Source: a virus
Length of the DNA: 64,000 nucleotides
IMG/VR virus record: IMGVR_UViG_3300045988_131044
Coordinates: 19,100-83,099 of that record
Reading direction: 5' to 3' (one strand)
Shown: positions 1 through 64,000 of the stretch, piece by piece
How the letters are laid out: every line of letters starts with the position of its first letter
How positions within the stretch are numbered: position 1 is the stretch's first letter
Translations under genes and position numbers: made by a program
Notes under the pieces: generated by a model
What the model was told of the DNA's origin: nothing
What the model saw: the letters and a program-made list of their open reading frames with translations, nothing else
The model's database searches: none

Positions 1-1215
1 TTCAACATAGGTCAGAATGAAAATATATCATCTTTGTGCAAGATTAGCAATAACTTGTACAATCAGGCGTTATATATTTTCAGAGAAACACTTTCTAAAG
101 AAGATAAGTGGTTATCTTATTTTGAACTTGATACTATCATGAAGAATACTAAGAACTTGGATGGGAATATCAATTACAAATTATTAAAAGCGCAATGTTC
201 TCAACAAGTTCTTCGTATTATTGATAAAAACATTAAAAGTTATTACAAAACGGTCCAAGATTACAAAAAACATCCAACTAAGTATAAGGAAAAACCTGGT
301 CTTCCAAATTACAAAAAGAGAGGTTCTGAGTTCAATTTGTATTACACGAGCCAGAGTTGCAAAATAAAAGATGGGAAAATAATCCTATCAAAAGATATTT
401 CAATACCCATTCCTCAATATGAGAAGTATTCTGATTTGATAAAAGATTTCAAACAGATTAGAATAAAACCATCATCATGTGGATATAAAATAGAAATCAT
501 TTATGAGGTAAAAGATATTGAAGTGTCTAAAGGTATGGAAGAGAAAGTTGCTTCAATCGATTTAGGGATTGATAATCTTGCAACTCTTATCAGTGAGGAT
601 TTTACTGTTCTATTTAGTGGTAAATTTGTTAAATCATACAATAAGCTATTCAATAAGACATTAGCTAAATTAAATAGTATCAAAGATTTACAAAAGATAA
701 AAGGGATAACGAAACGAATAAAGAAATTATATTATGATAGAGAACAGTACATAGAAGATGTCTTTCATAAAATCAGTAGAAAGATAGTTGATTTACTTAT
801 CGATTCCAAGATAACAAAATTAGTTGTAGGCTATAACAAGGGATGGAAACAAAATGTAAATATAGGTAAAAAGAATAACCAAAAGTTTACCCAAATCCCT
901 TTTGCGAGATTAGTTAGTTACTTAGAATACAAATGTGAATTAGCTGGTATTGAAATAGTTATCAATGAAGAATCATATACTTCAAAATGTGATTCTCTTG
1001 CATTTGAGAAGATAGGAAAACATGAAAACTATTTAGGAAAAAGGAGAAAACGAGGATTATTTCAATCCTCTACAGGAAAGCTCATTAATGCCGATGTAAA
1101 TGGAGCATTAAACATTATGAGAAAAGTAGTCGGTGATTCTTGTGAATCAATTCGTAGGATAATCGATAGAGGGTTATTGTTTAACCCGGTAAGGATTACG
1201 AATGTATTTTGTTAA
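1..1215 (+). CDS. TnpB-like RNA-guided endonuclease, zinc-finger-less variant of IS605 OrfB family; 5' end cut by window edge (frame open back to nt 1)
   Basis: RuvC-I SIDLGIDN, RuvC-II INEESYTSK, RuvC-III NADVNGALNI; region where TnpB has CxxC...CxxC has one Cys; paralog of 22425..23615 which has ~15 more N-terminal aa. Confidence 0.8.
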   Translation, partial: FNIGQNENISSLCKISNNLYNQALYIFRETLSKEDKWLSYFELDTIMKNTKNLDGNINYKLLKAQCSQQVLRIIDKNIKSYYKTVQDYKKHPTKYKEKPGLPNYKKRGSEFNLYYTSQSCKIKDGKIILSKDISIPIPQYEKYSDLIKDFKQIRIKPSSCGYKIEIIYEVKDIEVSKGMEEKVASIDLGIDNLATLISEDFTVLFSGKFVKSYNKLFNKTLAKLNSIKDLQKIKGITKRIKKLYYDREQYIEDVFHKISRKIVDLLIDSKITKLVVGYNKGWKQNVNIGKKNNQKFTQIPFARLVSYLEYKCELAGIEIVINEESYTSKCDSLAFEKIGKHENYLGKRRKRGLFQSSTGKLINADVNGALNIMRKVVGDSCESIRRIIDRGLLFNPVRITNVFC

Positions 1216-1281
1216 GAAGGTACATTCCGAAACTTATAAAGAAATGTAATAGATTTTATTGAATTTAATATTTTTCATAAC

Positions 1282-3540
1282 ATGGGTGTCAAATGTCAGA
1301 TAGAAAAGAAGGAAAATGAAATAAAACGGGTTAAGGCTCCTAACGGGGAGCCTTCCGTTCTTTACGAAAGTGCTTTAAAAGTATTAGGAAACAGCGAGCG
1401 GGCTCTTCAGGTATGGGCTAAGGCTTACACTCCTGGTTTTTTGTCGTATTACGGTCATTGGAATAACCCGGCTCCAGGGGAGATGTTTAATACCGATTCC
1501 AATGGTGAACCTCTCTTAGAAGACGTGCTGTCGTATATGAAGCGTCAGACTTATTTTGCTGATCCTTTAACGGCTCAGGACGTTAAGGATGTAAGGGATT
1601 TCCTTTTGTCTACTCATTATTTTTTTAATGCGTCTTCATTGTCTAATGCTATTCTTTTCGATTTTTATGTAGATGGCAGTTTGATACTGAATGAGCAGAA
1701 ATTAAGGAGATCCGGTTTGTATGATGAAACAGAGATAAGTCGTATTTTATCCGATCCTTCTGTTTTAAATGAGGTTTCGACTTCCATGAGAAAGTTAATA
1801 GATTGTTCCATTAACGAACATGATAGGGAAAAGGATAATTATTTTATGTCTGTTGGCTATCAGTATGGTCCTATTGTTTACAAGGAGGGAGTGTTTAACC
1901 AATTTGGTAAAAAAGTACCATATAATCCTTCTGAGCTTTATTGGGCTATGTGCAAAACAGTAGGCGGCATAAAAAACTTTTCTGAATTTTCATCTGCTTT
2001 TGAATCGTTGAGGAACCTGTATCCTGAGCTGGTCGAGAAATTTGTTTCTGATAAAAAATTTGCTGAATCTATGTTTGATGAGTTTTCATCTATGAAAAAA
2101 ATGCCGGTAATAAACATAGAAGGCGATGATGTGGTAGAAGGAAAGAAAAGGTCTTTATCTAAGCTACAAGACCTGTCTTATTATAATCCCGGTAAAATAG
2201 AATTTCTAAGAGCTCGTATATCAGCTTATTTAAATAGGGTTAATGCTGACACCGAATCTGATTTAAGAAGCATGATATGGGATATAGAAGAGGCTTGTAT
2301 GTGGTTTGGCATAGATATAATAGGGGCGTCAGAGACTTATGATGGCACAGAAGAATCTTTGGCTAAGATAGATAATTTGATGCTGGATCTTGATATTTAT
2401 GTGGCCAGGCACAATGATGTGAATTATGCTCCTACGCTGGCATCTTCTATCGATGATGTTCTTGGTGATAGTACAGATTATTATTTTAGATCGTTACCAG
2501 AGAATATGGATAATTTGAATATCGTTTATTCTGAATCAAATATAGACCCAGTAGAAGCATTTGAGAAACATTCATTGCTTAAGGTAGGAGATAATCTATA
2601 TCAAAGGATCAGCAAAGATGATCTTAACGAGATGTATCAAATATCAACAGTGTTAGCCAAGCACAACCTAACTCACTTTCCTGCTAAAATATATCCTGAA
2701 TCTTGTTTTAAGAACGGCGTTTTGGATAAAGAGAAAGTACGGAACGTAGATAATAATACGCTCATGGATTCCATTAAAAAATACGTCAGATCGTTCATGG
2801 ATTCTCAGAACACGGAGGACATGATAATGACCAGGATGGCGTTTGGGCACCCGGCGGTACTTGGTGTTTCTTACGCGGATGTGGATCGGGAATTTAGTCG
2901 GTACATGAACAAAAAACAAGATAGCGAAAACCCATTATCCTTATTCGATTTATACCAATCTTACCTTGACAACAAACTCCATAAAACAAAATTATATGAT
3001 AATGCCTATAAGTATCTTGACTTCAAATCTGGTCCATCTTTGGGTCTTATTTCTGATGATCCTGATATTTTGAAATCAATAGAATTATCTTTATCTGGAA
3101 AAGACAGGTTGATGTTGTTTGATTATAGCATGACCAGCACCGACCCTTTTTTATCAAAATTGTTTTATTTGGATAGGTATGACCCTTCGTATGCCGAGAA
3201 TGATTTTGAACACTATTTTTACACCAGGCACCCGTATCTGTTAAAAGAAAAATCGGGCCCTAATATCGTAGAGCAAGATGGTGTTATAACAGCCGAAGGT
3301 ATTTATGATAATTTTATAAGAGTAGGTAATAAGATATGGTCTAAAGTAAGCGAAAGTAGTTCCGGCTCTATCTACCAAAATCTGACAGGAACCGAATCAG
3401 AGGTGAAATACGATTCTACTCAGAAGGCTAAGACGGTAGAAACCGATTACGCTCCATACCAAAACAGATCTGGCTTGACACAAGACATGACCGTAAGCAA
3501 GCCTGAATTGGATGACCTTAACAAATTAGAATGCAAATAA
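1282..3540 (+). CDS. hypothetical 752-aa protein, probable virion/structural (late module)
   Basis: long uninterrupted ORF, ATG start, followed by hairpin+T-run. Confidence 0.5.
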   Translation: MGVKCQIEKKENEIKRVKAPNGEPSVLYESALKVLGNSERALQVWAKAYTPGFLSYYGHWNNPAPGEMFNTDSNGEPLLEDVLSYMKRQTYFADPLTAQDVKDVRDFLLSTHYFFNASSLSNAILFDFYVDGSLILNEQKLRRSGLYDETEISRILSDPSVLNEVSTSMRKLIDCSINEHDREKDNYFMSVGYQYGPIVYKEGVFNQFGKKVPYNPSELYWAMCKTVGGIKNFSEFSSAFESLRNLYPELVEKFVSDKKFAESMFDEFSSMKKMPVINIEGDDVVEGKKRSLSKLQDLSYYNPGKIEFLRARISAYLNRVNADTESDLRSMIWDIEEACMWFGIDIIGASETYDGTEESLAKIDNLMLDLDIYVARHNDVNYAPTLASSIDDVLGDSTDYYFRSLPENMDNLNIVYSESNIDPVEAFEKHSLLKVGDNLYQRISKDDLNEMYQISTVLAKHNLTHFPAKIYPESCFKNGVLDKEKVRNVDNNTLMDSIKKYVRSFMDSQNTEDMIMTRMAFGHPAVLGVSYADVDREFSRYMNKKQDSENPLSLFDLYQSYLDNKLHKTKLYDNAYKYLDFKSGPSLGLISDDPDILKSIELSLSGKDRLMLFDYSMTSTDPFLSKLFYLDRYDPSYAENDFEHYFYTRHPYLLKEKSGPNIVEQDGVITAEGIYDNFIRVGNKIWSKVSESSSGSIYQNLTGTESEVKYDSTQKAKTVETDYAPYQNRSGLTQDMTVSKPELDDLNKLECK

Positions 3541-3585
3541 TTTTTGTACATATATATATAGTTTTTTCATAGTTATAATTTGGGA

Positions 3586-3614
3586 AGTGAGGCTTGTGAA
3601 AGTCTCACTTTTCT
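3586..3614 (+). terminator. Rho-independent terminator candidate (agtgag-12nt-ctcact + TTTT)
   Basis: 6-bp stem then T-run 46 nt after stop of 1282..3540. Confidence 0.45.
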
Positions 3615-4044
3615 TGTATATGCACGTATATCAATAACATACAAGAAAAGTTAGATTTTCGTTGTTTATGAATTATTTTTATTAAGTTTGCAATATTAGT
3701 TTCAGGAAGGGATTATAGAAAATAGGGAAGGTAAGAACAGAACGTAACTAATAACGGTAGGAAATGAGAATCAGTACCATCAAACGTAATAACAGCATTC
3801 ATCTTATGTATAAAAACATTATGAATGATTTAGGTCAATTAAGAACTGTAGTTTCAAAATCCTATATTTATAATCTGATACGAAATCAAACCGGATTAAG
3901 TATCAGAACTATATCCCATGTCTTGAATCACACGAAAGAACAGGATACAGATTCTTTGTGAAAACCATACATTTTCATACATTTGTGTGTTCTTTAGTTT
4001 TTAGATTTAAGTTTTTCATGGTATTAGTTTAGATTAGTGTAGAT

Positions 4045-4080
4045 CAGGGTTCGCAGTGATGCGGGCCCTGGTTTGTTTTA
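4045..4080 (+). terminator. hairpin (10-bp stem with 2 G-U) followed by gtttgtttt; terminator or 3' end of a small RNA
   Basis: cagggttcgc-agtgat-gcgggccctg then T-rich. Confidence 0.4.
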
Positions 4081-4294
4081 CAGTGCTTTACCCAAAATGG
4101 GAAAGGCAAAAGTTTATGATTATCAGGTTTTCCCCTTAAATGGGGGAAAATTAATTATTGTGTATTATACTTCCGTTTTTGCTGAAAATACTTCTCTTCT
4201 ATAGGAAACAAACACACCTGTATTCCACCCTGCAATCATGATCTTTGTTACGTGCTTCATGCACGTATGTTTAACAATTAAATACTATAAAATT

Positions 4295-5302
4295 ATGGGT
4301 GGTGATAAAATCGTCCTTTTAGATGGAGCCGGGGCTAACGGTGGTGGTGCAGCCACTAACGGTCTTCTTTCAATGATTCCCGGCATGTTTGCTAATTTGA
4401 TAGGTGGTAATAAAATGGATCCGAATCTGGTGGCGGCTTTGATGAACGGTCGTAATAACCAGGACGGTTTCGGTGGGGCTAACGGTTGGTGGCTCTGGAT
4501 AATTGTTTTGTTCTGGCTGTGGGGTGGACGCGGCTTCGGTAACGGTTTTGGAAATGGTGGTGATTGTTGCGCCAATGGTTTACCCGCTCAGTTGAATAAC
4601 GATTACGGTCGTGAGCTTCTGATGCAGGCAATTCAAGGTAATCGTAGCGCTATAGATCAGATCGCTTCTGCTTTGAACTGCTCTACTACTCAACTTCAGA
4701 ACGCTATCTGCAACGTACAGGGTGCTATTGATAAAGTAGCTGGTCAGGTAGGTATGACTTCTCAGGCTGTTATCAACGCAGTTCAACAACAAGGTTGTGA
4801 AATCGGAAATCAAATCAGCTCTTGCTGCTGCAATCTGAGTTCGTTGATCAATCAAAGCACTTGCCAGACTCAGGGAATGATTACTCAGCAAGGTTTTGAT
4901 AACCAGCTTCGCACGTTGGAACAAACCAATATCTTGCAGAACGGTCTCAACCAAGGTCTGGCTAACAATCGTGAGCAAGCTACAAGCCAATTCAATATCT
5001 TGTCTGCGAAACTTGACGCTCAAACCGTTATGATCAACGACAAATTCTGTCAGTTGGAAATGAGGGAGATGCAGAACACTATTGCTCAACTTCGTGAAGA
5101 AAAAGCGGCTTTGACAGCTTCGGCATTATCTCAGCAACAAACCCAGAATATCGTTGGTCAATTACGCCCGACGGCCGTCCCAGCCTACCCCTCTTGTTCT
5201 CCTTACCAGGCTTATTCTTGGGGACAGGTATTCGGAGGAGGTTACTGCAATAACGGATGTGGATGTAACAACGGATGTTGCAATAACAACGCTGCTGTCT
5301 GA
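4295..5302 (+). CDS. Gly-rich N-terminus with W-rich hydrophobic segment, Gln-rich coiled-coil middle, Cys/Asn-rich C-terminus; hypothetical structural/membrane-associated protein
   Basis: ORF 4238..5302; start placed at internal ATG 4295 because first 19 codons look non-protein; alternative start 4238. Confidence 0.45.
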   Translation: MGGDKIVLLDGAGANGGGAATNGLLSMIPGMFANLIGGNKMDPNLVAALMNGRNNQDGFGGANGWWLWIIVLFWLWGGRGFGNGFGNGGDCCANGLPAQLNNDYGRELLMQAIQGNRSAIDQIASALNCSTTQLQNAICNVQGAIDKVAGQVGMTSQAVINAVQQQGCEIGNQISSCCCNLSSLINQSTCQTQGMITQQGFDNQLRTLEQTNILQNGLNQGLANNREQATSQFNILSAKLDAQTVMINDKFCQLEMREMQNTIAQLREEKAALTASALSQQQTQNIVGQLRPTAVPAYPSCSPYQAYSWGQVFGGGYCNNGCGCNNGCCNNNAAV

Positions 5303-5325
5303 TTTTATTAAGAGAGGAGGCTAAT

Positions 5326-5739
5326 ATGGCTTGTGTTTCTAAAATAGGATCGTTGTATGAGATGGTTACGAAGAATGTTATTGTCAGTACGACAAATACA
5401 ATCTTCGGTATTAACCCACGGGCTTGGATCGCCCTTCCGTGTGAGGGTCTTATCCTTCTTAAGATAAGGCAAGTAGTCCCCACAGCCGGAAGTGCTCTAC
5501 CGGTACAGATTGCGGTCCCGGCAAACAGCACAGTTTCAACAGTAGGAGCCGACACCTGTTGCTCGGTTACGGGAGTGAATGTCGTGAACCCTATTAACGT
5601 AGCTGTAACGGGTGCTGCTATGGTAAATGGCACAGAACGCCTTCTGTACTTCAATAAAGTTCGTGGCGTGTTAAGATTAATGGATTGCTGTGTTCCAGTA
5701 GCGGCAGCCCAGGCGTCTGAAGTTAAAGCAGGTAAATGA
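5326..5739 (+). CDS. hypothetical protein (137 aa)
   Basis: ATG preceded by GAGGAGG 8 nt upstream; terminator downstream. Confidence 0.6.
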   Translation: MACVSKIGSLYEMVTKNVIVSTTNTIFGINPRAWIALPCEGLILLKIRQVVPTAGSALPVQIAVPANSTVSTVGADTCCSVTGVNVVNPINVAVTGAAMVNGTERLLYFNKVRGVLRLMDCCVPVAAAQASEVKAGK

Positions 5740-5746
5740 TTTCAGT

Positions 5747-5775
5747 AGGGTGATGGAGATCATCACCCTATTTTC
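5747..5775 (+). terminator. Rho-independent terminator (agggtgat-7nt-atcaccct + TTTT)
   Basis: 8-bp perfect stem 8 nt after stop. Confidence 0.55.
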
Positions 5776-5795
5776 ACCTAAATAATATTTTGATC

Positions 5796-6284
5796 ATGTT
5801 TTCAGATTTGAAGAAAGGGTTTCAGGTACATACCCTTGATACTAATACAGTACCTAAATACGAATTGGGAAAGGTAGTAGCCGTATCCGAACCCAGGTAT
5901 CTTCCTCCTCAGCCGGGTCAGTATCAGGCGATGCAGACCCGCGTGGTGGATCTGACGGTAGAGCTCACTGGCGAAACCAAGACCTATACGGTTCCGGAAT
6001 CCCAGAATGTGGCTAAGGCTATGGGTATAACATTATCTACCAGCATAGATCCGATTATGAACGAACTGAATGCTATAAAAAGCACCAGTCAAGACATAAT
6101 AGACAGCGTAGATACCCATCGTGCCAAGATAGAGGCTTGTGAATCTATATTAGAAGACATCAATCCGGCATTCAAACAAACGAGAGAGCAGGATCGTAAA
6201 ATAGCTGGTATAGAAAATAAGGTGAATGACCTTACTGATTCATTCGAAGATTTAAAGAAGTTAATTGTAGAACGTTTGAAATAA
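5796..6284 (+). CDS. hypothetical coiled-coil protein
   Basis: ORF 5790 begins with TTG; first ATG at 5796. Confidence 0.5.
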   Translation: MFSDLKKGFQVHTLDTNTVPKYELGKVVAVSEPRYLPPQPGQYQAMQTRVVDLTVELTGETKTYTVPESQNVAKAMGITLSTSIDPIMNELNAIKSTSQDIIDSVDTHRAKIEACESILEDINPAFKQTREQDRKIAGIENKVNDLTDSFEDLKKLIVERLK

Positions 6285-6291
6285 GTATAAT

Positions 6292-6669
6292 ATGATAGTA
6301 TATGATTTAAATTCAGGGCACAGAGAATATCCTGGATATGACGAGATAGAAGACAGACGAGGTGGAGGCAGAGGCAGAAGCCGGCGTGCTGATGGAACGT
6401 ACATGGAGTACGGACATGGGTTTCTTCCTCCTTATGATCATTACGGTATGCATGAGAAGATGAAGGAAATGGAAGAACGCGAAAACGAGCTGGAAGAAAG
6501 GGAAAGAAGGCTCGAAGAGCGCGAACGTCGTCATGAAATGGAGGACCGGGAATACCGGAGGATGGGTTACGAATCCTACCCGACCGATTACTATGGAGAC
6601 GACAGATACTACGGTGACGGACCTCAGATGCGTAGAGGTCGCGGACGTGGCAGAGGTCGTTCTTATTGA
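6292..6669 (+). CDS. Arg/Gly-rich (RGG-box-like) highly charged small protein, possible nucleic-acid-binding virion protein
   Basis: RRGGGRGRSRR at N-terminus, RRGRGRGRGRSY at C-terminus, central EERERRLEERERR repeats. Confidence 0.55.
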   Translation: MIVYDLNSGHREYPGYDEIEDRRGGGRGRSRRADGTYMEYGHGFLPPYDHYGMHEKMKEMEERENELEERERRLEERERRHEMEDREYRRMGYESYPTDYYGDDRYYGDGPQMRRGRGRGRGRSY

Positions 6670-6762
6670 GGAGCAGACGCAGAGGATCCAGCTTATCAGA
6701 AATATGTAGATACTTACGGCTACCATTTTTCTAATGCTCTTGCTGATGAGGCGGTAAAGAAG

Positions 6763-7056
6763 ATGGTCAACGTCGATGGATCCAAGAGGATCTGGAAGCA
6801 GCCGGAAATAAAAGATATTTTTGAAAAGTGCGGAGCGAAGAAGCCGGATAAAGCGACATGGGGCGATGTCCAATATGTCTTTGCAATGTACTATTCGGAT
6901 GGTTTTCCGAAGGTCTTCAAATGTGAGAACGAGTTGGTGAAAGCTACGTTAATGTATTTGGATGATCCGGATGCTCCCGAAGGAGTAGCCTTTATAAGAT
7001 GGCTTGCCGTGCAAGATTACCTCGGCGAAAAAATAAACTGGAAGGATCTGACCTGA
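6763..7056 (+). CDS. hypothetical protein (97 aa); same frame as 6292..6669, separated by one TGA
   Basis: ATG ORF; protein-like upstream in-frame sequence back to TGA at 6667. Confidence 0.45.
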   Translation: MVNVDGSKRIWKQPEIKDIFEKCGAKKPDKATWGDVQYVFAMYYSDGFPKVFKCENELVKATLMYLDDPDAPEGVAFIRWLAVQDYLGEKINWKDLT

Positions 7057-7223
7057 GATCCAGGCCCAGGCCCTTCCGGTGGTGCGGGAGCCATAGTGAA
7101 AAATATGATTCCCGCATTCCCGTTTTTCCCGTTTGGAAAAAAAGGAATAAAAAAATGTTATACCGGTCGGCGGGCAATAGAATACCCGTGGCCGGTTTGT
7201 TTCACATAACTTTTTTTTTTGAT

Positions 7224-7400
7224 ATGAATATGGCACACGAATCTAAATCAAATAAAACACCCTTGTATTTAATAGGAGAGTTGATTGGCGTACCGAATAC
7301 GGTTATGGACTCAGCATTGCATGAACTGAGAGATAGAATAGACAAAGACCCTAAATATAAAGATGTTAAAAATTGGCTCGAGTCTTTACCCAAGATCTGA
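7224..7400 (+). CDS. hypothetical small protein (58 aa)
   Basis: ATG after T-run; 5' part of ORF 6999..7400 is GC-rich terminator-like sequence, not coding. Confidence 0.3.
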   Translation: MNMAHESKSNKTPLYLIGELIGVPNTVMDSALHELRDRIDKDPKYKDVKNWLESLPKI

Positions 7401-7422
7401 ACCTATTTTTTTCAATACCAGG

Positions 7423-7453
7423 CCCGATGCGATTTTAACGTATCGGGTTTTTA
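7423..7453 (+). terminator. Rho-independent terminator (cccgat-13nt-atcggg + TTTTT)
   Basis: hairpin + T-run 22 nt after stop. Confidence 0.6.
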
Positions 7454-7502
7454 TTTTAATTCATATTGTTTTATTTTAAATCTAATTAATTCATGAATGT
7501 CG

Positions 7503-7510
7503 TACATTTG
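7503..7510 (+). promoter_or_regulatory. Bacteroidota-type -7 promoter element TACATTTG
   Basis: TAnnTTTG 17 nt upstream of ATG 7528, just after terminator. Confidence 0.35.
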
Positions 7511-7527
7511 TTGAAAAATTATTTTTT

Positions 7528-7755
7528 ATGGAAAATAAGGAAGATTACGTTGGTTACGAAGATCAAGAACTGTGTAACCGGTATTACAAAGAGGCTGAAG
7601 CCATGAGACAAAAGCAGGACTGGTCTCGGCTTAGGGCTGTCCCTGCTCCGGCCAAGGGAACGCCATCGCCCGGCTGGGGACAGCTTGGACGTGGAAATGA
7701 TGTCCGTGTTAAGTACGTTAGCATCAATTCAGGATTAGGAGGGGACCGATTATGA
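7528..7755 (+). CDS. hypothetical small protein
   Basis: first of four ORFs with overlapping stop/start codons. Confidence 0.45.
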   Translation: MENKEDYVGYEDQELCNRYYKEAEAMRQKQDWSRLRAVPAPAKGTPSPGWGQLGRGNDVRVKYVSINSGLGGDRL

Positions 7756-7970
7756 CTGTAGAAGAATTGGCTAATAAAAGATACGGTGGCGAATTTGTTT
7801 TCATGTTTGGTCATCTTGAAGGTATAACAAGATTCGTTTTTGAATGCTTTGATCCCAGACCCGATCACGAAGGTAAAAATACCTATATGGTTTCTTATTT
7901 TGAGAAGGAACTTCGTAGAAGAGATGTGGTAGATGTACCGTATTATATAAATGTTTCAGCGAAAACATGA
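7752..7970 (+). CDS. hypothetical small protein
   Basis: ATGA overlap with neighbours. Confidence 0.45.
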   Translation: MTVEELANKRYGGEFVFMFGHLEGITRFVFECFDPRPDHEGKNTYMVSYFEKELRRRDVVDVPYYINVSAKT

Positions 7971-8170
7971 AAACACTACTTTTAAACGTACCTTCTTTCT
8001 CTGGTAAGATAGTTTCTCCTACCTGGATTAAAGTCGTAAGGGATTTCCAATCTAAATCGAAGGCAGAAAGAGACTCGTATTGTTCGGTTTGTGGATGTAC
8101 GGGAGGGGGTAACTTATGCGATGATGTAAGTAAATATAGGATTTCAGAACAACTAAAATATTACAAATAA
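7967..8170 (+). CDS. hypothetical small Cys-containing protein
   Basis: ATGA overlap with neighbours. Confidence 0.4.
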   Translation: MKTLLLNVPSFSGKIVSPTWIKVVRDFQSKSKAERDSYCSVCGCTGGGNLCDDVSKYRISEQLKYYK

Positions 8171-8439
8171 TGGAATTAAAAGATTTAGTCAGGATAATGA
8201 CAAAAGAAGAGTTCGAATCAGCAATCAACGAAGATATTAAATTCGTTGAAAGATTTAAGCATTTTTTTAAACATGATGATGTTGCGAGGATAATAGAACA
8301 CGTAAAGTCAGTGTTAGAAGCATCAGTGGACTACTGCTATCCGAATCATCCTGAACCTAAAGCAGAACCTGGAGACATGGGAGAGGTTTCTGATGGATAC
8401 CATACTTTCAATATCCGAAATAACATTAAAACAATATAA
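8170..8439 (+). CDS. hypothetical small protein
   Basis: overlapping start; stop TAA immediately precedes the omegaRNA-like block. Confidence 0.45.
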   Translation: MELKDLVRIMTKEEFESAINEDIKFVERFKHFFKHDDVARIIEHVKSVLEASVDYCYPNHPEPKAEPGDMGEVSDGYHTFNIRNNIKTI

Positions 8440-8690
8440 TTCCATTATAAGGTTTTAATGTACCAGAAATGGTCCGGATATTAGCCTAAGCCTTGAAACG
8501 AAGGCTACGTTATTTGAGAATAGATAGTTACCTACGGATGTTTGTCCAAGTCCGTAGCTCTAAGGCAAGCGATTAAACAGAGATTGTATTCGGGTTTCAG
8601 TGTTGCTTGCGAAAAACCTCTTATAACATTGGCGATGGGTACTAACAGGATGAAATATTCCTGACTTATGTTGAATAAACATTAAAAACG
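8425..8690 (+). ncRNA. IscB-associated structured RNA (omegaRNA scaffold / left end of IS200/605-like element)
   Basis: non-coding block directly 5' of iscB with several hairpins; homologous inverted copy at 30640..30960 with compensatory changes. Confidence 0.6.
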
Positions 8691-8699
8691 TTTGTAGAT

Positions 8700-9920
8700 A
8701 TGGTGTATGTACAAGACATAGATGGTAAACCTCTGATGCCAACAACAAGACATGGAAAGGTTAGGAGACTGCTCAAATCAAACAAAGCAGTCGTTGTAAA
8801 CCTATGTCCGTTTACCATCCGATTGACGTACATATCCGATAGTTACAAACAAGAAATTGTATTAGGCGTTGATGCTGGAACCAAACATGTTGGTCTATCA
8901 GCAACGACGAAAAGCAAAGAACTTTACAGCAGTGAAGTAATTCTTAGAAATGATATCGTAGATCTTTTGTCTACCAGAAGAGAGCTACGGAAAGCAAGAC
9001 GGAACAGGTTAAGATATAGAAAACCTCGTTTTGATAACAGAGTAAAAAGCAAGCGTCCAGGATGGATAGCACCTTCGGTGAAATACAAAGTAGACGCCCA
9101 TATTTGCGTTATTAACAATGTTTGCTCTATACTACCAATATCTCGTATTGTTATTGAAGTAGCTCAATTCGATACTCAAAAGATTAAGAATCCTGAGATA
9201 TCAGGTAAAGAATACCAGGAAGGTGATCAACTTGAGTTTTGGAACACAAGGGAGTATGTTTTAGCAAGAGATGGTCATAAATGCCAGTATTGTAAAGGCA
9301 AGTCAAAAGATTCTATACTGAATGTTCATCATATTGAGTCTCGAAAAACCGGAGGGGATTCCCCTTCTAATCTTATAACTTTATGTGAAACATGTCACAA
9401 AGAATACCATAAAGGTAATATAGATTTAAAGATCAGAAGAGGCAAGTCGCTTCGCGACGCAGCCGTAATGGGAATTATGAAATGGAGGTTGTATGAAGAG
9501 TTAAAATCCAGATACGACAGAGTTTTTATGACGTTTGGTTACATTACGAAACATAATCGGATTAAATATGGGATTGAAAAATCCCATACATCCGACGCGT
9601 TTGTCATTTCTAAGAATATTAATGCGAAACGAATCGAACGTCAATATTTAAAACGTTTAATTCGTAGACATAATAGACAAATACATAAAATGAAAATTTT
9701 AAAAGGGGGGAAGAAGAAAAACAATCAAGCTCCTTTTGAGGTTTTCGGTTTTAGGTTGTTTGATAGAGTGTTGTATAACAATAAAATATTCTTTGTTTAT
9801 GGAAGGAGAAAATCAGGGAGTTTCAATATCAGGGATTTCAACGGAGAAAATTCAAAAGATGTTTCACGCAAAAAGTTTAAACTCATTAGAGGGAAGAGGC
9901 ATCCGATTATATTAAAGTAA
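8700..9920 (+). CDS. iscB: IscB RNA-guided HNH/RuvC endonuclease (RRXRR/HNH family)
   Basis: N-terminal PLMP motif, RuvC-I LGVDAGTKHVGLS, Arg-rich bridge RRELRKARRNRLRYRKPRF, RuvC-II IEVAQFD, HNH CQYC...NVHHI...LCETCHKEYH, RuvC-III HTSDAF. Confidence 0.85.
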   Translation: MVYVQDIDGKPLMPTTRHGKVRRLLKSNKAVVVNLCPFTIRLTYISDSYKQEIVLGVDAGTKHVGLSATTKSKELYSSEVILRNDIVDLLSTRRELRKARRNRLRYRKPRFDNRVKSKRPGWIAPSVKYKVDAHICVINNVCSILPISRIVIEVAQFDTQKIKNPEISGKEYQEGDQLEFWNTREYVLARDGHKCQYCKGKSKDSILNVHHIESRKTGGDSPSNLITLCETCHKEYHKGNIDLKIRRGKSLRDAAVMGIMKWRLYEELKSRYDRVFMTFGYITKHNRIKYGIEKSHTSDAFVISKNINAKRIERQYLKRLIRRHNRQIHKMKILKGGKKKNNQAPFEVFGFRLFDRVLYNNKIFFVYGRRKSGSFNIRDFNGENSKDVSRKKFKLIRGKRHPIILK

Positions 9921-9957
9921 ATGAACGGATTTAATAAATTTAATAGAAAAACGTATC

Positions 9958-10263
9958 ATGTATAATAAAGAAATAGTAATATGCGCGGCCATCTGGGTGC
10001 AGGACGGCAAGAAGCGTCCTCATCAGCCCACCAATATACCATCCGGCGCCGTGTTCTGTGGATTGAGACATTGTTCTATCATTTCTCAGTTTGCAGCTTA
10101 TGGTATTGCTCATAAGAACCGTAGTATTCAAGGATTTTTGACAAGCAAGAACCGGTTTCTAACAAGAGAGGAAGCGTCTGAACTTGTTAGAAACAATAAT
10201 CAGGAGATGGTGGTAGATAGGAATGCCATTAGAGAACAATTGTATTCAGAAGATTTATATTAA
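9958..10263 (+). CDS. hypothetical protein (101 aa) between iscB and tnpB; not a TnpA (no HuH motif)
   Basis: ATG ORF. Confidence 0.4.
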   Translation: MYNKEIVICAAIWVQDGKKRPHQPTNIPSGAVFCGLRHCSIISQFAAYGIAHKNRSIQGFLTSKNRFLTREEASELVRNNNQEMVVDRNAIREQLYSEDLY

Positions 10264-10345
10264 CTAAAAACAAAATAATATGGGATTTATAATTATTTAA
10301 CCAACAAAACCACCATACCTTAGCAAGTGGATGAATTGGGTTGAT

Positions 10346-10353
10346 TAATTTTG
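10346..10353 (+). promoter_or_regulatory. Bacteroidota-type -7 element TAATTTTG upstream of tnpB
   Basis: TAnnTTTG 24 nt before ATG 10377. Confidence 0.35.
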
Positions 10354-10376
10354 AATCAAAATTACAGATAAAAAAA

Positions 10377-11516
10377 ATGATTTCATACAAATACAACATC
10401 TATCATTCGAAGAAAACGAAGTATCTTGACAAGATGCTTCGTGAATGTTGTTTTGTATGGAATCATGCGTTAGCTCTACAACGTAGGTATCACAAACTGT
10501 TTGGAAAATATATTTCAGTCGGTAAGATGAAGAAACATTTTGCCAAGAGGATTAGGAGAAACTTGCTTCATTCTCAAACAACACAAGAGATACTTGAACG
10601 TCTTGATGAATCTTATAATCGTTTCTTTAAGAAGTTGGCTAAACGACCTCCTAAGTTCAAAAGAGCTTCTTGTTTTAACTCTTTTGTTTTCAAACAAGGA
10701 GGGTTTACCCTAAATGGTAATTGTCTAACAATTAACAAAGGAAAGAAACGATTTAAGTTTTCATACAGTAGATCTTATGAAGGTAATGTTAAACAAATTA
10801 GAATAGTTAGAGAAACCTGTTCCCGTTTTAGTTTGATTATAGTTACAGACTATAATCCTTCAAACTCTTATAGAAAGACACATGATGGTGCATCTATCGG
10901 ATTGGATTTTGGGCTGAAAACTTATCTGACTAAAAGCGATGGTAGCAAAATCGATTCTCCATTATTCTTCAAACAATATCAAAACAAGATTAGAAAACTA
11001 AGTAAGAAATTTTCTAATGCAAAGAAAGGATCTAATAATAGGAGAAGGAGACTGTTTGAACTCCAACAAACGTATCGTAAAATAAACAATCTTCGATCAG
11101 ATTTTCAATGGGGATTAGCACACCAGTTATGCAAACAGTATGATTATATTTTTATTGAAGATCTAAACATTGAAGGAATGAAACGTTTGTGGGGAAAGAA
11201 AGTTTCCGATCTTAGTCACTCTTCTTTTATTGACAAACTTACGTATGTTGCTTTAAAATATGGAGTGATAGTACACAAGATTGACAAATGGTATCCTTCT
11301 TCCAAAACTTGCGAATGTGGCTGCATTAATAAAGGTCTGTCGTTACGCGACCGCACGTGGGTGTGCCCGTCGTGCGGTGCAGTTAACGACCGTGATGTTC
11401 TTGCAGCCCGTAATATACTTCGGAAGGGCATTTCCGAATTGGAGAGTATGGGTAATTCCAGCGGTAGAAATACCGGGGTTTCATGCGTTTGTATCCAAGA
11501 ATCCCATTCGCTTTAG
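10377..11516 (+). CDS. tnpB: TnpB RNA-guided endonuclease (IS605 OrfB family, canonical with zinc finger)
   Basis: RuvC-I IGLDFGLKT, RuvC-II IFIEDLNI, ZnF CECGC...CPSCG, RuvC-III DRDVLAARNI; ORF 10341 begins with TTG, first ATG 10377. Confidence 0.85.
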   Translation: MISYKYNIYHSKKTKYLDKMLRECCFVWNHALALQRRYHKLFGKYISVGKMKKHFAKRIRRNLLHSQTTQEILERLDESYNRFFKKLAKRPPKFKRASCFNSFVFKQGGFTLNGNCLTINKGKKRFKFSYSRSYEGNVKQIRIVRETCSRFSLIIVTDYNPSNSYRKTHDGASIGLDFGLKTYLTKSDGSKIDSPLFFKQYQNKIRKLSKKFSNAKKGSNNRRRRLFELQQTYRKINNLRSDFQWGLAHQLCKQYDYIFIEDLNIEGMKRLWGKKVSDLSHSSFIDKLTYVALKYGVIVHKIDKWYPSSKTCECGCINKGLSLRDRTWVCPSCGAVNDRDVLAARNILRKGISELESMGNSSGRNTGVSCVCIQESHSL

Positions 11517-11540
11517 CGATGGGAGTATGTCAAACTGGTA
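11380..11540 (+). ncRNA. candidate TnpB omegaRNA (reRNA) scaffold overlapping 3' end of tnpB
   Basis: hairpin tcccat(t)cgc-ttta-gcgatggga straddles the tag stop (11496..11521), as in characterised TnpB systems; inferred, not verified. Confidence 0.3.
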
Positions 11541-11667
11541 ATTGCATAATTTAATTGAACGCAAATCCAAAGGACCCAAGTGAATCTTTTTTTGACGTAT
11601 ATGATAGAGATGAGATGAAATTAATATATGGAATAAAAATTAGTATCTTGAAAGAAATGTTTATCAT

Positions 11668-11988
11668 ATGATTACCAAGCAGGACATACAAACAGCAGTA
11701 TCGTATATTTTCCAAAGCAGTTTTGTCTCGGAAGACCAGGCAAGGAAAGTAATGGTAAGAGCCGGTAATAACGCTACCAAGAACCTTGTCAAGACCTTCA
11801 GAGGAAAGTTGTTCAAGAAGGCTTTTGGAAGAGCTCGTAGAGGAAAGGATATCAGTTCTTTTGAAAGACAAGAAAAAGAAAGTGGTTTTAATTTTCTTTA
11901 TAATCCTAATAATGGTCGTATGCGAAGCGGTCATATTATAATAGACGGAATTGGTCTGTTTAAACAAATAATAGAGTCGGGTACGTAA
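11668..11988 (+). CDS. hypothetical basic protein (106 aa)
   Basis: ATG ORF. Confidence 0.45.
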   Translation: MITKQDIQTAVSYIFQSSFVSEDQARKVMVRAGNNATKNLVKTFRGKLFKKAFGRARRGKDISSFERQEKESGFNFLYNPNNGRMRSGHIIIDGIGLFKQIIESGT

Positions 11989-12017
11989 GTTATCCGACTT
12001 TTTTATATATTTGTGGC

Positions 12018-12341
12018 ATGGCAAGAGGTTATTATTGGATACCACAAACAGATGAAACGTTAAATGGCAGAAGCTATTACGTAACTAAGGTAGTAGGAGA
12101 TATAGTGTTTGATACTAAACGAAAAAGAATAGTGTTTCAAACTACCAGGTATTTCCCAGTAGGCTCCGTATTCCATTTTACTCACAACTGTTTTAAATAC
12201 GTCATAACCTGCCGACTTCGTAAGCCTGGGCTGTGGTATGAGGCAAGGAGGGAAGACTGCGGACCTATTGGACCGGATGATGTGGAAAGGTTCGAATCAG
12301 GAAGGTTTATTCATAGAAATGGGTACAAATACAATGCATAA
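12018..12341 (+). CDS. hypothetical protein (107 aa)
   Basis: ATG ORF, terminators downstream. Confidence 0.45.
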   Translation: MARGYYWIPQTDETLNGRSYYVTKVVGDIVFDTKRKRIVFQTTRYFPVGSVFHFTHNCFKYVITCRLRKPGLWYEARREDCGPIGPDDVERFESGRFIHRNGYKYNA

Positions 12342-12390
12342 GCGTAACTTGACGATTTGCGTCAGATTATAATTTTTTTTCATATTATTT

Positions 12391-12431
12391 TTAAGCCATC
12401 AGACTGAGAAGTTAGATGGCTTAATTTTTTA
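12391..12431 (+). terminator. Rho-independent terminator (ttaagccatc-14nt-gatggcttaa + TTTTTT)
   Basis: 10-bp perfect stem + T-run. Confidence 0.65.
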
Positions 12432-12451
12432 TGATATGCTTGATTTTTAGC

Positions 12452-12459
12452 TACCTTTG
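12452..12459 (+). promoter_or_regulatory. Bacteroidota-type -7 element TACCTTTG for the giant gene
   Basis: TAnnTTTG 23 nt before ATG 12483. Confidence 0.4.
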
Positions 12460-12482
12460 TCTCATAACAAAAATGTTTTATC

Positions 12483-15400
12483 ATGGTATCAACGTGTATT
12501 ATTAAAAGAGATAATAAAAAGAAAGTTGTTTCTGTCTCTACCAGATCAGGGGACAGGTCTATGTTATTCGATAAGATAGCATCTATTCCTCTTATGGAAA
12601 ATAGGGAACGGGCTACTACTGTTTTTAAAACCGTATTTTCTAATAAGTTCTTAAAGGCTTTTGGTGACTGGAGAAGGAATGTGCCTATCAACAAACAGGC
12701 TTACAATAAGGTAAAATTCAATATCGACCTTATTCCAGAGACCTATAGAGAAAGGGTGCTGGATAAGGCTTCTAAGATGAGCAACCCTATTCTTGTGTCG
12801 AAATCAGATGCGCCTTATGGGATTCAAGAATCAGGCTTTGGATTCTACAGCCAAGATCTAGGTGATAATATTATGTTGGTGGATGCTATGGTTCCGTCAG
12901 GTATTTCCGTACCGGAAGGACCGGGAATAGACGCCGGCCAGTATCTGCAAGATGCTATATCTTCAGACTTCACTCCCGTATCTATGGTACAGGATAAGGG
13001 TGTTGATTATATGGTCATAAAAGACGGTCTTAAGATATTTAGCCCAGAAGAGCTACCAGAGGCAGATTCTAATCCTGTGGGTGTAACGTATCAGACTGGA
13101 GAGCCTCGTTTGTTTTTCATGAACGATCGTAATCAATTATTTGAAGATTACGGAGAAGCTCTTCGCTCTGGCGGGAATGATATTAGAATAGGATTCTTAT
13201 CCGGCACCGTTCAAGAATCTGCCTGGGATGGCGTGGCAGACATTACTTACAAAGCTGGAAAGTATGTTCTTAATAATCCCAAATCTTTTATACCGGTCAT
13301 GACCGCTTCCGCTTCTACTTCTTTATCAACAAAAGGCGGTATAATAAACTACCTTATAAAGAAAGGTCTTTTGTCAGGATCCAAGATATTCGATCCGGAA
13401 ACAAGAAGCTATTATCTTACAGGAGAAGGACATGCAGGACAAATTAGACTTTTCAATTCAGCCTTAGCTTATACCGATCTCCGTAATCATTTTGGTTCTG
13501 ATGTTTCCATGAACGACCAGGGTATGATAACCATAAATTCATTGGATAATAGTAAGGTAACTATGAGACTCGCCACCGGAGGAACGGAAAGGGTTAGCAG
13601 GGGGCAGATAAAGAACGATCTCAAGTCAGGAAGATACAATGAATTGGACGCCAAGTACGATCATTTTGATGCGCTTGTAGTTTCATTCATATTAGAAGAC
13701 AACGATCTTTATGCTGATACTAAAGCTAAGATCGTATCGGATTATAGCCAAGAGGAACGTAATCAACGAAATTCTATTGTTGAGATACTGAAAACGCTGG
13801 GCGTTAGTGTCGTTGGCATGACCGATTATATAGAGAAGTACCAAACTAAATACGGACACGAACCTTCTGCTAAGGCATTGGCGGATATTGCCAATAACGT
13901 AATAGCAGTCGGTGAAGATGCTACTTTGTCTGACTTAGTAGAAGAAACAGCCCACTTTCTTGTAGAGGCGTACAGAGATCAGAATGCTGTTGAGGCTGTT
14001 CTGCAAAATGTAGAAGGCACTGAAGAATGGAATCAGTATGCAGGTCAGTATTATAATACATACGGTAAGGTATATGAAGGAGCTGAGCTTGATAATGCTG
14101 TTAGGAGAGAAATTCTTGGAAAGATCCTCGCCAGGGAGATACAGACCGGCACAGCACAGGCGCCGGTAGAGCCCACCTCCTTCCTGGGGCGCGTCCGGCA
14201 GCTTCTCTCTGGAATTGTAAACTGGCTTAAATCAGCTTTATCAACCCAAAGACAGGATTTGAATAACGTTATTAAAAATATTCGTGATCTTGCTATTACC
14301 GACATAGATAAAGGATTTGATACTTCTCTTTTGAAGGATAATGACTTTACATTATACTCCCTTTCTTCTATGAACAAGAACAAGTTTCTTGAGTCTAAGA
14401 TCCGGGCATTGAGAAAAACGTTAAGAGACTTACGTCAGATAAGCTCTGATAGGGCTGTAACTACGTCTATGACCCTTGCCCAGCTTAAGACCATAGAAGA
14501 TAAGATAAATAAGGTAGAGACCGAAATAGACAAGAATGAGATGGCGGCCGCCATGAACAGCATGATCTCCACAGCCGAAGCTCAGGTTAGATACTTAAGC
14601 AACGTAGTAAATACTATCCTTCATGGTGATACCAAAGACGGTAAGCTTCATTTCAATACCAATGATCGAAAGAACGTAGATATTATCAACAATCAGGTTC
14701 TTCCGATCATGAACGATCTTCGAGGATATATCCGTAACAGAAGTACCGAATTTGATGAGCGTGAAAAGCAGGATTATACAAATAGGATCAATACCGTCAT
14801 TGCCGACATCAACGGTATTCAGTCTGATATTAAATCAGTACAAGATCTTGATGAAAGTACGTTGCTTGACAAGTTAATGAACGAACTTCATGTGCCGGCA
14901 GATAAGGTAAAGAGAGTAAAAGAGTTCTTTGATAAGGTTCAACATGATGTGTCCTGGATAAGTAGGTGGTTTGGTATATTAGAACATTCCTCCAGCCCAT
15001 TTAATAACGCTCTTGGAGCTATGATTGCCAAAGACAATTACAATGCGATGGTGAATGCCCAGCCCGCTATATCCGATTTTCTGGCATATGCGAAAAAGCA
15101 TGGTTTTAACAAATCTGAATTTGAAAAACTGCTTCAGAAAGTAGACGGCAAAACTTCTAATTACCTTCGTAGTGCCCTTGATATGGCTAAATACGATCGT
15201 AATAAGAAGCTGGCGCAGATGCGAGCGTTTGCGACCGCCATGAACATAGAGATATCAGAAGAAGAAATCAATGATGTGGTTGACAATAACCGTAATTACG
15301 TATTTAAAAGAGAAGTAGTTGACAAGGACGGAAATACGGTTACTGAGAACGCTAAATTTAAACCGTCGTCCGATAGGGTTAATACCGATATTTTTACCAT

Positions 15401-18400
15401 CGAGCAGGAAAAGATTTATACAGAACAGATGGAGAAGTGGGATGCTGAAAATTCAGAACTGGAATTTAGTGAAAGTTATGCCACAAGAATGGAATCCATA
15501 TACAAAAAGGCCGAAGAAGAATTAGGGCATCCGGTTTCTCAAACAACCAAAGAATACCTTAACGCTCTTTCTCGGCAGAAGCGGATATTGAGGCAGCCTT
15601 TTATTGATAGCAATGGTAATTTTGATGAGGTTGCTTACTATAAGAGTAGTAACTACGAAGAAGAAGGACTGCTTCGTAAACAACGTAAGGAAGCAGCTTC
15701 AGAATACATATATGTAGGAACCAGGAGAGTGGAAAAAACCGGCGACCAACTTAAGATGGCCAAAGAAATACAAGCTATAAATGAAGTTTGGAGAAAGGAA
15801 TCAAATAATGTCACTAATGTCGTATCAGAATCGTTTTTGCAAAAATTGAGAACGATTCAGAACGAGTCAGGAGGAGAAGCTGCGCTGAAGACACTTATGT
15901 TGGGAGGTCACCTGTCATTTAATGATCGGTTTTGGAATGATGTAGAATCGGAACAGTCGGCGCGCACCGAATCAAACAACAAGGCTTCGTATCTTAAAAT
16001 GGCGCATGATATCATTAGCTCTACGACAAGTGATAGAGATGCGACTGACGTGGATTCGATTGTGAAAGATATAGAAAAAAATAAGGCCATTATCAAGGAA
16101 ATAATCGGAAACAACCGAGATGTGGCTGATATCGGAGAAATTAACGAAGCGACATTTACCTCATCTGAAAGAGATGCTTTTAGGGCCGCATCTGAAGCTA
16201 TTGAAGCCGATTACGCTATTTTGATAGATTATGCTAAGATGGTGGGTCTTGAAGATATTGATAAGTACCTTACTAAAAGCAGTAAGGCTGAAAACGAAGT
16301 AAATCAGTCTTATTTAAATGCTCTTGCTGACTCCAAGGAAGTGGAATGGAAGTTTGTGCAACGTCATACTACGGCAAAGAAAGCAAAAAGGATTCAGGCT
16401 TTAAGGGATAAGCTGTTTAAAGCTGCTGATAACCGATATCTGTTTACCGTATCTGAAACCAACTACCTGTCAGAAAAGCTTGGAATAAGCAAAGAATTAG
16501 ACGGTAGAGATTTTAGGAATGCTGTCAATGCTAAGATGGCCAGCTTATTTTTAAATAACACAAGAGAATCAGGTATAGAAGAAGCTAATGCGATCGTTAA
16601 TGAATTTGCCAGGAGCCAGGTCTTTTCGTACTATAAACGCATGGCACCTACCGGATATGCGGCTATGATTGGTAAAATAGGCCGCGGTGAGATAGATGTG
16701 GCGCAGATGGTTAAAGACGTACAGAACAGTACATCCACCCAAGATTATGGCATGGACATATCATACCTGTCTTTCGACCCTGCAAGGGCATGGGTGGCTG
16801 AATCTGAAGCCGAAAATAGCGGTCGTAACCCTGATTATGTAAAAGATCATGGGTATGGTCATCGTATGCCCAAGAAAAGCCTGTATCGTGATGAATCGTA
16901 TTTCAATGACTTTGGTATCAAGTATGATGCTGACGGTAATGAGGTTGCTACTAAAAACGTAGAGCAATGGAATATGATTCAAAAACTTAAGGAAATAAAA
17001 AGACAATCCCTTTCCTTATACAAAGAGCAGAGCCCGAACCTGTATGCTATTCCACAGATATCCAAACAAGATATAGAACGTGTAGAAGGATTGGGTATTA
17101 ACTTCAAAAATACGGTTCGTAATTTTGTATCAGATCTCTGCCTGGATAGAGTAGACGATTCTCTATACGGTAAAACCAGACAAGGGGAAGTATATGATCC
17201 GGAAGATAGGCTTAGGTCTATACCTAAATACTACATATATGAATTGGAGAACCAAGATGATGTATCTCACGATTTTGGTTACTCTTATTCGATGCTTATG
17301 ATGCAATCATCGTTATACAACGAAAAGCAGAAGTCTATAGAGCTCGCTCAAGGACTGGAGCAGATGTTACTGAATAAGCAATTTGAAGGCGGGAAGAAAG
17401 CTGAAGCAACCCAAGCATATCAGATGTTCAGGGACTTCTTCAATGACCATTATTATGGCATTAGGATGAACACCAAAAAACTTACGGTGAACATCGGAGG
17501 ATATACGGTAGACCTTACCAGGATAATGATGGCCGTTGAAAGGTTTATGTCGGTTATGAACCTGGCGCTGTCCCCGTTTGTGGCAGCTACCGGCGCCTTA
17601 ACAGGTCATATCAACCTCATCATGGAATCTGCCGTAGGACAGTATATAAGCAAAGACTCCCTTAAATACGCATCGGCTGAGTTTTCACGTCTTGCGCCAT
17701 CTTGTATAGCAGAAACCGGAGACATAGATAGAAAAAGCAAATTATATGTCATAGGTGAGAGAATGGGGATATTCAATATCCGAAATCGTATGTATGGTGC
17801 CGGATACAATAGAGTAGCCAGGACCTTAATGCGTTCACCTATGTATGCTTTTATGGAAATCCTGAACTACCCTCTTGATCCGCAGGTTATGATTGCTGCT
17901 ATGGACAATGTTCGTTATTACAAAGGCCGGTTCTATACGTTCCAAGATTTCAAGATGGAAAAAGAACGCAATAAAGAACAGAGTACCATAAAAAGAGAAT
18001 GGAATGCATTAAAAGATCGTACTTTATGGAGTATGGTAGACGTCGTGGATGGGAAGGTGGTTGTAAAGCCCGGATCAGGTGTTACTGTTGAGGAAGTTGA
18101 AACCCAGATGGCTATAACCAGAAATCAAGTCCGTAGCTTGTCGCAGATATGTAACGGATCTTTGAATGAAGAAAACCGAACTGCCGCATCGCGCAACTGG
18201 ATAGCCAGGTTCATGACCGCCCACCGAGGATGGTTGGTGCTGGCGGCTCAACGCCTGTGGAAAAGACGTGGCTTCAATTTCCAAACAATGCAAGAAGAGG
18301 AAGGGTTGTCAATTACGTTAAAGAATATGATAGCCAAAACATTTAGCCTGGCTTCCGAGTCTGGTATGAAAAACATCATAGATGCCTGGAACGAAAATAA

Positions 18401-18905
18401 AGACAATATGAATGAGGTAGAAAAAACCAATCTCAAACGTCTCAGTGTCTATGCCGGCACGTTCCTTATCATGCAAGCCGTATCTATGCTTCTTGCCGGA
18501 TGGCGTGATGATGATGAAAACGAAGAAAGTTGGCTTACTCAATTTGGATCCTATGTCGGATTCAGAACCATAAACGAAATAGCTTCACAGATGCCGTTTA
18601 TTATGGAGCTTAACGTGGTAGATATCATTAACGATCCGTTTGTTATGGGGCGAAAACTGAAGGATCTTACTGATCTTAGGAATTATTCACTTGATAAAGT
18701 AACATCCGGTACATACAAGGGAGAGTCTAAGTTATTTAGGCAACTCGCCAAACAGACGTTTATCAAACAATGGTATAATATCAAGACGCCGGAAGACGTA
18801 GCGCGCGCCTATAATTGGTGGCAGCAGACGAACAACAAGTCAATGATGTTCTTCATCGGCGCCACTCCTGATTCGGAAGGTGATGAGGATACAAGCTACA
18901 AATAG
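12483..18905 (+). CDS. giant 2140-aa virion-associated protein (possible ejection/tape-measure-like protein)
   Basis: 6.4-kb ORF, ATG, promoter motif upstream, strong terminator downstream; coiled-coil stretches, one C-terminal hydrophobic segment; no RNAP DxDGD-type motif seen. Confidence 0.7.
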   Translation: MVSTCIIKRDNKKKVVSVSTRSGDRSMLFDKIASIPLMENRERATTVFKTVFSNKFLKAFGDWRRNVPINKQAYNKVKFNIDLIPETYRERVLDKASKMSNPILVSKSDAPYGIQESGFGFYSQDLGDNIMLVDAMVPSGISVPEGPGIDAGQYLQDAISSDFTPVSMVQDKGVDYMVIKDGLKIFSPEELPEADSNPVGVTYQTGEPRLFFMNDRNQLFEDYGEALRSGGNDIRIGFLSGTVQESAWDGVADITYKAGKYVLNNPKSFIPVMTASASTSLSTKGGIINYLIKKGLLSGSKIFDPETRSYYLTGEGHAGQIRLFNSALAYTDLRNHFGSDVSMNDQGMITINSLDNSKVTMRLATGGTERVSRGQIKNDLKSGRYNELDAKYDHFDALVVSFILEDNDLYADTKAKIVSDYSQEERNQRNSIVEILKTLGVSVVGMTDYIEKYQTKYGHEPSAKALADIANNVIAVGEDATLSDLVEETAHFLVEAYRDQNAVEAVLQNVEGTEEWNQYAGQYYNTYGKVYEGAELDNAVRREILGKILAREIQTGTAQAPVEPTSFLGRVRQLLSGIVNWLKSALSTQRQDLNNVIKNIRDLAITDIDKGFDTSLLKDNDFTLYSLSSMNKNKFLESKIRALRKTLRDLRQISSDRAVTTSMTLAQLKTIEDKINKVETEIDKNEMAAAMNSMISTAEAQVRYLSNVVNTILHGDTKDGKLHFNTNDRKNVDIINNQVLPIMNDLRGYIRNRSTEFDEREKQDYTNRINTVIADINGIQSDIKSVQDLDESTLLDKLMNELHVPADKVKRVKEFFDKVQHDVSWISRWFGILEHSSSPFNNALGAMIAKDNYNAMVNAQPAISDFLAYAKKHGFNKSEFEKLLQKVDGKTSNYLRSALDMAKYDRNKKLAQMRAFATAMNIEISEEEINDVVDNNRNYVFKREVVDKDGNTVTENAKFKPSSDRVNTDIFTIEQEKIYTEQMEKWDAENSELEFSESYATRMESIYKKAEEELGHPVSQTTKEYLNALSRQKRILRQPFIDSNGNFDEVAYYKSSNYEEEGLLRKQRKEAASEYIYVGTRRVEKTGDQLKMAKEIQAINEVWRKESNNVTNVVSESFLQKLRTIQNESGGEAALKTLMLGGHLSFNDRFWNDVESEQSARTESNNKASYLKMAHDIISSTTSDRDATDVDSIVKDIEKNKAIIKEIIGNNRDVADIGEINEATFTSSERDAFRAASEAIEADYAILIDYAKMVGLEDIDKYLTKSSKAENEVNQSYLNALADSKEVEWKFVQRHTTAKKAKRIQALRDKLFKAADNRYLFTVSETNYLSEKLGISKELDGRDFRNAVNAKMASLFLNNTRESGIEEANAIVNEFARSQVFSYYKRMAPTGYAAMIGKIGRGEIDVAQMVKDVQNSTSTQDYGMDISYLSFDPARAWVAESEAENSGRNPDYVKDHGYGHRMPKKSLYRDESYFNDFGIKYDADGNEVATKNVEQWNMIQKLKEIKRQSLSLYKEQSPNLYAIPQISKQDIERVEGLGINFKNTVRNFVSDLCLDRVDDSLYGKTRQGEVYDPEDRLRSIPKYYIYELENQDDVSHDFGYSYSMLMMQSSLYNEKQKSIELAQGLEQMLLNKQFEGGKKAEATQAYQMFRDFFNDHYYGIRMNTKKLTVNIGGYTVDLTRIMMAVERFMSVMNLALSPFVAATGALTGHINLIMESAVGQYISKDSLKYASAEFSRLAPSCIAETGDIDRKSKLYVIGERMGIFNIRNRMYGAGYNRVARTLMRSPMYAFMEILNYPLDPQVMIAAMDNVRYYKGRFYTFQDFKMEKERNKEQSTIKREWNALKDRTLWSMVDVVDGKVVVKPGSGVTVEEVETQMAITRNQVRSLSQICNGSLNEENRTAASRNWIARFMTAHRGWLVLAAQRLWKRRGFNFQTMQEEEGLSITLKNMIAKTFSLASESGMKNIIDAWNENKDNMNEVEKTNLKRLSVYAGTFLIMQAVSMLLAGWRDDDENEESWLTQFGSYVGFRTINEIASQMPFIMELNVVDIINDPFVMGRKLKDLTDLRNYSLDKVTSGTYKGESKLFRQLAKQTFIKQWYNIKTPEDVARAYNWWQQTNNKSMMFFIGATPDSEGDEDTSYK

Positions 18906-19041
18906 ACGAAGAATATCGAGCTTACATTACTTTGATGTGAGCCAGATATGTTATCTTAGCATTGTCAAAGAGTAGACTATACGTTTTTTGTTCTTACTTT
19001 AAGGTTATGTAGGTTAAATTTTTTCTGAAATTGTTTTCTTA

Positions 19042-19081
19042 CCGGTTCTCAGTCAGAGATGATAGGGAACCGGTTTTTTTT
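19042..19081 (+). terminator. Rho-independent terminator (ccggttc-18nt-gaaccgg + T8)
   Basis: 7-bp stem + 8 T just after giant gene. Confidence 0.7.
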
Positions 19082-19735
19082 ATGTTGTCAATTATTGCTA
19101 TCTTGCAAACAAAAATCATGAGACGAAGATTTCAAATAGGGATGGGGGTAAATCCCTCGCTTATAATCAATAAAGGCATATACATCCAACATGTAGATGG
19201 AGGATTATATACAAAAGAAAATTGGTCTAATAAAGGATATTCCAATGATCTATGCAATGGAATAGCTCTTGTAGATAAAGTGTGTTTTGTTATAGCCACC
19301 GAATATATTGGCACATCTCGTTGGGGTAAGGATGGACAAATAGACAATATATTTGCACAAGATAGTTCTCATATTGGAACTATTAAAAAGGATTATTGGG
19401 GGCGTGAAAATCAGAATGCGTATCTTGAATATGATACCAGTAATACAGATTACGCTTTTAATAAAGCTAATAGCTATTTATTTAAGAATGGTCAAAATGG
19501 ATATGTAGGTGGCGCCGGAGAGTTTTTTTTGATATCATTGTATGCTAATGAAATAAACGAATGCCTTTTAATGGTAGGAGGTACGATAATGAGTAATAGA
19601 ATGTGGACATCCACTCGAAATGAAAAATCTACCTATTCGTGGTATTATGATATAAACATCCAAGGAGATCATTTGGATACAGGTTCAAGGGGTAGTTCAC
19701 GTTATGTCCGTCCTTTTACTGAATTAATTTTATGA
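19082..19735 (+). CDS. DUF1566 (Lcl C-terminal)-like domain protein, possible fibre/receptor-binding protein
   Basis: C-terminal MWTSTRNEKSTYSWYYDI...SRYVRPF resembles DUF1566; start uncertain (19082, 19118 or 19142). Confidence 0.45.
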   Translation: MLSIIAILQTKIMRRRFQIGMGVNPSLIINKGIYIQHVDGGLYTKENWSNKGYSNDLCNGIALVDKVCFVIATEYIGTSRWGKDGQIDNIFAQDSSHIGTIKKDYWGRENQNAYLEYDTSNTDYAFNKANSYLFKNGQNGYVGGAGEFFLISLYANEINECLLMVGGTIMSNRMWTSTRNEKSTYSWYYDINIQGDHLDTGSRGSSRYVRPFTELIL

Positions 19736-19739
19736 AATT

Positions 19740-20466
19740 ATGAGAAGAAGATACGAAAATGATATTAAGCTATACGAATATGTAATAAATAGCAACTGTA
19801 TAGGCGGAACCATATTCGTAGATGGAAAAAATGTAGGTGTCGTAAACTCCAGTTCTTTGATTTACGTTACTCCAAAACCAACCATCTCTTCTATTAGTAT
19901 CTCAGGGGGCGTGCCCTCTGATAATAGAGAATTGATAGATACATATACTGAAAATAGTACAGATATTCAAGGATTAGATAAAATAGCTATAATTGTTTCT
20001 CCACAAAATGGAAATGATTATAATATTCTACACGTTAGTTTGCCTGTCATTAACTTTGTTCTTGTTTCTACTCCTATTACTTACAAAAATATAAAGTTTA
20101 TCATAATCACGCTCCAGAGTCTATTTACAATGTTGTTCCTGGATTATATAACCTGAATTACACCTACGAAATAAAAGAGGAGACAGATGAAGGGACACCT
20201 GGCAGCCCTACCTATAAAGCTCTTTACAAGGATGGTTCAAAATGGAATCTGGGGGTTGTTGATAGCAATGTCAATATAGAAGGTAGACTTAATAATACAG
20301 TATCGTTAAACACTGTTTCTATAATACATATTCAGTCTAATATACAAGATGATAGCTACATAGTATTTAAAGCTGACGTAAACCTGTATCTAATAGATCC
20401 TTCTGATAGATATAACCCTGTATATAATAATACTATAACCAAACAATTGCGATATGAGTTCAAATA
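19740..20466 (+). CDS. putative fibre-like protein interrupted by -1 frameshift near A-run 20084..20089 (frame 0 19740..20156, continues in frame +2 to 20466)
   Basis: tail of frame-0 ORF is hydrophobic junk while overlapping +2 frame is protein-like to 20466. Confidence 0.4.
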
Positions 20467-20509
20467 AAAAAAAATAATTATGGCACCAAGAACTATTGGT
20501 GCCATAATT
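20465..20509 (-). terminator. strong Rho-independent terminator for leftward early transcripts at the convergent junction (13-bp stem aattatggcacca/tggtgccataatt + U9 on minus RNA)
   Basis: perfect inverted repeat flanked by A9 on plus strand. Confidence 0.7.
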
Positions 20510-20751
20510 ATTAAAACCGTTTCTTGTAACAAGAGTCCACTACCTTTACCTTTTCTTCTTTGTTCTTACCATAATTAAATTCATACGCATCTTCGAATGA
20601 ATAAAAAACAGCATAACACGACATGCCAAACATATCGTATTTTATCCTGTTTTTCCATTTCCCAAAAATGTTTTAATATTGGCATCAATATTCTACTTCC
20701 CCATTAGTTAATTTCCTTTCAACTATTCTAAGAGGAATATGAAACAAGTTT

Positions 20752-21240
20752 CTAAGCATTAACTTCATGACCTTCCCTATCTGTGAAAACTAAACCAATA
20801 CCTTCTACAATATATCCTACTACAGGAGCTTTGTCAAATTCCTCCTTCGTAGCCCAAGTAGCATTATCAGGCATAAGATCCTTGAATGCGTCCGAAACAT
20901 CACCTTGGCACCAGCAGTTATTTGATACAACAATGCCTTTCCCTTCGATATTGATATACATCTTTCTTCCACCACATCCAAGGCTGTTCCATCCGCTCGG
21001 TACGTTTTCCACCATAGGCTTAAGCACCCAGCTTTCACCGTCTATCCTAACCCATCCTGGATCGTCTTTGTGCTTGTCGTACATATTTTGCCAAAAAGAG
21101 CATTCGTAGCACCACCCCCTGTCTTCCATGACAGTCCTTATCTCACACCTTTCAAATCCATCTGCATCCATCGTGTGCGGAGAATGAGGCTGGTGAGGGG
21201 TGCCACATTTTGGGCATACGAGTTTTAAATTCTTTTCCAT
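20752..21240 (-). CDS. Zn-ribbon (CPKCG) protein, paralog of 42937..43380
   Basis: shared CPKCG...C.[YE]C[AS]FW...IDGESW...DLMPDNA motifs. Confidence 0.55.
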   Translation of the reverse strand: MEKNLKLVCPKCGTPHQPHSPHTMDADGFERCEIRTVMEDRGWCYECSFWQNMYDKHKDDPGWVRIDGESWVLKPMVENVPSGWNSLGCGGRKMYINIEGKGIVVSNNCWCQGDVSDAFKDLMPDNATWATKEEFDKAPVVGYIVEGIGLVFTDREGHEVNA

Positions 21241-21241
21241 C

Positions 21242-21475
21242 TTATTCTATTTTTACGATTTTAACAGAATCTCCAAGATTGTATTCCCCTTGGCGTCCAA
21301 TAAACTTTATAAACCTCTTACTCTTAACTACTGGAACTCTTTCGTCTTCTCCATAATATATCACACATCCACCACGTAAAGGTTTTAAATCGTATATAAC
21401 CCATCCGTCATTAACTTGATTATCATATTTGCATGATGATAATACAAGTGTCATCAATAAAACAAAATATTTCAT
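21242..21475 (-). CDS. small lipoprotein (LSSC lipobox)
   Basis: signal peptide MKYFVLLMTLVLSSC. Confidence 0.45.
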   Translation of the reverse strand: MKYFVLLMTLVLSSCKYDNQVNDGWVIYDLKPLRGGCVIYYGEDERVPVVKSKRFIKFIGRQGEYNLGDSVKIVKIE

Positions 21476-21482
21476 ATTATTT

Positions 21483-21674
21483 TCAACATAAAAATTTATA
21501 ACCTGGTTTTACCGTTTCCGCTTCTTCTTTTGTATCAAACATTAAGGTAGTGACGGCTCCCATGCCATAACAATCGTAAGACACTTTCACCCACCACCTG
21601 AAAATTCCCGATCCGTAATCATCATAATACGGCTCGGAAAGAACTTCTTCTACATACCCATCCAAATAATTCAT
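21483..21674 (-). CDS. hypothetical small protein
   Basis: ORF in co-directional array. Confidence 0.35.
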   Translation of the reverse strand: MNYLDGYVEEVLSEPYYDDYGSGIFRWWVKVSYDCYGMGAVTTLMFDTKEEAETVKPGYKFLC

Positions 21675-22408
21675 GATCGTTCCTCCTTGTTTTTAGATTC
21701 TGCCTCCTCGATTATGCTGATTACCTTATCAACAATATCCGAATCAGACATTTTCTCAATAAAAACATCCATTGCCTTAGTTATGTCATTGGCTTCTTTT
21801 TCTTCAAGAGCTATTTCTCCACCGGTAATAGCATCAGATAATAATGTAGATAAGTATCTTATCTTATCAATGCTCATAAACGTAAACGGGTTACCTCCTT
21901 GACCTCCACCCATTTCTTTCATAATCTGATATCCACCTGAAATAAGTCTGCCTGATGTCGTAGCCAAGGAGGATACGATTAGGGACAGTACCGCCGCTTC
22001 CGTCCGCTCCTCAGACACACCCTTCGACCACACGGCTGCCCTTATAGCGCCAGCCAGGTTGTCTATGTATGGCATAAGGCAGTCTTCCATAACTTGTGTT
22101 ATGTCAGCTATAACCTCACTACGCTCTTTATTTATGTAATAGATAGAAGCATTATACCTCTTTATCTCCTTATCCATATCATTTAAAAAGCGCTTGATGT
22201 TGTGCTTATACATAGGACTGCCTTTAATTACCTCCTTCAGTTTAATAATGTAATTATAAGCCTGGTCGTTTACGAACAACGTCATGGTCTCAACCGCTGA
22301 ATGAAGTGTGTTAAGACTGTTAAGAATCTTATCGAAATTGTTTATCAAATAAGCTCTTCTGGCTTTTGCTGCGTAGTTAATGTTATTAAAATTATTCATT
22401 TTATTCAT
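21671..22408 (-). CDS. hypothetical protein immediately downstream of TnpB-like gene
   Basis: ORF begins with TTG at 22417; first ATG 22408, 16 nt after TnpB-like stop. Confidence 0.5.
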   Translation of the reverse strand: MNKMNNFNNINYAAKARRAYLINNFDKILNSLNTLHSAVETMTLFVNDQAYNYIIKLKEVIKGSPMYKHNIKRFLNDMDKEIKRYNASIYYINKERSEVIADITQVMEDCLMPYIDNLAGAIRAAVWSKGVSEERTEAAVLSLIVSSLATTSGRLISGGYQIMKEMGGGQGGNPFTFMSIDKIRYLSTLLSDAITGGEIALEEKEANDITKAMDVFIEKMSDSDIVDKVISIIEEAESKNKEERS

Positions 22409-22424
22409 TAGATTCAACCTTATA

Positions 22425-23615
22425 TCACAAAATATTTATTCTAACCGGATTAAACACAAATCCACTATCGATTATCTTTCCAATGAAAGAATCACCGACT
22501 ACTTTTCTTGCTATTCCTATAGCTCCATTAATATCAGCATTAATTAGCTTTCCAACGGAACTTTGGAATAATCCACGTTTCTTTCTTTTCCCTAAATAGG
22601 ATTCTTGTTTCTTTAGAGGTTCAAAAGCAAGATGGTCAATCTTTGATGTGTAAGATTCCTCATGAGTAATTACCTCTATCCCTAAAAGATTTGCTTTGTA
22701 AACAATCTTATCAATCAATTTAGAATGAGGAATAGAAACAAAATGTTGGTTATTCCTTTTACCGATATTTATCTCGTTTTTCCATTCTTTGTTTAATCCA
22801 ATGATGATTGTTCCTATATTGTTAGATTTACAAAAGTCTACAATGTATCTACTGATTTTATGCAATTTGTCTTCTATCCAACAATTTCTAAACAAAGTAA
22901 TTTTTCTTATTCTATTTGAAGTTCCCTTATTACCAACAAAAGACATCAACTTAGCTTTCTTCTTATTGTACCACTGATTTACTGATTTCATAACCCGTCC
23001 GTTTATAATGAAAGAATTAGTTTCTACATTACTAATACATGAACATAAATTATTCAATCCTAAATCAATCGAAAGAAAATTGTCTTTGTTTAAACCAAGA
23101 TCAGTTTCCTTTCTTTCATAAACTACCTCTACTACATAACATGTAGCTTGAGGGATTATTCTAACTTGTTTTAGTTCGTCTTTCTTTACATTTGTTTTGA
23201 TAGGTTTGATTATATCTTTAACAAAATAAATACAATTATCACCCTTTACCCTACAATTGCAGTTGGTGAAAACAACCATGTTTTGTTTCTTACCTTGTTT
23301 GTATGATGGAAGGTGAGGTCTATGATTTCCGTATTTAGAAGGATTCTTTTCAAAATCCTTCTTGAGTTTTATCCAGGATTTTATGTTTTTAAATACCTGT
23401 TTAATCACCTGTTGGGATACATGATTAGGTAAATTCCTGAAATCGAATTGGTTTTCTCTTCCTAACTTAGTCGAAAATTCATATTCTTTCAGATAGTTAC
23501 CAGAGAAAATACCTTGTCTGACGTTGTAAAGAACATAGTTGTACAACAAACCGGATTTGAGGCATATATCCTCAAACCGGTTGTCTTTAACTATATGCCT
23601 TTCAACTAATCTCAT
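22425..23615 (-). CDS. TnpB-like RNA-guided endonuclease, zinc-finger-less variant, full length (396 aa)
   Basis: RuvC-I SIDLGLNN, RuvC-II ITHEESYTSK, RuvC-III NADINGAIGI; C-terminal half ~75% identical to 1..1215. Confidence 0.85.
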   Translation of the reverse strand: MRLVERHIVKDNRFEDICLKSGLLYNYVLYNVRQGIFSGNYLKEYEFSTKLGRENQFDFRNLPNHVSQQVIKQVFKNIKSWIKLKKDFEKNPSKYGNHRPHLPSYKQGKKQNMVVFTNCNCRVKGDNCIYFVKDIIKPIKTNVKKDELKQVRIIPQATCYVVEVVYERKETDLGLNKDNFLSIDLGLNNLCSCISNVETNSFIINGRVMKSVNQWYNKKKAKLMSFVGNKGTSNRIRKITLFRNCWIEDKLHKISRYIVDFCKSNNIGTIIIGLNKEWKNEINIGKRNNQHFVSIPHSKLIDKIVYKANLLGIEVITHEESYTSKIDHLAFEPLKKQESYLGKRKKRGLFQSSVGKLINADINGAIGIARKVVGDSFIGKIIDSGFVFNPVRINIL

Positions 23616-23668
23616 TTGAATGATTTATATCGTAAATGTAATCGTTATTTGTAAAATAATCAAATTAT

Positions 23669-24199
23669 TCAATCATCACATTCGAATTTTAGATTTTCAA
23701 GTTCATTCAATTGTTTCTTAATTGACTCGATCAGGTGCGTTCTCTGTTCCTCTGCATGTTTTAAAGCTTCTTCTTTGCTCTCAAAAGCATCCCTTCCTAT
23801 TTCATAAGAAGTGATCCTATCAGGAATGTCGGCTAACAAAAGACCACCATACTCTTCTATTTTAGCTTTTACTTTTCTTATTACACCGTCTCTCATGCAC
23901 GCATCTGTAATCCATATAAACCTATCACATTCTTCTAATTCCCTTTCGTACAATTCATACCATTCCGGTTTAGGAAATCTTAATGTAAATCTAATCTCGG
24001 TATCTTTTTCTAAGACATTAATATCATACGCCTCCGGCCACAGCTCTTTTATGCTGTCTTCATCTTCAGCATACGCCACCAATACAAATGAATTACTGGA
24101 TTCTGCACTACACCAATATGGATATTTTATAGGCCATTTGACTGGACGGTAATCATTGTCACAGTCATCCTTTCTAATGTAAAATCTTGCTCTAATCAT
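23669..24199 (-). CDS. hypothetical protein (176 aa)
   Basis: ATG ORF in array. Confidence 0.45.
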   Translation of the reverse strand: MIRARFYIRKDDCDNDYRPVKWPIKYPYWCSAESSNSFVLVAYAEDEDSIKELWPEAYDINVLEKDTEIRFTLRFPKPEWYELYERELEECDRFIWITDACMRDGVIRKVKAKIEEYGGLLLADIPDRITSYEIGRDAFESKEEALKHAEEQRTHLIESIKKQLNELENLKFECDD

Positions 24200-24200
24200 G

Positions 24201-24509
24201 TTATTCTACTTTTTTGATTTCGCTCAAATCGTCTTCATACACCAAATAAGATCCTCTTCCAGGTCTTCCTTCTTTATTAGCTTTCTGGATTGTAAATATA
24301 ACTGTTCCAGTATTCGTGATTTGCACGTTCTTAAAGAAACCAACAAGAGGCTCTTCCGAACGTTTGTAAAGAACACTCACTTTATCTCCATTCTTTAACC
24401 CATAAACAGAATCGAAATATTCCTTTTTAATTCTTTCAATATTACTTCTATGTTTGTTCATTGCATCAAGCTCGTCGTCTAACAGTTGAATCATTTGTTT
24501 TTTTGTCAT
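24201..24509 (-). CDS. hypothetical protein (102 aa)
   Basis: AAGGAGG SD before ATG. Confidence 0.5.
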   Translation of the reverse strand: MTKKQMIQLLDDELDAMNKHRSNIERIKKEYFDSVYGLKNGDKVSVLYKRSEEPLVGFFKNVQITNTGTVIFTIQKANKEGRPGRGSYLVYEDDLSEIKKVE

Positions 24510-25072
24510 TTCTTTTCCTCCTTATTTAATGGTATTAATCCTTTTCCGTGTTTATCATACCACAACATAGTTATCACATTCCATGCAGCCGCAGCTAAAT
24601 GGTGCACGTTCGTCTCTTTATCCGTTCTCTCTCCTTTCAGGTATGCCATTATATGCCTGGCAGCCGCCGCACGATACCGTTCAAAGCCATTGTCAAGATT
24701 CTGCCAATTATTAGGCCCATATTTCTTGGCTCCGGCATGATAGACTTTTACAATGTCCTCAATCTCTTCCATCGGAAGCAAATCCCATCGTAGTTTGTCG
24801 TCAATGATGTCATTTTTCACTGATTTTATTGAAGTACTTTTTTCTGGATCTCCTACAAGAACAAGTTCCATAATATCTGTTTCTATAATAATTGTGTTTC
24901 CATTGTAACAAACTTCAGCAAACTTGTCATTTTCTTTTATATTTGTTACTGCAACTACTATAGATCCTTTGTACATTATAGTACTTTTATCTATTTTATC
25001 ATCTTTCAATGTACGAAAAATAGATCCTTTTGGATAAAGGATGTTTTTAGTATTATTGTCCATCTTTTCCAT
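24506..25072 (-). CDS. hypothetical protein (188 aa)
   Basis: ORF with ATGA overlap. Confidence 0.45.
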   Translation of the reverse strand: MEKMDNNTKNILYPKGSIFRTLKDDKIDKSTIMYKGSIVVAVTNIKENDKFAEVCYNGNTIIIETDIMELVLVGDPEKSTSIKSVKNDIIDDKLRWDLLPMEEIEDIVKVYHAGAKKYGPNNWQNLDNGFERYRAAAARHIMAYLKGERTDKETNVHHLAAAAWNVITMLWYDKHGKGLIPLNKEEKK

Positions 25073-25121
25073 CGTTTTATCGTTGTTTTAATCAATTAGT
25101 ATAATAATATAGCCCATTATT

Positions 25122-25463
25122 TTATTCTTCGCCTATAAAGCGATCAAATTCTTCTCCGCTCATAACAATGCGGTTAATGATGATTGTGCCGTTATTGCTA
25201 TAATCGTCATTTTTAACTCCCACATCATCAAGCTCCCTCTTTAAGTCTTCAAATGTAGGACCGGTCTTGCTTTTAAAAAATAAAGTAGCATATACAACCT
25301 TTCCGTTGTTTAGTTTTACTCTCACGGTATAGACATATCCTTTTTCATCTTCATCCTTTTTGTTGACACCATCAAGGATGCTATTTATCATATCCTTGTC
25401 CTCACGTGATAGGTTGGATATAGCTATTCTGCCCTTTAATCTAAATATTTCGTTTTCGTTCAT
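25122..25463 (-). CDS. hypothetical protein (113 aa)
   Basis: ORF in array. Confidence 0.4.
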   Translation of the reverse strand: MNENEIFRLKGRIAISNLSREDKDMINSILDGVNKKDEDEKGYVYTVRVKLNNGKVVYATLFFKSKTGPTFEDLKRELDDVGVKNDDYSNNGTIIINRIVMSGEEFDRFIGEE

Positions 25464-25747
25464 AACCTTCCATTTTTGTTGTTTTCAAAATATTGTCTTA
25501 CGGCTTCTATGGCTTTATCGTCATCAAAAGCTTCTTCAAACTCCGTGTAGAACCTATCTCGCTCCATGCAGAATGTGTTTTTCCCTTCCGGTATAGGACG
25601 GAACACAACCACCTTCTCTTTGTCGTGATTGGTTCCTATTATGTTATTGTCCAAGACAATAGAATACCTTCTTGAACTTTTGTTGATAACAACATCATGT
25701 TGAAGACCATACAATTTAAGTATTTCCCTTAATTCATTTGTTTCCAT
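25460..25747 (-). CDS. hypothetical protein (95 aa)
   Basis: overlapping start/stop. Confidence 0.4.
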   Translation of the reverse strand: METNELREILKLYGLQHDVVINKSSRRYSIVLDNNIIGTNHDKEKVVVFRPIPEGKNTFCMERDRFYTEFEEAFDDDKAIEAVRQYFENNKNGRL

Positions 25748-26489
25748 TATTTGAAGATTTTATATTTTTAGAAGATACTGCTCCCGATCCCCACTTTTTC
25801 TTATATATAGCCCCCATCATGTTTATTAAATCGGAAAAAGAAGATATGGTTCCCATTTCTATACAAAATGCAAGATTGGATTGAAGCATTTCAAGTTCTT
25901 TTAACTGCTCTTGAGTTGCTCTGTTTCTTATCATGCTCTCATGTTCGTTAAAAACGATCCAATTGAGGCCTTTAGCCATTCTCGTATAATCAGCATCAGG
26001 AAATCTTGATATGGCCCTTGATAGGACATTATATTTATCTCCTGCTTCTATCCTATTTAAAATAAGTTTGTCCGTCAACCATGTTACTACTTCAGCATAC
26101 AGCATAGGGTTAAGCTCCATAGCTACAAGAACCCATATATAAGGATTGCACATCGTCCTCCTATTCTCTCCTCTTCCCATAGTTTTATAAGCTCCCATCT
26201 TTTTCATCACTTTTATAAGTGATTCTTTTTCAACAGATTGGATAAAACCAGGAAATCCTGCTTCTATCGTATATCCCTGTTTTTCAAGGATATAGTATAT
26301 TCGTTCAGCACTTTCTTTATTGGACAGAATGTTCTCTATTCTCTTTTCATTCCATCCCATTTCTATCCTTTTTCTCGTATAAGCCTCTTGTAGGTCTGTT
26401 AAGGACATAAATGATGTTTTGGTGTCTTGTTTAATTATAACACCAAACAGTTTCCGATCTTTCGATACCATTGTAACATTTGTTTTCAT
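25734..26489 (-). CDS. possible KilA-N-like DNA-binding domain protein
   Basis: N-terminal SKDRKLFGVIIKQDTKTSFMSLTDLQEAY resembles KilA-N; first ATG 26489 (ORF begins with GTG at 26501). Confidence 0.4.
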   Translation of the reverse strand: MKTNVTMVSKDRKLFGVIIKQDTKTSFMSLTDLQEAYTRKRIEMGWNEKRIENILSNKESAERIYYILEKQGYTIEAGFPGFIQSVEKESLIKVMKKMGAYKTMGRGENRRTMCNPYIWVLVAMELNPMLYAEVVTWLTDKLILNRIEAGDKYNVLSRAISRFPDADYTRMAKGLNWIVFNEHESMIRNRATQEQLKELEMLQSNLAFCIEMGTISSFSDLINMMGAIYKKKWGSGAVSSKNIKSSNNGNK

Positions 26490-26502
26490 GAAATATAACA
26501 CT

Positions 26503-26541
26503 AAAAAAAAATATCATGATGCAAATATATACATCATGATA
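26503..26541 (-). terminator. Rho-independent terminator on minus strand (10-bp stem tatcatgatg/catcatgata + U9)
   Basis: hairpin followed by A9 on plus strand. Confidence 0.65.
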
Positions 26542-26592
26542 CATTAATAAAAGATTATAGTGTTAAATTTTACTTATGGTGTTTTTATGGAC

Positions 26593-26949
26593 TCACATTA
26601 TTTCTTCTAAATTTACTTTTATAGAACCATTTATGGTTTTGATGTTCCCATCTATGGTTGAAATCACATCATCTAAATCGTTTATAATGCCTTCCATGTC
26701 ATCAACCACCTCTTCCATATCAGTTACAGCCTGATCTGATTCCCAATATTTTTCTGAGTCTTGTAACGATTCCGGTATATTATCTCTCGCCTCAGTCTCT
26801 TCATCTAAAATCATATCAACATCATCCTTGGCTGAATTTATGTTGTACTTCAACTCCGATAACTTTGATTTGATGTATTCAAAATCTGTTTTATACTTAT
26901 TTACGTTTTTGATAACATCCGATATTTTTTTTCTTCTCTTGTTGTTCAT
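26593..26949 (-). CDS. hypothetical acidic protein (118 aa)
   Basis: ORF overlapping helicase stop. Confidence 0.45.
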   Translation of the reverse strand: MNNKRRKKISDVIKNVNKYKTDFEYIKSKLSELKYNINSAKDDVDMILDEETEARDNIPESLQDSEKYWESDQAVTDMEEVVDDMEGIINDLDDVISTIDGNIKTINGSIKVNLEEIM

Positions 26950-28367
26950 GCCTTTATCCTATTATAATATTCGATAATCTTTTCTTTCCTATCTCCCGGT
27001 TTTACTGCCATATTCTCAGCCAAGAACCTAAAATACGACACCGGTATGTCCTTGAATCTAATTCCTTCATATTTTCCAAACCACATTATTATGCTGTCAA
27101 GATCGTCTTCTCTCCTACCATCTCCATTCACAGATTTAAGCGAGGCTGCCCGGCGAAGGATTTCGTCTTTGGTAACAATATCCCCCATCCTTATATTGGA
27201 CAGAAGTTGATCTCCGGCAAACATACACCAGCCCTTAGAAGGGAATTGTTCGATTGTCAGGTCTTCTATCCGACCGAAACGCCTCATGTTGTCGCAGCAA
27301 TCAACTATCAGTGCCTCTTTCTTGTCAGGATGGATGCGTACGGCGCGGCCTAATATTTGGTAATATGTTGAATATGAGAACGTTGGGCGACCAAACATCA
27401 CGCAATCAAGTTCAGGAAAATCAAATCCGGTAGCAAGCGTTGAATAATTAAAAACCACCTTCAACTTACCTTCTTTAAAATCTGATATGATTTGCTCTCT
27501 TTTCTTTTTGGTTGTTAGCGATGTTACGACACCGGTTATGGCTCCCATCCTGGCATTCATGAACTCTGATATTCTATTACATGATTCGATAGAATCCATG
27601 CAAACCAAAATGGCTTTACGTTCGTTCATAAGTTGAAGAAGGCGCTTGTAGATAGAGTTGTTTAAGCCATTTCGTACAATACTTTCTTTAATAGATTCGT
27701 TGGTGTATTCAGCTCCGGTACTGTTTAACATCAGAGCCGATTCATCAAACGACCATCGTTCGTACTTAAGTGGACACCAAAACCCTTGAGAAGTTAGTTC
27801 TTGTATTTGAGTTACATGAACTATTTTCTTGAAGAAGTTATGTTCGTCTTTCGTCAGCATATTGAGTTTGCTGTAGTTTCCTTCCAGCATGGAACTGTAG
27901 GTTCGGAGGCGGCAGGGAGTGGCGGTGAAGCCCAGCACCTTCGCCTCTGGAAACCCGTTCATAAACTCCATAAATTCAGAACCTTCTTCAGGAGAATATC
28001 CTGAATGACATTCGTCTATCAATAAGGTATCTATCCCTATATCCTTCAACCTCACTACATCTTTCTTTATGCTCTTTAATGTTGCATAAGTCATAGCCGA
28101 CAGCTCCTTTATACCACATGAAGCAGAATATATGGTAGGTTTAGAACCGAATGATACGGCCTTTGCATAATTCTGCTCCAGAATCTCTTTTGAGGGCTGT
28201 AATACTAATGTCGGTCTATTTATTTCATGTGCTATCTTGGATATCAGAAGGCTTTTTCCACATCCGCATGGGGCTACGATTATGCCAGGCTTCTTAGATC
28301 TTCCTGTAAGAAACTTAAGCCCGGCATCTACTGCTTCTTTTTGGTAAGGTCTAAGTTCAAAGCCCAT
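26946..28367 (-). CDS. superfamily-2 DEAD/DEAH-box DNA helicase with extra C-terminal domain
   Basis: Walker A APCGCGKS, DECH box, TATP motif III, QILGRAVR motif VI. Confidence 0.8.
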   Translation of the reverse strand: MGFELRPYQKEAVDAGLKFLTGRSKKPGIIVAPCGCGKSLLISKIAHEINRPTLVLQPSKEILEQNYAKAVSFGSKPTIYSASCGIKELSAMTYATLKSIKKDVVRLKDIGIDTLLIDECHSGYSPEEGSEFMEFMNGFPEAKVLGFTATPCRLRTYSSMLEGNYSKLNMLTKDEHNFFKKIVHVTQIQELTSQGFWCPLKYERWSFDESALMLNSTGAEYTNESIKESIVRNGLNNSIYKRLLQLMNERKAILVCMDSIESCNRISEFMNARMGAITGVVTSLTTKKKREQIISDFKEGKLKVVFNYSTLATGFDFPELDCVMFGRPTFSYSTYYQILGRAVRIHPDKKEALIVDCCDNMRRFGRIEDLTIEQFPSKGWCMFAGDQLLSNIRMGDIVTKDEILRRAASLKSVNGDGRREDDLDSIIMWFGKYEGIRFKDIPVSYFRFLAENMAVKPGDRKEKIIEYYNRIKA

Positions 28368-28743
28368 CGCAATCTATTTTACTGTTTTTTGAAAGTTCTA
28401 TTATCGCCTCTTTCAACATCTCCCTTGCGTTATTCTCATTATCTTCAAACAGGCATACACTGCATGTAGCACCTTTGGAGGGGTAGTCTCTGTAGGCTTC
28501 TGCTCTTTCTACAACGTACTCACAACAATAGTCGTGACTCATGTCTTTTGCTATACTTATAAAATGATCTTCTCCATCCATCAACACGCAATATTCATCA
28601 TCGTTTTCGCATGCAATAACACCTTTGTTTTTTAAAATGGATAGCACTTTGTTTCCAAAAAGTCCAATATAGACCCATATATCTTTCCCTGCATTTTTGT
28701 AAAAAATATCCATCCCTTCTTTGATTGTGACTTTCTTTTCCAT
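28357..28743 (-). CDS. hypothetical Cys-rich protein (128 aa)
   Basis: ORF in array. Confidence 0.4.
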   Translation of the reverse strand: MEKKVTIKEGMDIFYKNAGKDIWVYIGLFGNKVLSILKNKGVIACENDDEYCVLMDGEDHFISIAKDMSHDYCCEYVVERAEAYRDYPSKGATCSVCLFEDNENNAREMLKEAIIELSKNSKIDCDGL

Positions 28744-28749
28744 AATCCC

Positions 28750-29073
28750 TTATTTTATATCAGTAATTAAAACATATCTTTTAGCAATATCTTCAAGACT
28801 CACAGAAGAACGTATATATAGTTTTTCTTCGTACTCATATAGAGCGTACCCTTCTTTTATGTCTAATATCTTAATCACATGCTTGCCTCTTTCAAATGGA
28901 TCCTCAAAGTAGTTCTCATGTTCGTATCTTTGACCTACTTTGATTTTGTCAGTTTTCTTCTTTATCTTATAACGATCTACTGCTCTACCTGTTTTTATGA
29001 AAGCTGTCGTGAGCAAGTATAATAAAACTAAATACAAAAGGATCGCTACTCCACATATTAGATCTTCTTTCAT
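28750..29073 (-). CDS. small membrane protein (N-terminal TM)
   Basis: LICGVAILLYLVLLYLLTTAF hydrophobic helix. Confidence 0.45.
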   Translation of the reverse strand: MKEDLICGVAILLYLVLLYLLTTAFIKTGRAVDRYKIKKKTDKIKVGQRYEHENYFEDPFERGKHVIKILDIKEGYALYEYEEKLYIRSSVSLEDIAKRYVLITDIK

Positions 29074-29243
29074 TGGACTCCCTTTAAGTAGTTAAACCAT
29101 ATATCCTCCAGCTTCTCCTGAAGTTCAAATGCCTTCTTGAAATTCCCGCATCTTACAGCAACATCTCTCATGTATTCTACGTTTATAACTTCCGGATCTT
29201 GCCGGTATTTTGTTCTTAACTTTTGAACGTCCTCGTATTTCAT
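29070..29243 (-). CDS. hypothetical small protein (57 aa, below ORF-track cutoff)
   Basis: ATGA overlaps with both neighbours. Confidence 0.3.
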   Translation of the reverse strand: MKYEDVQKLRTKYRQDPEVINVEYMRDVAVRCGNFKKAFELQEKLEDIWFNYLKGVQ

Positions 29244-30259
29244 CGTTTTATCTTTTTAGACGGATCCCAATCCGAAGAGAAAGGGCATTCGTTTTTGTTA
29301 TGTAATCCAAAGTCACAATAATAACACAGTGCTGACGGGCAGGGTAGTTTGTTTTGCGTAACAGGCTGGCTTAGGGTGGCACGCCGCTTGCCATACCTGG
29401 CTCCTTCTGCTCCCTGGATGTACGCTTGAAATGATTTTACACTATTATCTTCAAAATCATACATTTTAGATAAAGTGTCATTTAGCATCTCTATAGATTT
29501 TGTTTTACGTTCTTCATCTACCTTAACCTTTTGATACTGCCTGGTCCTGGTAAAGAAATAGATGTTCATATCTGGTAGAACCCCACCGTATTTTCTATAG
29601 ATGTAAAACGAATATATAGGATGCTGTAAATTTGTTTCCAATTTCTTAGAGTCAAAAACCTTATTTCCTGATTTCCAATCTATGACATAATGGTGAACTA
29701 CGTTCTTGCTTTTTATAGCCAGATGAAGGTCTACCGATCCTACTATGTACACATGAGTATGAACGGTCCCATTTATATCAACAGGCTTAGGAAGACGGTA
29801 TGGTAGCACAAAATCTTCTTCGACTCCAACTATAGCGCCGTGTCTGATAAGTTTCTCACAGGGATTAAGATCACTATCAGCTATCATAAACCTATTGCCG
29901 TCTTTTTTAAATAGATCCACAATCCAAGCAAGAAGCTCCCCGGATTGCTTCATGGCTATCATCATATTTTCCGGTGATTGCCAAGGTATGTCTTCTTGGT
30001 AAGCATAGTAACTTATAGCTTCTCCAAGGTCTTTACCAGAAGGCTGTTTTCCGTTCTTGAAGAAGTATTCCAGTGTCTTATGAATAACCGTACCATAAGA
30101 CGTAGCTTCTTGTTTTTCCGTAGATCTTTTGCCCTCCACGTAAGTTTTATACCATTTCATTGGACAAGTAAGAAACGTATCTATCTGGGAATAAGATATG
30201 GCAAGACGTTTCACACCATTAAACTCCTTATATAGCAAATGCGTTTCCGGGACCATCAT
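29240..30259 (-). CDS. Cas4-like / RecB-family PD-(D/E)XK nuclease with C-terminal Cys cluster
   Basis: VIDWKSG (DYKTG-like) motif; C-x4-C-x2-C-x9-C at C-terminus. Confidence 0.55.
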   Translation of the reverse strand: MMVPETHLLYKEFNGVKRLAISYSQIDTFLTCPMKWYKTYVEGKRSTEKQEATSYGTVIHKTLEYFFKNGKQPSGKDLGEAISYYAYQEDIPWQSPENMMIAMKQSGELLAWIVDLFKKDGNRFMIADSDLNPCEKLIRHGAIVGVEEDFVLPYRLPKPVDINGTVHTHVYIVGSVDLHLAIKSKNVVHHYVIDWKSGNKVFDSKKLETNLQHPIYSFYIYRKYGGVLPDMNIYFFTRTRQYQKVKVDEERKTKSIEMLNDTLSKMYDFEDNSVKSFQAYIQGAEGARYGKRRATLSQPVTQNKLPCPSALCYYCDFGLHNKNECPFSSDWDPSKKIKR

Positions 30260-30603
30260 AAGTCATTGTCTTTAAATCCTTCCGGGTAATATACGACATA
30301 CTTCTTACCGTCTTCTGGTGTCATGGCAAACTGCATGTAGTTATTACAATTACGATGCTTGCCATCCAATCCTCGTTTCCAATACAGGATACCGTCTATA
30401 TCCACATAAGATCGGCCGCGTTCGGCTCTAACCACGTCCGTGTGTAGCAGATACCCGTCGGAAGACACAATCCACACTTTATCTCCTTTGTTTAAATAAG
30501 ATATTCTTTTTCTTACAATAACCTTTTTCTTATTATCCAATACAAATTCCTCATCAGTCATACTCTTCGTCCTCCTCTTCTTCTGTTTCAAAATCAATTC
30601 CAT
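30256..30603 (-). CDS. hypothetical protein (115 aa) downstream of orphan omegaRNA-like element
   Basis: ATG ORF. Confidence 0.5.
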   Translation of the reverse strand: MELILKQKKRRTKSMTDEEFVLDNKKKVIVRKRISYLNKGDKVWIVSSDGYLLHTDVVRAERGRSYVDIDGILYWKRGLDGKHRNCNNYMQFAMTPEDGKKYVVYYPEGFKDNDL

Positions 30604-30639
30604 ATCTCATATTCTATTAAATATATTTAAAGCTATTCA

Positions 30640-30960
30640 TATGTTTTAATACATCCCCTCGGAGACCTTCCGGTCTCCGAGGTAGATGTAAATCCCGTTA
30701 GGGATAAGTCAGGATTTCTCCTGTAAGTACCCATCGCCAATGTTATAAGAGGTTTTATATAATGGCAACACTGTTTCGTCAAATACACTACTCCTGTTTA
30801 ATCACCATCCTTAGAGCAAGAAACTTGGATAAACATTCCTTGGTAACTATTTATTCTCAAATAACGTAGCCTCTGTTTCAAGGCTTAGGCTAATAACCCG
30901 ATCTCTGAAAGAGATGTATTAAACTTTTATAATAGAATTATATTGGGTTAATACTATTTG
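30640..30960 (-). ncRNA. orphan omegaRNA-like structured RNA / IscB-element left-end copy without nuclease gene; ends in GC hairpin cctcggagacc-GGAA-ggtctccgagg (30657..30682)
   Basis: ~75% nt identity to 8425..8690 in inverse orientation; two stems differ by compensatory changes. Confidence 0.55.
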
Positions 30961-31142
30961 GGGTTATAACACCGATCATAATGCTTGGTCAGTTCTTCTG
31001 GTTCTAAATCTTGTCCAAAATCCATGTTAAAAATATCGTAATTAGTAAAGCACTTAAAATCACTGTCCCTGCCGGCAGGAAATCTATGAATGCTGCTTTT
31101 GCTTCTTCAATTAGGCCCAAGTGTAACCTTGGGCCATTGTAT

Positions 31143-32843
31143 TTATTTTTTGTCATCTCCTTTTAACTTCTTTAAAGTATCTGCAATCGGAAGCTGATCA
31201 ATGACTCCCAATGCCGGAGCGACGGTCTTAACAACATTGTTAAGAAAATTACCGGTACTGTTCTGACCGCCGTCAAATACCGTGATATTTCCGAGGTTAA
31301 TGTGCTCAAATGCCTTAACCTGTTCTCCGGCAATTTCTTTCCACTGATTAACCATCTTGTACTGGATGGCGATCTGAGGATTGGATTCTGCTGCTTCCAC
31401 CATAGCCTTAAATCCGTCGGCTTCTGCCATCAACGACTTTTTCTTACCTTCGGCTTCTGCCTCCAGCTTCATCTGAATAGCTTTTGCTTCCGCTTCTGCT
31501 TTTGCCAAATGTGCTGCTGCTTCGGCATCAGCCCGGCGTTTGATCTTCTCAGCTTCAGCATCAGCTTGCAACATAGCCTCCTGCTTCTGAATTTCAGCCG
31601 GCACAATCTTTTCAGCTTTAAGCGCAGCTTGAACCTTCTTAGCTTTAGCTTCTTCCACTTCTTTATCAGCAAGCTCTTTTGCCGTTTTCACAGCCGCTTC
31701 CGATTTAACTCTCTCTTCTCCGGCTTTCTTTTCTGATTGAGCTTTGATAACCTGTAGCTCTGATTCTGATACAGCAACCTCTTTCTGAGCATTGTTGTAG
31801 CCTACAGAAGCATTTTTCTCAGCCTCAGCTTTCTTAATCTGAGCTTCAGAGTCTTGTATTGCTATAGCTGCTTGTTTATCAGCTTCAGCTTTATTCTTCC
31901 CGACTTCTTCCATTCTTTCGGCTTCAGCTTTGTTTACTTCAAGTTCTGCCTTAGATCTTGCGATCGCTGATTCCTTATCAGCCAAAGTCTTTGCAATAAC
32001 CGCAGCCCTATCTCTATCGGCTTGAGCTACACCGATCTGTTTTTCTTTATCGGTTAAAGCCAAAGCTACTTCTTTTTCTTTCTTTGTTTCAGCTACTACC
32101 GTTTCCTTTTCTTTTTCAGTACAAGCAATTTGAATCTCTTGTTCTTTTTTGGTATTAGCTACAGCCGTTTCTTTTTCCTTTTGCTGTACAGCAATCTTAA
32201 TAGCACCCAGCTTTTCCTGTTCTTCGATATTAGCCTGTGCTTCGTTCAGGGCCTTACTTTCAGCTTCTTTGCCAAGATTCATGATATAGCCGGCTTCGTC
32301 TCTGATGTCACTGATGTTGATATTTAGGAGGTAAAGGCCTAACTTATTAAGTTCGTTATCAATGTTTTTTCTTGCCTTATCCAAAAACTCATCCCTGTCA
32401 GAATTAAGTTTTTCAATCGTCATTTCAGCAATGATCAAACGCATTTGGCCATAAACGATATCCGTAATAAGATTTTCAGTAGATTCAGTATCCATCCCCA
32501 AAAGCCTTTCTGCTGCATTCTGCATAATTTCAGGATTTGTGCTGATTGCTACTGTAATAGTAGTAGGTACATCCACTCTGATATTTTGAGACGACAAAGC
32601 ACCGGTGAGCCTACAATCTATTTGCATAGGCTCCATAGACAAAATATCATAGCTTTGAATAATAGGCAAGACGAATGCCGCTCCACCATGATATAATTTC
32701 GCCGATTTCTTTTCCCCACCTGTCTTACCATAAACGACCAAGACTTGATTAGGTTTACATCTACGATACCTTGATAAGACTCCGATGATTGTCAAAATAA
32801 TCACTACAGCTAAAATAGCTGACACGTACATGATTGTTGTCAT
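31143..32843 (-). CDS. flotillin / SPFH (band-7) family protein (YqiK-like)
   Basis: N-terminal TM, SPFH-like domain, long EA/K-rich coiled coil. Confidence 0.8.
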   Translation of the reverse strand: MTTIMYVSAILAVVIILTIIGVLSRYRRCKPNQVLVVYGKTGGEKKSAKLYHGGAAFVLPIIQSYDILSMEPMQIDCRLTGALSSQNIRVDVPTTITVAISTNPEIMQNAAERLLGMDTESTENLITDIVYGQMRLIIAEMTIEKLNSDRDEFLDKARKNIDNELNKLGLYLLNINISDIRDEAGYIMNLGKEAESKALNEAQANIEEQEKLGAIKIAVQQKEKETAVANTKKEQEIQIACTEKEKETVVAETKKEKEVALALTDKEKQIGVAQADRDRAAVIAKTLADKESAIARSKAELEVNKAEAERMEEVGKNKAEADKQAAIAIQDSEAQIKKAEAEKNASVGYNNAQKEVAVSESELQVIKAQSEKKAGEERVKSEAAVKTAKELADKEVEEAKAKKVQAALKAEKIVPAEIQKQEAMLQADAEAEKIKRRADAEAAAHLAKAEAEAKAIQMKLEAEAEGKKKSLMAEADGFKAMVEAAESNPQIAIQYKMVNQWKEIAGEQVKAFEHINLGNITVFDGGQNSTGNFLNNVVKTVAPALGVIDQLPIADTLKKLKGDDKK

Positions 32844-32874
32844 AACTTTTAAAATTTAATTGTTGATAAAAAAA

Positions 32875-33369
32875 TTAGATACTTAATTCTCCTTCTTCGT
32901 ATTTTATATTCACCTTGTCACCGTTTTTGTAATTTTTTCCAGACAAGCACCTCACTCTCATCTGTTCCTGTCTTCCATTTTTCGAAATATTTACCATATA
33001 ATGATTCTTACCTGATCTAAATACTATCTCCACCTCTCTGCCATTTAAATCTTCCGGACATTCGTACACCATTTCTTGTTTTAACTTAAGAAGTAATTTA
33101 TATACGTAAAACAAAACGATAAAGAAAAACGACCCTATCACAACCCCTACTAAATGAGAACCCGAAAAGTAGGTAGTCCAGCTATATCCAAGAATAAAAT
33201 GTGTTATGCCCTTGAATGATATGATGTCCGACAAAGACATGCTTAAATCAGAAGCACTGTCAATGTCAATATCCGTATCCAGATCAGATCCTAATATCGA
33301 CAACAAAAACTGTATAACAAAAGCAAATGACGCTATTAAAGCCATGCATAAAATTATGTCACTTCCCAT
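32875..33369 (-). CDS. NfeD-like membrane protein (YqiJ-like partner of flotillin)
   Basis: multi-TM N-terminus + C-terminal beta-rich soluble domain; sits immediately upstream of flotillin as in bacterial yqiJK operons. Confidence 0.6.
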   Translation of the reverse strand: MGSDIILCMALIASFAFVIQFLLSILGSDLDTDIDIDSASDLSMSLSDIISFKGITHFILGYSWTTYFSGSHLVGVVIGSFFFIVLFYVYKLLLKLKQEMVYECPEDLNGREVEIVFRSGKNHYMVNISKNGRQEQMRVRCLSGKNYKNGDKVNIKYEEGELSI

Positions 33370-33610
33370 ACCCTTCTGTTATTATTTTGTAAACAAGATC
33401 AGTCATATCTTTGATGGTCTCCATATCATAATCAATAATAACAATATTGAATTTTTGTTCCACCATCACATCAAGCTCAATTCGATCAATAGAGTCTAAT
33501 CCAAGTTCTTTAAACGTCACATCTTCTTCATGAACTATATCTATTTCCGAATTAAGAAACTGAGTAATAATTATATCCTCTATTATCTTTCTGATTCTTA
33601 CTTTTTCCAT
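33359..33610 (-). CDS. acpP: acyl carrier protein
   Basis: LGLDSIDRIEL phosphopantetheine-attachment motif; 83 aa acidic. Confidence 0.7.
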   Translation of the reverse strand: MEKVRIRKIIEDIIITQFLNSEIDIVHEEDVTFKELGLDSIDRIELDVMVEQKFNIVIIDYDMETIKDMTDLVYKIITEGYGK

Positions 33611-34311
33611 TGCTTTCTAATTTTGTTAAATAAATACGTTTTTATGTTTTTCAATCGCTCTTTGTCTGTTTCAGAACTTCCGGTAAACAAATAATCCGGA
33701 TTGCCTTTAGCCGGCGGCGTAGGCAATTTAGATACGGCAAACAACCAATCCATTTCCTTATTCTTCTTAGACTCCAAATAAGGCTCGGTAGCGATCTTAA
33801 ATTTTTCAGCTATTAAGTCAAAGAGCTTTGAATTTTTAAGGTTCATATGAACTGAAAAAGCCTGAGAAGGCGGTTTCCATATGAAGTTACATAAGCTCAT
33901 TGTATAATCTCCTGACTCTGCTATATAAGATTCCGTTACCTGAAGTATGACCTCTTTCTTGAATGAGGTGTTACCCATAAACCAACACAATCTGGATTCC
34001 GCTTCTTTTCTGCTGACACCTATGTCTTTTGAATATGATTCGTACATTCCTATCATAATCTTCAACGTTTCCAGAACCTCGTCCGTCATTTCCGGTGTCT
34101 CTATATAATTCACAAAAGACGTTCCTTTGTTGGTTAATCTCATCACGCCTGATTTTAATTTCTCAACCAGGCCAAGCTCTATATATCTTCCAGCGTCTTC
34201 TTCCGGTATGGCTTCGATCATAACCGCATCCTTCTGTCTTATGGCAAGAAGATTAGCGAGATCATTAGGAGTCATGTCTGATGCTGTAAGTTGTCTGAAA
34301 TTGATGTACAT
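33598..34311 (-). CDS. hypothetical protein (237 aa), first gene of ACP-NfeD-flotillin operon
   Basis: ATG ORF overlapping ACP start. Confidence 0.5.
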   Translation of the reverse strand: MYINFRQLTASDMTPNDLANLLAIRQKDAVMIEAIPEEDAGRYIELGLVEKLKSGVMRLTNKGTSFVNYIETPEMTDEVLETLKIMIGMYESYSKDIGVSRKEAESRLCWFMGNTSFKKEVILQVTESYIAESGDYTMSLCNFIWKPPSQAFSVHMNLKNSKLFDLIAEKFKIATEPYLESKKNKEMDWLFAVSKLPTPPAKGNPDYLFTGSSETDKERLKNIKTYLFNKIRKQWKK

Positions 34312-34313
34312 TC

Positions 34314-34520
34314 CTAATCAGCTTTAATGAAAATAACATCTCTATTATCCTCCCTCTCCGCGTGATTACACGGACCTGCAACCACACCCACTGCCCCGCA
34401 TGTAAAGTAATTAAATATACATCCTTCACATCCTGCATCTGGCGCCGTAGGTTCCACACATTTTAATCTCACAAGTCCGGCAACAAATACTTCTCCTACT
34501 TTAAATTCCTTCTTTTCCAT
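34314..34520 (-). CDS. small Cys-rich protein (68 aa)
   Basis: AAGGAGGG SD 5 nt before ATG. Confidence 0.45.
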   Translation of the reverse strand: MEKKEFKVGEVFVAGLVRLKCVEPTAPDAGCEGCIFNYFTCGAVGVVAGPCNHAEREDNRDVIFIKAD

Positions 34521-34540
34521 ATTCCCTCCTTGTTTTTTTT

Positions 34541-35143
34541 TTAACTGTTGTACCCTTCTTTAATAATCGAATTTCTACCGGTAGATACCGACTGTCGAAG
34601 ATCGTCATGTACAGAATCTACCGTAGAATACTTGTTTCTGGTTGTAAAAATCACTTCCAGCATCTCCTTGTAATCACCTAAAGCTACTTCGTATCTCGGA
34701 TCTACTTTAGCTTTTCTTTCAGCCTCGGCATTACTTTTAGCCAGTTCTCGATCAAGAAGATCTTCTTTGATTCGGTCAGCAATCATATCAAGTTCTTTTT
34801 TAATAACTTCTCCTGCTGCCCGAAGTTGACCTTCTACGTCACCAAGCTGGTCTTGGACGGTTCCTATTTCTTTCTTTAGACGATCGTATTCGTTAATCAT
34901 ACCCATATCACCAGCATAGCCAGAAAAGTCCTTGATTATTCTGGTTCCTTCTTTAAGGAGCTCAATAACTCGTCTTTTACGTTCTCTGCTTATTAAAGAC
35001 GGAAGACGATAATTCATATCCGCCACCGCCTTATCATGTATGGAGTTGATTAAAAACATCTCTCTTTCATCCCCTGCAAACTCAGTAAGAACCAAAAGGA
35101 ACTTACTTATCAGGTATTCGTTTTCTTCTACTGTTAGTCTCAT
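34541..35143 (-). CDS. hypothetical coiled-coil protein (200 aa)
   Basis: ORF in array. Confidence 0.45.
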   Translation of the reverse strand: MRLTVEENEYLISKFLLVLTEFAGDEREMFLINSIHDKAVADMNYRLPSLISRERKRRVIELLKEGTRIIKDFSGYAGDMGMINEYDRLKKEIGTVQDQLGDVEGQLRAAGEVIKKELDMIADRIKEDLLDRELAKSNAEAERKAKVDPRYEVALGDYKEMLEVIFTTRNKYSTVDSVHDDLRQSVSTGRNSIIKEGYNS

Positions 35144-35159
35144 GGTTCTTATTTTTTTT

Positions 35160-36278
35160 TTAATACAATGACTGTTCTTCTTTTGTCTCTTGTTCCTGAT
35201 TGTCCGTAACGTCTTCCACAGTATAGAGCTTAGGCGGCGTCGGCGGCTGGTTGGGGTTCACGAACTTCGTCCCGCCCTCCCCGTACATCCATCCATGCCC
35301 CGGCAGGATCTCTGGGTGGATTGTATTAGTAAGCTCTTCCATACTAACTTGCCTTACCTTCAGTATATGATGAAACACCAGTCCGGCTGTCCTGAATGAT
35401 GTTTTGTTTTCAGTTTTAAACCTATCAAGAGTCTGATACCAATCTTTCCCAAATATCATATACTTATCCAGCCCGTACCTACGAGGATTGTGCAAACCTA
35501 TCATTAACGTACATAACTGACCCAGCGTATCAGACTGGTAAAAATCAGAAAGACGCGGAGGCTGCTCTTGTGGGCTTTTTATCCTTCCTTCTATCTCTCT
35601 GTTGAATTGGGATATGATGAGGAAAAATATGTTTTTATATACTAATTTAGCCTCGTTCATAACCGCCACCAAATCATCTATAGCCGACTTAGGATCTAAC
35701 CCCATTCTTTTTATCAAAGCAATATGATCGACTTTAAATATTATAAGACGTTTGTCTTTATGTTTGGTAGCTATATGATACACAGCCGCCTCAAACTCTT
35801 TTACCGTACACGGAGCATCGATGTATATTATATTATTTCTGATTTCACCTTGAAGGATTTCAAACATCCTCATCTCTTCTACTGTATTAGAATCTTGCCT
35901 TCTTAATATTTCAGGAGCTCGCTTTTTCATATCCTGGCTCATTCTGCGAAGAAGAAGATCTTGAGGATTCATTTCGAACTCGCAATTAACAAGAAAATAA
36001 TCTTCTGCTTGCGGGTTGATCATCGGATTCATCACATTTTCCAATATCTTTTGGGCCACATACGATTTACCTACAGATGGCCGGGCTCCTATGGCAATAG
36101 CGTGCTGAGGAAAAATACCTCCAAGCAAAGCCTCGTCAATATAATCGTATCCGGTTTTAGCGGGGATAAGTTCTCCCCGCCTGTATTTCAAGATATTCTC
36201 ATACGCCTCCTCCATAACCTGTTTGGAGGTTTTGAATATCCTTCTTATATCTATCCTATTTGCTATCTCCTCGTGCAT
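35160..36278 (-). CDS. DnaB-like replicative helicase / RecA-fold ATPase
   Basis: Walker A AIGARPSVGKS, Walker-B-like LIIFKVDH; first ATG 36278 (ORF begins with GTG at 36287). Confidence 0.6.
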   Translation of the reverse strand: MHEEIANRIDIRRIFKTSKQVMEEAYENILKYRRGELIPAKTGYDYIDEALLGGIFPQHAIAIGARPSVGKSYVAQKILENVMNPMINPQAEDYFLVNCEFEMNPQDLLLRRMSQDMKKRAPEILRRQDSNTVEEMRMFEILQGEIRNNIIYIDAPCTVKEFEAAVYHIATKHKDKRLIIFKVDHIALIKRMGLDPKSAIDDLVAVMNEAKLVYKNIFFLIISQFNREIEGRIKSPQEQPPRLSDFYQSDTLGQLCTLMIGLHNPRRYGLDKYMIFGKDWYQTLDRFKTENKTSFRTAGLVFHHILKVRQVSMEELTNTIHPEILPGHGWMYGEGGTKFVNPNQPPTPPKLYTVEDVTDNQEQETKEEQSLY

Positions 36279-36534
36279 TTTTGTCACCTTTTGTATCCGA
36301 TTTGGATCCCCTATTAGCTTTTACTGATTTATACCTAAGACCGTTCTTGGTATGAGAACAATCTTTGCCTTTCCTCCAGCTTTTGCCTTTCTTCTTGTCC
36401 GTTTCGTAGTTTTTACGACCAAGCTCCCGGCGTTTGGCTTTCTGTTCCGGTCTGGCATTTATCTCCTTGTCCTTTTTAGCTTTTTTCTTCCTGGCTTCGG
36501 GATGAGTCCTGTAGTACTCTGTCGATCTACCCAT
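36256..36534 (-). CDS. small highly basic Lys/Arg-rich protein
   Basis: ATG ORF overlapping helicase start. Confidence 0.35.
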   Translation of the reverse strand: MGRSTEYYRTHPEARKKKAKKDKEINARPEQKAKRRELGRKNYETDKKKGKSWRKGKDCSHTKNGLRYKSVKANRGSKSDTKGDKNARGDSK

Positions 36535-36586
36535 GTGCTTATGTTTTTTTTGATTAATAATAGCACAAAGATAGGCAATTCGCGCC

Positions 36587-37153
36587 CTATTTCAATCTGC
36601 CGTAACTCATATCAGGATCACACCAGACATACCCGTCTTTCTCATCATGAAGATACTCAGGGCATCCTCTGCATGCGCTACTGCCTGACACTATTTGGTT
36701 GTTCTTATTAGGGCACTTATCTCCAGGCTTATGCCATTCTATTCTCGAACCTGATCGCTCTTTGTTTACATGACAGAACTGAAAGATTTTCCCCATCGTC
36801 TTCTCGCCGAACATACCTATATGTGTGTACTCTTCCGGTATAGAGAGAAATTCAGATAAATCTTTATACATCCTTTCCTGTTCTTCCGGCGTAGACCACA
36901 GTCTGTCAAGTTCGGCATGGACTCTTATTTTAAGAGACCTCAGTGATGGCCCCGCAAGCCGGCCTTTAGCTTTTCCCTTATTCGGCCCTGATTCATGAAC
37001 ACCGACATAAGCATTGCATGGTTTGCACATCATAACCATACCTAAGCCTTTTCTGCTATATATTTTATCGGCATTGACCAGCTCGGTTTCCCTTCCGCAA
37101 TAAGGACAAATTTCGCCTCTTAAAACCCGTTGTTGGCGCTCATTAAGTTCCAT
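36587..37153 (-). CDS. zinc-finger protein (CPYCG...CKPC, CRGC)
   Basis: multiple CxxC pairs. Confidence 0.5.
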   Translation of the reverse strand: MELNERQQRVLRGEICPYCGRETELVNADKIYSRKGLGMVMMCKPCNAYVGVHESGPNKGKAKGRLAGPSLRSLKIRVHAELDRLWSTPEEQERMYKDLSEFLSIPEEYTHIGMFGEKTMGKIFQFCHVNKERSGSRIEWHKPGDKCPNKNNQIVSGSSACRGCPEYLHDEKDGYVWCDPDMSYGRLK

Positions 37154-37395
37154 ACCCTATTCTTTTGTTTTTCTTTAAACTTTTCATACAAACTGCTTTC
37201 AGTTTCCATTTCTGAGATCTCTACCTCTACGTCCTCTCTTTTGAAAATTACTTTCTTGGCTGTCGGATACGCACATTTAGAGATACGAATAGCGTTACGA
37301 ATAGCGTAAACAAAATACGTTTCTGGTGACGATTCGATCACCACTACCTCGTTTAAAGTGTTTTTGTAATTTTCCATATTATCTACTTGCTTCAA
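37120..37395 (-). CDS. hypothetical small protein
   Basis: ORF in array. Confidence 0.4.
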   Translation of the reverse strand: MKQVDNMENYKNTLNEVVVIESSPETYFVYAIRNAIRISKCAYPTAKKVIFKREDVEVEISEMETESSLYEKFKEKQKNRVWNLMSANNGF

Positions 37396-37729
37396 TTATA
37401 TAACCCGGATGATCTTCACACGCCTCTTTATATTCGATAAGAAACTTAAGAAATGAATCATAAGACCCCCATCCGTTTTCCGGCTCGTATCTCAAAAGAC
37501 TTTTTCTCTTAGAGATCATAATACATATACCTTTTGTAAGTACATTCTTCATCTCATCGGTATCTATTTCCCTACCCAATTCTTCTGGTCTCCAAACATA
37601 ATCATACAGCGTTTCTTTATTTTCTGATACGAATATTCTTTGTGCCATCTTGTTCATGTTGTGGGTAATGTTTGCAACCCATTCACGATCTTCTTTCTTC
37701 TTGTTCTTAATATAAACATCCAGGCTCAT
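37379..37729 (-). CDS. hypothetical protein (116 aa)
   Basis: ORF in array. Confidence 0.4.
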   Translation of the reverse strand: MSLDVYIKNKKKEDREWVANITHNMNKMAQRIFVSENKETLYDYVWRPEELGREIDTDEMKNVLTKGICIMISKRKSLLRYEPENGWGSYDSFLKFLIEYKEACEDHPGYIIEASR

Positions 37730-38720
37730 GATATTTTTCTTTTACCTTGTTACTAATTATCAAATCTGCCACATCATCTCCGTCTCCTACATTTTCAACA
37801 TTTTGAAGATAGTCCGATACTTTTATCCTTGACTTCATCATCATCCCATCTATCTTTTTACTCCATGTCTCAAATGCTTGTCCTTTGTCCGGAAAAGCTA
37901 CAGTCTTTCTATCTTTTAAAACATCTATCACTTCCGGTCTTAGATTCTGCAACCCACCGGTAGCTACAAATAACTCATCCGGTTTATTCACAGCGCATAT
38001 AATAGCCGTCTTTTCTGATTCCACCAAATTAACCACCTTATCCGGATACTGGCTTAGAAGATGTTCTCCGAACAGGCATTGTCTAAACAAGAAGTCTCTT
38101 GCATGCAACGAATGATAAAACATGACATGAGGTCGCTCATTGTCACCGTCTTTTTCTTTCACTCTTTTTACATCAATCTCATTCCCCTGGCTGTCGGTCT
38201 TTATGTAAAAAGACATAATCTTGCCGGTTCTACATACAAAGTCCTTATCTATCTGCCAGAATATACAACATCCTTTCCATCCCCATAAGTCCATTGTTCC
38301 AACATGATACCTTCTAAATACGTCAGATACCCTTTCTTTTCCCCATAGAGACGATAAAAACCTAAATACAGTATTTCTATCATCTGGAACCACAGTCCTC
38401 TCAAACTCGCTAAAAGGTATGTAATTTACAACGTCAGGATTTACAGGAGGACGATAAGCTCTTATACACTTGTTTCCCGAAATCCAAAGATCTTTATCAC
38501 CTACATCCTTACCGGTAGGTCGTTTATCGTAACCGCAAGTCCGTTCATGATCGCATCTTCCGAACTCGTTTCCAACAACCTGACCTGTTGCCACATCAAT
38601 ATAAGGGGTGAGGCACCGGCTTTTTCCGCAAGCCGGGCAGGTCAGCTTAAGTCGGCTCCTGCCGGGCCTGCGGTCAAGTTGAAACCGGGGTACGTTTTCG
38701 TATCTTCTAAAATCAAGCAT
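37707..38720 (-). CDS. putative primase-like replication protein with N-terminal zinc ribbon
   Basis: CPACG...C..HERTC Zn motif; context between helicase and nuclease genes; weak. Confidence 0.4.
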   Translation of the reverse strand: MLDFRRYENVPRFQLDRRPGRSRLKLTCPACGKSRCLTPYIDVATGQVVGNEFGRCDHERTCGYDKRPTGKDVGDKDLWISGNKCIRAYRPPVNPDVVNYIPFSEFERTVVPDDRNTVFRFLSSLWGKERVSDVFRRYHVGTMDLWGWKGCCIFWQIDKDFVCRTGKIMSFYIKTDSQGNEIDVKRVKEKDGDNERPHVMFYHSLHARDFLFRQCLFGEHLLSQYPDKVVNLVESEKTAIICAVNKPDELFVATGGLQNLRPEVIDVLKDRKTVAFPDKGQAFETWSKKIDGMMMKSRIKVSDYLQNVENVGDGDDVADLIISNKVKEKYHEPGCLY

Positions 38721-39063
38721 TTTTAGCTCCTCTCATTGCTTCTATGATTCTATCTGCTATAGTTATAGACCATGACACCACATCTGGTACATATACTCCG
38801 CAATCTATTTCTCCTTTTCTATGCAGCGTTTTAATAAACTCAATAGAATAAGCCTTAACAAGATCGAATCTACGTTGTTCCCAATCTACGTCTTTGTTTT
38901 CATCATCCACAGGAAGGGTATCGAGATAATAATTTAAACTCTCATTTATCACACTTCCGTTGCTGTCATAGAACTGTATTTGGTCATAGTCGCTTCTTAT
39001 AGTTGAACCACTGAAGGTGATTACGTCTATTATCTCCCCGGTTCTTCTAATTTTTCTTTTCAT
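38713..39063 (-). CDS. hypothetical protein (116 aa)
   Basis: ORF in array. Confidence 0.4.
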   Translation of the reverse strand: MKRKIRRTGEIIDVITFSGSTIRSDYDQIQFYDSNGSVINESLNYYLDTLPVDDENKDVDWEQRRFDLVKAYSIEFIKTLHRKGEIDCGVYVPDVVSWSITIADRIIEAMRGAKNA

Positions 39064-39069
39064 AATTCT

Positions 39070-40386
39070 TTAGATTACGAATCTTTTAGACATTTCCTCA
39101 GCAATATCATATACAACAATATGATCCTCTTCATTGTATGGCTTATTGATATTCAGCACTCCTTTTCTCACTTTGAACCTCTTATCTTTTCTGATATGAT
39201 TCAACATCCCTTGTTGGAATACACAGTCTGCCTTCTCCATAGCAGCATTTTTATCAGACCATTCTTTTAGCGTATAACCTTTACTGTTCGTGCTTTTTGG
39301 AGAAAAATTCATAATACGTGCATCAATTCCGTACCAGTTTTTAACCATTCTCCTTTCAGCCTCCAATTGAAAAGCATGTTCATTTCGTATGTCACCTGAT
39401 TTAAAATCTAAGATAACAATCTCTTCTTTCTCCACTTCTCTCACTTCCTTCTTCGGATCTCCTTTTTTGAACTGCCCCGTAGCCCTTTGATACACGGCTC
39501 CAAAATAACCTTCTTCTTTGTATTTGAATGTCATTTTAACCATCGCATCTATTGGCGTAGCTACCAAATAATCTTCTAATGACAATATTCTTTCAATCAT
39601 CATCGGCTTAACCTTATACTCCGAACAAAACTTAGCAAACTTCATAACTCTGACAATCATATCGTCAAGATCATCTATGCTACCAAAGAATTTGTCAAGA
39701 TTCTTTTTTGATATTTTAAGCTTGCCTTCTTGCACTGTCTTAACTATAAAACTTCGATTTAAGACCATATCTCTACCCGTCAAGTACAATCCGTATAGGT
39801 AGTGCATGATCGTTCCTTTATCTGCATCATATTCTGATACTTCTTCCGGATTGCGACCAATCATCCTCATCTCCTGTCTCCATTCTTGAAGAGCCGTCTT
39901 GTCATCTACGAATCCGTCTCTGATCATGGTTGTTACCGAAGCATATATCTTGGCTGTCCCATCGTCCATCTTTCTTACATAAAAACGATTACCGTCTAAT
40001 GTCAATCTTACGAATTTGGGAGTCTCGACCTTCTTTAACTCATCACAGATATAAAACGGCTCTAACGTTTCCTGATTTTCTGTAAACGGATTCGAATCCT
40101 CTTCTCCAGGGTTAGGAGCGGCTTCCTCCGCCGGAGCTTCCGGTTCCTCCTTCTGGGCCTGCTCTGGCTCAGGCGCCGGCTCTTCAACTACTGGAACCTG
40201 TCCACCTCTTTCCGCTATGTCTCTGTTCTTTATTAAAGACATAACCTCCTTCTTCAACTGCTCTGGTGTTTGGTTAGGATCTGACACCGACATCACAACA
40301 TCGTTCATTCTAAACAACGTATTTCCTTCTCCTTCTACCATAGGCGCAAACCCTAAATCTGTCAATATTTTTATTTTCTCTTTCAT
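39070..40386 (-). CDS. PD-(D/E)XK nuclease superfamily protein (RecB/Cas4-like core) with acidic Pro/Glu-rich linker
   Basis: EIVILDFKSG (DYKTG-like) motif; VVEEPAPEPEQAQKEEPEAPAEE linker. Confidence 0.5.
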   Translation of the reverse strand: MKEKIKILTDLGFAPMVEGEGNTLFRMNDVVMSVSDPNQTPEQLKKEVMSLIKNRDIAERGGQVPVVEEPAPEPEQAQKEEPEAPAEEAAPNPGEEDSNPFTENQETLEPFYICDELKKVETPKFVRLTLDGNRFYVRKMDDGTAKIYASVTTMIRDGFVDDKTALQEWRQEMRMIGRNPEEVSEYDADKGTIMHYLYGLYLTGRDMVLNRSFIVKTVQEGKLKISKKNLDKFFGSIDDLDDMIVRVMKFAKFCSEYKVKPMMIERILSLEDYLVATPIDAMVKMTFKYKEEGYFGAVYQRATGQFKKGDPKKEVREVEKEEIVILDFKSGDIRNEHAFQLEAERRMVKNWYGIDARIMNFSPKSTNSKGYTLKEWSDKNAAMEKADCVFQQGMLNHIRKDKRFKVRKGVLNINKPYNEEDHIVVYDIAEEMSKRFVI

Positions 40387-40568
40387 GATCTTCCTCTAAT
40401 CAATTCTTCTTTAATACAATGTAACACTGTTTCCACTTCATCTTTATCTCTATCTTTCACTGCGATAGCTATATCCTTGCCATAACTCTCTCTTCGTATG
40501 TGAGCATAAAAGATAGTTTCATCGTCAGCTTCTATTCTTATTTTATAAAGTTTTCTCATATCTGTCAA
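40383..40568 (-). CDS. hypothetical small protein
   Basis: overlapping ORF in array. Confidence 0.35.
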   Translation of the reverse strand: MTDMRKLYKIRIEADDETIFYAHIRRESYGKDIAIAVKDRDKDEVETVLHCIKEELIRGRS

Positions 40569-41058
40569 TTATTTCAATAATTAATCTACCTCTTTCTTTA
40601 ATCATTCCCCTGCTTTCCATATCCAGTACCTTCTTTACCGCATACTTCCACGCAAAAGGAAATTCTGTTTCAAGTTTATCAAATTCCATCCGGTCAAGAT
40701 ACATGTCGAATACCGTATGCTCCGATTCATGAAGGAAAACTATATTATCCCTGCAAGTAGCAACCGACTTATATATCCTTTTCGGAAGTATGTGACATAC
40801 GTTACATACTGTAGGAAAATGAATAGCCTTACCGGTCATAGACATTCGAATAGTACTCAACTCCTCCAACATAAGACGAAAAAACCCGGATAAATCCGGG
40901 TTCTCTAACTTTTTCTTCTTGCTGCTGTTTTTAATGGATGTAATTCTGTCTTTTTTCTTCGGAGTCAACTCTTTGCTCCTGCAAGCCTGGCATAAGCCAT
41001 GACTTCTTATCATTACTTTTCGTCCGCATTTTTCGCAGACGTACAATTTCTTTTCCAC
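40543..41058 (-). CDS. zinc-ribbon / HNH-like protein (possibly NinG/Rap-like)
   Basis: CEKCG...CQAC, CNVCH, LHESEH motifs. Confidence 0.4.
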   Translation of the reverse strand: MEKKLYVCEKCGRKVMIRSHGLCQACRSKELTPKKKDRITSIKNSSKKKKLENPDLSGFFRLMLEELSTIRMSMTGKAIHFPTVCNVCHILPKRIYKSVATCRDNIVFLHESEHTVFDMYLDRMEFDKLETEFPFAWKYAVKKVLDMESRGMIKERGRLIIEIIDRYEKTL

Positions 41059-41243
41059 TTTTTATATTTCAATACAAGTGATATGCTTGAAAAGGATACT
41101 GCCGTTAAAGATAACGTATATGGTAAGTTCATTAACCATCTCGGTACTTCTTCGGTCTTAATCACTATCAGCAAAGTAGCACCTGCCACTACCAATAATA
41201 CAATTGCCGTCGCAAGTGCTACACGGGAAACAACATCACTCAT
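41013..41243 (-). CDS. small membrane protein (2 TM)
   Basis: hydrophobic helices; overlaps neighbour by 46 nt. Confidence 0.3.
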   Translation of the reverse strand: MSDVVSRVALATAIVLLVVAGATLLIVIKTEEVPRWLMNLPYTLSLTAVSFSSISLVLKYKKWKRNCTSAKNADEK

Positions 41244-41706
41244 CAGTTTTCTTTTCTCCCAATTTTTCTACGCCTTTTTGCAGATCGTACTTAAACATTT
41301 CAATGATTTTCGTTTCCGCAATAGACTCGCAATTCCAGTCTCCTAACGTGCCCTGCATACCTTTAGTCAACACAGCCTCGGCATCCTTAGGATTGTCGGC
41401 CTGGACATACATATAGCATGGCGTTTTCTTTTCTTTACCTTTCTTTTCATCCAGTGTAATGTAATTTACCTTACACTTATACCAGTACTCAGCTTCTCCG
41501 TTGAAGAAGATTTCCGACACTTTAATAGGATTTATTTTAACAATGTCGAACACTTGAAATAAATCCTTGAAAATCTCTAAAGATCTTGATTCTGCCTCTG
41601 TATAAGATAAGGCATCTACCAAATACTTTTCAGTTACTTTCTTCTTTTTGCCGTTCTCGATATTATCAATCTCGGCTTTTACCGTAATTTCAAACCAGCG
41701 ATTCAT
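41236..41706 (-). CDS. DUF4494-like protein (Bacteroidota-associated family)
   Basis: N-terminus WFEITVKAEIDNIENGKKKKVTEKYLVDALSYTEAESRSLE matches my recollection of the DUF4494 consensus. Confidence 0.5.
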   Translation of the reverse strand: MNRWFEITVKAEIDNIENGKKKKVTEKYLVDALSYTEAESRSLEIFKDLFQVFDIVKINPIKVSEIFFNGEAEYWYKCKVNYITLDEKKGKEKKTPCYMYVQADNPKDAEAVLTKGMQGTLGDWNCESIAETKIIEMFKYDLQKGVEKLGEKKTDE

Positions 41707-41717
41707 TGTATTAATAT

Positions 41718-41996
41718 TTAATTAGTTGATTTCTTTCCTTTCTCTATACTGTTTTTAAATCTTTCAGAACACCACTGCAAAACGTCCATCATCATCATCT
41801 CATTATTAGATAAGATACCTTTTATAACTAACGCCAATTGATGCTGTGACATTCGTTGGCTCATATCAAATCTTCTTTCCTCTTCATTTACTATCGTAGC
41901 CACGAAATACTTACACCCCTCTAAGTGCGTCAGAGCCTCAATCATAGCTTCTTTTATCTCTTTTTCTTCCATTATGTTTGTTTTTTTTTTGGGCAA
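41718..41996 (-). CDS. hypothetical small protein
   Basis: ATG ORF. Confidence 0.4.
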   Translation of the reverse strand: MPKKKTNIMEEKEIKEAMIEALTHLEGCKYFVATIVNEEERRFDMSQRMSQHQLALVIKGILSNNEMMMMDVLQWCSERFKNSIEKGKKSTN

Positions 41997-42048
41997 AGAT
42001 ATGTCTTTTGATAATAAAAAAGATTCAAAATGATTTAATTTAGCTTAA

Positions 42049-42717
42049 TTACTGCTCTTTTGATTCGTCCGGTATAGGCATGTCAAACTTTTTTCTGATA
42101 AACGACTCTGTTTCTTCATTGAATGGATAGGCTTCCTTAATAAAATTCATAGCTACCTCCATATCACCATCTGCTATATCTTTATACCTTTCAAAGATGC
42201 CAACCAGGTCATTGTTATATGAACGCTCTTGTTTTATGTTGTACACGTATTTCAACACCCTGTCTTTAATTTCATTGGCATTTTTCAAAGTGTTATTGAA
42301 GGAATTTATACTTTCCAATTCTGGATCTTGGTTTTCCTTGTTTACCTTATCAAACTCTTCTTTGCTATACCCCGCTTCCCCTTTAATAGCCGGGCAAACA
42401 CTTTCTTTTATGATCCAAAACTGTTCATACGATCCTGTCAGAAACCTTGATTCTATTTTAAATGCATTATATTTAACAAGCAAATTAGCCACCTCAGTTG
42501 CACCTTCTACGGTTCTAAAACCGATGCCGATATCTTTTAACATAAATACTGGAACTCCCGTTCTTGGATACACGACTTCTTTTTCGTTCTTTATATTCCA
42601 ATTTTTAGCTTCAATTGGAATACCTTTACCAGCAAGCTCTTTGTCTATATACAGACTTATCTCTTCGTCTGTCAATGCCACAATCTCATCTCTGCTTAAA
42701 TCAAAAACTGTTTTCAT
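42049..42717 (-). CDS. hypothetical protein (222 aa)
   Basis: ATG ORF. Confidence 0.5.
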   Translation of the reverse strand: MKTVFDLSRDEIVALTDEEISLYIDKELAGKGIPIEAKNWNIKNEKEVVYPRTGVPVFMLKDIGIGFRTVEGATEVANLLVKYNAFKIESRFLTGSYEQFWIIKESVCPAIKGEAGYSKEEFDKVNKENQDPELESINSFNNTLKNANEIKDRVLKYVYNIKQERSYNNDLVGIFERYKDIADGDMEVAMNFIKEAYPFNEETESFIRKKFDMPIPDESKEQ

Positions 42718-42917
42718 TTCTTTTTATTTATTAAATTAAACAATCTACCTCTTTGTTCAGGCTCCGTATATTCAACCCATATATCGGCTGCCACATTTCT
42801 AAGAAATTCCATAAAGTCTTGATGATCCCTGTATTCAGCAGAATCAACTTTTCTCACAAAACTTAGAATTTCCTTTAACATCTTATTGTTTTCTTCAAGA
42901 AGTTCTCTGTCGGTCAT
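42714..42917 (-). CDS. hypothetical small protein
   Basis: overlapping stop/start. Confidence 0.4.
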   Translation of the reverse strand: MTDRELLEENNKMLKEILSFVRKVDSAEYRDHQDFMEFLRNVAADIWVEYTEPEQRGRLFNLINKKK

Positions 42918-42936
42918 AACCTTTCATATTTTCTTC

Positions 42937-43380
42937 TTAACTCATTTTTACCCATTTGGCATTATCAGGTATTAAATCCTTAAATTCTTCTGGGATTTTC
43001 CCTTGATGCCACCAATCATTGGAAATGATTTTTCTCCCATCATTTGAAATAGCCTCCATCATTCTTCCTCCCATACCCATGAATCTTCGTGTTTTGTTGT
43101 TTGTATTGGGAACAAACGGATTAGCTATCCATGATTCTCCATCTATAATCAACCAATTGGGATTATTCTTATTCTCTTCATATAGTCTGATCCAAAACGC
43201 ACAAGAATAGCAAACTCCATCTCGTTCCATAATAGACCGTATAGGACATTTACAAAAATGTTCTGGATTCATGCTATGTATATTATTTTGCCCCGACCCA
43301 TCTTCGCAGCCGCATTTGGGACATATTTTCTTCTTTTCGCTTTCCATATTGCTTATGCTGTTTTTAAGGTAATAGATCAT
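42937..43380 (-). CDS. Zn-ribbon (CPKCG) protein, paralog of 20752..21240
   Basis: shared motifs with 20752..21240. Confidence 0.55.
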   Translation of the reverse strand: MIYYLKNSISNMESEKKKICPKCGCEDGSGQNNIHSMNPEHFCKCPIRSIMERDGVCYSCAFWIRLYEENKNNPNWLIIDGESWIANPFVPNTNNKTRRFMGMGGRMMEAISNDGRKIISNDWWHQGKIPEEFKDLIPDNAKWVKMS

Positions 43381-43624
43381 CTAAATAAGCCCATGATTCC
43401 ATTTCATCTAATCTGTATAAAATACATCCTGGACGGCTGGATATAAAAGTTTTGTTCTCTTCCAATATACCCATAATTGGATTCTTTGATCCTATTGTTG
43501 ATTTCTTAGGGAGAAACACAATAAAACGGTGGCAATCTGGAATTACTGTTATAGAATGCCACACGCTGTTAATGCGCCACTCTGCACCAGCTTTAAAAAG
43601 AGGAATAGCATATTCTTGTTCCAT
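43364..43624 (-). CDS. hypothetical small protein
   Basis: ORF in array. Confidence 0.4.
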   Translation of the reverse strand: MEQEYAIPLFKAGAEWRINSVWHSITVIPDCHRFIVFLPKKSTIGSKNPIMGILEENKTFISSRPGCILYRLDEMESWAYLDDLLP

Positions 43625-43630
43625 GTCTAT

Positions 43631-44086
43631 TTAGTTTTGAATTAATGTGAAAAGAGCAATTATAGCCGCAACTGATATAATAGATAAAATAACGTTTGCC
43701 AATATATGCTTTAAGAGGCGCCTTTCGAGATTTGCGATATGCTTTCTTAGTCCTTCGCAATGTTTTTTTGTAGATCTGGATTCTTTGAGTTCTTTGTTGT
43801 ATTTTACCATATTTTTGTCGCACCATTTCATTATATCAGCACTTGCTTTGTTAAGCATATCTCTGATTTTTTTATCATCATAGAATGGTATTTCAACATC
43901 AACACAAGTATTTGGCCTGTATAATAATCCGTATGTATCAAAGCACACTTTCAATGTGACAACTTCAGGCTTAGCCATTTCTTCGGCTTGTTTCTTTATC
44001 TGCTCATCTGTTGCTTCGGCTTTAGCTTTAAGCTCATTGTAGTCTTCTATATTCAACAAAGCCATGTTTTCAAATTCTGTATTCAT
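43631..44086 (-). CDS. coiled-coil protein with C-terminal TM anchor
   Basis: C-terminal ILANVILSIISVAAIIALFTLI. Confidence 0.45.
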   Translation of the reverse strand: MNTEFENMALLNIEDYNELKAKAEATDEQIKKQAEEMAKPEVVTLKVCFDTYGLLYRPNTCVDVEIPFYDDKKIRDMLNKASADIMKWCDKNMVKYNKELKESRSTKKHCEGLRKHIANLERRLLKHILANVILSIISVAAIIALFTLIQN

Positions 44087-44272
44087 ATCTACTATTTCTT
44101 ATTTAGAGTGAATGTTTGCCAAATGCTTTATCCCAACGCCTGCTTGCTATCTGTACACATACTACCAACGCATCACGATATTTACGGGATTAGATGGTTC
44201 TTATGTGGCGGATGTTGATAATCCTAACAACGCATTCGTACTGATTTTTGCAAACTGTTCACTCAATTATTT

Positions 44273-44524
44273 TTAATTTTTAATTAATTCAACTCCTATA
44301 ATATCTTCGTAATCAATATAGTGCATCATTGAAACACCGTTGTCATCATCAGCCATTATTTCAACACAAGCAGAACAGCCATTGAACGCACCTTCGATTG
44401 TTATACCTGTTAATTGCCTAAAGAATCCGAGAAATTTCTTTGGTTTGATAACCCTAATGCGGACAAGATCATTCCAAGTTATTCCTTTCTCTTTGCAAAT
44501 AGATTTAAACTTCTCGGCTGTCAT
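44273..44524 (-). CDS. hypothetical small protein
   Basis: ATG ORF. Confidence 0.4.
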   Translation of the reverse strand: MTAEKFKSICKEKGITWNDLVRIRVIKPKKFLGFFRQLTGITIEGAFNGCSACVEIMADDDNGVSMMHYIDYEDIIGVELIKN

Positions 44525-44531
44525 AGCTCAC

Positions 44532-44729
44532 TTATTTTTTACGATTACGTTTATTCATTTTCTTCTTCTTACGATCTTTCTTGATCTGTTTTTCGTTTCT
44601 TCCGGATTTGCAAGAAGAACCTTTACATGCTGGCGGTCTATTTTCCCACATCGGGAGGCTGGCTTCTATTTCATCCATAACAGGCTCTTTAGTCGTTGGC
44701 TTATTGTAGTAGATATACTCGTTATCCAT
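44532..44729 (-). CDS. small basic protein (KKDRKKKKMNKRNRKK tail)
   Basis: ATG ORF. Confidence 0.3.
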   Translation of the reverse strand: MDNEYIYYNKPTTKEPVMDEIEASLPMWENRPPACKGSSCKSGRNEKQIKKDRKKKKMNKRNRKK

Positions 44730-44753
44730 GACTTAGTTCTTTTTAGCTGTTAG

Positions 44754-45113
44754 TTAATCTTCTAAATTGTCCTTACCTTCTAATTCAGATAATGCTTGTT
44801 CAAATTCCTTTATTTCCTTTAAGGCATATTCCTTACGATAGGTGATAATATCACGTTGTGTATAATCCGTAAAAAATCGGTCTATAAGGTTCTTATAATG
44901 AAACCGTACAGGTTCTTCACAACAATTTAGTAAAATCACAAAATTGGAATTTCTCGGATGAAAGCACAAGAATCTGTAATAATTCACTTTCCCGGCTATA
45001 CATTCAATTAACTTTTCATCTGTCTTCAATTTATCGACGTCTTCTATGTTTAATATCGGTTTCATCTCTTTAATTGTTGGGTAAAAACAAAAGCGACATA
45101 TTGGACTCAGCAA
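44754..45113 (-). CDS. hypothetical protein (119 aa)
   Basis: ORF in array. Confidence 0.4.
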   Translation of the reverse strand: MLSPICRFCFYPTIKEMKPILNIEDVDKLKTDEKLIECIAGKVNYYRFLCFHPRNSNFVILLNCCEEPVRFHYKNLIDRFFTDYTQRDIITYRKEYALKEIKEFEQALSELEGKDNLED

Positions 45114-45816
45114 TTGCTTTTATTTGTTCTGGATTGATAAAACTCTTGACTTGTTCACTTATATTGCAAATAGACTTGATCATATCAACGAATAATTTTG
45201 AGGTACATTCGTTACATTCCACTTCCATTACCGGTTTATATCTATTGTATGATATGCTCGTTACACAATTCAGCCAGTGCGCATAAGTTTCTTTTTCTGT
45301 ATTTAACCTATCGTATTCTACTTTTGTCTCTCCATTTCCATATTCAATTACTCTTTTTAGAAATGGTTTTGCATAAACACTAAAACCGAAAGGTTGGGTG
45401 TTTAAGGCATCTAAACGGGAAGTTCCATCCCTCCATTCTCCATTCTCATCATTTCCTGTCCATTCCACAGAGGGGTTAGGAACAATGTCTCCGTTTTTGT
45501 CATAGGCAAATAAACATAGAGTTTCTAACTGATACTTAATAACAGGTACTTCTTCTACTATTTTATAACTCAAACATCTCTTCAGAACTTTCCTGATTTG
45601 ACTCACTAGATCAGAAAATGATGTGCTATTGAAATATCCTTCGTTACCTAATCTGTTTGTAGGTAATTTGATCCCATAAGAACGAATCTTATCCACATCT
45701 TCTTTTGATAAAGTAGTGGTAAGCACTCCTTTTTGGGTGATATTCACTTTAACAGCTACAGATAAACTGTTGTTATCATTCTTTTCCGTTATATTTAGTG
45801 TTGTTAATACTGCCAT
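45070..45816 (-). CDS. hypothetical protein (248 aa)
   Basis: ATG ORF. Confidence 0.5.
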   Translation of the reverse strand: MAVLTTLNITEKNDNNSLSVAVKVNITQKGVLTTTLSKEDVDKIRSYGIKLPTNRLGNEGYFNSTSFSDLVSQIRKVLKRCLSYKIVEEVPVIKYQLETLCLFAYDKNGDIVPNPSVEWTGNDENGEWRDGTSRLDALNTQPFGFSVYAKPFLKRVIEYGNGETKVEYDRLNTEKETYAHWLNCVTSISYNRYKPVMEVECNECTSKLFVDMIKSICNISEQVKSFINPEQIKAIAESNMSLLFLPNN

Positions 45817-45834
45817 AATAAGATCTTTTTGAAA

Positions 45835-46086
45835 TCAATTCGAATAAATATAATGCATTCCTGCTTCATATACCTTATGTACATCAGGGTCATTCTTGTC
45901 TTCCGGTTCCAATTCACTCTCTTCACAAGTATAATCCCATTCAGAGTTGTAGTACATATCCTCGTCTGTTTTCTCCAAGGAACAATCTTTCATTAGATTC
46001 ATATTTTCTCCCCATACTGCAACTTCTTGCTGTTGCTCTTCTTCTGTCATAAGGGATATTTTGTCTTTTAATTCTTTCCAGGTCAT
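45835..46086 (-). CDS. hypothetical acidic small protein
   Basis: ATG ORF. Confidence 0.4.
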   Translation of the reverse strand: MTWKELKDKISLMTEEEQQQEVAVWGENMNLMKDCSLEKTDEDMYYNSEWDYTCEESELEPEDKNDPDVHKVYEAGMHYIYSN

Positions 46087-46110
46087 GATTTTTAAAAGAT
46101 GATTAATAAT

Positions 46111-46494
46111 TCATTCTACATCAAAAAGTTGATCTAACACCAATAATTCGGCATCCATATCTTCATCTTTCGGGAAACGAACTTTTATGTTTCCGAACTT
46201 AGATGTTTTGAATAAGATGTAGGGGTTCATGTCTTCGGCAGTCACCGGCTTATATTCCTTAACTTCCGACATCTTGAGATACCAGTCGCCTATTTTTACA
46301 AATTCGGAGAAGACAGAACACAGATGCGCTTTTACAGACTGTATCTCCTTTTTATCTTTGAAAGGTATAATTTCGTCCTTTCCCCTTATCCTGATTGACA
46401 AGAAAGGACGAATGTTATCTGTTTCATTTTGAAATTTGAAGCCTGTTATGGCTTGCTTGGGGATTCTTCTTCCCATTAATATAAAATAGCTCAT
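46111..46494 (-). CDS. hypothetical protein (127 aa)
   Basis: ATG ORF. Confidence 0.45.
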   Translation of the reverse strand: MSYFILMGRRIPKQAITGFKFQNETDNIRPFLSIRIRGKDEIIPFKDKKEIQSVKAHLCSVFSEFVKIGDWYLKMSEVKEYKPVTAEDMNPYILFKTSKFGNIKVRFPKDEDMDAELLVLDQLFDVE

Positions 46495-46838
46495 TGTGAT
46501 AAGTGATTTTGTTTTATATCAGGTAAGTAATTTGTAATAACATCAAGTGATATCCATAACTCTGGCTCTATGCTGTTTTTTATTCTATCACTGAAAAACG
46601 AATTATCATCACAATCACAATGAGAGATTGTGATATAACAATCTTGATAATCCCACCAATGAGCCGATTTAAAATCGTCTCCTCCATTCCAAAACCCTAT
46701 TCTTATACCTCTTGGGTTGAAATCTTCATCTATCCAACTTGGGTGATAAGCCAACACTTCTTCTCCCTCTGGAGGTTTTTCCTCTTTGTATTTCTTCCAG
46801 TTCATATCACTTTTAATTAGTTGGACACAAATGTACAA
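46491..46838 (-). CDS. hypothetical protein (115 aa)
   Basis: overlapping stop/start. Confidence 0.45.
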   Translation of the reverse strand: MYICVQLIKSDMNWKKYKEEKPPEGEEVLAYHPSWIDEDFNPRGIRIGFWNGGDDFKSAHWWDYQDCYITISHCDCDDNSFFSDRIKNSIEPELWISLDVITNYLPDIKQNHLSQ

Positions 46839-47620
46839 GTTTTATTAAGATACCCTTCTGTCATCTCTATGAAATTCACACAATCTAATTTGCTTAACTT
46901 GTAAATCAATGCCGGATTGTGTATTATGGCTATAATTTGCGTTTGTGGTTTATGGAATGACAATACATTATAAATTTGCATTATGTTGTCAATGTCAAGA
47001 TTCCTGTCTGGCTCATCCATGAGAACCGTGTATTCAAAACTGCTTTCTGTTAATGTTATGCGATTTCTTTTATAATACTTCAACAGATTATCAATTCTTT
47101 TAATCCAAAACGCATTTGATTTTTTCTTGTATTCTACAAGATCTTGTATTGGAAATGTATAATCCTTTTGACCGAACATTAAATTGAAAAGTGATTCCAA
47201 TGATAACACCACTTTCTCTCCATAAGATCTTTGAATACTATTCGCATACAAATCTAAATTGCTGATGTTTTTCAATACACTATCTCGATTCATCTCCGCC
47301 GATGGCAATAAACGGAATACTTTCCCTGCATAATCGGATGATATGTCAATCCCATCAAGAACCTTGTCATCATCATCATCATCAAATATAGGTGGAAAAT
47401 CCAGTGCCTCGATCGGTATTTCAGAACACATGGATTTCTCACATAACGCATACATTGATATGATGTTAAGCAAAGTTGATTTCCCACTACCGTTTTTACC
47501 TATAATTACATTCACTCCTGGCTTGAAAATAAATTCTCTGCCATTTTCAAATGCTTCTATATTAGAAACGTATTCAAAAGGAGTTTTTGTGTTGTCTTTT
47601 ATTTTTACTGATGTTATCAT
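46817..47620 (-). CDS. ABC/SMC-type AAA ATPase (AAA_21-like)
   Basis: Walker A IIGKNGSGKST; Walker B/D-loop VLMDEPDRNLD; H-loop IIAIIHNP. Confidence 0.7.
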   Translation of the reverse strand: MITSVKIKDNTKTPFEYVSNIEAFENGREFIFKPGVNVIIGKNGSGKSTLLNIISMYALCEKSMCSEIPIEALDFPPIFDDDDDDKVLDGIDISSDYAGKVFRLLPSAEMNRDSVLKNISNLDLYANSIQRSYGEKVVLSLESLFNLMFGQKDYTFPIQDLVEYKKKSNAFWIKRIDNLLKYYKRNRITLTESSFEYTVLMDEPDRNLDIDNIMQIYNVLSFHKPQTQIIAIIHNPALIYKLSKLDCVNFIEMTEGYLNKTCTFVSN

Positions 47621-47632
47621 ATGTAATCCTTT

Positions 47633-48469
47633 TTAAAAATCAATTACCGCCCGAACCCCGTTACTATTGCACTTGCAGTTGCTGCCCGTGAGGCCATTGG
47701 AGAAGTACACGATCCATGCGGCGCTCTGGCTGTACTCGGTACTGGACCAATACCACGCCGAGCCTAACGGTTTTGCGCCTATGTATTCAAGCGCATCGTT
47801 TATACTGTCTTTGTAATGCGCCATTAGGTTGAGTTGTCTCAACGAAGGGATGTATTCGCCATCTTCCAGCAGATTTTTCAACTTTGGATTTCTGGCTACA
47901 AAGCGTTCCGTATTGTCGTGTCCGTCAATGTCAAACAGCGCATCACATTCACGTTCGTAATATGTCTCACCTCCGGATTCTTCACGGCTATCATCGTCAA
48001 GCAATTGTACGTTATCATGCTCCGTCAGTGAGATAGCAAACGATACGTCTTTGTGCTTTAATCCAATATAACGCACATTCTTTTTGAAATTCTCTCCAGT
48101 AAACGGCTCAGCGTGTCCGTTTCCGTAGATTAGATACAAACCATCTTTTCTTGATGGTACTCTATTTTCACATACGCATCTTTCATTTTTGGAACTTACA
48201 ATTATATTTAACTCATTTAACACATGATCTTTTATAACCTCCTTACATATTCTTTCTACAAAATCAGAATTTCTTTGTTTAAGTTCGTCATTAACCATAC
48301 ATCTGATCCAATGTTCTATTTGATTGTTATTCCCATATGTATTATTCATACACTGTTTTACAAGTTTTTCCAATAATGATTCTATGTTTTTGATTATGTC
48401 TTCTTTGGTAAGGTGAAGTTCATTTAGTATGCAGTTCCTTACCGCCTTGTATTCTTTACTTGTTCTCAT
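47633..48469 (-). CDS. protein with C-terminal DUF1566 (Lcl C-terminal)-like domain
   Basis: C-terminal LGSAWYWSSTEYSQSAAWIVYFSNGLTGSNCKCNSNGVRAVIDF. Confidence 0.5.
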   Translation of the reverse strand: MRTSKEYKAVRNCILNELHLTKEDIIKNIESLLEKLVKQCMNNTYGNNNQIEHWIRCMVNDELKQRNSDFVERICKEVIKDHVLNELNIIVSSKNERCVCENRVPSRKDGLYLIYGNGHAEPFTGENFKKNVRYIGLKHKDVSFAISLTEHDNVQLLDDDSREESGGETYYERECDALFDIDGHDNTERFVARNPKLKNLLEDGEYIPSLRQLNLMAHYKDSINDALEYIGAKPLGSAWYWSSTEYSQSAAWIVYFSNGLTGSNCKCNSNGVRAVIDF

Positions 48470-48480
48470 GATGATATTTT

Positions 48481-48717
48481 TTATAATTCAACTCCCTTAT
48501 TTTCCATTTCCTTAATTACCTTTCTTGCTGTCTCAAGTTCAAAAAGTCTCGCTATTGCTTCATCCTTCATTTTTTTAGCATTTCTGAATCTTTCAGGGTT
48601 TTCTCCTCTCTTAAAAAAGTCATAACCGGCCTCTTCGTATTCTGAAATGGATCTCTTTACTTCCATAACTGCTTTGAATGATTCATTTTCAAGATAAGCA
48701 TGTGCTGTTGGTTTCAT
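48481..48717 (-). CDS. hypothetical small protein
   Basis: ORF in array. Confidence 0.4.
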   Translation of the reverse strand: MKPTAHAYLENESFKAVMEVKRSISEYEEAGYDFFKRGENPERFRNAKKMKDEAIARLFELETARKVIKEMENKGVEL

Positions 48718-49367
48718 TTTAGTTCTTTGATTAAAGCATCCGCATATATCACAGCTAATTCAGCCGCCTTATCACACGCTTCCAATATTAATTCACCGTG
48801 AGGTCCACGCCCTGATACAGATGTGATCGGAAGCACAGTTTTCGCTATCTCGTATCTACGTTGTTCCCAATCTACATGGGTGTTACACGGTTCTTGATTG
48901 ACCTGTATATATCTTCCTTCAATATTAGAAGATCTTAATGTTTCCGCATTCTCTTCGCCGAATGCAACCAGAATAGACCCACATCCTGGACTTTCACCTA
49001 TTGTCCCATCTTCTCTGTGGAATTTCATTCTTCCTTTCATGAACAATATACCTTTCGCTTTCGGGAATACAACATCCTGAAACATCTTATTGTCAAGACG
49101 ATTGAAAAGAAGAGCTATTCCATTATTGTACTCTACCATACGAGTAATAAAATGCTCTATCGTCGGTCTTGAATAAGGTGGGTTTAACCATACCCTTCCT
49201 TCCCATTCCTGTTTTAATCCATCTTGTTCTTTGTTGTACATCACTCTGGCTGTCCTCCATAAAGGACGCATAGGCGCACATGGATCTAAATCAAATTCTC
49301 CTAAAGCATCTATAATCTCTTTAGGTGTGTACCATTCATCTGTACTATTTTTTTTTTGATTTTTCAA
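48714..49367 (-). CDS. dam: phage-type DNA N6-adenine methyltransferase (Dam, MT-A70/N6_Mtase family)
   Basis: DEWYTPKEIIDALGEFDLDPCA and WLNPPYS motifs; TTG start at 49367, or ATG at 49380 if A10 run is one base shorter. Confidence 0.75.
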   Translation of the reverse strand: MKNQKKNSTDEWYTPKEIIDALGEFDLDPCAPMRPLWRTARVMYNKEQDGLKQEWEGRVWLNPPYSRPTIEHFITRMVEYNNGIALLFNRLDNKMFQDVVFPKAKGILFMKGRMKFHREDGTIGESPGCGSILVAFGEENAETLRSSNIEGRYIQVNQEPCNTHVDWEQRRYEIAKTVLPITSVSGRGPHGELILEACDKAAELAVIYADALIKELK

Positions 49368-49398
49368 ATGATGTGTTCATATATTTATGTTTTATAAG

Positions 49399-50061
49399 TT
49401 AATCCCATCCTCCATCAGCATACAAAGATACGTCTTCCTCCTCTACATTCACACCCTTAAGAGCTTGCAGAAGCTTTTTCTTTGTCTCCCTACACATATT
49501 GTAACCATATCCCTTATACTTATATGATCTTTCCCATGTACTCACTGGGAAGGGGATATTTTCATCAATGACCAGCCTCTTCATATGAAGATGTTCGAAG
49601 AATTTATCATGGTATAGAAGTTTATACTCGTATCCTACTATATCAGTAGATGAGAATGGAAAATAATCATCTTCCTTTTCTTCGTATTTAGGCTCCTTAT
49701 AGTAAGCCATTTTTGTCACAGTAAAATCGAAGCTCCTAAGAATCTCTTCTGGCTTTCCAAACTCTGACTCTATGAACTCTATCCATACCTTTTCTCCCTC
49801 TTTCTGGAACGCACATACCTTCTCATTTCTGTACTTAAATTTCCATCCTTCTTTCTGATGTTTTTCATCATTGAACAAATCAACAGCTTCCTGAAAATCG
49901 CTTTCGCTTTCAAAGAAAATATCAATGTCTTTTACTTTTTCTCCGGAAAGAATATTCTTAAAACATCCACCAGCTATGAATCCTTTGTGGCCTTCCATAT
50001 ACTTGTCAAGCCATCTTATTTGCCATAAGTTATCGGGAGTATCTATTACAAAATTATTCAT
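49399..50061 (-). CDS. minimal nucleotidyltransferase of the CCA-adding enzyme / poly(A) polymerase head-domain type
   Basis: GFIAGGCFKNILSGEKVKDIDIFF matches GG.VRD.LLG...KD.D head motif (E. coli Cca [20 protein letters not shown]). Confidence 0.55.
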   Translation of the reverse strand: MNNFVIDTPDNLWQIRWLDKYMEGHKGFIAGGCFKNILSGEKVKDIDIFFESESDFQEAVDLFNDEKHQKEGWKFKYRNEKVCAFQKEGEKVWIEFIESEFGKPEEILRSFDFTVTKMAYYKEPKYEEKEDDYFPFSSTDIVGYEYKLLYHDKFFEHLHMKRLVIDENIPFPVSTWERSYKYKGYGYNMCRETKKKLLQALKGVNVEEEDVSLYADGGWD

Positions 50062-50079
50062 ATCGTTTATATTTTGCTG

Positions 50080-50334
50080 TTACCAAGCGAGATAAAAATT
50101 CCGCTTCACAATAATACAGTGAGTGTAATTACTCAGATCAATTCCATTATTCGTAAATGTATCCAGGACCCGTTTTTCCACGTATTTGAGTTTTACTACT
50201 ATCCTCTTCTTAAACACTTCTATTAACTTCTCATTGCACTCAATAGGTCCAATAAGACAGTATCTATTCGAGGGGCTGTCTGATATACAATATGTCTGAC
50301 ATCCTAACATGTTGCTTAAAATATTCTCATACAT
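50080..50334 (-). CDS. hypothetical small protein
   Basis: ATG ORF. Confidence 0.4.
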   Translation of the reverse strand: MYENILSNMLGCQTYCISDSPSNRYCLIGPIECNEKLIEVFKKRIVVKLKYVEKRVLDTFTNNGIDLSNYTHCIIVKRNFYLAW

Positions 50335-50593
50335 ATTTTTATGATTTTAATGTAGTGTCTACAAACGTCAAAACTGATAGTGAATGCGTTTTATCTACAT
50401 TTTTCGTAAATATATCTAACGCTAATATTTTCATTTCTCTTTTATTTATGCCTTTCAAAATGTTTACAACCGTTCTTTCTGGACGCTTTGATACGATGCT
50501 GTAATTTCGTACAGTACATAAAGAAATTCACGCACTGGTAAAACTTACATATACTACAATGCTGATCTTGTTCTTTTGATTCGTCTGTTTTAT

Positions 50594-50794
50594 TCATGAC
50601 CCCTTCTTTCTAAATGTTATATCAAAAGTCTGTAAATTCTTCAGTTCGGTATAAACTAACTCCCGAAAGAACCAGAACATTTTATATATCTCTTCATCTC
50701 TGGACGTTCCCCACACGTTCGCAGCCGCCTGAACCGCATCTTTCATGGAGAAACAAATCTGAGTCCAGTCGTCATATTCTTTCTCATCGTTCAT
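50594..50794 (-). CDS. hypothetical small protein
   Basis: ORF. Confidence 0.3.
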   Translation of the reverse strand: MNDEKEYDDWTQICFSMKDAVQAAANVWGTSRDEEIYKMFWFFRELVYTELKNLQTFDITFRKKGS

Positions 50795-50837
50795 AACCTC
50801 CCGGATTTGTTTCCGGGAATGTTCTATATATTCTTTA

Positions 50838-51050
50838 TTATAGTTCTGTTTTATGTTGTTTGTAATTATTTATAACTTTCACTTCTTCGCTCCACAAACG
50901 TCTCTTATATATCGGAGTGATGCCGATCAGAATGCCACTACCTTTACCCCAATACTGAAGTATTTTGGACTCAATTTTATGATGCAATTCTTGTATTCCT
51001 CCTTTGTTTCTGTCATAAGGAGAAAAATCAGATAACTTTACCGTTTTCAT
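50838..51050 (-). CDS. hypothetical small protein
   Basis: overlapping start with downstream gene. Confidence 0.35.
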   Translation of the reverse strand: MKTVKLSDFSPYDRNKGGIQELHHKIESKILQYWGKGSGILIGITPIYKRRLWSEEVKVINNYKQHKTEL

Positions 51051-51784
51051 TTTTCTGGATTTTCAGCAGTTCCTAAAAGACATTCATTACCCTCAAAAGG
51101 AATGCAACAGTCCCATAATGTTCCATTGGAACATTCATACTTATAAGACAATCCATCAGAATCGTCCACAATTTCCCTTGCAAACAAGCTGATATGCCAT
51201 TCTTTATCGCCCTCGTCTCTTACCAGCACTTTGTCAAACGGCTTAAACTCATATTTCGGCTCTTCTTTAATCCCGAAGAAGCGTTTCAGATACTCTTTAG
51301 CTTTAGGTTCTTTGCTTGCCTTTAATGCGTCAACCAACTTTTGTCTTTCGGACTCAGTGGCAAATCTGTATTTTTCTATCTGATTTTCCCCAGCAGATAA
51401 ACCATCTTTTATTTTAAGAATACCTTTTTGATTTAAAGAGGCATAAAAAGACGTTAAATATTTCCCATGTGTATTTAAAATAAAGATATAGCTACCATCT
51501 TTATTACTTAACACCTCTCCATCTTTAAATGTAATATATTCTGGAACTTCAAGAAGGAGGCGATTTTCGCTGCTAAGTGCTTTTCCTGTAGCAGAAAACC
51601 AGTCTGCCGATACAGAAATCGAATGAATTACAACCAATAACGGACAATTTGACGAATTGTCTTCATATACGATTTCTGCTCTATTTTGTCCTTTCTCTGT
51701 CACAATACGACCTGCTATTTCCCCTATGTTTATTTTTTTCGCCGTTTCTAAATCAAACGGAATTGTTGCTGTTCTCTGTTCCAT
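51047..51784 (-). CDS. hypothetical protein, tandem paralog of 51789..52532
   Basis: shared PFDL.TA.KI..GEI.G, KPFD.VLVR, HLFAR, KYEC, CIP[FY][EQ]GNE.LLGT motifs. Confidence 0.5.
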   Translation of the reverse strand: MEQRTATIPFDLETAKKINIGEIAGRIVTEKGQNRAEIVYEDNSSNCPLLVVIHSISVSADWFSATGKALSSENRLLLEVPEYITFKDGEVLSNKDGSYIFILNTHGKYLTSFYASLNQKGILKIKDGLSAGENQIEKYRFATESERQKLVDALKASKEPKAKEYLKRFFGIKEEPKYEFKPFDKVLVRDEGDKEWHISLFAREIVDDSDGLSYKYECSNGTLWDCCIPFEGNECLLGTAENPEK

Positions 51785-51788
51785 GATC

Positions 51789-52532
51789 TTATTTGCTTTT
51801 ATTAGTTCCTAAAAGATGCTCATTTCCTTGGTATGGAATACACTCTTTGTATCTCAAACCTCCCAAGCATTCATATTTGTATTCTTCTTCTCTTACTCTG
51901 GCAAATAAGTGTAGATTCCAATTTCCCAAATTGCTTGCTCTCACCAAGACTTGATCGAATGGCTTAAAATCGCATTTCTTTTCTTTAGTCAGCAAGTATT
52001 CGTACTCACTTAGATATTGTTTTATTATTCCTGCTTTTTTAAGGTTTTCTGTATTAGCAATTCTTTCAGCAAAAGATTTTTTCTCTTCCTCTGTGGCTAA
52101 TCTAACATACTTGGATTTATCCTCACCACACACACTTGTCCATATTGGAACTTCTTCAGATGTAATCTCGCCATATGCCGATATACCATATATGCATCCC
52201 ATATCTCCTTCTCTATTAATAATACCATTATATATAAATGGGTTCCCAAGCGTGCTTATTAATACATCTCCTTTCTTAAAATACGCTCCAGCCTCTACTT
52301 CCAATTCCAGAACGTTGTTGAAAAAAGTACGACCTTCTGTATCGGCATATATAGCACTTATCCCAGATTCATCTTTTTTTACAAAAAGTAAATTATAACG
52401 ATCTGCACAGTCTTTTGACTCATATACAAATTCTATTTTAATATTACCAATTAATACTGAACCTTCTATTTCTCCGCTTTTAATTTTTCTCGCCGTATTT
52501 AAATCAAACGGAACAATAATTGGATTTTCCAT
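51789..52532 (-). CDS. hypothetical protein, tandem paralog of 51047..51784
   Basis: as for 51047..51784. Confidence 0.5.
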   Translation of the reverse strand: MENPIIVPFDLNTARKIKSGEIEGSVLIGNIKIEFVYESKDCADRYNLLFVKKDESGISAIYADTEGRTFFNNVLELEVEAGAYFKKGDVLISTLGNPFIYNGIINREGDMGCIYGISAYGEITSEEVPIWTSVCGEDKSKYVRLATEEEKKSFAERIANTENLKKAGIIKQYLSEYEYLLTKEKKCDFKPFDQVLVRASNLGNWNLHLFARVREEEYKYECLGGLRYKECIPYQGNEHLLGTNKSK

Positions 52533-52578
52533 ATCTTTTTATTTTTAATTATGTAATCAATAAAACAAGATGGGTTAC

Positions 52579-53643
52579 TTAAACCCATCCCAGTTGTTTT
52601 GCAATACTTTCCATTTCGCTATACGCAATACGATGACACCCGGCTGTCAGTATATCGTTTTCATACCGGTTTATGCTCCACTTATTGCCATTCACATCCT
52701 CTACCAGGCCATGCCGGAACTGGCCTCCCCGGTGCAACAGCGACACCACCTGCCACATCCTTCTGGCTTCTTCTATCCCAATTCTTATTTGTTTGCTTGT
52801 TTCAATAATTCCTTCTTTTATACGCATCCAAGCATTTACGTCAGCAATATCAATAAAATAATATGAATGCAAGAAATTAAGTTCTCCTGACTTCCATTTT
52901 TCTAATCTTTCATAAAAATCCTTACGAAATTTGTCTAATTCTTCTTCCCTTGCCCTACGCTTTTTTTCCTGTTTTGTTTCTATATTTACTCTATGTCTTT
53001 CAACTCTTTCCCAATATTTCAACCAAGTTCCTTCACCACAAACTTCATCTACAATTACATTAACGGTTCCAAGGACTTCCAGTGCTTGATGATTCAACAA
53101 TATCTGGAAAATACGTTTCAATTCACGGGCATGTTCACGTTTAATCTTATCTGATTTATATGATAATTCATGATTAATTCCAATCCATTCGTTTGCGCTC
53201 TTTTTAAGAAGACTCTTGGGAGTCCCCATATCGAAAAACTCAATATAATCCATCAGATTTTTAAACGTTCCCCAAATATCTCGATAGGACAATTCGGCTC
53301 TTGCTTTTTTGTATTTTTCAATAGCATCTTTAATGGATTCCAACATATTGGTAACAAAGAGCATGTTGCCGATACAATATGATATATTACATTCAACATA
53401 GAATACCTTTGAGCCAGTTGGTATTGCTTCACGAACATAATATTGATGCTTGCTTGTAGTAGAAGAATAATATGTATCATTAATCAAATACGCCTTTTCT
53501 CCACGCTTGTTTCGCACGATTCTTCCGACCTCAAAATGTCTTCCATAGGAGTAAATACTTTCTCCTTCAAAATAGAAGTTACTACCATTTGCCGATTCTT
53601 GCTTTTCGTTTGCCCACAAGTGAGCGACCATTGAATTGTTCAT
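52579..53643 (-). CDS. hypothetical protein (354 aa)
   Basis: ATG ORF. Confidence 0.5.
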   Translation of the reverse strand: MNNSMVAHLWANEKQESANGSNFYFEGESIYSYGRHFEVGRIVRNKRGEKAYLINDTYYSSTTSKHQYYVREAIPTGSKVFYVECNISYCIGNMLFVTNMLESIKDAIEKYKKARAELSYRDIWGTFKNLMDYIEFFDMGTPKSLLKKSANEWIGINHELSYKSDKIKREHARELKRIFQILLNHQALEVLGTVNVIVDEVCGEGTWLKYWERVERHRVNIETKQEKKRRAREEELDKFRKDFYERLEKWKSGELNFLHSYYFIDIADVNAWMRIKEGIIETSKQIRIGIEEARRMWQVVSLLHRGGQFRHGLVEDVNGNKWSINRYENDILTAGCHRIAYSEMESIAKQLGWV

Positions 53644-53655
53644 ATAAGTATCTTT

Positions 53656-53970
53656 TTAATTGTTTAACTTACCTCTACTATATAATCCTCTTTGTTCATA
53701 TTTTTCAATACATTCGGTTATCATATCGCAGAACACTTGCCCTTCTTTTTCGGAACCTCTGAAGTAACCAATCATCTTCAGGATATTCCCGTTAAACTCA
53801 TGGACAAACTTGTTGTAATAATGTTCCCCCATAGCTTTCCCGTATTTTTCCATGAACAAATCTTTGTCCAACGACTCATCCTTAAAGCAGCGGTTGTAAT
53901 CCCATCTTACGACACGAAACAGTGTTTCGAAATTCAATCTTTCCATATCCTGTATTTTATTTAAGCTCAA
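53656..53970 (-). CDS. hypothetical protein (104 aa)
   Basis: ATG ORF. Confidence 0.4.
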   Translation of the reverse strand: MSLNKIQDMERLNFETLFRVVRWDYNRCFKDESLDKDLFMEKYGKAMGEHYYNKFVHEFNGNILKMIGYFRGSEKEGQVFCDMITECIEKYEQRGLYSRGKLNN

Positions 53971-54853
53971 ACTTGATACCTTCCGGCAACTGAGAGCGGT
54001 CCACCTTGTTCACAAAATCATCAAACTCTTCCTGTGTGATTTTTTTTCCATAACTATTCCAGTTGAAAGATAAAGTATTTAAGTGAGGGTAATATATAGC
54101 ATTATCAGTAGACAACCCATAATCAAACACACAGAGCATTATCTTTTTTTCTGCTTCTGCTTGTCTGATTCTCTTATCGTATCGCTCACAAATTTCAGCA
54201 CGCTTTTTCAACATCTCTGCCTTATGAGCCTCTTCCCTACGTTTTTCGATATTTTCTGCGGAATAATACCCGGCTTTAATGCGCTCTTCAACAAGCAAAC
54301 GTTCCTCGTCCGTTAATATCAAAGTAAACCTTTCCTTTTCCGGCGTATACGGATTTACCCATTTCTTGCCACACAGGTCTTCAAGTTCAACAAGAAGCTC
54401 GTCTGATTCACGTTTCCATCTATCCACAATCCCCAGATTGAAAAGCAGATACTTGAAATACATCTTATCCTCAGAGGCTTTATATAATTCTACGCATTCT
54501 TGTTCTGATATACGCAAATACTCCATTGCCACAGACATACCACTTCTTCTAACGTAATATATGCCATTTTCCACCGGATACATAGGAGCACCATAATGGT
54601 TACAAAGATGCAACGATATGAATTTCGCCAATTCCGGAAAATGTTTTGCAACTTCATCGTGGCAGCAGCCTCCTAAGTAATCCTCATATTTTCCATGCTT
54701 GTTTTTCCAGTCAACGTCGGCTGTTATGCTCCAGTCACACATATTGTTATGACAATCATCATCTAAAGATATTGTGACTGTTATTCTGTATTCTTCTTTG
54801 TTTTCTGTAAAGAATTTTGTACTTGAATAAATTAGTTTGTTTGCAGTTTCCAT
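53957..54853 (-). CDS. hypothetical protein (298 aa)
   Basis: ATG ORF. Confidence 0.5.
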   Translation of the reverse strand: METANKLIYSSTKFFTENKEEYRITVTISLDDDCHNNMCDWSITADVDWKNKHGKYEDYLGGCCHDEVAKHFPELAKFISLHLCNHYGAPMYPVENGIYYVRRSGMSVAMEYLRISEQECVELYKASEDKMYFKYLLFNLGIVDRWKRESDELLVELEDLCGKKWVNPYTPEKERFTLILTDEERLLVEERIKAGYYSAENIEKRREEAHKAEMLKKRAEICERYDKRIRQAEAEKKIMLCVFDYGLSTDNAIYYPHLNTLSFNWNSYGKKITQEEFDDFVNKVDRSQLPEGIKFELK

Positions 54854-54864
54854 ATTATTTTAGT

Positions 54865-55101
54865 TTAATCATTACGCTTGTAAAAAATAAAATCTGCACA
54901 TTCTCCCGGTGTATTATTAGCGTTATTGTACCAATAAAAACCTTCTGTTTTCCAGTCTACATCTACGGGATCTTCTTTTACTCGTTCCAAGAAATTCCTT
55001 ATTTCTCGTTCTTCATTATCTGACAAACCTGTATAATCACCATTTATCAGAGCACGAGCCCAATAAACTGGAAGCCTGTATCTTGTTACCTTTATACTCA
55101 T
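54865..55101 (-). CDS. hypothetical small protein
   Basis: ATG ORF. Confidence 0.4.
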   Translation of the reverse strand: MSIKVTRYRLPVYWARALINGDYTGLSDNEEREIRNFLERVKEDPVDVDWKTEGFYWYNNANNTPGECADFIFYKRND

Positions 55102-55490
55102 AGCTTCATTAATTTACAATTACTATCTTCAAATACAGGGACCATGCCCTGTCCCCTGAAATAAGCAGTAGCTAACTTAAAAGCGTACAGCGGATTCACT
55201 TTCTTAATTTCTCGCTGTGATTTATAGAAAGATAACGGCTGACATATATAGAAATTTTCATTGCCAAGACTCCCAAAAAGCCAATCCATACTACCTTCAT
55301 CACAATTAGTGCCACCCAGTATTATTAAATCACATCCGGTCTTCCGGGTCCCTAAGATGAATGTCTTGTTCTTATTCTCTGGCCGCATAAATATCTCTTT
55401 ATCAATACTAAACCAGTCGCTCTGGCAACTCTCCACATCCCGGCGGACAATTTCGTCAATTTCAAATGCATATTCTTCTTGTGTTTTCAT
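55098..55490 (-). CDS. hypothetical protein (130 aa)
   Basis: overlapping stop/start. Confidence 0.45.
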   Translation of the reverse strand: MKTQEEYAFEIDEIVRRDVESCQSDWFSIDKEIFMRPENKNKTFILGTRKTGCDLIILGGTNCDEGSMDWLFGSLGNENFYICQPLSFYKSQREIKKVNPLYAFKLATAYFRGQGMVPVFEDSNCKLMKL

Positions 55491-55502
55491 AAGGCATATT
55501 AT

Positions 55503-55916
55503 TTAAAAGAAACTCCAACAAAATGTTACGATAAATTCTCCCATTCCGTATTCAGCAAGTTGCTTAAACGATTCTATCCCATTGCAATAATAAAAAACAT
55601 TATCATTGTCATCATCGTTGATACTCAATGATAGTTTTATTGTCACTCTTTCATCATCTCCTGTCTCTTTCCATACAATCTGACATTCTACGTATTCAGG
55701 CTCCTTCCTTGTTCTTTCTACAAATTCATGAAACCTTAAATCAATTTCATGTTTGACTTCTTCAATGTTGGATATTATCACCTCGTTTTCACAATCCGCG
55801 CAAATAGCATGCATGAAAGATCCATCAAAATAATCTATTATTTTTCCGGTATTCGGATTTACTATGGCTTCACAGGAAACATTTGTTCCACCACATCTTG
55901 TACATATATATCCCAT
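55503..55916 (-). CDS. Zn-ribbon protein (CTRCG...CADC)
   Basis: CxxC pairs. Confidence 0.45.
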   Translation of the reverse strand: MGYICTRCGGTNVSCEAIVNPNTGKIIDYFDGSFMHAICADCENEVIISNIEEVKHEIDLRFHEFVERTRKEPEYVECQIVWKETGDDERVTIKLSLSINDDDNDNVFYYCNGIESFKQLAEYGMGEFIVTFCWSFF

Positions 55917-56060
55917 AATTATCTGTTTTTAAAATGTTCAATAATTTCATCTACCGTAGCCTTACGCCATGTGATACAGCCCGCGTCTCCCCTAAACCGG
56001 AGCTCTTCGCACTTTACCCACCTGTCTCCTGTGGCGTCCGTCACTATCAGCCATTATAAC

Positions 56061-56915
56061 CTATTCTTCTAAGCCATTCTCTATCATGGCTTCCTTTATC
56101 AATTCATCTGTCTCCTCGTAACATCCCCAGCAAGAATCAACCTCTTCCCATTCTTCACAATCTTCATCCTCCCTTGATTCGTCTTTGTTTTTCTTGGTAA
56201 ATGCTACCTTCTTTTCAAGAACGTACCCTTTTACATCTCCCCACATCCACATACCTATGGACTTTACTTCATCATCTATAATCTTGGCACAATCTTCTTT
56301 CCAATCTCCTTCTTTGTCGCAGACTTCATTATCATATTTTTCTTTTGTAACGTATGCTATCCCTTTTATATAATCACCTTGATTATAACCCCTTGTTGAC
56401 CACTCTATAGCTACCACATCTTTTCCATATTTGGATATGATATCTAACAGGTCTTCATCATCCAGATCCTCTATTAATTCTCCTCTGTAATCAAAGTCCT
56501 TCAAATCACCTGGTAAAAACTCTTGACCTATATATGGACTTGTCTTATGCTTCAACTCCCATACATTGCTACCTCTGTTGTATGTGAATGAGATCCCATT
56601 CGCTTCCCCTTTCTTTAAATATTTTACAATATCTTTCTGTTTTATATGCTTCATTACAATAGCATCAATAACATCTCTAAGATCATGCTTGTTATCGTAG
56701 AAGAAAGTTTTCCAATTGCATTCATCATGCAATCGATGCATATCAGAGTATTCAAAAAAGAATGACCCAAACAAACCCCAATTAGTTATAGGGCATTCTG
56801 AATCATGGCAATAATACACTTTAATGCGATAATCGCCTACTTCTTTTGTTGTAATAAGATCGTCTTCCATGTCTTTATATTTTAAATAGTTCTTATTTTT
56901 TTCTGCTGCTGTCAT
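56061..56915 (-). CDS. hypothetical acidic protein (284 aa)
   Basis: ATG ORF. Confidence 0.5.
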   Translation of the reverse strand: MTAAEKNKNYLKYKDMEDDLITTKEVGDYRIKVYYCHDSECPITNWGLFGSFFFEYSDMHRLHDECNWKTFFYDNKHDLRDVIDAIVMKHIKQKDIVKYLKKGEANGISFTYNRGSNVWELKHKTSPYIGQEFLPGDLKDFDYRGELIEDLDDEDLLDIISKYGKDVVAIEWSTRGYNQGDYIKGIAYVTKEKYDNEVCDKEGDWKEDCAKIIDDEVKSIGMWMWGDVKGYVLEKKVAFTKKNKDESREDEDCEEWEEVDSCWGCYEETDELIKEAMIENGLEE

Positions 56916-56919
56916 AATA

Positions 56920-57123
56920 TTAATCTGTTATTCTGTAATAATAATCAAGTTCTTCTCCCTTAAAGTTATTCATGGCATACTCGTCAGCTTCTCGCCATTC
57001 TTTAAATTTTAGCTTTATACTTCCACCGTTCTCCGCTAATGCCTCTTTGATGTACTTTAATCTTTTTGCATTCAGATCAACCTCTGCTTTTTCTATTTCT
57101 TTGTACAATTCATTCAGATCCAT
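56920..57123 (-). CDS. hypothetical small protein
   Basis: ATG ORF. Confidence 0.35.
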   Translation of the reverse strand: MDLNELYKEIEKAEVDLNAKRLKYIKEALAENGGSIKLKFKEWREADEYAMNNFKGEELDYYYRITD

Positions 57124-57210
57124 ATTCCACTATATTTATGTTGTCAAATTTTTCTTTTATAACATCCAAGGCGCCACGCTCGTTTGTTACCATAACATAC
57201 TTTCCTGGCT

Positions 57211-57462
57211 TCATTCCTTTATTCTACTTATTTTTAAATTGTTGTTCTTACAGTATTCCTTTATCCAACTATCCGTTAGATAACGATTAACTCTATCGTA
57301 TTTCTTTTTCGGACCCTTGCTCCAGAATTTCCATTCGTTTGTAATATCGTTCCCATATTTATCAAACCAGTAGATATAATACACTACGTTACCGTATAAA
57401 TCCACTCTTTTTCTTTCCTGTATGACTACCTCATAAGGTATCTCCTTGTCTCTTTTTCCCAT
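57211..57462 (-). CDS. hypothetical protein (83 aa)
   Basis: AAGGAGG SD before internal ATG 57462; longer ORF to 57528 lacks a ribosome-binding site. Confidence 0.4.
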   Translation of the reverse strand: MGKRDKEIPYEVVIQERKRVDLYGNVVYYIYWFDKYGNDITNEWKFWSKGPKKKYDRVNRYLTDSWIKEYCKNNNLKISRIKE

Positions 57463-57514
57463 CTTTGTCCTCCTTTCTTGAATAAAAAAAACGGCACCTA
57501 ACTTACATGGAAAA

Positions 57515-57925
57515 CTACTTAACCTCAACTAATTCTACAGAGTTGTAGAATTTAGTGAAGCTACCAACAAATTCTCTTATATTTTTATATTCTTCTGGTC
57601 GTTTTCTGTTACCGTCTTTTATGTAATTTACCCACAGTCTATCCTCTATGTTCTTAATCGCATTCTCTATCGTAAATTCGTCGCTGACACACATTAAACA
57701 CGAAGACCCTGTTTTCTTATGCGGTTTATACACCCTTGAAAAAGACCATATTTTTATCCTGTCGTATATATATCCGTTGTTTGGATAAACGAACCCTATT
57801 CGACTGTCGCCTTCTTTAGCATAAAACACACCTGGCTCTTTCCCGCCTTTCTTATACACAATAAATCCTTTTTCTTTTAGGATCTTAACCACTTTATCTA
57901 ATTTATTTTCTACGTTCATTTTCAT
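57515..57925 (-). CDS. hypothetical protein (136 aa)
   Basis: ATG ORF. Confidence 0.45.
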   Translation of the reverse strand: MKMNVENKLDKVVKILKEKGFIVYKKGGKEPGVFYAKEGDSRIGFVYPNNGYIYDRIKIWSFSRVYKPHKKTGSSCLMCVSDEFTIENAIKNIEDRLWVNYIKDGNRKRPEEYKNIREFVGSFTKFYNSVELVEVK

Positions 57926-58376
57926 GCAAGTATTTAAAAACGACCCTCATTATAGTTGCGAAGTTCTCTACCTTAACCCACTCATGAGCTACTGCTCTAA
58001 GTACAGACGTTTCATATGTTGGGACATTGTCTTCTTCAACCACCTTACAAGAAGCCAGAACTCCTTCAGTCGGCTTTAGTCCACGGTCATGCAGCTCGCA
58101 GAGACCGTCTGGCCGGCGGAACACGCACCACCCGTCTTTCTCTGTTGGTTGGATCATCGCTATTGGTTTTTCTTTCACTGCAAGATACCCCACCATCCAC
58201 ATTGTCTCTTTTAGCCTGTCAGCATATCCTGCATCTATGATAGCTTCTATGTCCTTTGGTGTACCAATACAAGGAACCTCACACATGTTCTTGCATTTAT
58301 CACATGTACAAGGCTGCTCCCATCTATTATGATCTATGCCAACCAACTTCTTTATCCGTTCTACTTCCTCTTTCAT
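57903..58376 (-). CDS. Cys-rich protein (CTCDKCKNMCEVPC)
   Basis: ATG ORF. Confidence 0.45.
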   Translation of the reverse strand: MKEEVERIKKLVGIDHNRWEQPCTCDKCKNMCEVPCIGTPKDIEAIIDAGYADRLKETMWMVGYLAVKEKPIAMIQPTEKDGWCVFRRPDGLCELHDRGLKPTEGVLASCKVVEEDNVPTYETSVLRAVAHEWVKVENFATIMRVVFKYLHENERRK

Positions 58377-58377
58377 A

Positions 58378-58662
58378 TTATACTGTCTCTGTTAGTTTTT
58401 CGTAATACAACTTCATTTCCGGTGAAGCGTATTCCATGAATGCTTCGAATAAGTGTGGTACCTCTATTATCATATTCACATTACAACCTTCTGTCTGTGA
58501 AAGCGATTCAAGATCATTACTGTACAGGCACGTAACATAGGCACCTATATTAAATACATGCAAATCTATCCTTACGTATTCCATACATAAAGATAATGAC
58601 TTAAACAAATCCTTTACATCATTCTTATCAAAGAGTTCTACAAATTCTCTCAACCCCATCAT
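58378..58662 (-). CDS. hypothetical small protein
   Basis: ATG ORF. Confidence 0.4.
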   Translation of the reverse strand: MMGLREFVELFDKNDVKDLFKSLSLCMEYVRIDLHVFNIGAYVTCLYSNDLESLSQTEGCNVNMIIEVPHLFEAFMEYASPEMKLYYEKLTETV

Positions 58663-59042
58663 TTTACCACCCTTTCTATGTGTTTAATTAATACTACTGC
58701 TATTCCCTTACCGGTTTTTATCGCACATTCCGATCCTTTTATCCATTCTACACACCCTACATACTTTTCCGTAGCATGAAATCCGGGATTGTATTTTCCA
58801 GATGTACTGAACTCTACCGTATCCCCTACCCTCAGATCATCAAAAGCAATAGACCATGTGGTCCAAATTCTGTCATGTCTCCCAGGCTGAATGGCCCCGA
58901 TTACGCCTTTTTTACGACCGTTTTTTATTGCCCTTAGTATTATCTTCCTATCACCTTCGATAAGGCTGCAAAAACGCCCGTAAAAGGTCAAATCAACCTG
59001 TTTTCCTCCTATTTCTTCTCTTATTTTTGTTATTCTGTTCAT
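58659..59042 (-). CDS. hypothetical protein (127 aa)
   Basis: overlapping stop/start. Confidence 0.45.
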   Translation of the reverse strand: MNRITKIREEIGGKQVDLTFYGRFCSLIEGDRKIILRAIKNGRKKGVIGAIQPGRHDRIWTTWSIAFDDLRVGDTVEFSTSGKYNPGFHATEKYVGCVEWIKGSECAIKTGKGIAVVLIKHIERVVK

Positions 59043-59286
59043 TTTCTGATTTTGTTTTATTTTTTTCTTTGTTTTTTCTATCTTCTATAGAAGATGATAA
59101 TAACATTATCTTTTCTATGTTACTTTTTGACTGTAAAAAAGAATCGCATTTCATTACTACTACCACCTTCTTAAGTTCCCCATTATCGTATAGCGATACA
59201 CGCATCATGTTTTGCGCCTCGTCCACTATCAGACCTGGAGTAGTCTTAGCCATTTTGCGTAGCTTATTATACTCCGGTCTTTCCAT
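58993..59286 (-). CDS. hypothetical small protein; C-terminal low-complexity tail may be non-coding read-through
   Basis: ORF overlaps neighbour by 50 nt. Confidence 0.3.
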   Translation of the reverse strand: MERPEYNKLRKMAKTTPGLIVDEAQNMMRVSLYDNGELKKVVVVMKCDSFLQSKSNIEKIMLLSSSIEDRKNKEKNKTKSENEQNNKNKRRNRRKTG

Positions 59287-59551
59287 TTCCTCTGTTTATT
59301 ACTCTATAGTATTTATCTTTATCTCCCTCTTCCAACTTCTCCAGATAGAAAATTCCATCATGCAAATGAGACAAACAAAACCTGTATCCGTATTTCTGCG
59401 TTCTTCTTACATGATCCCGCAGTCTTATTTCTTCACTTTTGTCTTGTACTTTGATCTTAATACTGTCTCCTTCTTTGATTGTGTATAAAATAGTTTGAAT
59501 CTCTTCTTTTTTCATCTTATAAAATATTTTAACGGCAGCACCTATACTCAC
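59267..59551 (-). CDS. hypothetical small protein
   Basis: ATG ORF. Confidence 0.4.
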   Translation of the reverse strand: MSIGAAVKIFYKMKKEEIQTILYTIKEGDSIKIKVQDKSEEIRLRDHVRRTQKYGYRFCLSHLHDGIFYLEKLEEGDKDKYYRVINRGNGKTGV

Positions 59552-59578
59552 GCACCACTACTGCCTTATGTTTAACAA

Positions 59579-60388
59579 TTAAATACTTAACTCTTCAATG
59601 GTCAAGCCTTTTTCTTTTGCCCATTTTAACATTGCGCATAATTCTGTTTCTGACTTATATTTCGGATCACGCCACGCCCATCCGAATTTATCCAGGACAT
59701 GATGATATAATTCGTCGGCTTCTGCCGTATGCACGTCATTGAATAAATACTCCGAACCTTCCGGTATAAGCGTTTCTGTTGTTGCGAAATTATGATATTG
59801 TATATAATGGAAGGCTTTCGATACTACATCATACCACGCATCTTCAGCTACGAACCCAAATTCTTTTACAAAAGCCAAAGTTAGATACATATTTAATAGC
59901 GCTGCCGAATCATATCCTGAATTTGGATTCTTTTCTATTATCTCTTTCTCAAACTCCTTTAGATCTTCAGGCCCGAAAAATATGTAACCCTGAACTGATT
60001 TATAATTTACCTCAGCATATTTTTTACACCTATCATCATTGATTATCTTACCAATGTTGGATAACATCATCTGTCGCCATCCATCACGGAACTCCACCTC
60101 TACCTCCATCCAATCAGTACCATAGTTATACTCTTTTGGGTGTCCGACTGATGTCACCTTTATATCTTTTACACCATATTCATAAAGACGTTCTTTAACC
60201 TTGTCTGCCCATTCTCGCACATAGGGTATGAACGCATTACAATAAGAATCAAAATCAAAATCCGACTCCTCTTCATATTCCGGCATCTCACTATACTCAA
60301 GCGAAAAGAAATGACGCGGGTCTGCTATTGTTTCATAAAAACTTACGTTAATGAAACAAAATTCGTTGGTTGTTGTTTTTAATATCAT
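59579..60388 (-). CDS. hypothetical protein (269 aa)
   Basis: ATG ORF. Confidence 0.5.
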   Translation of the reverse strand: MILKTTTNEFCFINVSFYETIADPRHFFSLEYSEMPEYEEESDFDFDSYCNAFIPYVREWADKVKERLYEYGVKDIKVTSVGHPKEYNYGTDWMEVEVEFRDGWRQMMLSNIGKIINDDRCKKYAEVNYKSVQGYIFFGPEDLKEFEKEIIEKNPNSGYDSAALLNMYLTLAFVKEFGFVAEDAWYDVVSKAFHYIQYHNFATTETLIPEGSEYLFNDVHTAEADELYHHVLDKFGWAWRDPKYKSETELCAMLKWAKEKGLTIEELSI

Positions 60389-60639
60389 AACTTTTTGTAT
60401 TTACGTACATTTTTCTTGCCATAGAATCTACACATGGCACGAATCTGACTATAAAATACTTTTGTCCTCCTGGCCTCAAAGTATTTAAACATTTCTTCAT
60501 TCTTTGTTTCCCACACGTAATCCGTTTGAGAACTCATATGATTTTTATCCTTGCGTGAATAATGGTAATATGATACCACAACACGTTTCGCACCATTCTT
60601 TACAGGTACGATATTCACATCTATGTTATTATCTGTCAT
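60385..60639 (-). CDS. hypothetical small protein
   Basis: overlapping stop/start. Confidence 0.4.
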   Translation of the reverse strand: MTDNNIDVNIVPVKNGAKRVVVSYYHYSRKDKNHMSSQTDYVWETKNEEMFKYFEARRTKVFYSQIRAMCRFYGKKNVRKYKKL

Positions 60640-60754
60640 ATTATTATTGTTTCATTATACAAATACAAAGAGCGCATACCTTCACAGGCCGGCGCTCCTT
60701 TCAATAAAAATGAAAAAACTAACATTACATAAACATATTGTTTTCTGCTCTTTA

Positions 60755-60988
60755 TTACAATACTTTTGTTCCGCAATTATTATATCTTCCGTACTCTTTT
60801 TTCGTATCATTCAAGATTTCAAACACCATCTTCTTGTGATCTTTGTTTGGTAACTTGTCTTTAACGGCCGATATCACGCCCGCTATAGACGTAAAACCTG
60901 AATCTGTTATTGAACACAGCAATAATCCCCTTTCGTCGCCGGTGCTTATCGCTGACGCCTTTATAATATCATTCTTATATATTCTCAT
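60755..60988 (-). CDS. hypothetical small protein
   Basis: ATG ORF just 3' of tRNA-like element A. Confidence 0.4.
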   Translation of the reverse strand: MRIYKNDIIKASAISTGDERGLLLCSITDSGFTSIAGVISAVKDKLPNKDHKKMVFEILNDTKKEYGRYNNCGTKVL

Positions 60989-61009
60989 AACTCTTTTATT
61001 TTATTATTT

Positions 61010-61090
61010 GTGAGATGCCCAGAATCGAACCAGGACCGACACATACATACCGGCACGCCGCGTCATCCCCTCTATGATACAGAAATAGGC
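61010..61090 (-). ncRNA. tRNA-like element A (canonical T-arm GGTTCGATTC; full cloverleaf not confirmed by hand)
   Basis: RC of gaatcgaacc at 61022..61031; stem pairs as G-U on minus RNA but C-A mismatch on plus strand; ends atctcaca like element B. Confidence 0.3.
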
Positions 61091-61163
61091 ATGACTATCC
61101 TCACAAACTGACATGCCAAAACCCAAAACTTAATTTGATGAATAAAATAGATTAACAAAAATA

Positions 61164-61478
61164 CTATTCTAATTCTTTTATAATATCTTTCACAATATTC
61201 AGCCTTACCTCCTTCGTTTCTGGACTAAGACAACCAAACCATCCATAAAACGTTCTTGTTTCCTCTGGTTCTGTGGCCATACTTATCTTCTCTTCCAATT
61301 CCGGGAAATATATTCTCACCATTTCGTCTGAACGAAACTCATAGATATTTTTATGTGTTTTGAAATACATAAACACTACATTTCTTAACGCAACACATAT
61401 GTATTCCCCATCCTCTAACCTATCAATCATCTCATATACCTTTTCCCATATGAATAATCGCTCTTCTTTTGTAAACAT
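61164..61478 (-). CDS. hypothetical protein (104 aa)
   Basis: ATG ORF. Confidence 0.45.
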   Translation of the reverse strand: MFTKEERLFIWEKVYEMIDRLEDGEYICVALRNVVFMYFKTHKNIYEFRSDEMVRIYFPELEEKISMATEPEETRTFYGWFGCLSPETKEVRLNIVKDIIKELE

Positions 61479-61492
61479 ATCCTTCTTTATTT

Positions 61493-61834
61493 TTATGGTA
61501 TTATTTGACTGTATGCAGACTTTTCCATGTACACAATATTATGCCCCTGTCCAAATATCTTCTTTGCCACCTCTTTCTTTATCGCACAATATCTCCCTGT
61601 ACGATACGGATTCTTTTGATCTGATCCATCCTCGACTTCGATAATAAAACAGCCTCCGTCATCTATTATCTTTTTGCAATTGTCACATACTCCGCCCGTG
61701 CATATATGATGCGGTGCCTGCCCTTTGATATTATTCCCTAATAAAGCAATGCCCATCTCTTCGCCACATATCATGCAGACTTCTATAGACGGATTCAATC
61801 CGTGTTCTGGATGTAATGTAATACCATCTTTCAT
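61493..61834 (-). CDS. Cys-rich zinc-binding-type small protein
   Basis: GGAGG SD 8 nt before ATG 61834; longer ORF to 61909 runs into tRNA-like element B. Confidence 0.5.
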   Translation of the reverse strand: MKDGITLHPEHGLNPSIEVCMICGEEMGIALLGNNIKGQAPHHICTGGVCDNCKKIIDDGGCFIIEVEDGSDQKNPYRTGRYCAIKKEVAKKIFGQGHNIVYMEKSAYSQIIP

Positions 61835-61862
61835 TTTCTTTCCTCCTTTGTTTTTAATGTTG

Positions 61863-61940
61863 TGTGAGATCGCCGGAATCGAACCGACCTGCTGCACCAT
61901 GAATCCCATAAAGCAAATGCTCCGATCTTCGCAGACGGGA
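61863..61940 (-). ncRNA. tRNA-like element B (T-arm GGTCGG-TTCGATT-CCGGC followed by GATCTCA-C)
   Basis: T-stem pairs with a G-U only on minus strand; acceptor-like 3' strand; 5' half does not give a clean cloverleaf by hand. Confidence 0.3.
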
Positions 61941-61987
61941 GCACTCTGTCTAAAGCATAAGAAAATTAATGAAGAAAATCTTCCTCA

Positions 61988-62068
61988 CTTACGCCATAGC
62001 ATCTAAAATAGCTATCAACACTATTTCTATGACAAGCATAATAGAGAATGTCTTAAATATCTTTTTCA
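61988..62068 (-). CDS. 26-aa hydrophobic peptide MKKIFKTFSIMLVIEIVLIAILDAMA
   Basis: GGAGGAG SD 4 nt before ATG; below ORF-track size cutoff. Confidence 0.3.
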
Positions 62069-62178
62069 TATCTCCTCCTTTTTTTTATCTGTTCTTTTCA
62101 CGTTCCACAATAAACTGTTCCGGCTCTGCTCCGACCTACGCCCTACCTACAACCGCAGGCCTTAGCCCAAGGCGCCGC

Positions 62179-62439
62179 CTACTCCCCCTCTATGGCAGCC
62201 TGTTCGTACCTACAAATCCAATCTCCATCTACACAACTATCACTACGCGATAACAAACATTTATCCTCATAACAATCATAAAAAATACACCTATCACAAC
62301 TGTAATCCTTAACGTCTACACAACTAACTACCTTAGCATATACTATACCATCACTGCCTTTTATTCCTTTCACCCCAAAAATAGAACCTTCTCCCTCCTT
62401 ACTCAAATCTAAGTCAGGCGCAAAATCATATACGTTCAT
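62179..62439 (-). CDS. small Cys-rich protein (86 aa)
   Basis: ATG ORF; last gene before non-coding hub. Confidence 0.4.
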   Translation of the reverse strand: MNVYDFAPDLDLSKEGEGSIFGVKGIKGSDGIVYAKVVSCVDVKDYSCDRCIFYDCYEDKCLLSRSDSCVDGDWICRYEQAAIEGE

Positions 62440-62523
62440 GTTGTTTATGTTTTAATTGTTATACATTCCGCTTGAAAAAAAAATACTCACATAATGCAGT
62501 CTTTAACCCTTACCTACAGAATA

Positions 62524-62779
62524 CTGTTTTAAAAACGCTGTAAGTCTTAATTTTGTTGGAAAATCCTACATTGTGCTGTTTTAAAGCACTGCAATCCTTA
62601 ATTTTGTTGGAAAATCCTACATTGTGCTGTTTTAAAGCACTGCAATCCTTAATTTTGTTGGAAGAGACTACAAAATGCTGTTTTAAAGCTCTGCAATCCT
62701 TAATTTTGTTGGAAGAGACTACAAAATGCTGTTTTAAAGCTCTGATCTATTGAATTTTGTTGGAAGAGAGTGCCCTCCC
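62524..62779 (+). repeat. 5 tandem copies of a 51-bp direct repeat (two subtypes), each containing TAATTTTG; last copy degenerate
   Basis: units 62524, 62576, 62627, 62678, 62729; conserved ctgttttaaagc[at]ctgcaatccttaattttgttgga + variable 15 nt. Confidence 0.8.
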
Positions 62780-62960
62780 CCTCCCTCTCTCCAACTCCCG
62801 CTAATCCCCCGGCTTTCCGCATAGAACCCACGCCCTACCGCCTCACTACCGGCATACGGAGAGCGCTACAAGCTTATACTCTGGCATGAGGTGTGGGGTG
62901 TTTAGGGATAATATCATTCCATAGAGAGAATAGAGACCTTCAGCCCACGCCCTACCGTCT
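62767..62960 (+). other. GC-rich island in AT-rich genome: 40-nt polypyrimidine tract (G-runs on minus strand) and two copies of CCCACGCCCTACCG
   Basis: strong composition shift; motif at 62829 and 62944, related copy at 62127. Confidence 0.5.
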
Positions 62961-63489
62961 GCTCCTCCTATCAAAATAGATATTTAAACCTATAATCAAA
63001 GCCAATAAAGAAAAGCAAAAGACCATTACAATATTATACTGATCCGGTCCGTACTCCAACATAGAACGAATACCAACCGACAGAAAATACAAGTCAGCTA
63101 CTAATAAAAACCACCATATAAAATAAAAAAATACAATAAGTATGTCCGAAAATACGGGTATTATAAAACCTAACTAATTAATAATCAAGCATACCTCATT
63201 TTTGAGAAAAATACAATAAGCTTAATTTTCAATCCATAGAGACGAAAAAGGCGGCATCCGACACCCTATTTTGGGTCAGAAAACCGCCTAAAGTTTCGTT
63301 TTAAACCAATTTTAACGACATGATATAGACAAAATACCGGCATTATATCCAAACTATCATATTTTAGTTTCGTTTTAGACCAATATAGCTCACATCCGCC
63401 GTTCACTCTCAGAATATCCTACCCGTAAATAGAAAGAGTAGGATACAAAAATAGGGCTGCTCCGATATTCGGAACAACCCTACTCCTGT

Positions 63490-63696
63490 TTAAATACTGT
63501 TTATGTTTTCCTTCACGTATGTTCGTGATGTATGAACTTTACGCTTGCATTTGTCCTTTCCTGTATCGGCATGATACGCTTCTTTGAGATCACGATACAA
63601 CATAAATTCACGATACGCTCTTTTCCGCTTTTCTTTAGCTTCTTTCCTGGACAGACCGCGAACGTCTACCATGTGAGATTTAAATTTCCTTTCCAT
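63490..63696 (-). CDS. hypothetical basic small protein
   Basis: ATG ORF. Confidence 0.4.
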   Translation of the reverse strand: MERKFKSHMVDVRGLSRKEAKEKRKRAYREFMLYRDLKEAYHADTGKDKCKRKVHTSRTYVKENINSI

Positions 63697-63718
63697 TTTC
63701 TTTATGCTTTAATTATGA

Positions 63719-63889
63719 TTAACCCCAGCGGTTAAGTGCTTCAATATAGAAACCTTCCGCCTCTTTGTACTCACTTTCGCTTAGTGCTTCAACCGTCTCG
63801 ATATAGTTACGCAATGTTATTTTTACGCAACTGTTTTTAGATTTATTAAACGCTTCAGTTAAAGCGTTGATCATTGCTTTCTTTCCCAT
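63719..63889 (-). CDS. hypothetical small protein (56 aa, below ORF-track cutoff)
   Basis: ATG ORF between element C and 63490..63696. Confidence 0.3.
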   Translation of the reverse strand: MGKKAMINALTEAFNKSKNSCVKITLRNYIETVEALSESEYKEAEGFYIEALNRWG

Positions 63890-63912
63890 GTTATTATATT
63901 GTTTATAATTTA

Positions 63913-63978
63913 GAGGTTGCTCCGGAATCGAACCGGACGCGCATTCTTATCCTATAGAGATTTTATGCTACAACCAAC
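63913..63978 (-). ncRNA. tRNA-like element C (T-arm TCCGG-TTCGATT-CCGGA, 6-bp acceptor-like helix GGTTGT/GCAACC); only ~62 nt between acceptor strands
   Basis: perfect T-arm on minus strand; possibly a minihelix rather than a full tRNA; near window edge. Confidence 0.3.
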
Positions 63979-64000
63979 AGCCCGTAATTAATACGTAGTT

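Follow-up and report, generated by a model that had tools for sequence, protein, structure and literature searches.

The analyzed window, a stretch of 64,000 nucleotides (positions 19,100 to 83,099 of IMG/VR virus record IMGVR_UViG_3300045988_131044), derives from an Epsilonunovirus-type crAss-like phage and belongs to a group of phages that is very abundant in the human gut. The source phage falls within the epsilon group, and crAssE-Sib (OR575929; PMC11054128) shares 95% nucleotide identity with it. The flotillin block lies in an array of co-directional minus-strand genes extending from approximately 20.7 kb to the window end, and its genes are tightly packed; the junctions p237/ACP, ACP/164-aa gene, 164-aa gene/flotillin, and flotillin/tm50 were −13, −11, +31, and −14 nt, respectively. 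The features are listed in Table 1. The four minus-strand open reading frames that a preliminary description had read as an operon were found exactly where it had placed them; a fifth, tm50, had been missed. GenBank labels were already present for the flotillin and the ACP, and the searchable literature contained no discussion of them.

Table 1. Features of the flotillin locus and its flanks (window coordinates).
Feature	Position	Strand	Assignment and remarks
p237, 237 aa	33598–34311	−	Conserved core gene; N-terminal MarR-like winged-helix DNA-binding domain and helical C-terminal domain; left flank of the slot
ACP-like protein, 83 aa	33359–33610	−	PF00550, phrog_5934; acidic, DSI motif; orphan
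NfeD2-like flotillin partner, 164 aa	32875–33369	−	Assigned from predicted fold and context
Flotillin, 566 aa	31143–32843	−	SPFH2 / YqiK-FloT type; Pfam Band_7 and Flot
Tandem repeat, 66 bp (22 aa)	32071–32195		Within the flotillin coiled coil; TRF
tm50, 50 aa	31004–31156	−	Tail-anchored small membrane ORF; phage-specific; overlaps the flotillin stop by 14 nt
Insertion, 361 bp	30605–30965	−	Polymorphic; carries an orphan HEARO (IsrB-type omega) RNA; Rfam RF02033
PD-(D/E)XK exonuclease	29240–30259	−	PF12705, 1.3e-20; conserved right flank of the slot

No Bacteroidota-type −33/−7 motif that could serve as the cassette's own promoter was found nearby. Across the shuffle comparison, sigma-70-like matches were modestly above expectation (30 vs 21.4, sd 3.8), and terminator-like matches were at expectation (6 vs 5.1). 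The coupled junctions and the lack of a local Bacteroidota-type promoter suggest that transcription of the cassette is co-directional with, and tightly coupled to, that of the replication genes.

The 566-aa protein proved to be a genuine flotillin, as described earlier. In Pfam, Band_7 (PF01145) matched aa 30–211 with 89.9 bits (gathering score, 23.6; E = 2.7e-25), and Flot (PF15975) matched aa 450–559 with 38.3 bits (gathering score, 27; E = 1.6e-9). A hydrophobic anchor (aa 1–28) precedes the SPFH domain (aa 30–211), which is followed by an A/E/K-rich coiled coil (aa ~212–449) and the Flot domain; the anchor and the coiled coil were assigned from hydropathy and composition, with 22% A, 17% E, and 16% K in aa 212–450. 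The tandem repeat in the coiled coil consists of 1.9 copies with 80% matches, and in-frame indels among flotillin homologs clustered at aa 200–470, the commonest size being 11 aa. The protein is not an equivalog of B. subtilis FloT, scoring 146.3 bits against a cut-off of 700 for NCBIfam NF058507, and its profile matches place it in the same superfamily as FloT, below the equivalog level. Full-length flotillins were present in two of the 50,697 GenBank phage records, and the family was absent from PHROG; full-length flotillins are thus rare in phages, in line with the preliminary description, which called the pair with an ACP in a phage array unusual. Its dN/dS between phage lineages was 0.035–0.065.

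The 164-aa protein is predicted to contain three N-terminal transmembrane helices, an acidic D-x-D loop, and a C-terminal all-beta OB-fold domain. This predicted fold agrees with the NfeD2 class as defined in PMC2636767, whose members are encoded upstream of an SPFH2 flotillin, share very little sequence identity, and combine three hydrophobic stretches with an all-beta domain. The gene lies directly upstream of the flotillin start, and the pairing was also seen in Phocaeicola and in a Planctomycetia MAG. In Pfam, the protein remained without a match to NfeD (PF01957) or YqiJ (PF21001, PF07290) when the threshold was relaxed to E ≤ 10, and the NCBIfam comparison with these families was likewise negative. 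In its wider family, two of 74 members matched PF01957 (best E, 6e-5); the family profile hit YuaF in the PDB weakly (E = 0.29), and hhalign of the phage family with the Planctomycetia partner aligned the C-terminal domain alone at an unusable probability of 1.7%. The NfeD label of the preliminary description was thus upheld by fold and gene context and not by the HMMs, and it is on fold and context that we assign the protein as a predicted NfeD2-like flotillin partner of the yuaF/yqiJ type, correcting the annotation "hypothetical/transmembrane protein".

The small gene tm50 was kept at the same position in the phage lineages L091 and L092, where it encodes 50 and 52 aa, respectively; identity was 34%, and the transmembrane segment at the C terminus was retained. 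It was deleted along with the flotillin gene in the common deletion and was weakly constrained (dN/dS 0.18–0.83). No tm50 was found after the bacterial flotillin of Phocaeicola.

The ACP with its DSI site was also confirmed, PP-binding (PF00550) scoring 28.0 bits against a gathering score of 20.8 (motif LGLDSID; pI 4.35), and the protein matched PHROG 5934, "acyl carrier protein", at 1.4e-8. It is not an AcpP equivalog (TIGR00517, 28.6 bits vs 70.45), and the other NCBIfam ACP equivalog models were likewise far under their cut-offs. The phosphopantetheine Ser was invariant in all ACP variants covering the motif from flotillin-bearing lineages (approximately 60 distinct sequences), and the position was occupied by Asp in the sister lineage L084/L085, which is without flotillin. 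The ACP evolves fast, with 37% identity between the window and L092 and a dN/dS of 0.2–0.46. The annotation of the closest relative (206 features) contained no PPTase, acyltransferase, or ligase; without a PPTase of the phage, the ACP would depend on host AcpS. No PP-binding match to a cryptic ACP was obtained after the distant p237 homologs (L083 and L086) or within the slot of L172. p237, called an unknown in the preliminary description, is the conserved winged-helix core gene of Table 1; a role as PPTase or ACP-modifying enzyme was ruled out by the MarR-like winged helix and the lack of an enzyme fold. Scanning viral contigs with the p237 alignment returned near-identical loci only, among the best 80, and the divergent loci came from context look-ups.

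Comparison of these loci showed that the replication module contains a hypervariable cargo slot, flanked by p237 and the PD-(D/E)XK exonuclease. The slot is empty in L173, where the p237 homolog ends in an overlap with the exonuclease start, and is filled by other genes in L172 and L084; in one sister lineage it holds an ACP, a Dcm-type methylase, and two radical-SAM genes. Here it contains the orphan ACP, followed by the NfeD2-like partner, flotillin, and tm50. The cassette was kept with the same synteny in three diverged phage sublineages on phage-genome-sized contigs, and identical synteny was found in at least 165 IMG/VR contigs and one complete GenBank genome. It is thus phage-encoded and located in the replication region, as had been proposed; the four genes as a single operon were not sustained, since the block is part of a longer array, p237 is a core gene that lies directly against the nuclease gene in the empty-slot state, and the ACP is separable. 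The true module consists of the 164-aa NfeD-like gene, flotillin, and the phage-specific tm50, and the ACP is cargo beside this module and not demonstrably part of it.

The flotillin gene was lost in 17 of the 72 related loci with at least five different deletion junctions, and these losses represent at least five independent deletions. In all 15 loci that lacked flotillin and tm50 only, the ACP was intact, and ACP truncations and one nonsense allele occurred in genomes retaining the flotillin gene. Three of the five deletion classes spare the 164-aa gene, which remained intact in genomes without the phage flotillin, with no change in the purifying selection on it. Nonsense alleles of flotillin each truncated the C-terminal tail only. 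Recoding of TAG to Gln was rejected as an unsupported account of the in-frame TAGs in some flotillin alleles, because TAG read-through hardly extends the late genes of the window; the TTG anticodon of the tRNA-Gln of crAssE-Sib (4 of 6 tRNAs examined) also counts against it.

A HEARO RNA was located just downstream of the flotillin module at 30723–30967 (RF02033, 95.2 bits vs a gathering score of 83; E = 4e-19; model positions 1–211 of 211), and it is an orphan element without an IsrB ORF. The insertion carrying it was present in 21 of the 72 related loci (one partial), the empty site corresponding to position 30966 joined to 30604, and was absent from crAssE-Sib.

The closest pair found outside phages, identified by a metagenome protein search and context look-up, was on a Phocaeicola chromosome (L090). 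Its flotillin showed 66% aligned identity, and its 165-aa partner was 39% identical to the 164-aa protein in the search (E = 1e-39), with 42% aligned identity; the two genes are adjacent and in the same order in a chromosomal housekeeping neighborhood (pgi, gpsA, lysS, and aroC). A single-sequence flotillin scan of species-representative genomes yielded only the Planctomycetia flotillin, at 33% identity. These comparisons indicate that the NfeD-like gene and flotillin were captured as a unit from Bacteroidaceae, Phocaeicola being the likely donor lineage and host clade. The GC contents of the cassette, the phage, and the host were 0.39, 0.37, and 0.43, respectively. The dN/dS of the pair was 0.03–0.07, compared with 0.015–0.047 for DnaB and the nuclease, and its pN/pS was 0.058, values that show strong purifying selection on the pair.

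The role of bacterial flotillins is still debated, and to our knowledge nothing is known about flotillins in Bacteroidota. With moderate confidence, we infer that the flotillin and its NfeD-like partner act as a membrane scaffolding or membrane homeostasis factor during infection. The phage flotillin would insert into the host inner membrane via its N-terminal hydrophobic segment, and its long EA-rich coiled coil would mediate oligomerization into a cage or clamp of the SPFH type, which the OB domain of the NfeD-like protein would stabilize. Such an assembly could stabilize membrane proteins and microdomains without ATP in a host-like manner, and in this way the infected Bacteroidaceae cell would retain a working envelope and energy supply through a prolonged productive or carrier-state infection. 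The ACP and p237 would not be required in this machine. A precedent is the FloA-NfeD clamp of S. aureus, which stabilizes unfolded membrane proteins without ATP and in which NfeD binds and stabilizes the flotillin oligomer (PMC11222466). The pair would be comparable to auxiliary genes that stand in for a host function after host expression is shut off, and its benefit would be conditional, which would account for the presence/absence polymorphism.

Several points weigh against this scaffold role. The host has a flotillin pair of its own, which makes the advantage of a second copy hard to explain, and about a quarter of the genomes are without flotillin. In the precedent, FloA is an SPFH5 protein of a Gram-positive bacterium, whereas the phage protein belongs to SPFH2 in a Bacteroidota setting, and the predicted NfeD membership of the partner fails at the HMM level. 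Moreover, a slot that holds methylase and radical-SAM genes in a sister lineage fits phage-phage or host conflict as readily. The module might accordingly serve superinfection exclusion or anti-defense, remodeling the inner membrane so as to block DNA entry by rival phages or blunt membrane-acting defenses. This reading is unlikely, yet it is consistent with the hypervariability of the slot, the presence/absence polymorphism with recurrent independent flotillin loss, the addition of a phage-specific small membrane protein, and the length polymorphism of the coiled coil. PADLOC, however, gave no match for the flotillin, the NfeD-like protein, the ACP, or tm50, and only a weak LmuC match for p237 (E = 0.0096); the very strong purifying selection and near-identical sequences differ from those of typical arms-race genes, and the module simply reproduces a host operon of the housekeeping type. 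It is improbable, too, that the NfeD-like protein is the key effector, docking on flotillin assemblies including those of the host so that microdomains are taken over or rebuilt as a dedicated membrane platform for phage replication or assembly; the persistence of an intact 164-aa gene without flotillin, the three of five deletions that spare it, and the confinement of flotillin nonsense alleles to the tail would fit such a role.

The unit put forward in the preliminary description, in which the ACP (with or without p237) works with the NfeD-like protein and flotillin and supplies acyl groups for lipid or lipoprotein remodeling at microdomains, is a poor candidate. The ACP stop does overlap the start of the NfeD-like gene by 11 nt, as it also does in the 83% lineage, and the Ser is invariant in flotillin-bearing lineages and Asp in the one examined sister lineage without flotillin. 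Against these stand the presence of the ACP without flotillin in L084, its integrity in the 15 flotillin/tm50-only losses and its truncation where flotillin is retained, its absence from the bacterial donor operon, its evolution several times faster than that of the pair, the missing PPTase, acyltransferase, and ligase in the closest relative's annotation, and the DNA-binding nature of p237. Equally doubtful is a control of proteolysis in which the SPFH assembly would act on FtsH or another host membrane protease by caging or modulating it, stabilizing phage regulators and biasing the decision among lysis, carrier state, and lysogeny, as with HflK/C-FtsH and phage lambda. Families SPFH1, 3, and 4 are functionally linked to FtsH (PMC2636767), and Epsilonunoviruses, which carry genes for a repressor and anti-repressors, are suspected of a temperate or plasmid-like lifestyle (PMC11054128); the protein here, however, is an SPFH2 flotillin and not HflK/C, has no sequence link to FtsH, and is encoded in the replication module rather than a regulatory one. 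That the block is host DNA, from an assembly chimera or the flank of a prophage, is effectively refuted. The genes are of bacterial type and their closest non-phage homologs are chromosomal, and the ultimate origin is the host; the synteny shared by so many contigs, a complete genome, and three diverged sublineages, the identity of only 66% and 42% to the closest host pair found, a cassette GC nearer to that of the phage than to that of the host, and start and stop codons overlapping with flanking phage genes all contradict an insert of the kind that the preliminary description had considered.

The locus exemplifies the acquisition of a host membrane-organizing function by a crAss-like phage and establishes that the replication module of epsilon crAss-like phages has a hypervariable cargo slot, with the ACP as separate cargo and the 237-aa gene as core. 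Natural knockout haplotypes, some with clean deletions, some with the partner alone, and some with a C-terminal truncation, occur side by side within the same populations and offer a ready natural experiment on the contribution of flotillin to the infected cell.

Among known systems, the arrangement resembles yuaF-yuaG [floT] of B. subtilis and yqiJ-yqiK of E. coli, in which a flotillin of approximately 500–570 aa is encoded directly after a small partner with three transmembrane helices and an OB fold. The flotillins also have the same architecture, from the N-terminal anchor through the SPFH domain and the EA-rich coiled coil to the C-terminal Flot domain, and the partners are nearly without sequence similarity to canonical NfeD. 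Unlike these operons, the phage pair resides in the replication module of a virulent-type crAss-like genome and is accompanied by tm50; its flotillin reaches 146 bits where the FloT equivalog requires 700, and its partner matches neither PF01957 nor PF21001. In Phocaeicola L090, both genes are homologous, adjacent, and in the same order, whereas an upstream ACP and a downstream tm50 are lacking and the GC content is 0.43 instead of 0.39. The FloA-NfeD operon of S. aureus (Ukleja et al. 2024, PMC11222466) is likewise a flotillin and NfeD pair; FloA, however, is a short SPFH5-type protein whose mechanism with NfeD has been tested, while the phage pair is known from sequence. The ACP is similar to other phage ACPs (PHROG 5934, classed as moron or auxiliary) in being a small acidic PP-binding protein with a DSx serine, and differs from them in the lack of cognate enzymes nearby, its very fast turnover, and the change from Ser to Asp in a sister lineage. 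One further full-length flotillin, and no more, was present among the 50,697 GenBank phage records, that of Vibrio phage KIT04 (LC487410), a T5-like member of Demerecviridae, where the flotillin gene is preceded, unlike in the window, by an 82-aa ORF without recognizable NfeD features. Its 28% identity to the flotillin of the window and the unrelated phage family indicate that the KIT04 flotillin was acquired independently.

The cassette is tightly coupled inside a co-directional array of replication genes that begins at about 20.7 kb and occupies the minus strand as far as the window end. The four minus-strand ORFs of the preliminary description were recovered exactly where it had placed them, and a fifth that it had missed, the small membrane ORF tm50, completes the series. 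The junctions in the order p237, ACP, NfeD-like, flotillin, and tm50 were −13, −11, +31, and −14 nt. No Bacteroidota-type promoter motif was found near the cassette, where sigma-70-like matches were in modest excess (30 versus 21.4 expected from shuffles, sd 3.8) and terminator-like matches were at expectation (6 versus 5.1 from shuffles).

Features of the cassette and its downstream spacer, in window coordinates
Feature	Position	Strand	Basis or remark
p237 ORF, 237 aa	33598-34311	minus	ORF call
ACP ORF, 83 aa	33359-33610	minus	ORF call
NfeD-like ORF, 164 aa	32875-33369	minus	ORF call
Flotillin ORF, 566 aa	31143-32843	minus	ORF call
tm50 ORF, 50 aa	31004-31156	minus	14-nt overlap with flotillin stop
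Polymorphic insertion, 361 bp	30605-30965		absent from crAssE-Sib
HEARO RNA (RF02033, IsrB-type ωRNA), full length	30723-30967	minus	95.2 bits vs gathering score 83

The flotillin assignment was borne out by HMM searches, in which Band_7 (89.9 bits) and Flot (38.3 bits) each exceeded its gathering score, and the protein has a hydrophobic N-terminal anchor and a coiled coil rich in A/E/K. Against the B. subtilis FloT equivalog model it scored 146 bits, far short of the cut-off of 700. The 164-aa protein, which had also been called NfeD-like, gave no Pfam or NCBIfam match even at E ≤ 10. In an exhaustive profile search it proved to be a member of a real small-protein family, for which 420 representatives were recovered at E ≤ 1e-3. 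Of 74 members sampled, just 2 matched PF01957, and a PDB search with the family profile reached YuaF with an E value of only 0.29. Hinderhofer et al. described the NfeD2 partners of flotillins (YuaF and YqiJ) as proteins with three hydrophobic stretches and an all-beta domain that are roughly 21% identical to canonical NfeD and are encoded in an operon upstream of an SPFH2 flotillin (PMC2636767). Because the sequence HMMs fail while this published profile fits the phage protein, we file it as NfeD2-like by fold and context, outside Pfam NfeD.

Every close flotillin homolog was located on a phage-genome-sized contig. The most distant flotillin among the matches listed, P0158, lay in a bacterial chromosomal neighbourhood (pgi, gpsA, lysS, and aroC), and the flanking LysRS and chorismate synthase were identical to Phocaeicola (P. 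massiliensis) proteins. Directly upstream of it was a 165-aa gene without a Pfam domain, whose product matched the phage 164-aa protein over the full length at 39% identity (E = 1e-39), and the phage and Phocaeicola flotillins were 66% identical over aligned columns. This neighbourhood and the homology of both genes therefore indicate that the two genes were captured together from a host of the Bacteroidaceae type. The capture was not recent; the GC content of the cassette (0.39) is near that of the phage (0.37) and differs from that of the host locus (0.43). No tm50-like ORF followed the bacterial flotillin; the cassette combines an SPFH2/NfeD2 pair of host origin with an additional small membrane ORF. 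Taken jointly, the claims of identity and origin are very probably correct, and they are much firmer than the functional readings. Within P0158 (L090 7001-8980) a stretch of about 115 aa is exactly duplicated, and another protein, P0030, was a chimera of the NfeD-like N-terminus and Alu-like human sequence; each is probably an artefact of public metagenome assembly.

The p237, ACP, NfeD-like, and flotillin genes had been proposed to form one operon. The contexts of divergent p237 homologs instead revealed a cargo slot between p237 and a PD-(D/E)XK nuclease. The slot is empty in L173, with the stop of p237 and the start of the nuclease gene overlapping, and contains two unrelated small genes in L172. 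In L084/L085 it holds the ACP, a Dcm-type methylase, two small ORFs, and two unclassified radical-SAM genes with weak MoaA-like and viperin-like similarity far under cut-offs, and in the window and the sublineages L091 and L092 it holds the ACP, NfeD-like, flotillin, and tm50 genes. The four genes are not one unit, since the slot contents vary by lineage and the ACP behaves independently of flotillin: it occurs without flotillin in L084, is intact where only flotillin and tm50 are missing, and is truncated in some genomes that still have the flotillin gene. The donor (Phocaeicola) operon had no ACP. The ACP call itself was upheld (PP-binding 28.0 bits versus a gathering score of 20.8; PHROG 5934 match; acidic, pI 4.35), and the protein did not qualify as an AcpP equivalog. 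It evolves far faster than its neighbours, with 37% identity where they show 76–83% and a dN/dS of 0.2–0.46. Outside the slot, a 68-aa Cys-rich ORF between p200 and p237 (34314-34520) had a median identity of 62% and a minimum of 52% across 79 related loci, in which p200 and p237 were 98–100% identical; its divergence points to allelic replacement or a hypervariable gene.

The cassette is constrained yet dispensable. Flotillin and the NfeD-like protein are constrained to the same degree as DnaB and the nuclease, with between-sublineage dN/dS values of 0.035–0.065, 0.03, 0.015–0.04, and 0.047, respectively, and the within-population pN/pS of flotillin was 0.058. Loss was surveyed in 72 evaluable viral contigs picked via p237 and therefore unbiased for flotillin. 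The flotillin gene was present in 55, 15 kept the NfeD-like gene and were missing flotillin and tm50, and 2 had larger deletions; as for all frequencies in this study, most of the contigs stem from a single IMG/VR dataset and do not count as independent samples. At least five different deletion junctions were found, namely the common one (window 32871→31032) and those of L167, L094, L110, and L137. The L110-type deletion joins the N-terminal part of the NfeD-like protein to the C-terminus of flotillin, which accounts for the odd "homologs" P0027 and P0031. The pN/pS of the NfeD-like gene was alike in flotillin-less (0.113; nine haplotypes, no stops) and flotillin-bearing (0.116) genomes; much of the polymorphism in the former may predate the deletion or stem from recombination.

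Three independent CAG→TAG changes at flotillin codons 490, 500, and 527 (window ~31374, 31344, and 31263; carried by L046/L108, L047/L111, L020, L159, and L118) remove only the last 40–77 residues and are probably C-terminal truncations. The chance of all three falling at codon 490 or later was P ≈ 0.01, assuming a uniform spread over the codons that a single transition can turn into a stop. Amber recoding is unsupported as their cause: the window has no TAG recoding, and the four crAssE-Sib tRNAs examined include no amber suppressor. Flotillin homologs ranged from 410 to 597 aa, owing to in-frame indels confined to aa ~200–470, the coiled coil (window 31497-32210), which also contains a 66-bp repeat (32071-32195). 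The commonest indel was 11 aa (13 of 49, at six positions or more), and 22, 33, and 99 aa also occurred, which suggests that the coiled coil is a hendecad-periodic helical wall of freely variable length.

The HEARO-bearing insertion sits in a 400-bp spacer downstream of tm50. The RNA is an orphan without an adjoining IsrB or HNH ORF, and it is closely followed downstream by a perfect 10-bp hairpin (about 30660-30690). Of 72 related loci, 21 had the insertion (one partial), in two variants with sequence identities of ~99% and ~90%; it looks MITE-like and non-autonomous, derived from an element of the IS200/605 type. Three independent flotillin deletions (L094, L110, and L137), two of which also removed the NfeD-like gene, have an endpoint that coincides exactly with the element's 5′ boundary (window ~30968), as expected if a mobile-element end seeds adjacent deletions. 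Related epsilon crAss-like genomes are heavily colonised by selfish elements; TnpB (OrfB_IS605/Cas12f-like) insertions were observed in L085 (1592-2812), L092 (14180-15034), and L172 (1-687), and intein or homing-endonuclease (Hint, LAGLIDADG) insertions in the DEAD/ResIII helicase genes of L085, L086, and L172.

By analogy with the S. aureus FloA-NfeD clamp (PMC11222466) and from general SPFH properties, the cassette may act in membrane homeostasis or scaffolding, a tentative reading to which we give nearly even chances. Flotillin would anchor in the inner membrane and oligomerise via its coiled coil, the NfeD-like protein would stabilise the oligomer through its OB domain, and the assembly would scaffold or stabilise membrane proteins during infection. 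A role in superinfection exclusion or anti-defence, which the other slot cargo and the presence/absence polymorphism favour, is unlikely; PADLOC returned no match.

ACP-coupled lipid remodelling is improbable. The only hints of an ACP-flotillin link are the 11-nt ACP/NfeD-like overlap kept across lineages and the phosphopantetheine Ser, which is invariant in the motif-covering ACP variants of flotillin-bearing lineages (~60 distinct sequences) and replaced by Asp (LGFDDLD; L084 and L085, both 6675-6938) in the single sister lineage without flotillin that was examined. The annotation of the closest relative lists neither a PPTase nor any enzyme that handles acyl groups. Control of an FtsH-type protease has a similarly low probability.

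The window region is 95% identical in nucleotide sequence to phage crAssE-Sib ("csAssE-Sib", OR575929; 151 kb, human gut) of the epsilon crAss-like group, proposed genus Epsilonunovirus (PMC11054128). Some contigs carrying this region far exceeded 151 kb (L150, 253 kb, IMG/VR; L148, 173 kb; P0067, 239 kb); concatemers, integrated copies, or misassemblies could account for them, and they bear on whether Epsilonunovirus phages form lysogens. GenBank and Table S1 of PMC11054128 already carry the labels "flotillin family protein" and "acyl carrier protein", and the 164-aa gene is labelled "transmembrane protein" in the former and "hypothetical protein" in the latter; the main text of that paper is silent on all three. 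Our literature search found no paper pairing "crAss-like" with "flotillin", and PHROGs had no family for the crAss flotillin. The gene is common in IMG/VR, where a pattern-limited scan found at least 165 contigs, all close relatives of the window phage. Among 50,697 GenBank phage records, full-length flotillin was found only in crAssE-Sib and in Vibrio phage KIT04, an unrelated T5-like phage whose flotillin is 28% identical. The cassette, auto-annotated before and unanalysed, is a phage-borne representative of a known operon type and not a new kind of system.

Follow-up and report, generated by a model that had tools for sequence, protein, structure and literature searches.

In phages of the T7 group, arrays of 7-bp repeats directly abut the 160-bp terminal repeat at the concatemer junction. 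The sites recognized by terminases in other phages, including the R sites of lambda cosB, the pac hexamers of P1 and pacL/pacR of SPP1, lie ∼50–250 bp from the cut, usually beside the terminase genes. Tandem repeats also make up the sopC centromere of F, which contains twelve 43-bp units, and sopC-like arrays tolerate changes in copy number without loss of function. For origins primed from an R-loop, ColE1 RNA II and mitochondrial CSB II serve as models, and in mitochondrial DNA variable tandem repeats adjoin the control-region origins. For elements that act at the level of RNA, the RNase III sites of the T7 early transcript offer a comparison.

The uncultured Epsilon crAss-like phages are common members of the human gut virome, accounting for 13–18 % of crAss-like reads, and encode no DNA polymerase (PMC7886860). 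Given this lack, and with a sliding clamp encoded in the record of one of them, csAssE-Sib (OR575929), these phages must recruit host enzymes. We analysed a 64,000-nt stretch of DNA (the window) from an uncultured Epsilon crAss-like gut phage, in which the locus under study is ∼95 % identical to csAssE-Sib, a member of Epsilonunovirus (PMC11054128). An initial annotation of this DNA had pointed to a GC-rich island, a tract with G-quadruplex potential and a 12-mer present in three copies. We found no literature on this region, and a search of PMC11054128 under non-coding, repeat or terminal-repeat terms returned no passage on it. Here, we show that the island belongs to a 1,050-bp non-coding stretch (62440–63489) that holds a series of repeats and the predicted genome end, and that might tentatively be regarded as a control region acting in cis.

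Results

The first base of OR575929 was placed by its authors using PhageTerm (p = 1.5e-22), as stated in a passage of PMC11054128, and in our alignment position 1 of that record corresponds to window position 63408. This mapping was cross-checked with the coding sequence at 83..289 of OR575929, which corresponds to the window ORF at 63490..63696. From the alignment and the PhageTerm result, the predicted terminus, i.e. the counterpart of the last and first base of csAssE-Sib, is located at 63407..63408 (no strand assigned). The 1,050-bp stretch starts ∼80 bp past the point matching the predicted end of this 95 %-identical relative; the GC-rich island lies ∼450 bp and a tandem array 640–900 bp from the predicted terminus. 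Read along the minus strand, which is the gene direction, the region begins with terminator-like hairpins, followed by the predicted end, region-specific pairs of direct repeats, a promoter-like zone, the gene for a tiny membrane peptide, a 185-nt GC-rich spacer with a G-rich purine tract at its end and, finally, the array of 51-nt units. Past the stretch in the same direction there is a run of annotated small genes, most of them hypothetical, and in the csAssE-Sib annotation a long series of small hypothetical genes precedes the replication genes. None of 80 related contigs terminates at the predicted end point (63407/63408). The end of contig L034 (at ∼63414 of the window) was dropped as independent support for a terminus, as the same contig runs on in L183. 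Packaging sites usually, though not obligatorily, adjoin the terminase genes; in OR575929 the two putative terminase subunits, small and large, are encoded at 20.1–23.2 kb, ∼20 kb from the terminus.

When the phage collection was searched at the nucleotide and protein levels, csAssE-Sib was the sole match, whilst homologues of NrnA led us to one additional close relative (L204) and one locus in a more distant phage (L203). The latter is non-syntenic and contains no tandem repeats scoring ≥ 60, and no homologous region was found outside the genus. A prophage or host-derived copy was rejected, as none of 185,579 species-representative genomes contains an exact copy of a 25-mer from the island. 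The comparisons below draw on ∼80 relatives that were sampled independently of the 12-mer motif. Amongst the relatives found, the locus is so similar (∼90–97 % identity) that conservation of the island is weakly informative with regard to selection.

The GC-rich island reported in the initial annotation was readily confirmed, with a GC content of 56.2 % at 62767–62960 and 68 % at 62770–62810, compared with 37.2 % for the whole window. The window contains ∼17 GC-rich patches of 80 nt, most of which seem coding when judged by eye. The body of the island (62811..62951, minus strand) separates the small gene from the purine tract as a non-coding spacer, in which copy B of the 12-mer resides. Its per-column conservation of ∼92–98 % equals that of the flanking genes. 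Protein coding in the island was rejected: only short ORFs are present, a 1-nt indel in most relatives means that the reading frame is not preserved, and the adjoining tract changes length by amounts not divisible by three, which, in conjunction with the indels in the spacer, indicates that the sequence is not coding. The record OR575929 annotates two short genes across the island and the array, and these gene calls are unsupported by our analysis.

The small gene bordering the spacer (62952..63092, minus strand) was recognized from its codon-position pattern and specifies a hydrophobic peptide that ends in MLEYGPDQYNIVMVFCFSLLALIIGLNIYFDRRSRR immediately before the stop codon; its start codon is uncertain, with the ATG at 63062 a likely candidate. 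Across 54 relatives its length is conserved, and variable columns number 12, 4 and 24 at codon positions 1, 2 and 3, respectively. This small gene is genuine, even though its product has no Pfam and no PHROG match. On the other side, the first gene downstream of the array encodes a cysteine-rich protein of 86 aa (62179..62439, minus strand) without known relatives outside this phage group. For the nine closest small genes on either side of the stretch there was no convincing Pfam match and a single, unannotated PHROG match. A Shine–Dalgarno core was detected upstream of just 11 of 83 genes, and the idea that the purine tract acts on ribosomes was dropped on this account. A DGR template and a homing element were rejected as well, since this phage group has its DGR elsewhere, at 45.7–47.8 kb of OR575929.

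Several further repeats were identified within the stretch. The promoter-like zone (63127..63220, minus strand) comprises a pair of CTTATTGTATTTTT elements (63127–63140 and 63207–63220) together with a match to TTGATT-N17-TATAAT (63188 to 63160); in the closest relative, whose complete genome measures 151 kb, the 14-mer of this zone is confined to this region. A second region-specific pair, detected by motif search on the minus strand, is formed by TCTCTATGGAATGA (62914..62927) and its partner TCTCTATGGATTGA (63229..63242), which lies just after a terminator-like hairpin (63248–63267); for this pair there are two matches in 64 kb, compared with 0.07 expected. The repeats nearest to the predicted terminus, ∼25 and ∼100 bp away, are an 18-mer pair, TTGGTYTAAAACGAAACT, identified by repeat search (63292..63383, minus strand; copies at 63292–63309 and 63366–63383) and unique to this stretch in the 151-kb relative. 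Together with the 12-mer and Box 1 of the tandem array, both described below, this gives five repeat families that share one orientation and are each unique in the window. Four of them were searched for in the 151-kb relative. Occurrence at a single place in the genome, as expected of a packaging site, was found there for the 12-mer and two of the other three, with Box 1 having one extra match with one mismatch (43297–43309).

The 12-mer CYACGCCCTACC is present at exactly three sites in 64 kb, on both strands and even with one mismatch allowed, against a chance expectation of 0.12, and three copies were reached in none of 100 shuffles. The three copies claimed at the outset are therefore real, although they are situated at 62136, 62828 and 62945, which differs by 1 to 9 nt from the positions originally given. 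A search for copies at comparable density elsewhere likewise found none, the motif being confined to this region in the complete 151-kb genome. All three copies were located by motif search on the plus strand. Copy A (CCACGCCCTACC, 62945..62956) reads GGTAGGGCGTGG on the minus strand, where the small gene uses its TAG as stop codon, and is retained in 53 of 55 relatives. Copy B (CCACGCCCTACC, 62828..62839) is polymorphic: of 53 relatives, 28 have GGCGGTAGGGCGTGGG, and the others show forms that are GGCYGAGAGCGCAGG-type or intermediate; both forms are able to pair with an upstream GCGCU via G–U pairs that are present on the minus strand only. Copy C (CTACGCCCTACC, 62136..62147) belongs to the 3′ untranslated region, itself GC-rich, that follows the 86-aa gene, where it occupies the loop and 3′ stem of a hairpin, GGCCUGCG...CGUAGGUC. 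This form is seen in only three of 79 relatives, the majority having GGTGGAACGTAGG; csAssE-Sib has copies A and B and, at the position of copy C, GGTGGAACGTAGG as well. The distances to the predicted end are 450 (A), 570 (B) and 1,270 bp (C).

The three copies had been proposed as a set of recognition sites for an origin, a pac/cos site or a genome terminus. With respect to location this proposal has gained from our analysis, as the copies are found beside the predicted terminus (63408). With respect to the motif it has not: the set, which for a packaging site should be conserved amongst close relatives, is reduced to copy A in nearly all relatives, copy B in about half and copy C in very few. 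Moreover, other repeats are much nearer to the predicted end, the terminase genes are ∼20 kb distant and there is no turn in GC skew. As such, the 12-mer copies do not form a conserved set of protein-binding sites. The 12-mer instead appears to be a short paralogous GC-rich repeat and not a recognition element, with the third copy, and often the second too, having probably arisen through drift or gene conversion.

The pyrimidine tract GTGCCCTCCCCCTCCCTCTCTCCAACTCCCGCTAATCCCCC (62770..62810), which on the minus strand is the G-rich purine tract GGGGGATTAGCGGGAGTTGGAGAGAGGGAGGGGGAGGGCAC, was identified with G4Hunter and a run search. It contains the longest pyrimidine run of the window (20 nt from 62773) and outscores the rest of the 64 kb in G4Hunter, at 1.92 with the minus strand as the G-rich one. 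The G-quadruplex potential attributed to it was upheld in part: a canonical motif (four G3+ runs, loops of 1–7 nt) does not occur in the 64-kb window, but when loops of ≤ 12 nt are allowed the window's one four-run G3+ motif is found here, at 62777–62810 on the minus strand. Amongst relatives the tract ranges from 33 to 55 nt through GGGAGA-type slippage, a common 41-nt variant being GGAGGATTAGCCGGGGTTGGAGAGGGGGAGAGGGAGGGCAC. Of 52 relatives, 48 have four G3+ runs under the relaxed rule and 20 have the canonical motif, whilst csAssE-Sib has three G-runs only. Within the tract, GTTGGAGAGAG is able to pair with CTCTCTTCCAAC in the first repeat unit of the array, and new duplications of short units (17–23 nt) begin directly beside the tract. 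The purine tract may adopt a hairpin, triplex or quadruplex at the border of the array and stall the polymerase; such stalling would favour slippage, and hence the ongoing expansion and contraction of the tract and the first repeat units.

The array itself (62514..62769, minus strand) consists of five 51-nt units, each with a Box 1 (CCAACAAAATTMA) and a Box 2 (TTTAAAACAG), and was detected with TRF (period 51, 5.0 copies, 89 % matches). Its GC content is 32 %. In the window, Box 1 occurs five times at 51-nt spacing and nowhere else in the 64 kb. Within the locus, conservation is lowest in the array: in 52 relatives we found 37 distinct arrays of 144 to 390 nt with 2 to 10 copies of Box 1, and that of csAssE-Sib is two 51-nt units shorter than the array in the window. 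Box 1 spacings in relatives were 50–51 nt (58 cases), 21–22 nt (38 cases) and 17–20 nt (10 cases), of which the clusters at 21–22 and 50–51 nt approximate two and five helical turns. Despite this variability, Box 1 is preserved in every unit of all arrays, at least two units are always present, and independent duplications in differing phases all contain Box 1. In one contig both ends fall in the array and overlap, yet disagree on copy number (three versus two); as copy number varies between the ends of a single contig as well as amongst close strains, the array qualifies as a variable-number tandem repeat. Contig ends within the array, observed for 25 of 80 related contigs, were rejected as physical termini and represent assembly breaks at a tandem repeat. 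A CRISPR array or repeat mimic, for which constant repeats of 28–48 nt with unique spacers of ∼30 nt or solitary copies of a host repeat would be expected, was likewise rejected, as units recur every 51 nt with variable parts that span only ∼14 nt and are shared between units by duplication; moreover, relatives amplify sub-units of 17–23 nt and no cas gene was seen in the csAssE-Sib annotation. Bacteroides-type promoters in the repeats were unconvincing by eye, as the plus strand of some units has TAATTTTG but that of most relatives has GAATTTTG.

Variation on this scale raises the possibility of a functionless, slippage-prone spacer, in which array and tract would be neutral variable repeats between two transcription units and the 12-mer a product of chance or gene conversion. 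The poor conservation of the array with its 37 versions in 52 genomes, the lack of conservation of 12-mer copies B and C, and an island no more conserved than its surroundings are all as this explanation predicts, and the extreme copy-number variation could equally be compatible with a dispensable array. We nevertheless consider it unlikely, given that no unit in any array lacks Box 1 and no array has fewer than two units, that Box 1 is included in independent duplications of different phase, that four G-runs persist in 48 of 52 relatives despite frequent slippage, and that five window-unique repeat families within 1 kb would be surprising for junk DNA.

With regard to RNA, Rfam returned no match for the window at the gathering threshold and, for 60500–64000 at E-values up to 10, only a chance tmRNA match elsewhere; an ARAGORN search for tRNAs found nothing. 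A tRNA or known RNA was rejected on these grounds. In single-sequence folding of the island, the minus strand had a z-score of −0.2 and the plus strand one of −1.3, whereas folding of the alignment gave −1.63 for the sense and +0.9 for the antisense strand, with a structure conservation index of 0.62 despite very high sequence identity. Covariation was confined to two to three pairs changed on both sides, and in these highly similar relatives the observed values were reached by 16–17 of 500 shuffles, the covariation score by 17. Overall, support for RNA structure is weak. The two GC-rich islands (62767–62951 and 62090–62180) could still be structured parts of a leftward polycistronic transcript, G-rich purine run included, and provide processing, stability or pausing signals between small genes, in the manner of the nearby tRNA-like elements. 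This is possible, albeit doubtful. Both islands are intergenic on the sense strand, like three tRNA-like elements in nearby gaps; polymorphisms in the island preserve 99 % of predicted pairs via G–U pairs that only the sense strand allows; the hairpin at copy C keeps its stem whilst the loop varies; and the difference in alignment z-score between strands is a weak strand-specific signal. None of the scores is significant, however, the single-sequence value for the minus strand is close to zero, and agreement with shuffles at the rate seen here is common in unconstrained alignments. The few pairs changed on both sides, the modest conservation index at such high identity and the absence of an Rfam family also speak against an RNA-level element, which moreover leaves the hypervariable array unexplained.

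We also considered replication. The array displays the features by which iterons are defined, namely at least three direct repeats, a conserved core and helical phasing. Amongst its neighbours, which have no known relatives, no initiator, replication, ParA or ParB gene was found beside it, and genes for a replication factor, a primase and a DnaB-like protein are at 124–129 kb of OR575929, at least 22 kb distant. In the 151-kb relative cumulative GC skew shows no turn at the terminal region; its extremes, at 17.7 and 110.7 kb, are strand switches, and this measure is confounded by transcription direction. In an R-loop-primed origin, transcription from the promoter-like zone would leave a persistent RNA–DNA hybrid or quadruplex at the purine tract that primes DNA synthesis, with the AT-rich, iteron-like array acting as the unwinding and loading zone. 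The layout is in keeping with this, as a promoter-like zone is followed by a G-rich purine tract on the non-template strand and then by phased direct repeats of 32 % GC; the phage group has no DNA polymerase (PMC7886860) and encodes a sliding clamp. Variable tandem repeats next to an origin are also a familiar property of mitochondrial control regions. Against such an origin are the absent inflection in GC skew, the remoteness of the helicase, primase and replication-factor genes, the lack of a canonical G-quadruplex motif in the window together with the mere three G-runs of csAssE-Sib, and the failure to find an initiator gene nearby, and we regard it as decidedly improbable. The fuller version, in which the tract and the iteron-like array are the replication origin of a polymerase-less crAss-like phage, the R-loop or quadruplex supplies the host replisome with its primer, after the model of ColE1 or mitochondrial CSB II, and array copy number tunes origin strength between strains, is more of a long shot still.

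Taken together, the 1,050-bp stretch probably acts as DNA, and not as protein or known RNA. Our tentative preference, held with less than even confidence, is for a control region that acts in cis as DNA, close to the genome end, and that would serve packaging, end processing or replication start. The phased CCAACAAAATT copies would then be candidate sites for a phage DNA-binding protein in one of these processes. Against a control region, the island and the array are 450–900 bp from the predicted end, which is beyond typical cos/pac distances, the terminase and replication genes are ∼20 kb and at least 22 kb away, respectively, the weak sense-strand folding signal leans towards RNA, and the terminus is itself a literature prediction made for a relative.

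Discussion

A single 1-kb non-coding stretch holds all of the repeat families that we found and is situated beside the sole predicted terminus, which makes it the obvious place to search for genome ends, packaging signals and an origin. The hypervariable array is usable as a marker for strain typing and, with around one third of the sampled related contigs breaking within it, bears on how genome completeness and circularity are judged. Furthermore, two doubtful gene calls in the reference record OR575929 are corrected by our findings.

When set beside known systems, the locus resembles the arrays of T7-group phages in being non-coding, beside the genome end and composed of direct repeats of the same orientation that separate the end from the first promoters and genes. 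It departs from them in its units of 17–51 nt, in its distance of 640–900 bp from the predicted end and in its high variability between strains. The terminase recognition regions of lambda (cosB), P1 (pac) and SPP1 (pacL/pacR) are similar in that clusters of short motifs occur near the end and once per genome; unlike those sites, the 12-mer is separated from the predicted end by 450–1,270 bp, its copies are not conserved as a set, and the terminase genes are found at a distance of 20 kb. By analogy, the 18-mer pair at 63292–63383 would fit a terminase-recognition model better than the 12-mer. With plasmid and phage iterons and with sopC, the array shares tandem repeats of the same orientation, a conserved core and a spacing of near-whole helical turns (21–22 and 50–51 nt), whereas here an adjacent initiator, ParA or ParB gene and a skew signal are missing, and copy number varies amongst strains that are 90–97 % identical at the locus. 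Lastly, in common with mitochondrial CSB II, ColE1 RNA II and the variable repeats of mitochondrial control regions, the locus has a promoter-like zone that is followed by G-runs in the non-template strand, with variable tandem repeats alongside in non-coding DNA; a difference is that the G-runs are only partly conserved here.

A repeat-dense non-coding stretch beside a predicted genome end

Only one phage in GenBank, csAssE-Sib (OR575929, 151,256 bp, human gut), matches the 1.6 kb around the GC-rich island, at an identity of 88.5 % when a 102-nt gap is counted and of about 95 % otherwise. According to its authors (PMC11054128), PhageTerm (p = 1.5e-22) served to fix the start of the OR575929 record, and in our alignment the last base of the record is window position 63407. 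As the first gene of the record (83..289) is the window ORF 63490..63696, record position 1 corresponds to window 63408; the island thus sits in a 1,050-bp stretch (62440-63489) that is almost without coding sequence, begins ~80 bp past the predicted physical terminus and adjoins the point of the genome end predicted for this close relative. By identity, the stretch is among the better-conserved pieces between the window and csAssE-Sib. The 269-aa protein encoded just downstream (59579-60388, minus strand) shares only 79.5 % identity with that of csAssE-Sib, compared with about 95 % (DNA) for the stretch, so the locus is a mosaic. The csAssE-Sib annotation has a replication module, spanning 17.4 kb down to position 1, transcribed towards the predicted end, whilst from 151 kb down to 111 kb small, mostly hypothetical genes and then further replication genes are transcribed away from it; the terminase genes lie at 20.1-23.2 kb of the record. 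Around the island the genes are carried by the minus strand, as indicated by GC skew (negative from ~20 kb to the window end) and the ORFs alike.

Read along the minus strand, two hairpins that follow the upstream gene (63440-63485) and the predicted end (63407/8) are followed by a direct-repeat pair of the 18-mer TTGGTYTAAAACGAAACT (63366-63383 and 63292-63309), 25-115 bp from the predicted terminus, and by a terminator-like hairpin (63248-63267). Further along are a direct-repeat pair of pattern TCTCTATGGAWTGA, formed by TCTCTATGGATTGA (63229-63242) and its partner TCTCTATGGAATGA within the island (62914-62927); a direct-repeat pair CTTATTGTATTTTT (63207-63220 and 63127-63140) with a TTGATT-N17-TATAAT match between the copies; a small hydrophobic gene (62952-63092); and a 185-nt GC-rich spacer ending in a purine tract. 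Adjoining this tract is a tandem array of five 51-nt units (62514-62769), absent from the initial annotation, and then a leader of ~70 nt and an 86-aa gene. The stretch is dense in repeats, all families of which are unique within the 64-kb window, and the TTGGTYTAAAACGAAACT, CTTATTGTATTTTT and TCTCTATGGAWTGA pairs share one orientation. When four families were searched for in the whole 151-kb csAssE-Sib genome, the GC-rich 12-mer, the 18-mer and CTTATTGTATTTTT proved confined to this stretch, and Box 1, the core of the array units, had one extra match outside it (43297-43309, one mismatch).

Composition, the 12-mer and the purine tract

The island described in the initial annotation is indeed GC-rich (62767-62960, 56.2 %, against a window mean of 37.2 %), with 68 % GC at 62770-62810 and a second GC-rich patch at 62090-62180 (57 %). 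GC-rich 80-nt patches are common in the window, most of them, judged by eye, seemingly within coding sequence. The 12-mer CYACGCCCTACC does occur three times, at coordinates slightly different from those first recorded (62136, 62828 and 62945), and nowhere else in 64 kb on either strand with up to one mismatch (0.12 matches expected by chance). The purine tract GTGCCCTCCCCCTCCCTCTCTCCAACTCCCGCTAATCCCCC holds the longest pyrimidine run of the window, its top G4Hunter score (1.92) and its sole four-run G3+ motif at loops of ≤ 12 nt. No canonical motif (loops ≤ 7 nt) is present in the 64-kb window, the tract included.

To follow these features among relatives, a first set of loci was collected by scanning viral contigs for CGGTAGGGCGTGGG; a second, motif-independent scan with the 86-aa protein yielded 179 stretches encoding a relative, the best 80 of which were used. 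All of the about 110 loci used from both scans come from close relatives, with proteins 88-97 % identical and the DNA of the locus about 80-97 % identical. Among the motif-independent loci (from the best 80 of 179), copy A of the 12-mer (62945-62956) is kept in 53/55, copy B (62828-62839) reads GGCGGTAGGGCGTGGG in 28/53, the remainder being GGCYGAGAGCGCAGG or intermediates, and copy C (62136-62147) reads GGTAGGGCGTAGG in just 3/79, with GGTGGAACGTAGG as the majority form; the three-copy set is thus peculiar to the strain of the window. The purine tract varies between 33 and 55 nt through gain or loss of GGGAGA-type units, with 48/52 relatives keeping four G-runs and 20/52 a canonical quadruplex motif.

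A hypervariable array

Conservation within the locus is lowest in the array, whose 52 complete copies (144-390 nt) fall into 37 different versions. Extra duplications have units of 17, 21, 22, 23 or 50 nt in differing phases; most short-unit duplications begin adjoining the purine tract, and nearly every duplicated unit contains the core CCAACAAAATT. Successive cores are spaced by 50-51 nt (58 cases), 21-22 nt (38) or 17-20 nt (10). That all this is neutral, variable tandem-repeat DNA seems to us unlikely; the variability itself is what such DNA would display, and the recurrence of the core in the duplicated units speaks against it.

Twenty-five of 80 related contigs (loci L123-L202; the best 80 of 179) end inside the array, and in one contig of 154,949 nt both ends fall there; they overlap but are one 21-nt unit apart. 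Such contigs are circular assemblies split at an unresolved tandem repeat rather than physical ends, and 'terminal repeats' reported for them would be assembly artefacts; array copy number is heterogeneous within a single sample. No contig among the same best 80 of 179 stops at the PhageTerm point. What looked like a second contig end, at ~63414 (L034, a related contig), was rejected as a mere storage boundary.

Coding potential and RNA structure

No reading frame in the island survives the indels among relatives, ruling out a protein-coding function, and ARAGORN and Rfam gave no match in the region. Single sequences fold no better than shuffled ones (z = − 0.2 on the minus and − 1.3 on the plus strand). 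In the consensus fold of 74 distinct sequences only 2-3 pairs changed on both sides; the observed fold values were reached by 16-17 of 500 shuffles and, by the tool's own notes, are often reached by unconstrained alignments. Column-shuffled alignments of these highly similar relatives gave z = − 1.63 for the sense and +0.9 for the antisense strand, at best a weak hint of sense-strand structure. An RNA element of the sense strand serving processing or stability, which this strand difference would suit, is doubtful in our estimation. As for further relatives, a search of the phage collection for more distant ones returned only csAssE-Sib, and one via NrnA homologues added one more close relative and one non-syntenic locus without a tandem repeat scoring at least 60; a 25-mer from the island was absent from species-representative bacterial genomes.

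Flanking genes and other RNA elements

The small hydrophobic gene is real, its variable columns in 54 relatives numbering 12, 4 and 24 at codon positions 1, 2 and 3. Its stop codon overlaps copy A; the peptide (36-46 aa, start uncertain) has no family match, and OR575929 gives it a longer start that is probably wrong. The gap that follows the 86-aa gene contains a GC-rich hairpin, GGCCUGCG...CGUAGGUC (62100-62180, minus strand, 13-nt loop), whose stem is kept and whose loop varies among relatives; copy C is a rare form of its loop and 3' stem. In the 129,699-nt ENA contig of one relative (L204:13814-14080) no gene is called where the 86-aa cysteine-rich gene (window 62179-62439) is expected, and indels, seen by eye, would shift its frame, so this gene may be dispensable. 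A Shine-Dalgarno core precedes only 11/83 genes (window ORFs of at least 80 aa), which fits a Bacteroidetes-type host; despite this scarcity, the flanking genes starting at ATG 62069 and ATG 61834 have strong AAAGGAGG sites.

Three tRNA-like elements (~61009-61104, ~61864-61988 and ~63914-63976, all minus strand) were missed by ARAGORN and Rfam. Their T-arm, GGTTCGATTC[CT]GG, has three matches in 64 kb (0.1 expected) and is enclosed in each case by a 6-7-bp stem resembling an acceptor stem; a D-arm is missing, and one or two additional hairpins are present. Two share the stem GUGAGGA...UCUCACA, and each element stops about 20-25 nt ahead of the next gene's ATG. As csAssE-Sib encodes a Ro60-related protein, a CCA-adding enzyme, polynucleotide kinase and NrnA, they could represent RNAs resembling Y RNAs or signals for processing by RNase P/Z. 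The HEARO family, the guide-RNA class of IscB/TnpB-type nucleases, has two full-length matches (8436-8646, plus strand; 30723-30967, minus strand) at 105 and 95 bits (gathering threshold 83). Two TnpB-family transposase genes are reported for this phage group (PMC11054128).

Possible function and comparison with known systems

The initial annotation had suggested an origin, packaging site or genome terminus. As a location this agrees with the predicted end in the same stretch, but the 12-mer does not hold as a recognition set, its three copies not being conserved together; the 18-mer pair is the better candidate for a terminase site. A replication origin primed by an R-loop is attractive because this phage group is described as having no DNA polymerase of its own (PMC7886860), but skew and gene neighbourhood give it no support, and we consider it very unlikely. 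Term searches in the csAssE-Sib paper (PMC11054128) and the 2021 survey of crAss-like phages (PMC7886860) brought up no account of the region.

With a structure-prone, G-rich purine tract and a hypervariable, iteron-like array, the stretch may, we tentatively propose, act as DNA. On this reading, protein would bind to the phased CCAACAAAATT cores in packaging, end processing or replication start, and the tract would stall polymerases, leading to local slippage. We class the locus with the repeat-bearing control regions, terminal or intergenic, of phages. The closest analogues are the repeat arrays flanking T7-type terminal repeats, terminase recognition repeats (cosB, P1 pac and SPP1 pac), iterons and sopC-type centromere arrays, and the G-rich R-loop elements beside variable repeats of mitochondrial control regions. 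From these the locus differs in lacking a conserved motif set, a neighbouring terminase or initiator gene and a skew inflection, and in that the window contains no canonical quadruplex motif; it resembles them in its single occurrence in the genome, its direct repeats in helical phase and its copy-number polymorphism.

Follow-up and report, generated by a model that had tools for sequence, protein, structure and literature searches.

A Copy-Number-Hypervariable Array of Helically Phased RTTGRA Hexamers at a Single Non-Coding Locus of an Epsilon crAss-like Phage and Its Close Relatives, a Candidate Protein-Binding Site

An array of hexamers, all in one orientation and on one face of the helix, was found at a single locus in the genome of an epsilon crAss-like phage; it is always retained among the close relatives and is highly polymorphic, and this is the statement best supported by the analysis. 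The window examined is a stretch of 64,000 nucleotides (positions 19,100 to 83,099 of IMG/VR record IMGVR_UViG_3300045988_131044). The array, its position, its variability, its invariant hexamer and its phasing were observed directly, and such a form would be expected of a platform bound cooperatively by protein. We infer, with a probability of only about 0.3, that this copy-number-hypervariable RTTGRA array is bound cooperatively by a protein and controls a leftward transcription unit. A regulatory role is preferred, closely rivaled by functions at an origin or a genome end.

Phage and Genome Map

The human gut harbors epsilon crAss-like phages in abundance; to our knowledge, none has ever been cultured. 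The window was found to be 88.6% identical to crAssE-Sib (OR575929, 151,256 bp, human gut), its sole match in the phage collection, which has been described as an epsilon crAss-like phage (PMC11054128). The genes of crAssE-Sib form three blocks, on the minus strand from 1 to 17.4 kb, on the plus strand (structural) from 17.4 to 110.8 kb and on the minus strand from 110.9 to 151.3 kb, and the array is found midway along the long minus-strand arm. The initial annotation had placed it in a gene-free hub; in fact, the array is not at a strand switch, the genes on either side being all on the minus strand, and a small minus-strand ORF (62952–63092), whose variation is concentrated by codon position as in a real gene, was found about 180 bp away. 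Neither a DNA polymerase nor the crAss transcription (virion RNAP) gene block is present in the epsilon group (Yutin et al. 2021, PMC7886860; PMC11054128), which has only a minimal replication gene set (PMC7886860, PMC11054128); without its own RNAP and DNAP gene blocks, the group must depend on the host's machinery acting at cis sites (PMC7886860).

The Array and Its Units

Tandem Repeats Finder (TRF) reported an array at 62514–62769 of the window, with a period of 51, 5.0 copies, 89% matches, 2% indels and a score of 310, and a separate repeat search placed the copy starts at 62514, 62566, 62617, 62668 and 62719. Its elements are the following:

62514–62565 (52 nt), 62566–62616, 62617–62667, 62668–62718 and 62719–62769, plus strand: the five units of the array (TRF, repeat search and sequence)
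62523, 62575–62585, 62626, 62677 and 62728, plus strand: conserved block A, (G)CTGTTTTAAA, one per 51-bp unit, with the extent given for the second copy
62548–62555, plus strand: TAATTTTG, a match to the -7 box, with further copies at 62599, 62650 and 62701; the corresponding site of unit five, at 62752, reads GAATTTTG
62555, 62606, 62657, 62708, 62749 (ATTGAA) and 62759, plus strand: starts of the six RTTGRA hexamers, from a motif count; the first, GTTGGA, occupies 62555–62560
62749–62764, plus strand: the best complete core, ATTGAA-TTTT-GTTGGA, two hexamers 10 bp apart

The array had been annotated at 62524–62779; this is the same real array with its register off by 10 bp. Its description as a perfect-phase 51-bp tandem does not hold, unit 1 being 52 nt long, and neither does the claim that two subtypes differ only in a 15-nt segment, since units 1 and 5 also deviate before the core (ACGCTGTAAGTC and GCTCTGATCTAT versus GCACTGCAATCC). 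The promoter-like motif ascribed to each unit is exact in four of the five, unit five carrying the variant listed above. Other statements were borne out: the minus strand of the array contains no TAnnTTTG, and downstream there is no plus-strand ORF bearing a coding signature, a 39-aa GTG ORF (62770–62889) being devoid of codon periodicity. A CRISPR array had been correctly rejected, the variable segments being about 15 nt long and of only two or three types, with no unique spacers of similar length. A 66-aa ORF crosses the array (62553–62753, plus strand) and stays open because 51 = 17 × 3; a protein-coding tandem repeat was rejected, as the frame is broken by the 50-, 31-, 40- and 21-bp units of relatives. 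In crAssE-Sib, a 40-aa 'hypothetical protein' (WOZ57410.1) is annotated inside the array at 150547–150669 of OR575929 (L001 7190–7312; window 62700–62831, minus strand) and is probably a spurious gene call. Neither the window nor the 151-kb relative was found to contain dispersed copies of the unit or core, and tRNA and Rfam searches around the locus returned nothing.

Variation of the Array among Relatives

About 90 related contigs, 86–96% identical over the aligned flanks, were collected by IMG/VR pattern and protein searches and by exact-protein look-ups. Each carried one array at a constant site and in a constant orientation (the same in 59 of 59 complete loci). The units were 21, 31, 40, 50–52 or 79 bp long, those of 50, 51 and 52 bp being present in 2 to 9 copies, and single arrays ranged from 1 to 10 cores and from 1 to 30 hexamers, a copy-number polymorphism among close relatives that is characteristic of VNTR or minisatellite loci. 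The array was never lost, at least one core being found in every relative, and the first and last units were stable orthologues across genomes. A logo of 182 cores from 57 unique arrays displayed the blocks CTGTTTTAAA (A) and T[T/G]AATTTTGT[T/G]GGAA (B) with a variable 6-nt spacer between them; old paralogous units have both blocks in common and differ in this spacer. Block A is missing from the short 21-bp units of relatives.

Contig ends fell at 10 of the first 23 arrays examined, which is the usual behavior of variable tandem repeats in short-read assemblies. Among 80 relatives, the commonest site of contig ends (about 21, versus about 12 at the 51-bp array) was a second long non-coding region outside the window, OR575929 (L002) 1577–2226, which holds a 31-bp × 3.6 tandem repeat (2066–2176) located 2.7 kb from the array, as well as G-rich and AT-rich blocks and inverted repeats.

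Conservation of the array was seen only among relatives of at least about 86% DNA identity. In five distant contigs reached via SSB homologues (35–78% identity), the sequence up to 10 kb from the SSB gene contained no analogous array, the record starts of phi14:2 and crAss001 had no comparable arrays, and a scan of genome contigs for paired cores gave 57 matches, all unrelated. Hexamer-run matches in two contigs (L285 and L277) were rejected as cross-clade conservation; both are unrelated AT-rich viral contigs, L285 encoding an Erv1/Alr-like protein. An invertible promoter was similarly rejected, there being no flanking inverted repeats and a single orientation in all 59 complete loci. In a 161-kb contig (L204, 66–5029), the encoded SSB shares 46% identity with its crAssE-Sib counterpart, and metabolic genes of bacterial type (NTP transferase, AP_endonuc_2/XylA2_C-domain protein, FGGY kinase and NUDIX) directly adjoin the phage replication module; this mix could reflect integration, the carriage of auxiliary genes or chimerism of the assembly. 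The array is not described in PMC11054128, in Yutin et al. 2021 (PMC7886860) or in the Crassvirales review, and a full-text literature search gave no description of it.

The RTTGRA Hexamer and Its Phasing

The element that is always reiterated in the relatives is the hexamer RTTGRA (GTTGAA or GTTGGA), on the plus strand only. The array of the window contains six copies on the plus strand and none on the minus strand, with spacings of 51, 51, 51, 41 and 10 bp; the background frequency is 1.77 per kb per strand. The module at 62749–62764 is the one multiplied in relatives as 21-bp units (basic unit GTTGAATTTTGTTGGAAGGGA), in which RTTGRA recurs at alternating 10- and 11-bp spacing; runs of 11 to 16 consecutive hexamers were found, and one array had 30. 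Nearly all spacings (10, 11, 21, 31, 41, 42, 51, 61, 92 and 102 bp) are near multiples of 10.2–10.5 bp, and arrays of mixed units hold one hexamer phase (R 0.97–0.99 at 10.2–10.5 bp). Several arrays carry a GGAA or GGGAA spacer in place of TTTT; in these the hexamer is kept and AATTTTG is gone. The 40- and 79-bp units fit whole helical turns poorly, and some units have a degenerate second hexamer (GCGGGA, GTAGGT). Since phasing is partly automatic in any tandem repeat and two unit lengths misfit, it is taken here as supportive, not decisive.

Surroundings of the Array

Read on the minus strand, the array (62769–62514) occupies an inter-cistronic or leader position in a short leftward unit that has strong hairpins as borders, local genes all being on this strand. 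The features met in this direction are:

63696–63490, minus strand: 68-aa gene, its product a basic protein
63445–63489, minus strand: 21-bp terminator-like hairpin right after the 68-aa gene (dG -32.1, z -7.5)
63407/63408, no strand: last and first bases of the crAssE-Sib record, whose genome start was set with PhageTerm, p = 1.5e-22 (PMC11054128)
63292–63310 and 63366–63384, plus strand: two 19-nt direct repeats AGTTTCGTTTTARACCAAT, 74 bp apart (family D7), 25–115 bp from the terminus
63245–63295, minus strand: strong terminator-like hairpin followed by a U-run (dG -26.5, z -4.9)
62952–63092, minus strand: small hydrophobic membrane-protein ORF upstream of the array, supported by codon-position variation
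62770–62815, plus strand: polypyrimidine tract (on the minus strand polypurine and G-run-rich, GGGAGGGGGAGGG), from the sequence and the relatives
62440–62513, minus strand: leader of 74 nt from the array to the ATG of the 86-aa ORF (about 43 nt in some relatives)
62179–62439, minus strand: 86-aa Cys-rich ORFan, the first gene downstream of the array

The PhageTerm start of crAssE-Sib maps about 640 bp to the right of the array, within the same non-coding region; the type of end (pac, cos or DTR) is not stated in the report (PMC11054128). The two terminator-like hairpins flank about 150 nt without coding periodicity, which may constitute either a short non-coding transcription unit or, at the genome end, a double terminator. 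The hairpin at 63295–63245 is followed by AT-rich sequence in which two 14-nt repeats and a sigma-70-like match occur. Among 51 unique relatives, the variation of the membrane-protein ORF is concentrated at third codon positions (7.97:0.46:3.18), as it is in a control gene (8.71:1.03:2.34). A 61-aa version is annotated in OR575929; its upstream ATG is ATA in the window, so the true start of this ORF is uncertain. Between it and the array lie about 180 bp of GC-rich non-coding DNA containing the polypurine tract (62815–62770), which is next to the array in each relative, differs in length because of CCCTCT-type repeats and may adopt a G-quadruplex or triplex structure. The 86-aa ORFan, for which no Pfam or PHROG match was found, belongs to a family of 516 clusters at 90% identity that appears to be fast-evolving, and on its 3' side are a 33-aa hydrophobic ORF and a further hairpin. 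Insertions in relatives (about 400 bp at ~61848–61852 and about 243 bp at 62088–62092) indicate that the early-gene region is mosaic. An identical 14-mer, CGGTTCGATTCCGG, occurs on the minus strand at 61873–61886 and 63922–63935, each copy about 25–35 nt upstream of a gene start; it folds as a tRNA T-arm-like hairpin, and neither copy was called a tRNA by ARAGORN or Rfam.

Weighing of the Explanations

In the preferred explanation, a putative sequence-specific DNA-binding protein, phage- or host-encoded, would bind cooperatively along one face of the helix, and the resulting complex would occupy the non-coding control region that precedes the minus-strand small-ORFan cluster, about 0.65–0.9 kb from the reported physical genome end, where its preferred role would be that of an operator or of an upstream control of the leftward transcription unit. 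This explanation is favored because a single array is found at the same site in about 90 contigs, with the unit nowhere else; because the hexamer core is always reiterated while unit architecture varies, and one phase is held across mixed unit types; because GGAA-spacer arrays keep the hexamer and lose AATTTTG; because paralogous units keep blocks A and B around a divergent 6-nt spacer; because the array stands 43–75 bp upstream of the ATG that opens a small, hairpin-bounded minus-strand unit; and because the epsilon group must act through host machinery at cis sites (PMC7886860). The TAATTTTG 'promoter box' would then be a by-product, made up of the end of a degenerate first hexamer, the TTTT spacer and the start of the following one. 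Against this, no protein neighboring the array matched a DNA-binding domain in Pfam or PHROG, the phasing is weakened by its partly automatic nature, by the 40- and 79-bp units and by degenerate second hexamers, in more distant epsilon-like contigs no similar array was seen up to 10 kb from the SSB gene, and unequal crossing-over (concerted evolution) could keep the units alike without selection. In CTXphi, ToxR binds TTTTGAT heptad repeats, variable from 3 to 8 copies, upstream of ctxAB. The likeness lies in short direct repeats of strain-variable number directly upstream of a phage-borne gene; the present array differs in having hexamers at a 10.5-bp period inside 51-bp units, and the regulator is known for CTXphi only.

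A functionless minisatellite, although not probable, is the most serious alternative. Repeats of GTTGAA...GTTGGA beside a slippage-prone polypyrimidine tract would seed duplications by slippage, unequal recombination would homogenize them and insertions would be tolerated. The wide variation of copy number and unit length among 86–96% identical genomes, the variable length of the neighboring C/T tract, the breaking of assemblies at the array (10 of 23 arrays at contig ends) and the similar GTTGAA microsatellites in the unrelated AT-rich contigs L277 and L285 agree with such an origin, and VNTR loci are likewise polymorphic in copy number and unit structure in close relatives and likewise break short-read assemblies. 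Unlike such loci, however, the array is retained by every relative with at least one core, its first and last units are orthologous across genomes, conserved blocks surround a divergent spacer, and core and hexamer phase are maintained across mixed unit types. Stacked host-type promoters, as suggested in the initial annotation, would fire rightward from -7 boxes (TAnnTTTG) to the genome end and yield a non-coding or antisense RNA, a transcript that would be antisense to the membrane-protein ORF at 62952–63092. Such promoters are clearly in use in the phage, its intergenic TAnnTTTG being strongly sense-biased (25 sense versus 5 antisense; 1.9 versus 0.4 per kb), and four units of the array carry the exact TAATTTTG on the plus strand, with a promoter-like spacing of block A to the core. 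Most intergenic sites of crAssE-Sib are TATnTTTG; 18 of the 25 sense sites lie in the plus-strand structural block and only 3 in the 40-kb right-hand minus arm starting at the array. The motif of the array is nevertheless unconserved: its first T is G (GAATTTTG) in 77 of 182 cores, leaving the motif in only 105, the arrays of 17 of the 59 complete loci have no exact TAnnTTTG, and some repeated units in relatives are devoid of AATTTTG. A Bacteroidota sigma-A promoter would have a conserved -7 box, a -33 TTTG and a context like that of the phage's own promoters with a gene or RNA downstream; here, no TTTG stands 19–21 nt upstream, where GCTG is found instead, the TTTT of block A lying 16 nt upstream. 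With a PWM trained on the 25 sense-strand intergenic sites against 131 coding-region occurrences, the four array sites scored -7.5 to -11.9, near the background mean of -10.8, whereas true sites scored +3.8 (sd 6.8) in leave-one-out. The upstream AT content was 62–65%, versus 76% at true sites, the motifs point away from every neighboring gene, and the 200 nt to the right of the array fold no better than shuffles on either strand and have no codon periodicity on the plus strand. Over the whole window, TAnnTTTG is not enriched (69 found versus 72.6 expected), and it is unremarkable that an ancestral unit should have had the motif once before being amplified. Promoter stacking was consequently judged quite unlikely, though not unreasonable given the use of TAnnTTTG by the phage elsewhere.

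A role as replication-origin iterons, also raised in the initial annotation, is unlikely, though a shade less so than promoter stacking. An initiator would bind the phased repeats and recruit the host replisome, which would be needed because the phage has no DNA polymerase of its own. Iterons and centromere-like arrays are known from the lambda ori, P1 oriR/incA, R1 parC (11-bp repeats) and F sopC (43 bp × 12). Like these, the array consists of direct repeats in one orientation (more than the three usually asked of iterons), non-coding, at a single locus, helically phased and variable in copy number, a form that fits a protein-binding array; additionally, it lies between two replication-gene modules on the circular map, in a group with a minimal replication set and no DNAP (PMC7886860, PMC11054128). 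An origin found no support, however, in skew or base composition. Cumulative GC skew turns only at switches of gene orientation (at about 20 kb in the window and at 17 and 110 kb in crAssE-Sib), with no inflection at the array; as skew is confounded with transcription direction, this weakens the origin without being decisive. The array is 63–72% AT and its right flank 37–43% AT, the richest 120-bp windows (about 80% AT) are elsewhere, and no unwinding element was seen. Unlike known iterons and centromeres, the array has no initiator or ParA/ParM/ParR-type neighbor: Pfam and PHROG searches of the neighbors gave no adjoining initiator gene, and no ParA/ParB or initiator-like neighbors were found. 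Its range of 1 to 30 hexamers among 86–96% identical genomes also far exceeds the usual variability of origins. A partition centromere of the parC or sopC type was rejected, no ParA/ParM ATPase or centromere-binding domain being found in the neighbors or in candidate ATPase proteins. A broader reading, in which array and polypurine/polypyrimidine tract would together form a cis-acting center where a nucleoprotein complex with a phage factor recruits the host replisome or marks the genome end, is improbable, if less so than an origin of the iteron kind. Least likely, yet still plausible, is the last suggestion of the initial annotation, packaging: a terminase or genome-end processing site whose repeats would be recognized by the small terminase subunit or by some other factor that acts on genome ends. 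In its favor, the genome start set for crAssE-Sib with PhageTerm lies 640 bp to the right in the same non-coding region, and phased repeats would suit wrapping around an oligomeric DNA-binding ring; but the array is far from the reported cut (640–890 bp), the putative terS and terL genes are about 20 kb away, and the terminus rests on the sole published call, its end type unstated. The two AGTTTCGTTTTARACCAAT repeats, 25–115 bp from the terminus, are, by their placement, better candidates for terminase recognition than the array. Block A (GTTTTAAA) has no significant link to these terminus-proximal repeats, this 8-mer being common. At the genome ends of the T7 group, the promoters A1–A3 and phiOL/phiOR and short repeats beside the terminal repeat are found, the outward promoter phiOR lying about 700 bp from the right end of T7. 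The array resembles them as non-coding repeats or control elements less than about 1 kb from an end and before early genes, and its elements, if promoters, would point outward like phiOR and unlike A1–A3; it differs in that its position relative to an end comes from one PhageTerm call in a relative, and in having no polymerase-specific promoter consensus.

Implications

The variability of the array accounts for assembly breaks in these genomes, and its copy-number polymorphism could be used to tell strains apart; were it a neutral minisatellite, it would be of technical interest only. If array and tract do form a cis-acting center, copy number would tune the efficiency of replication or packaging between strains. 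The array is a concrete candidate for a cis-acting site, in replication, early transcription or packaging, of a phage group reported to be without polymerases of its own.
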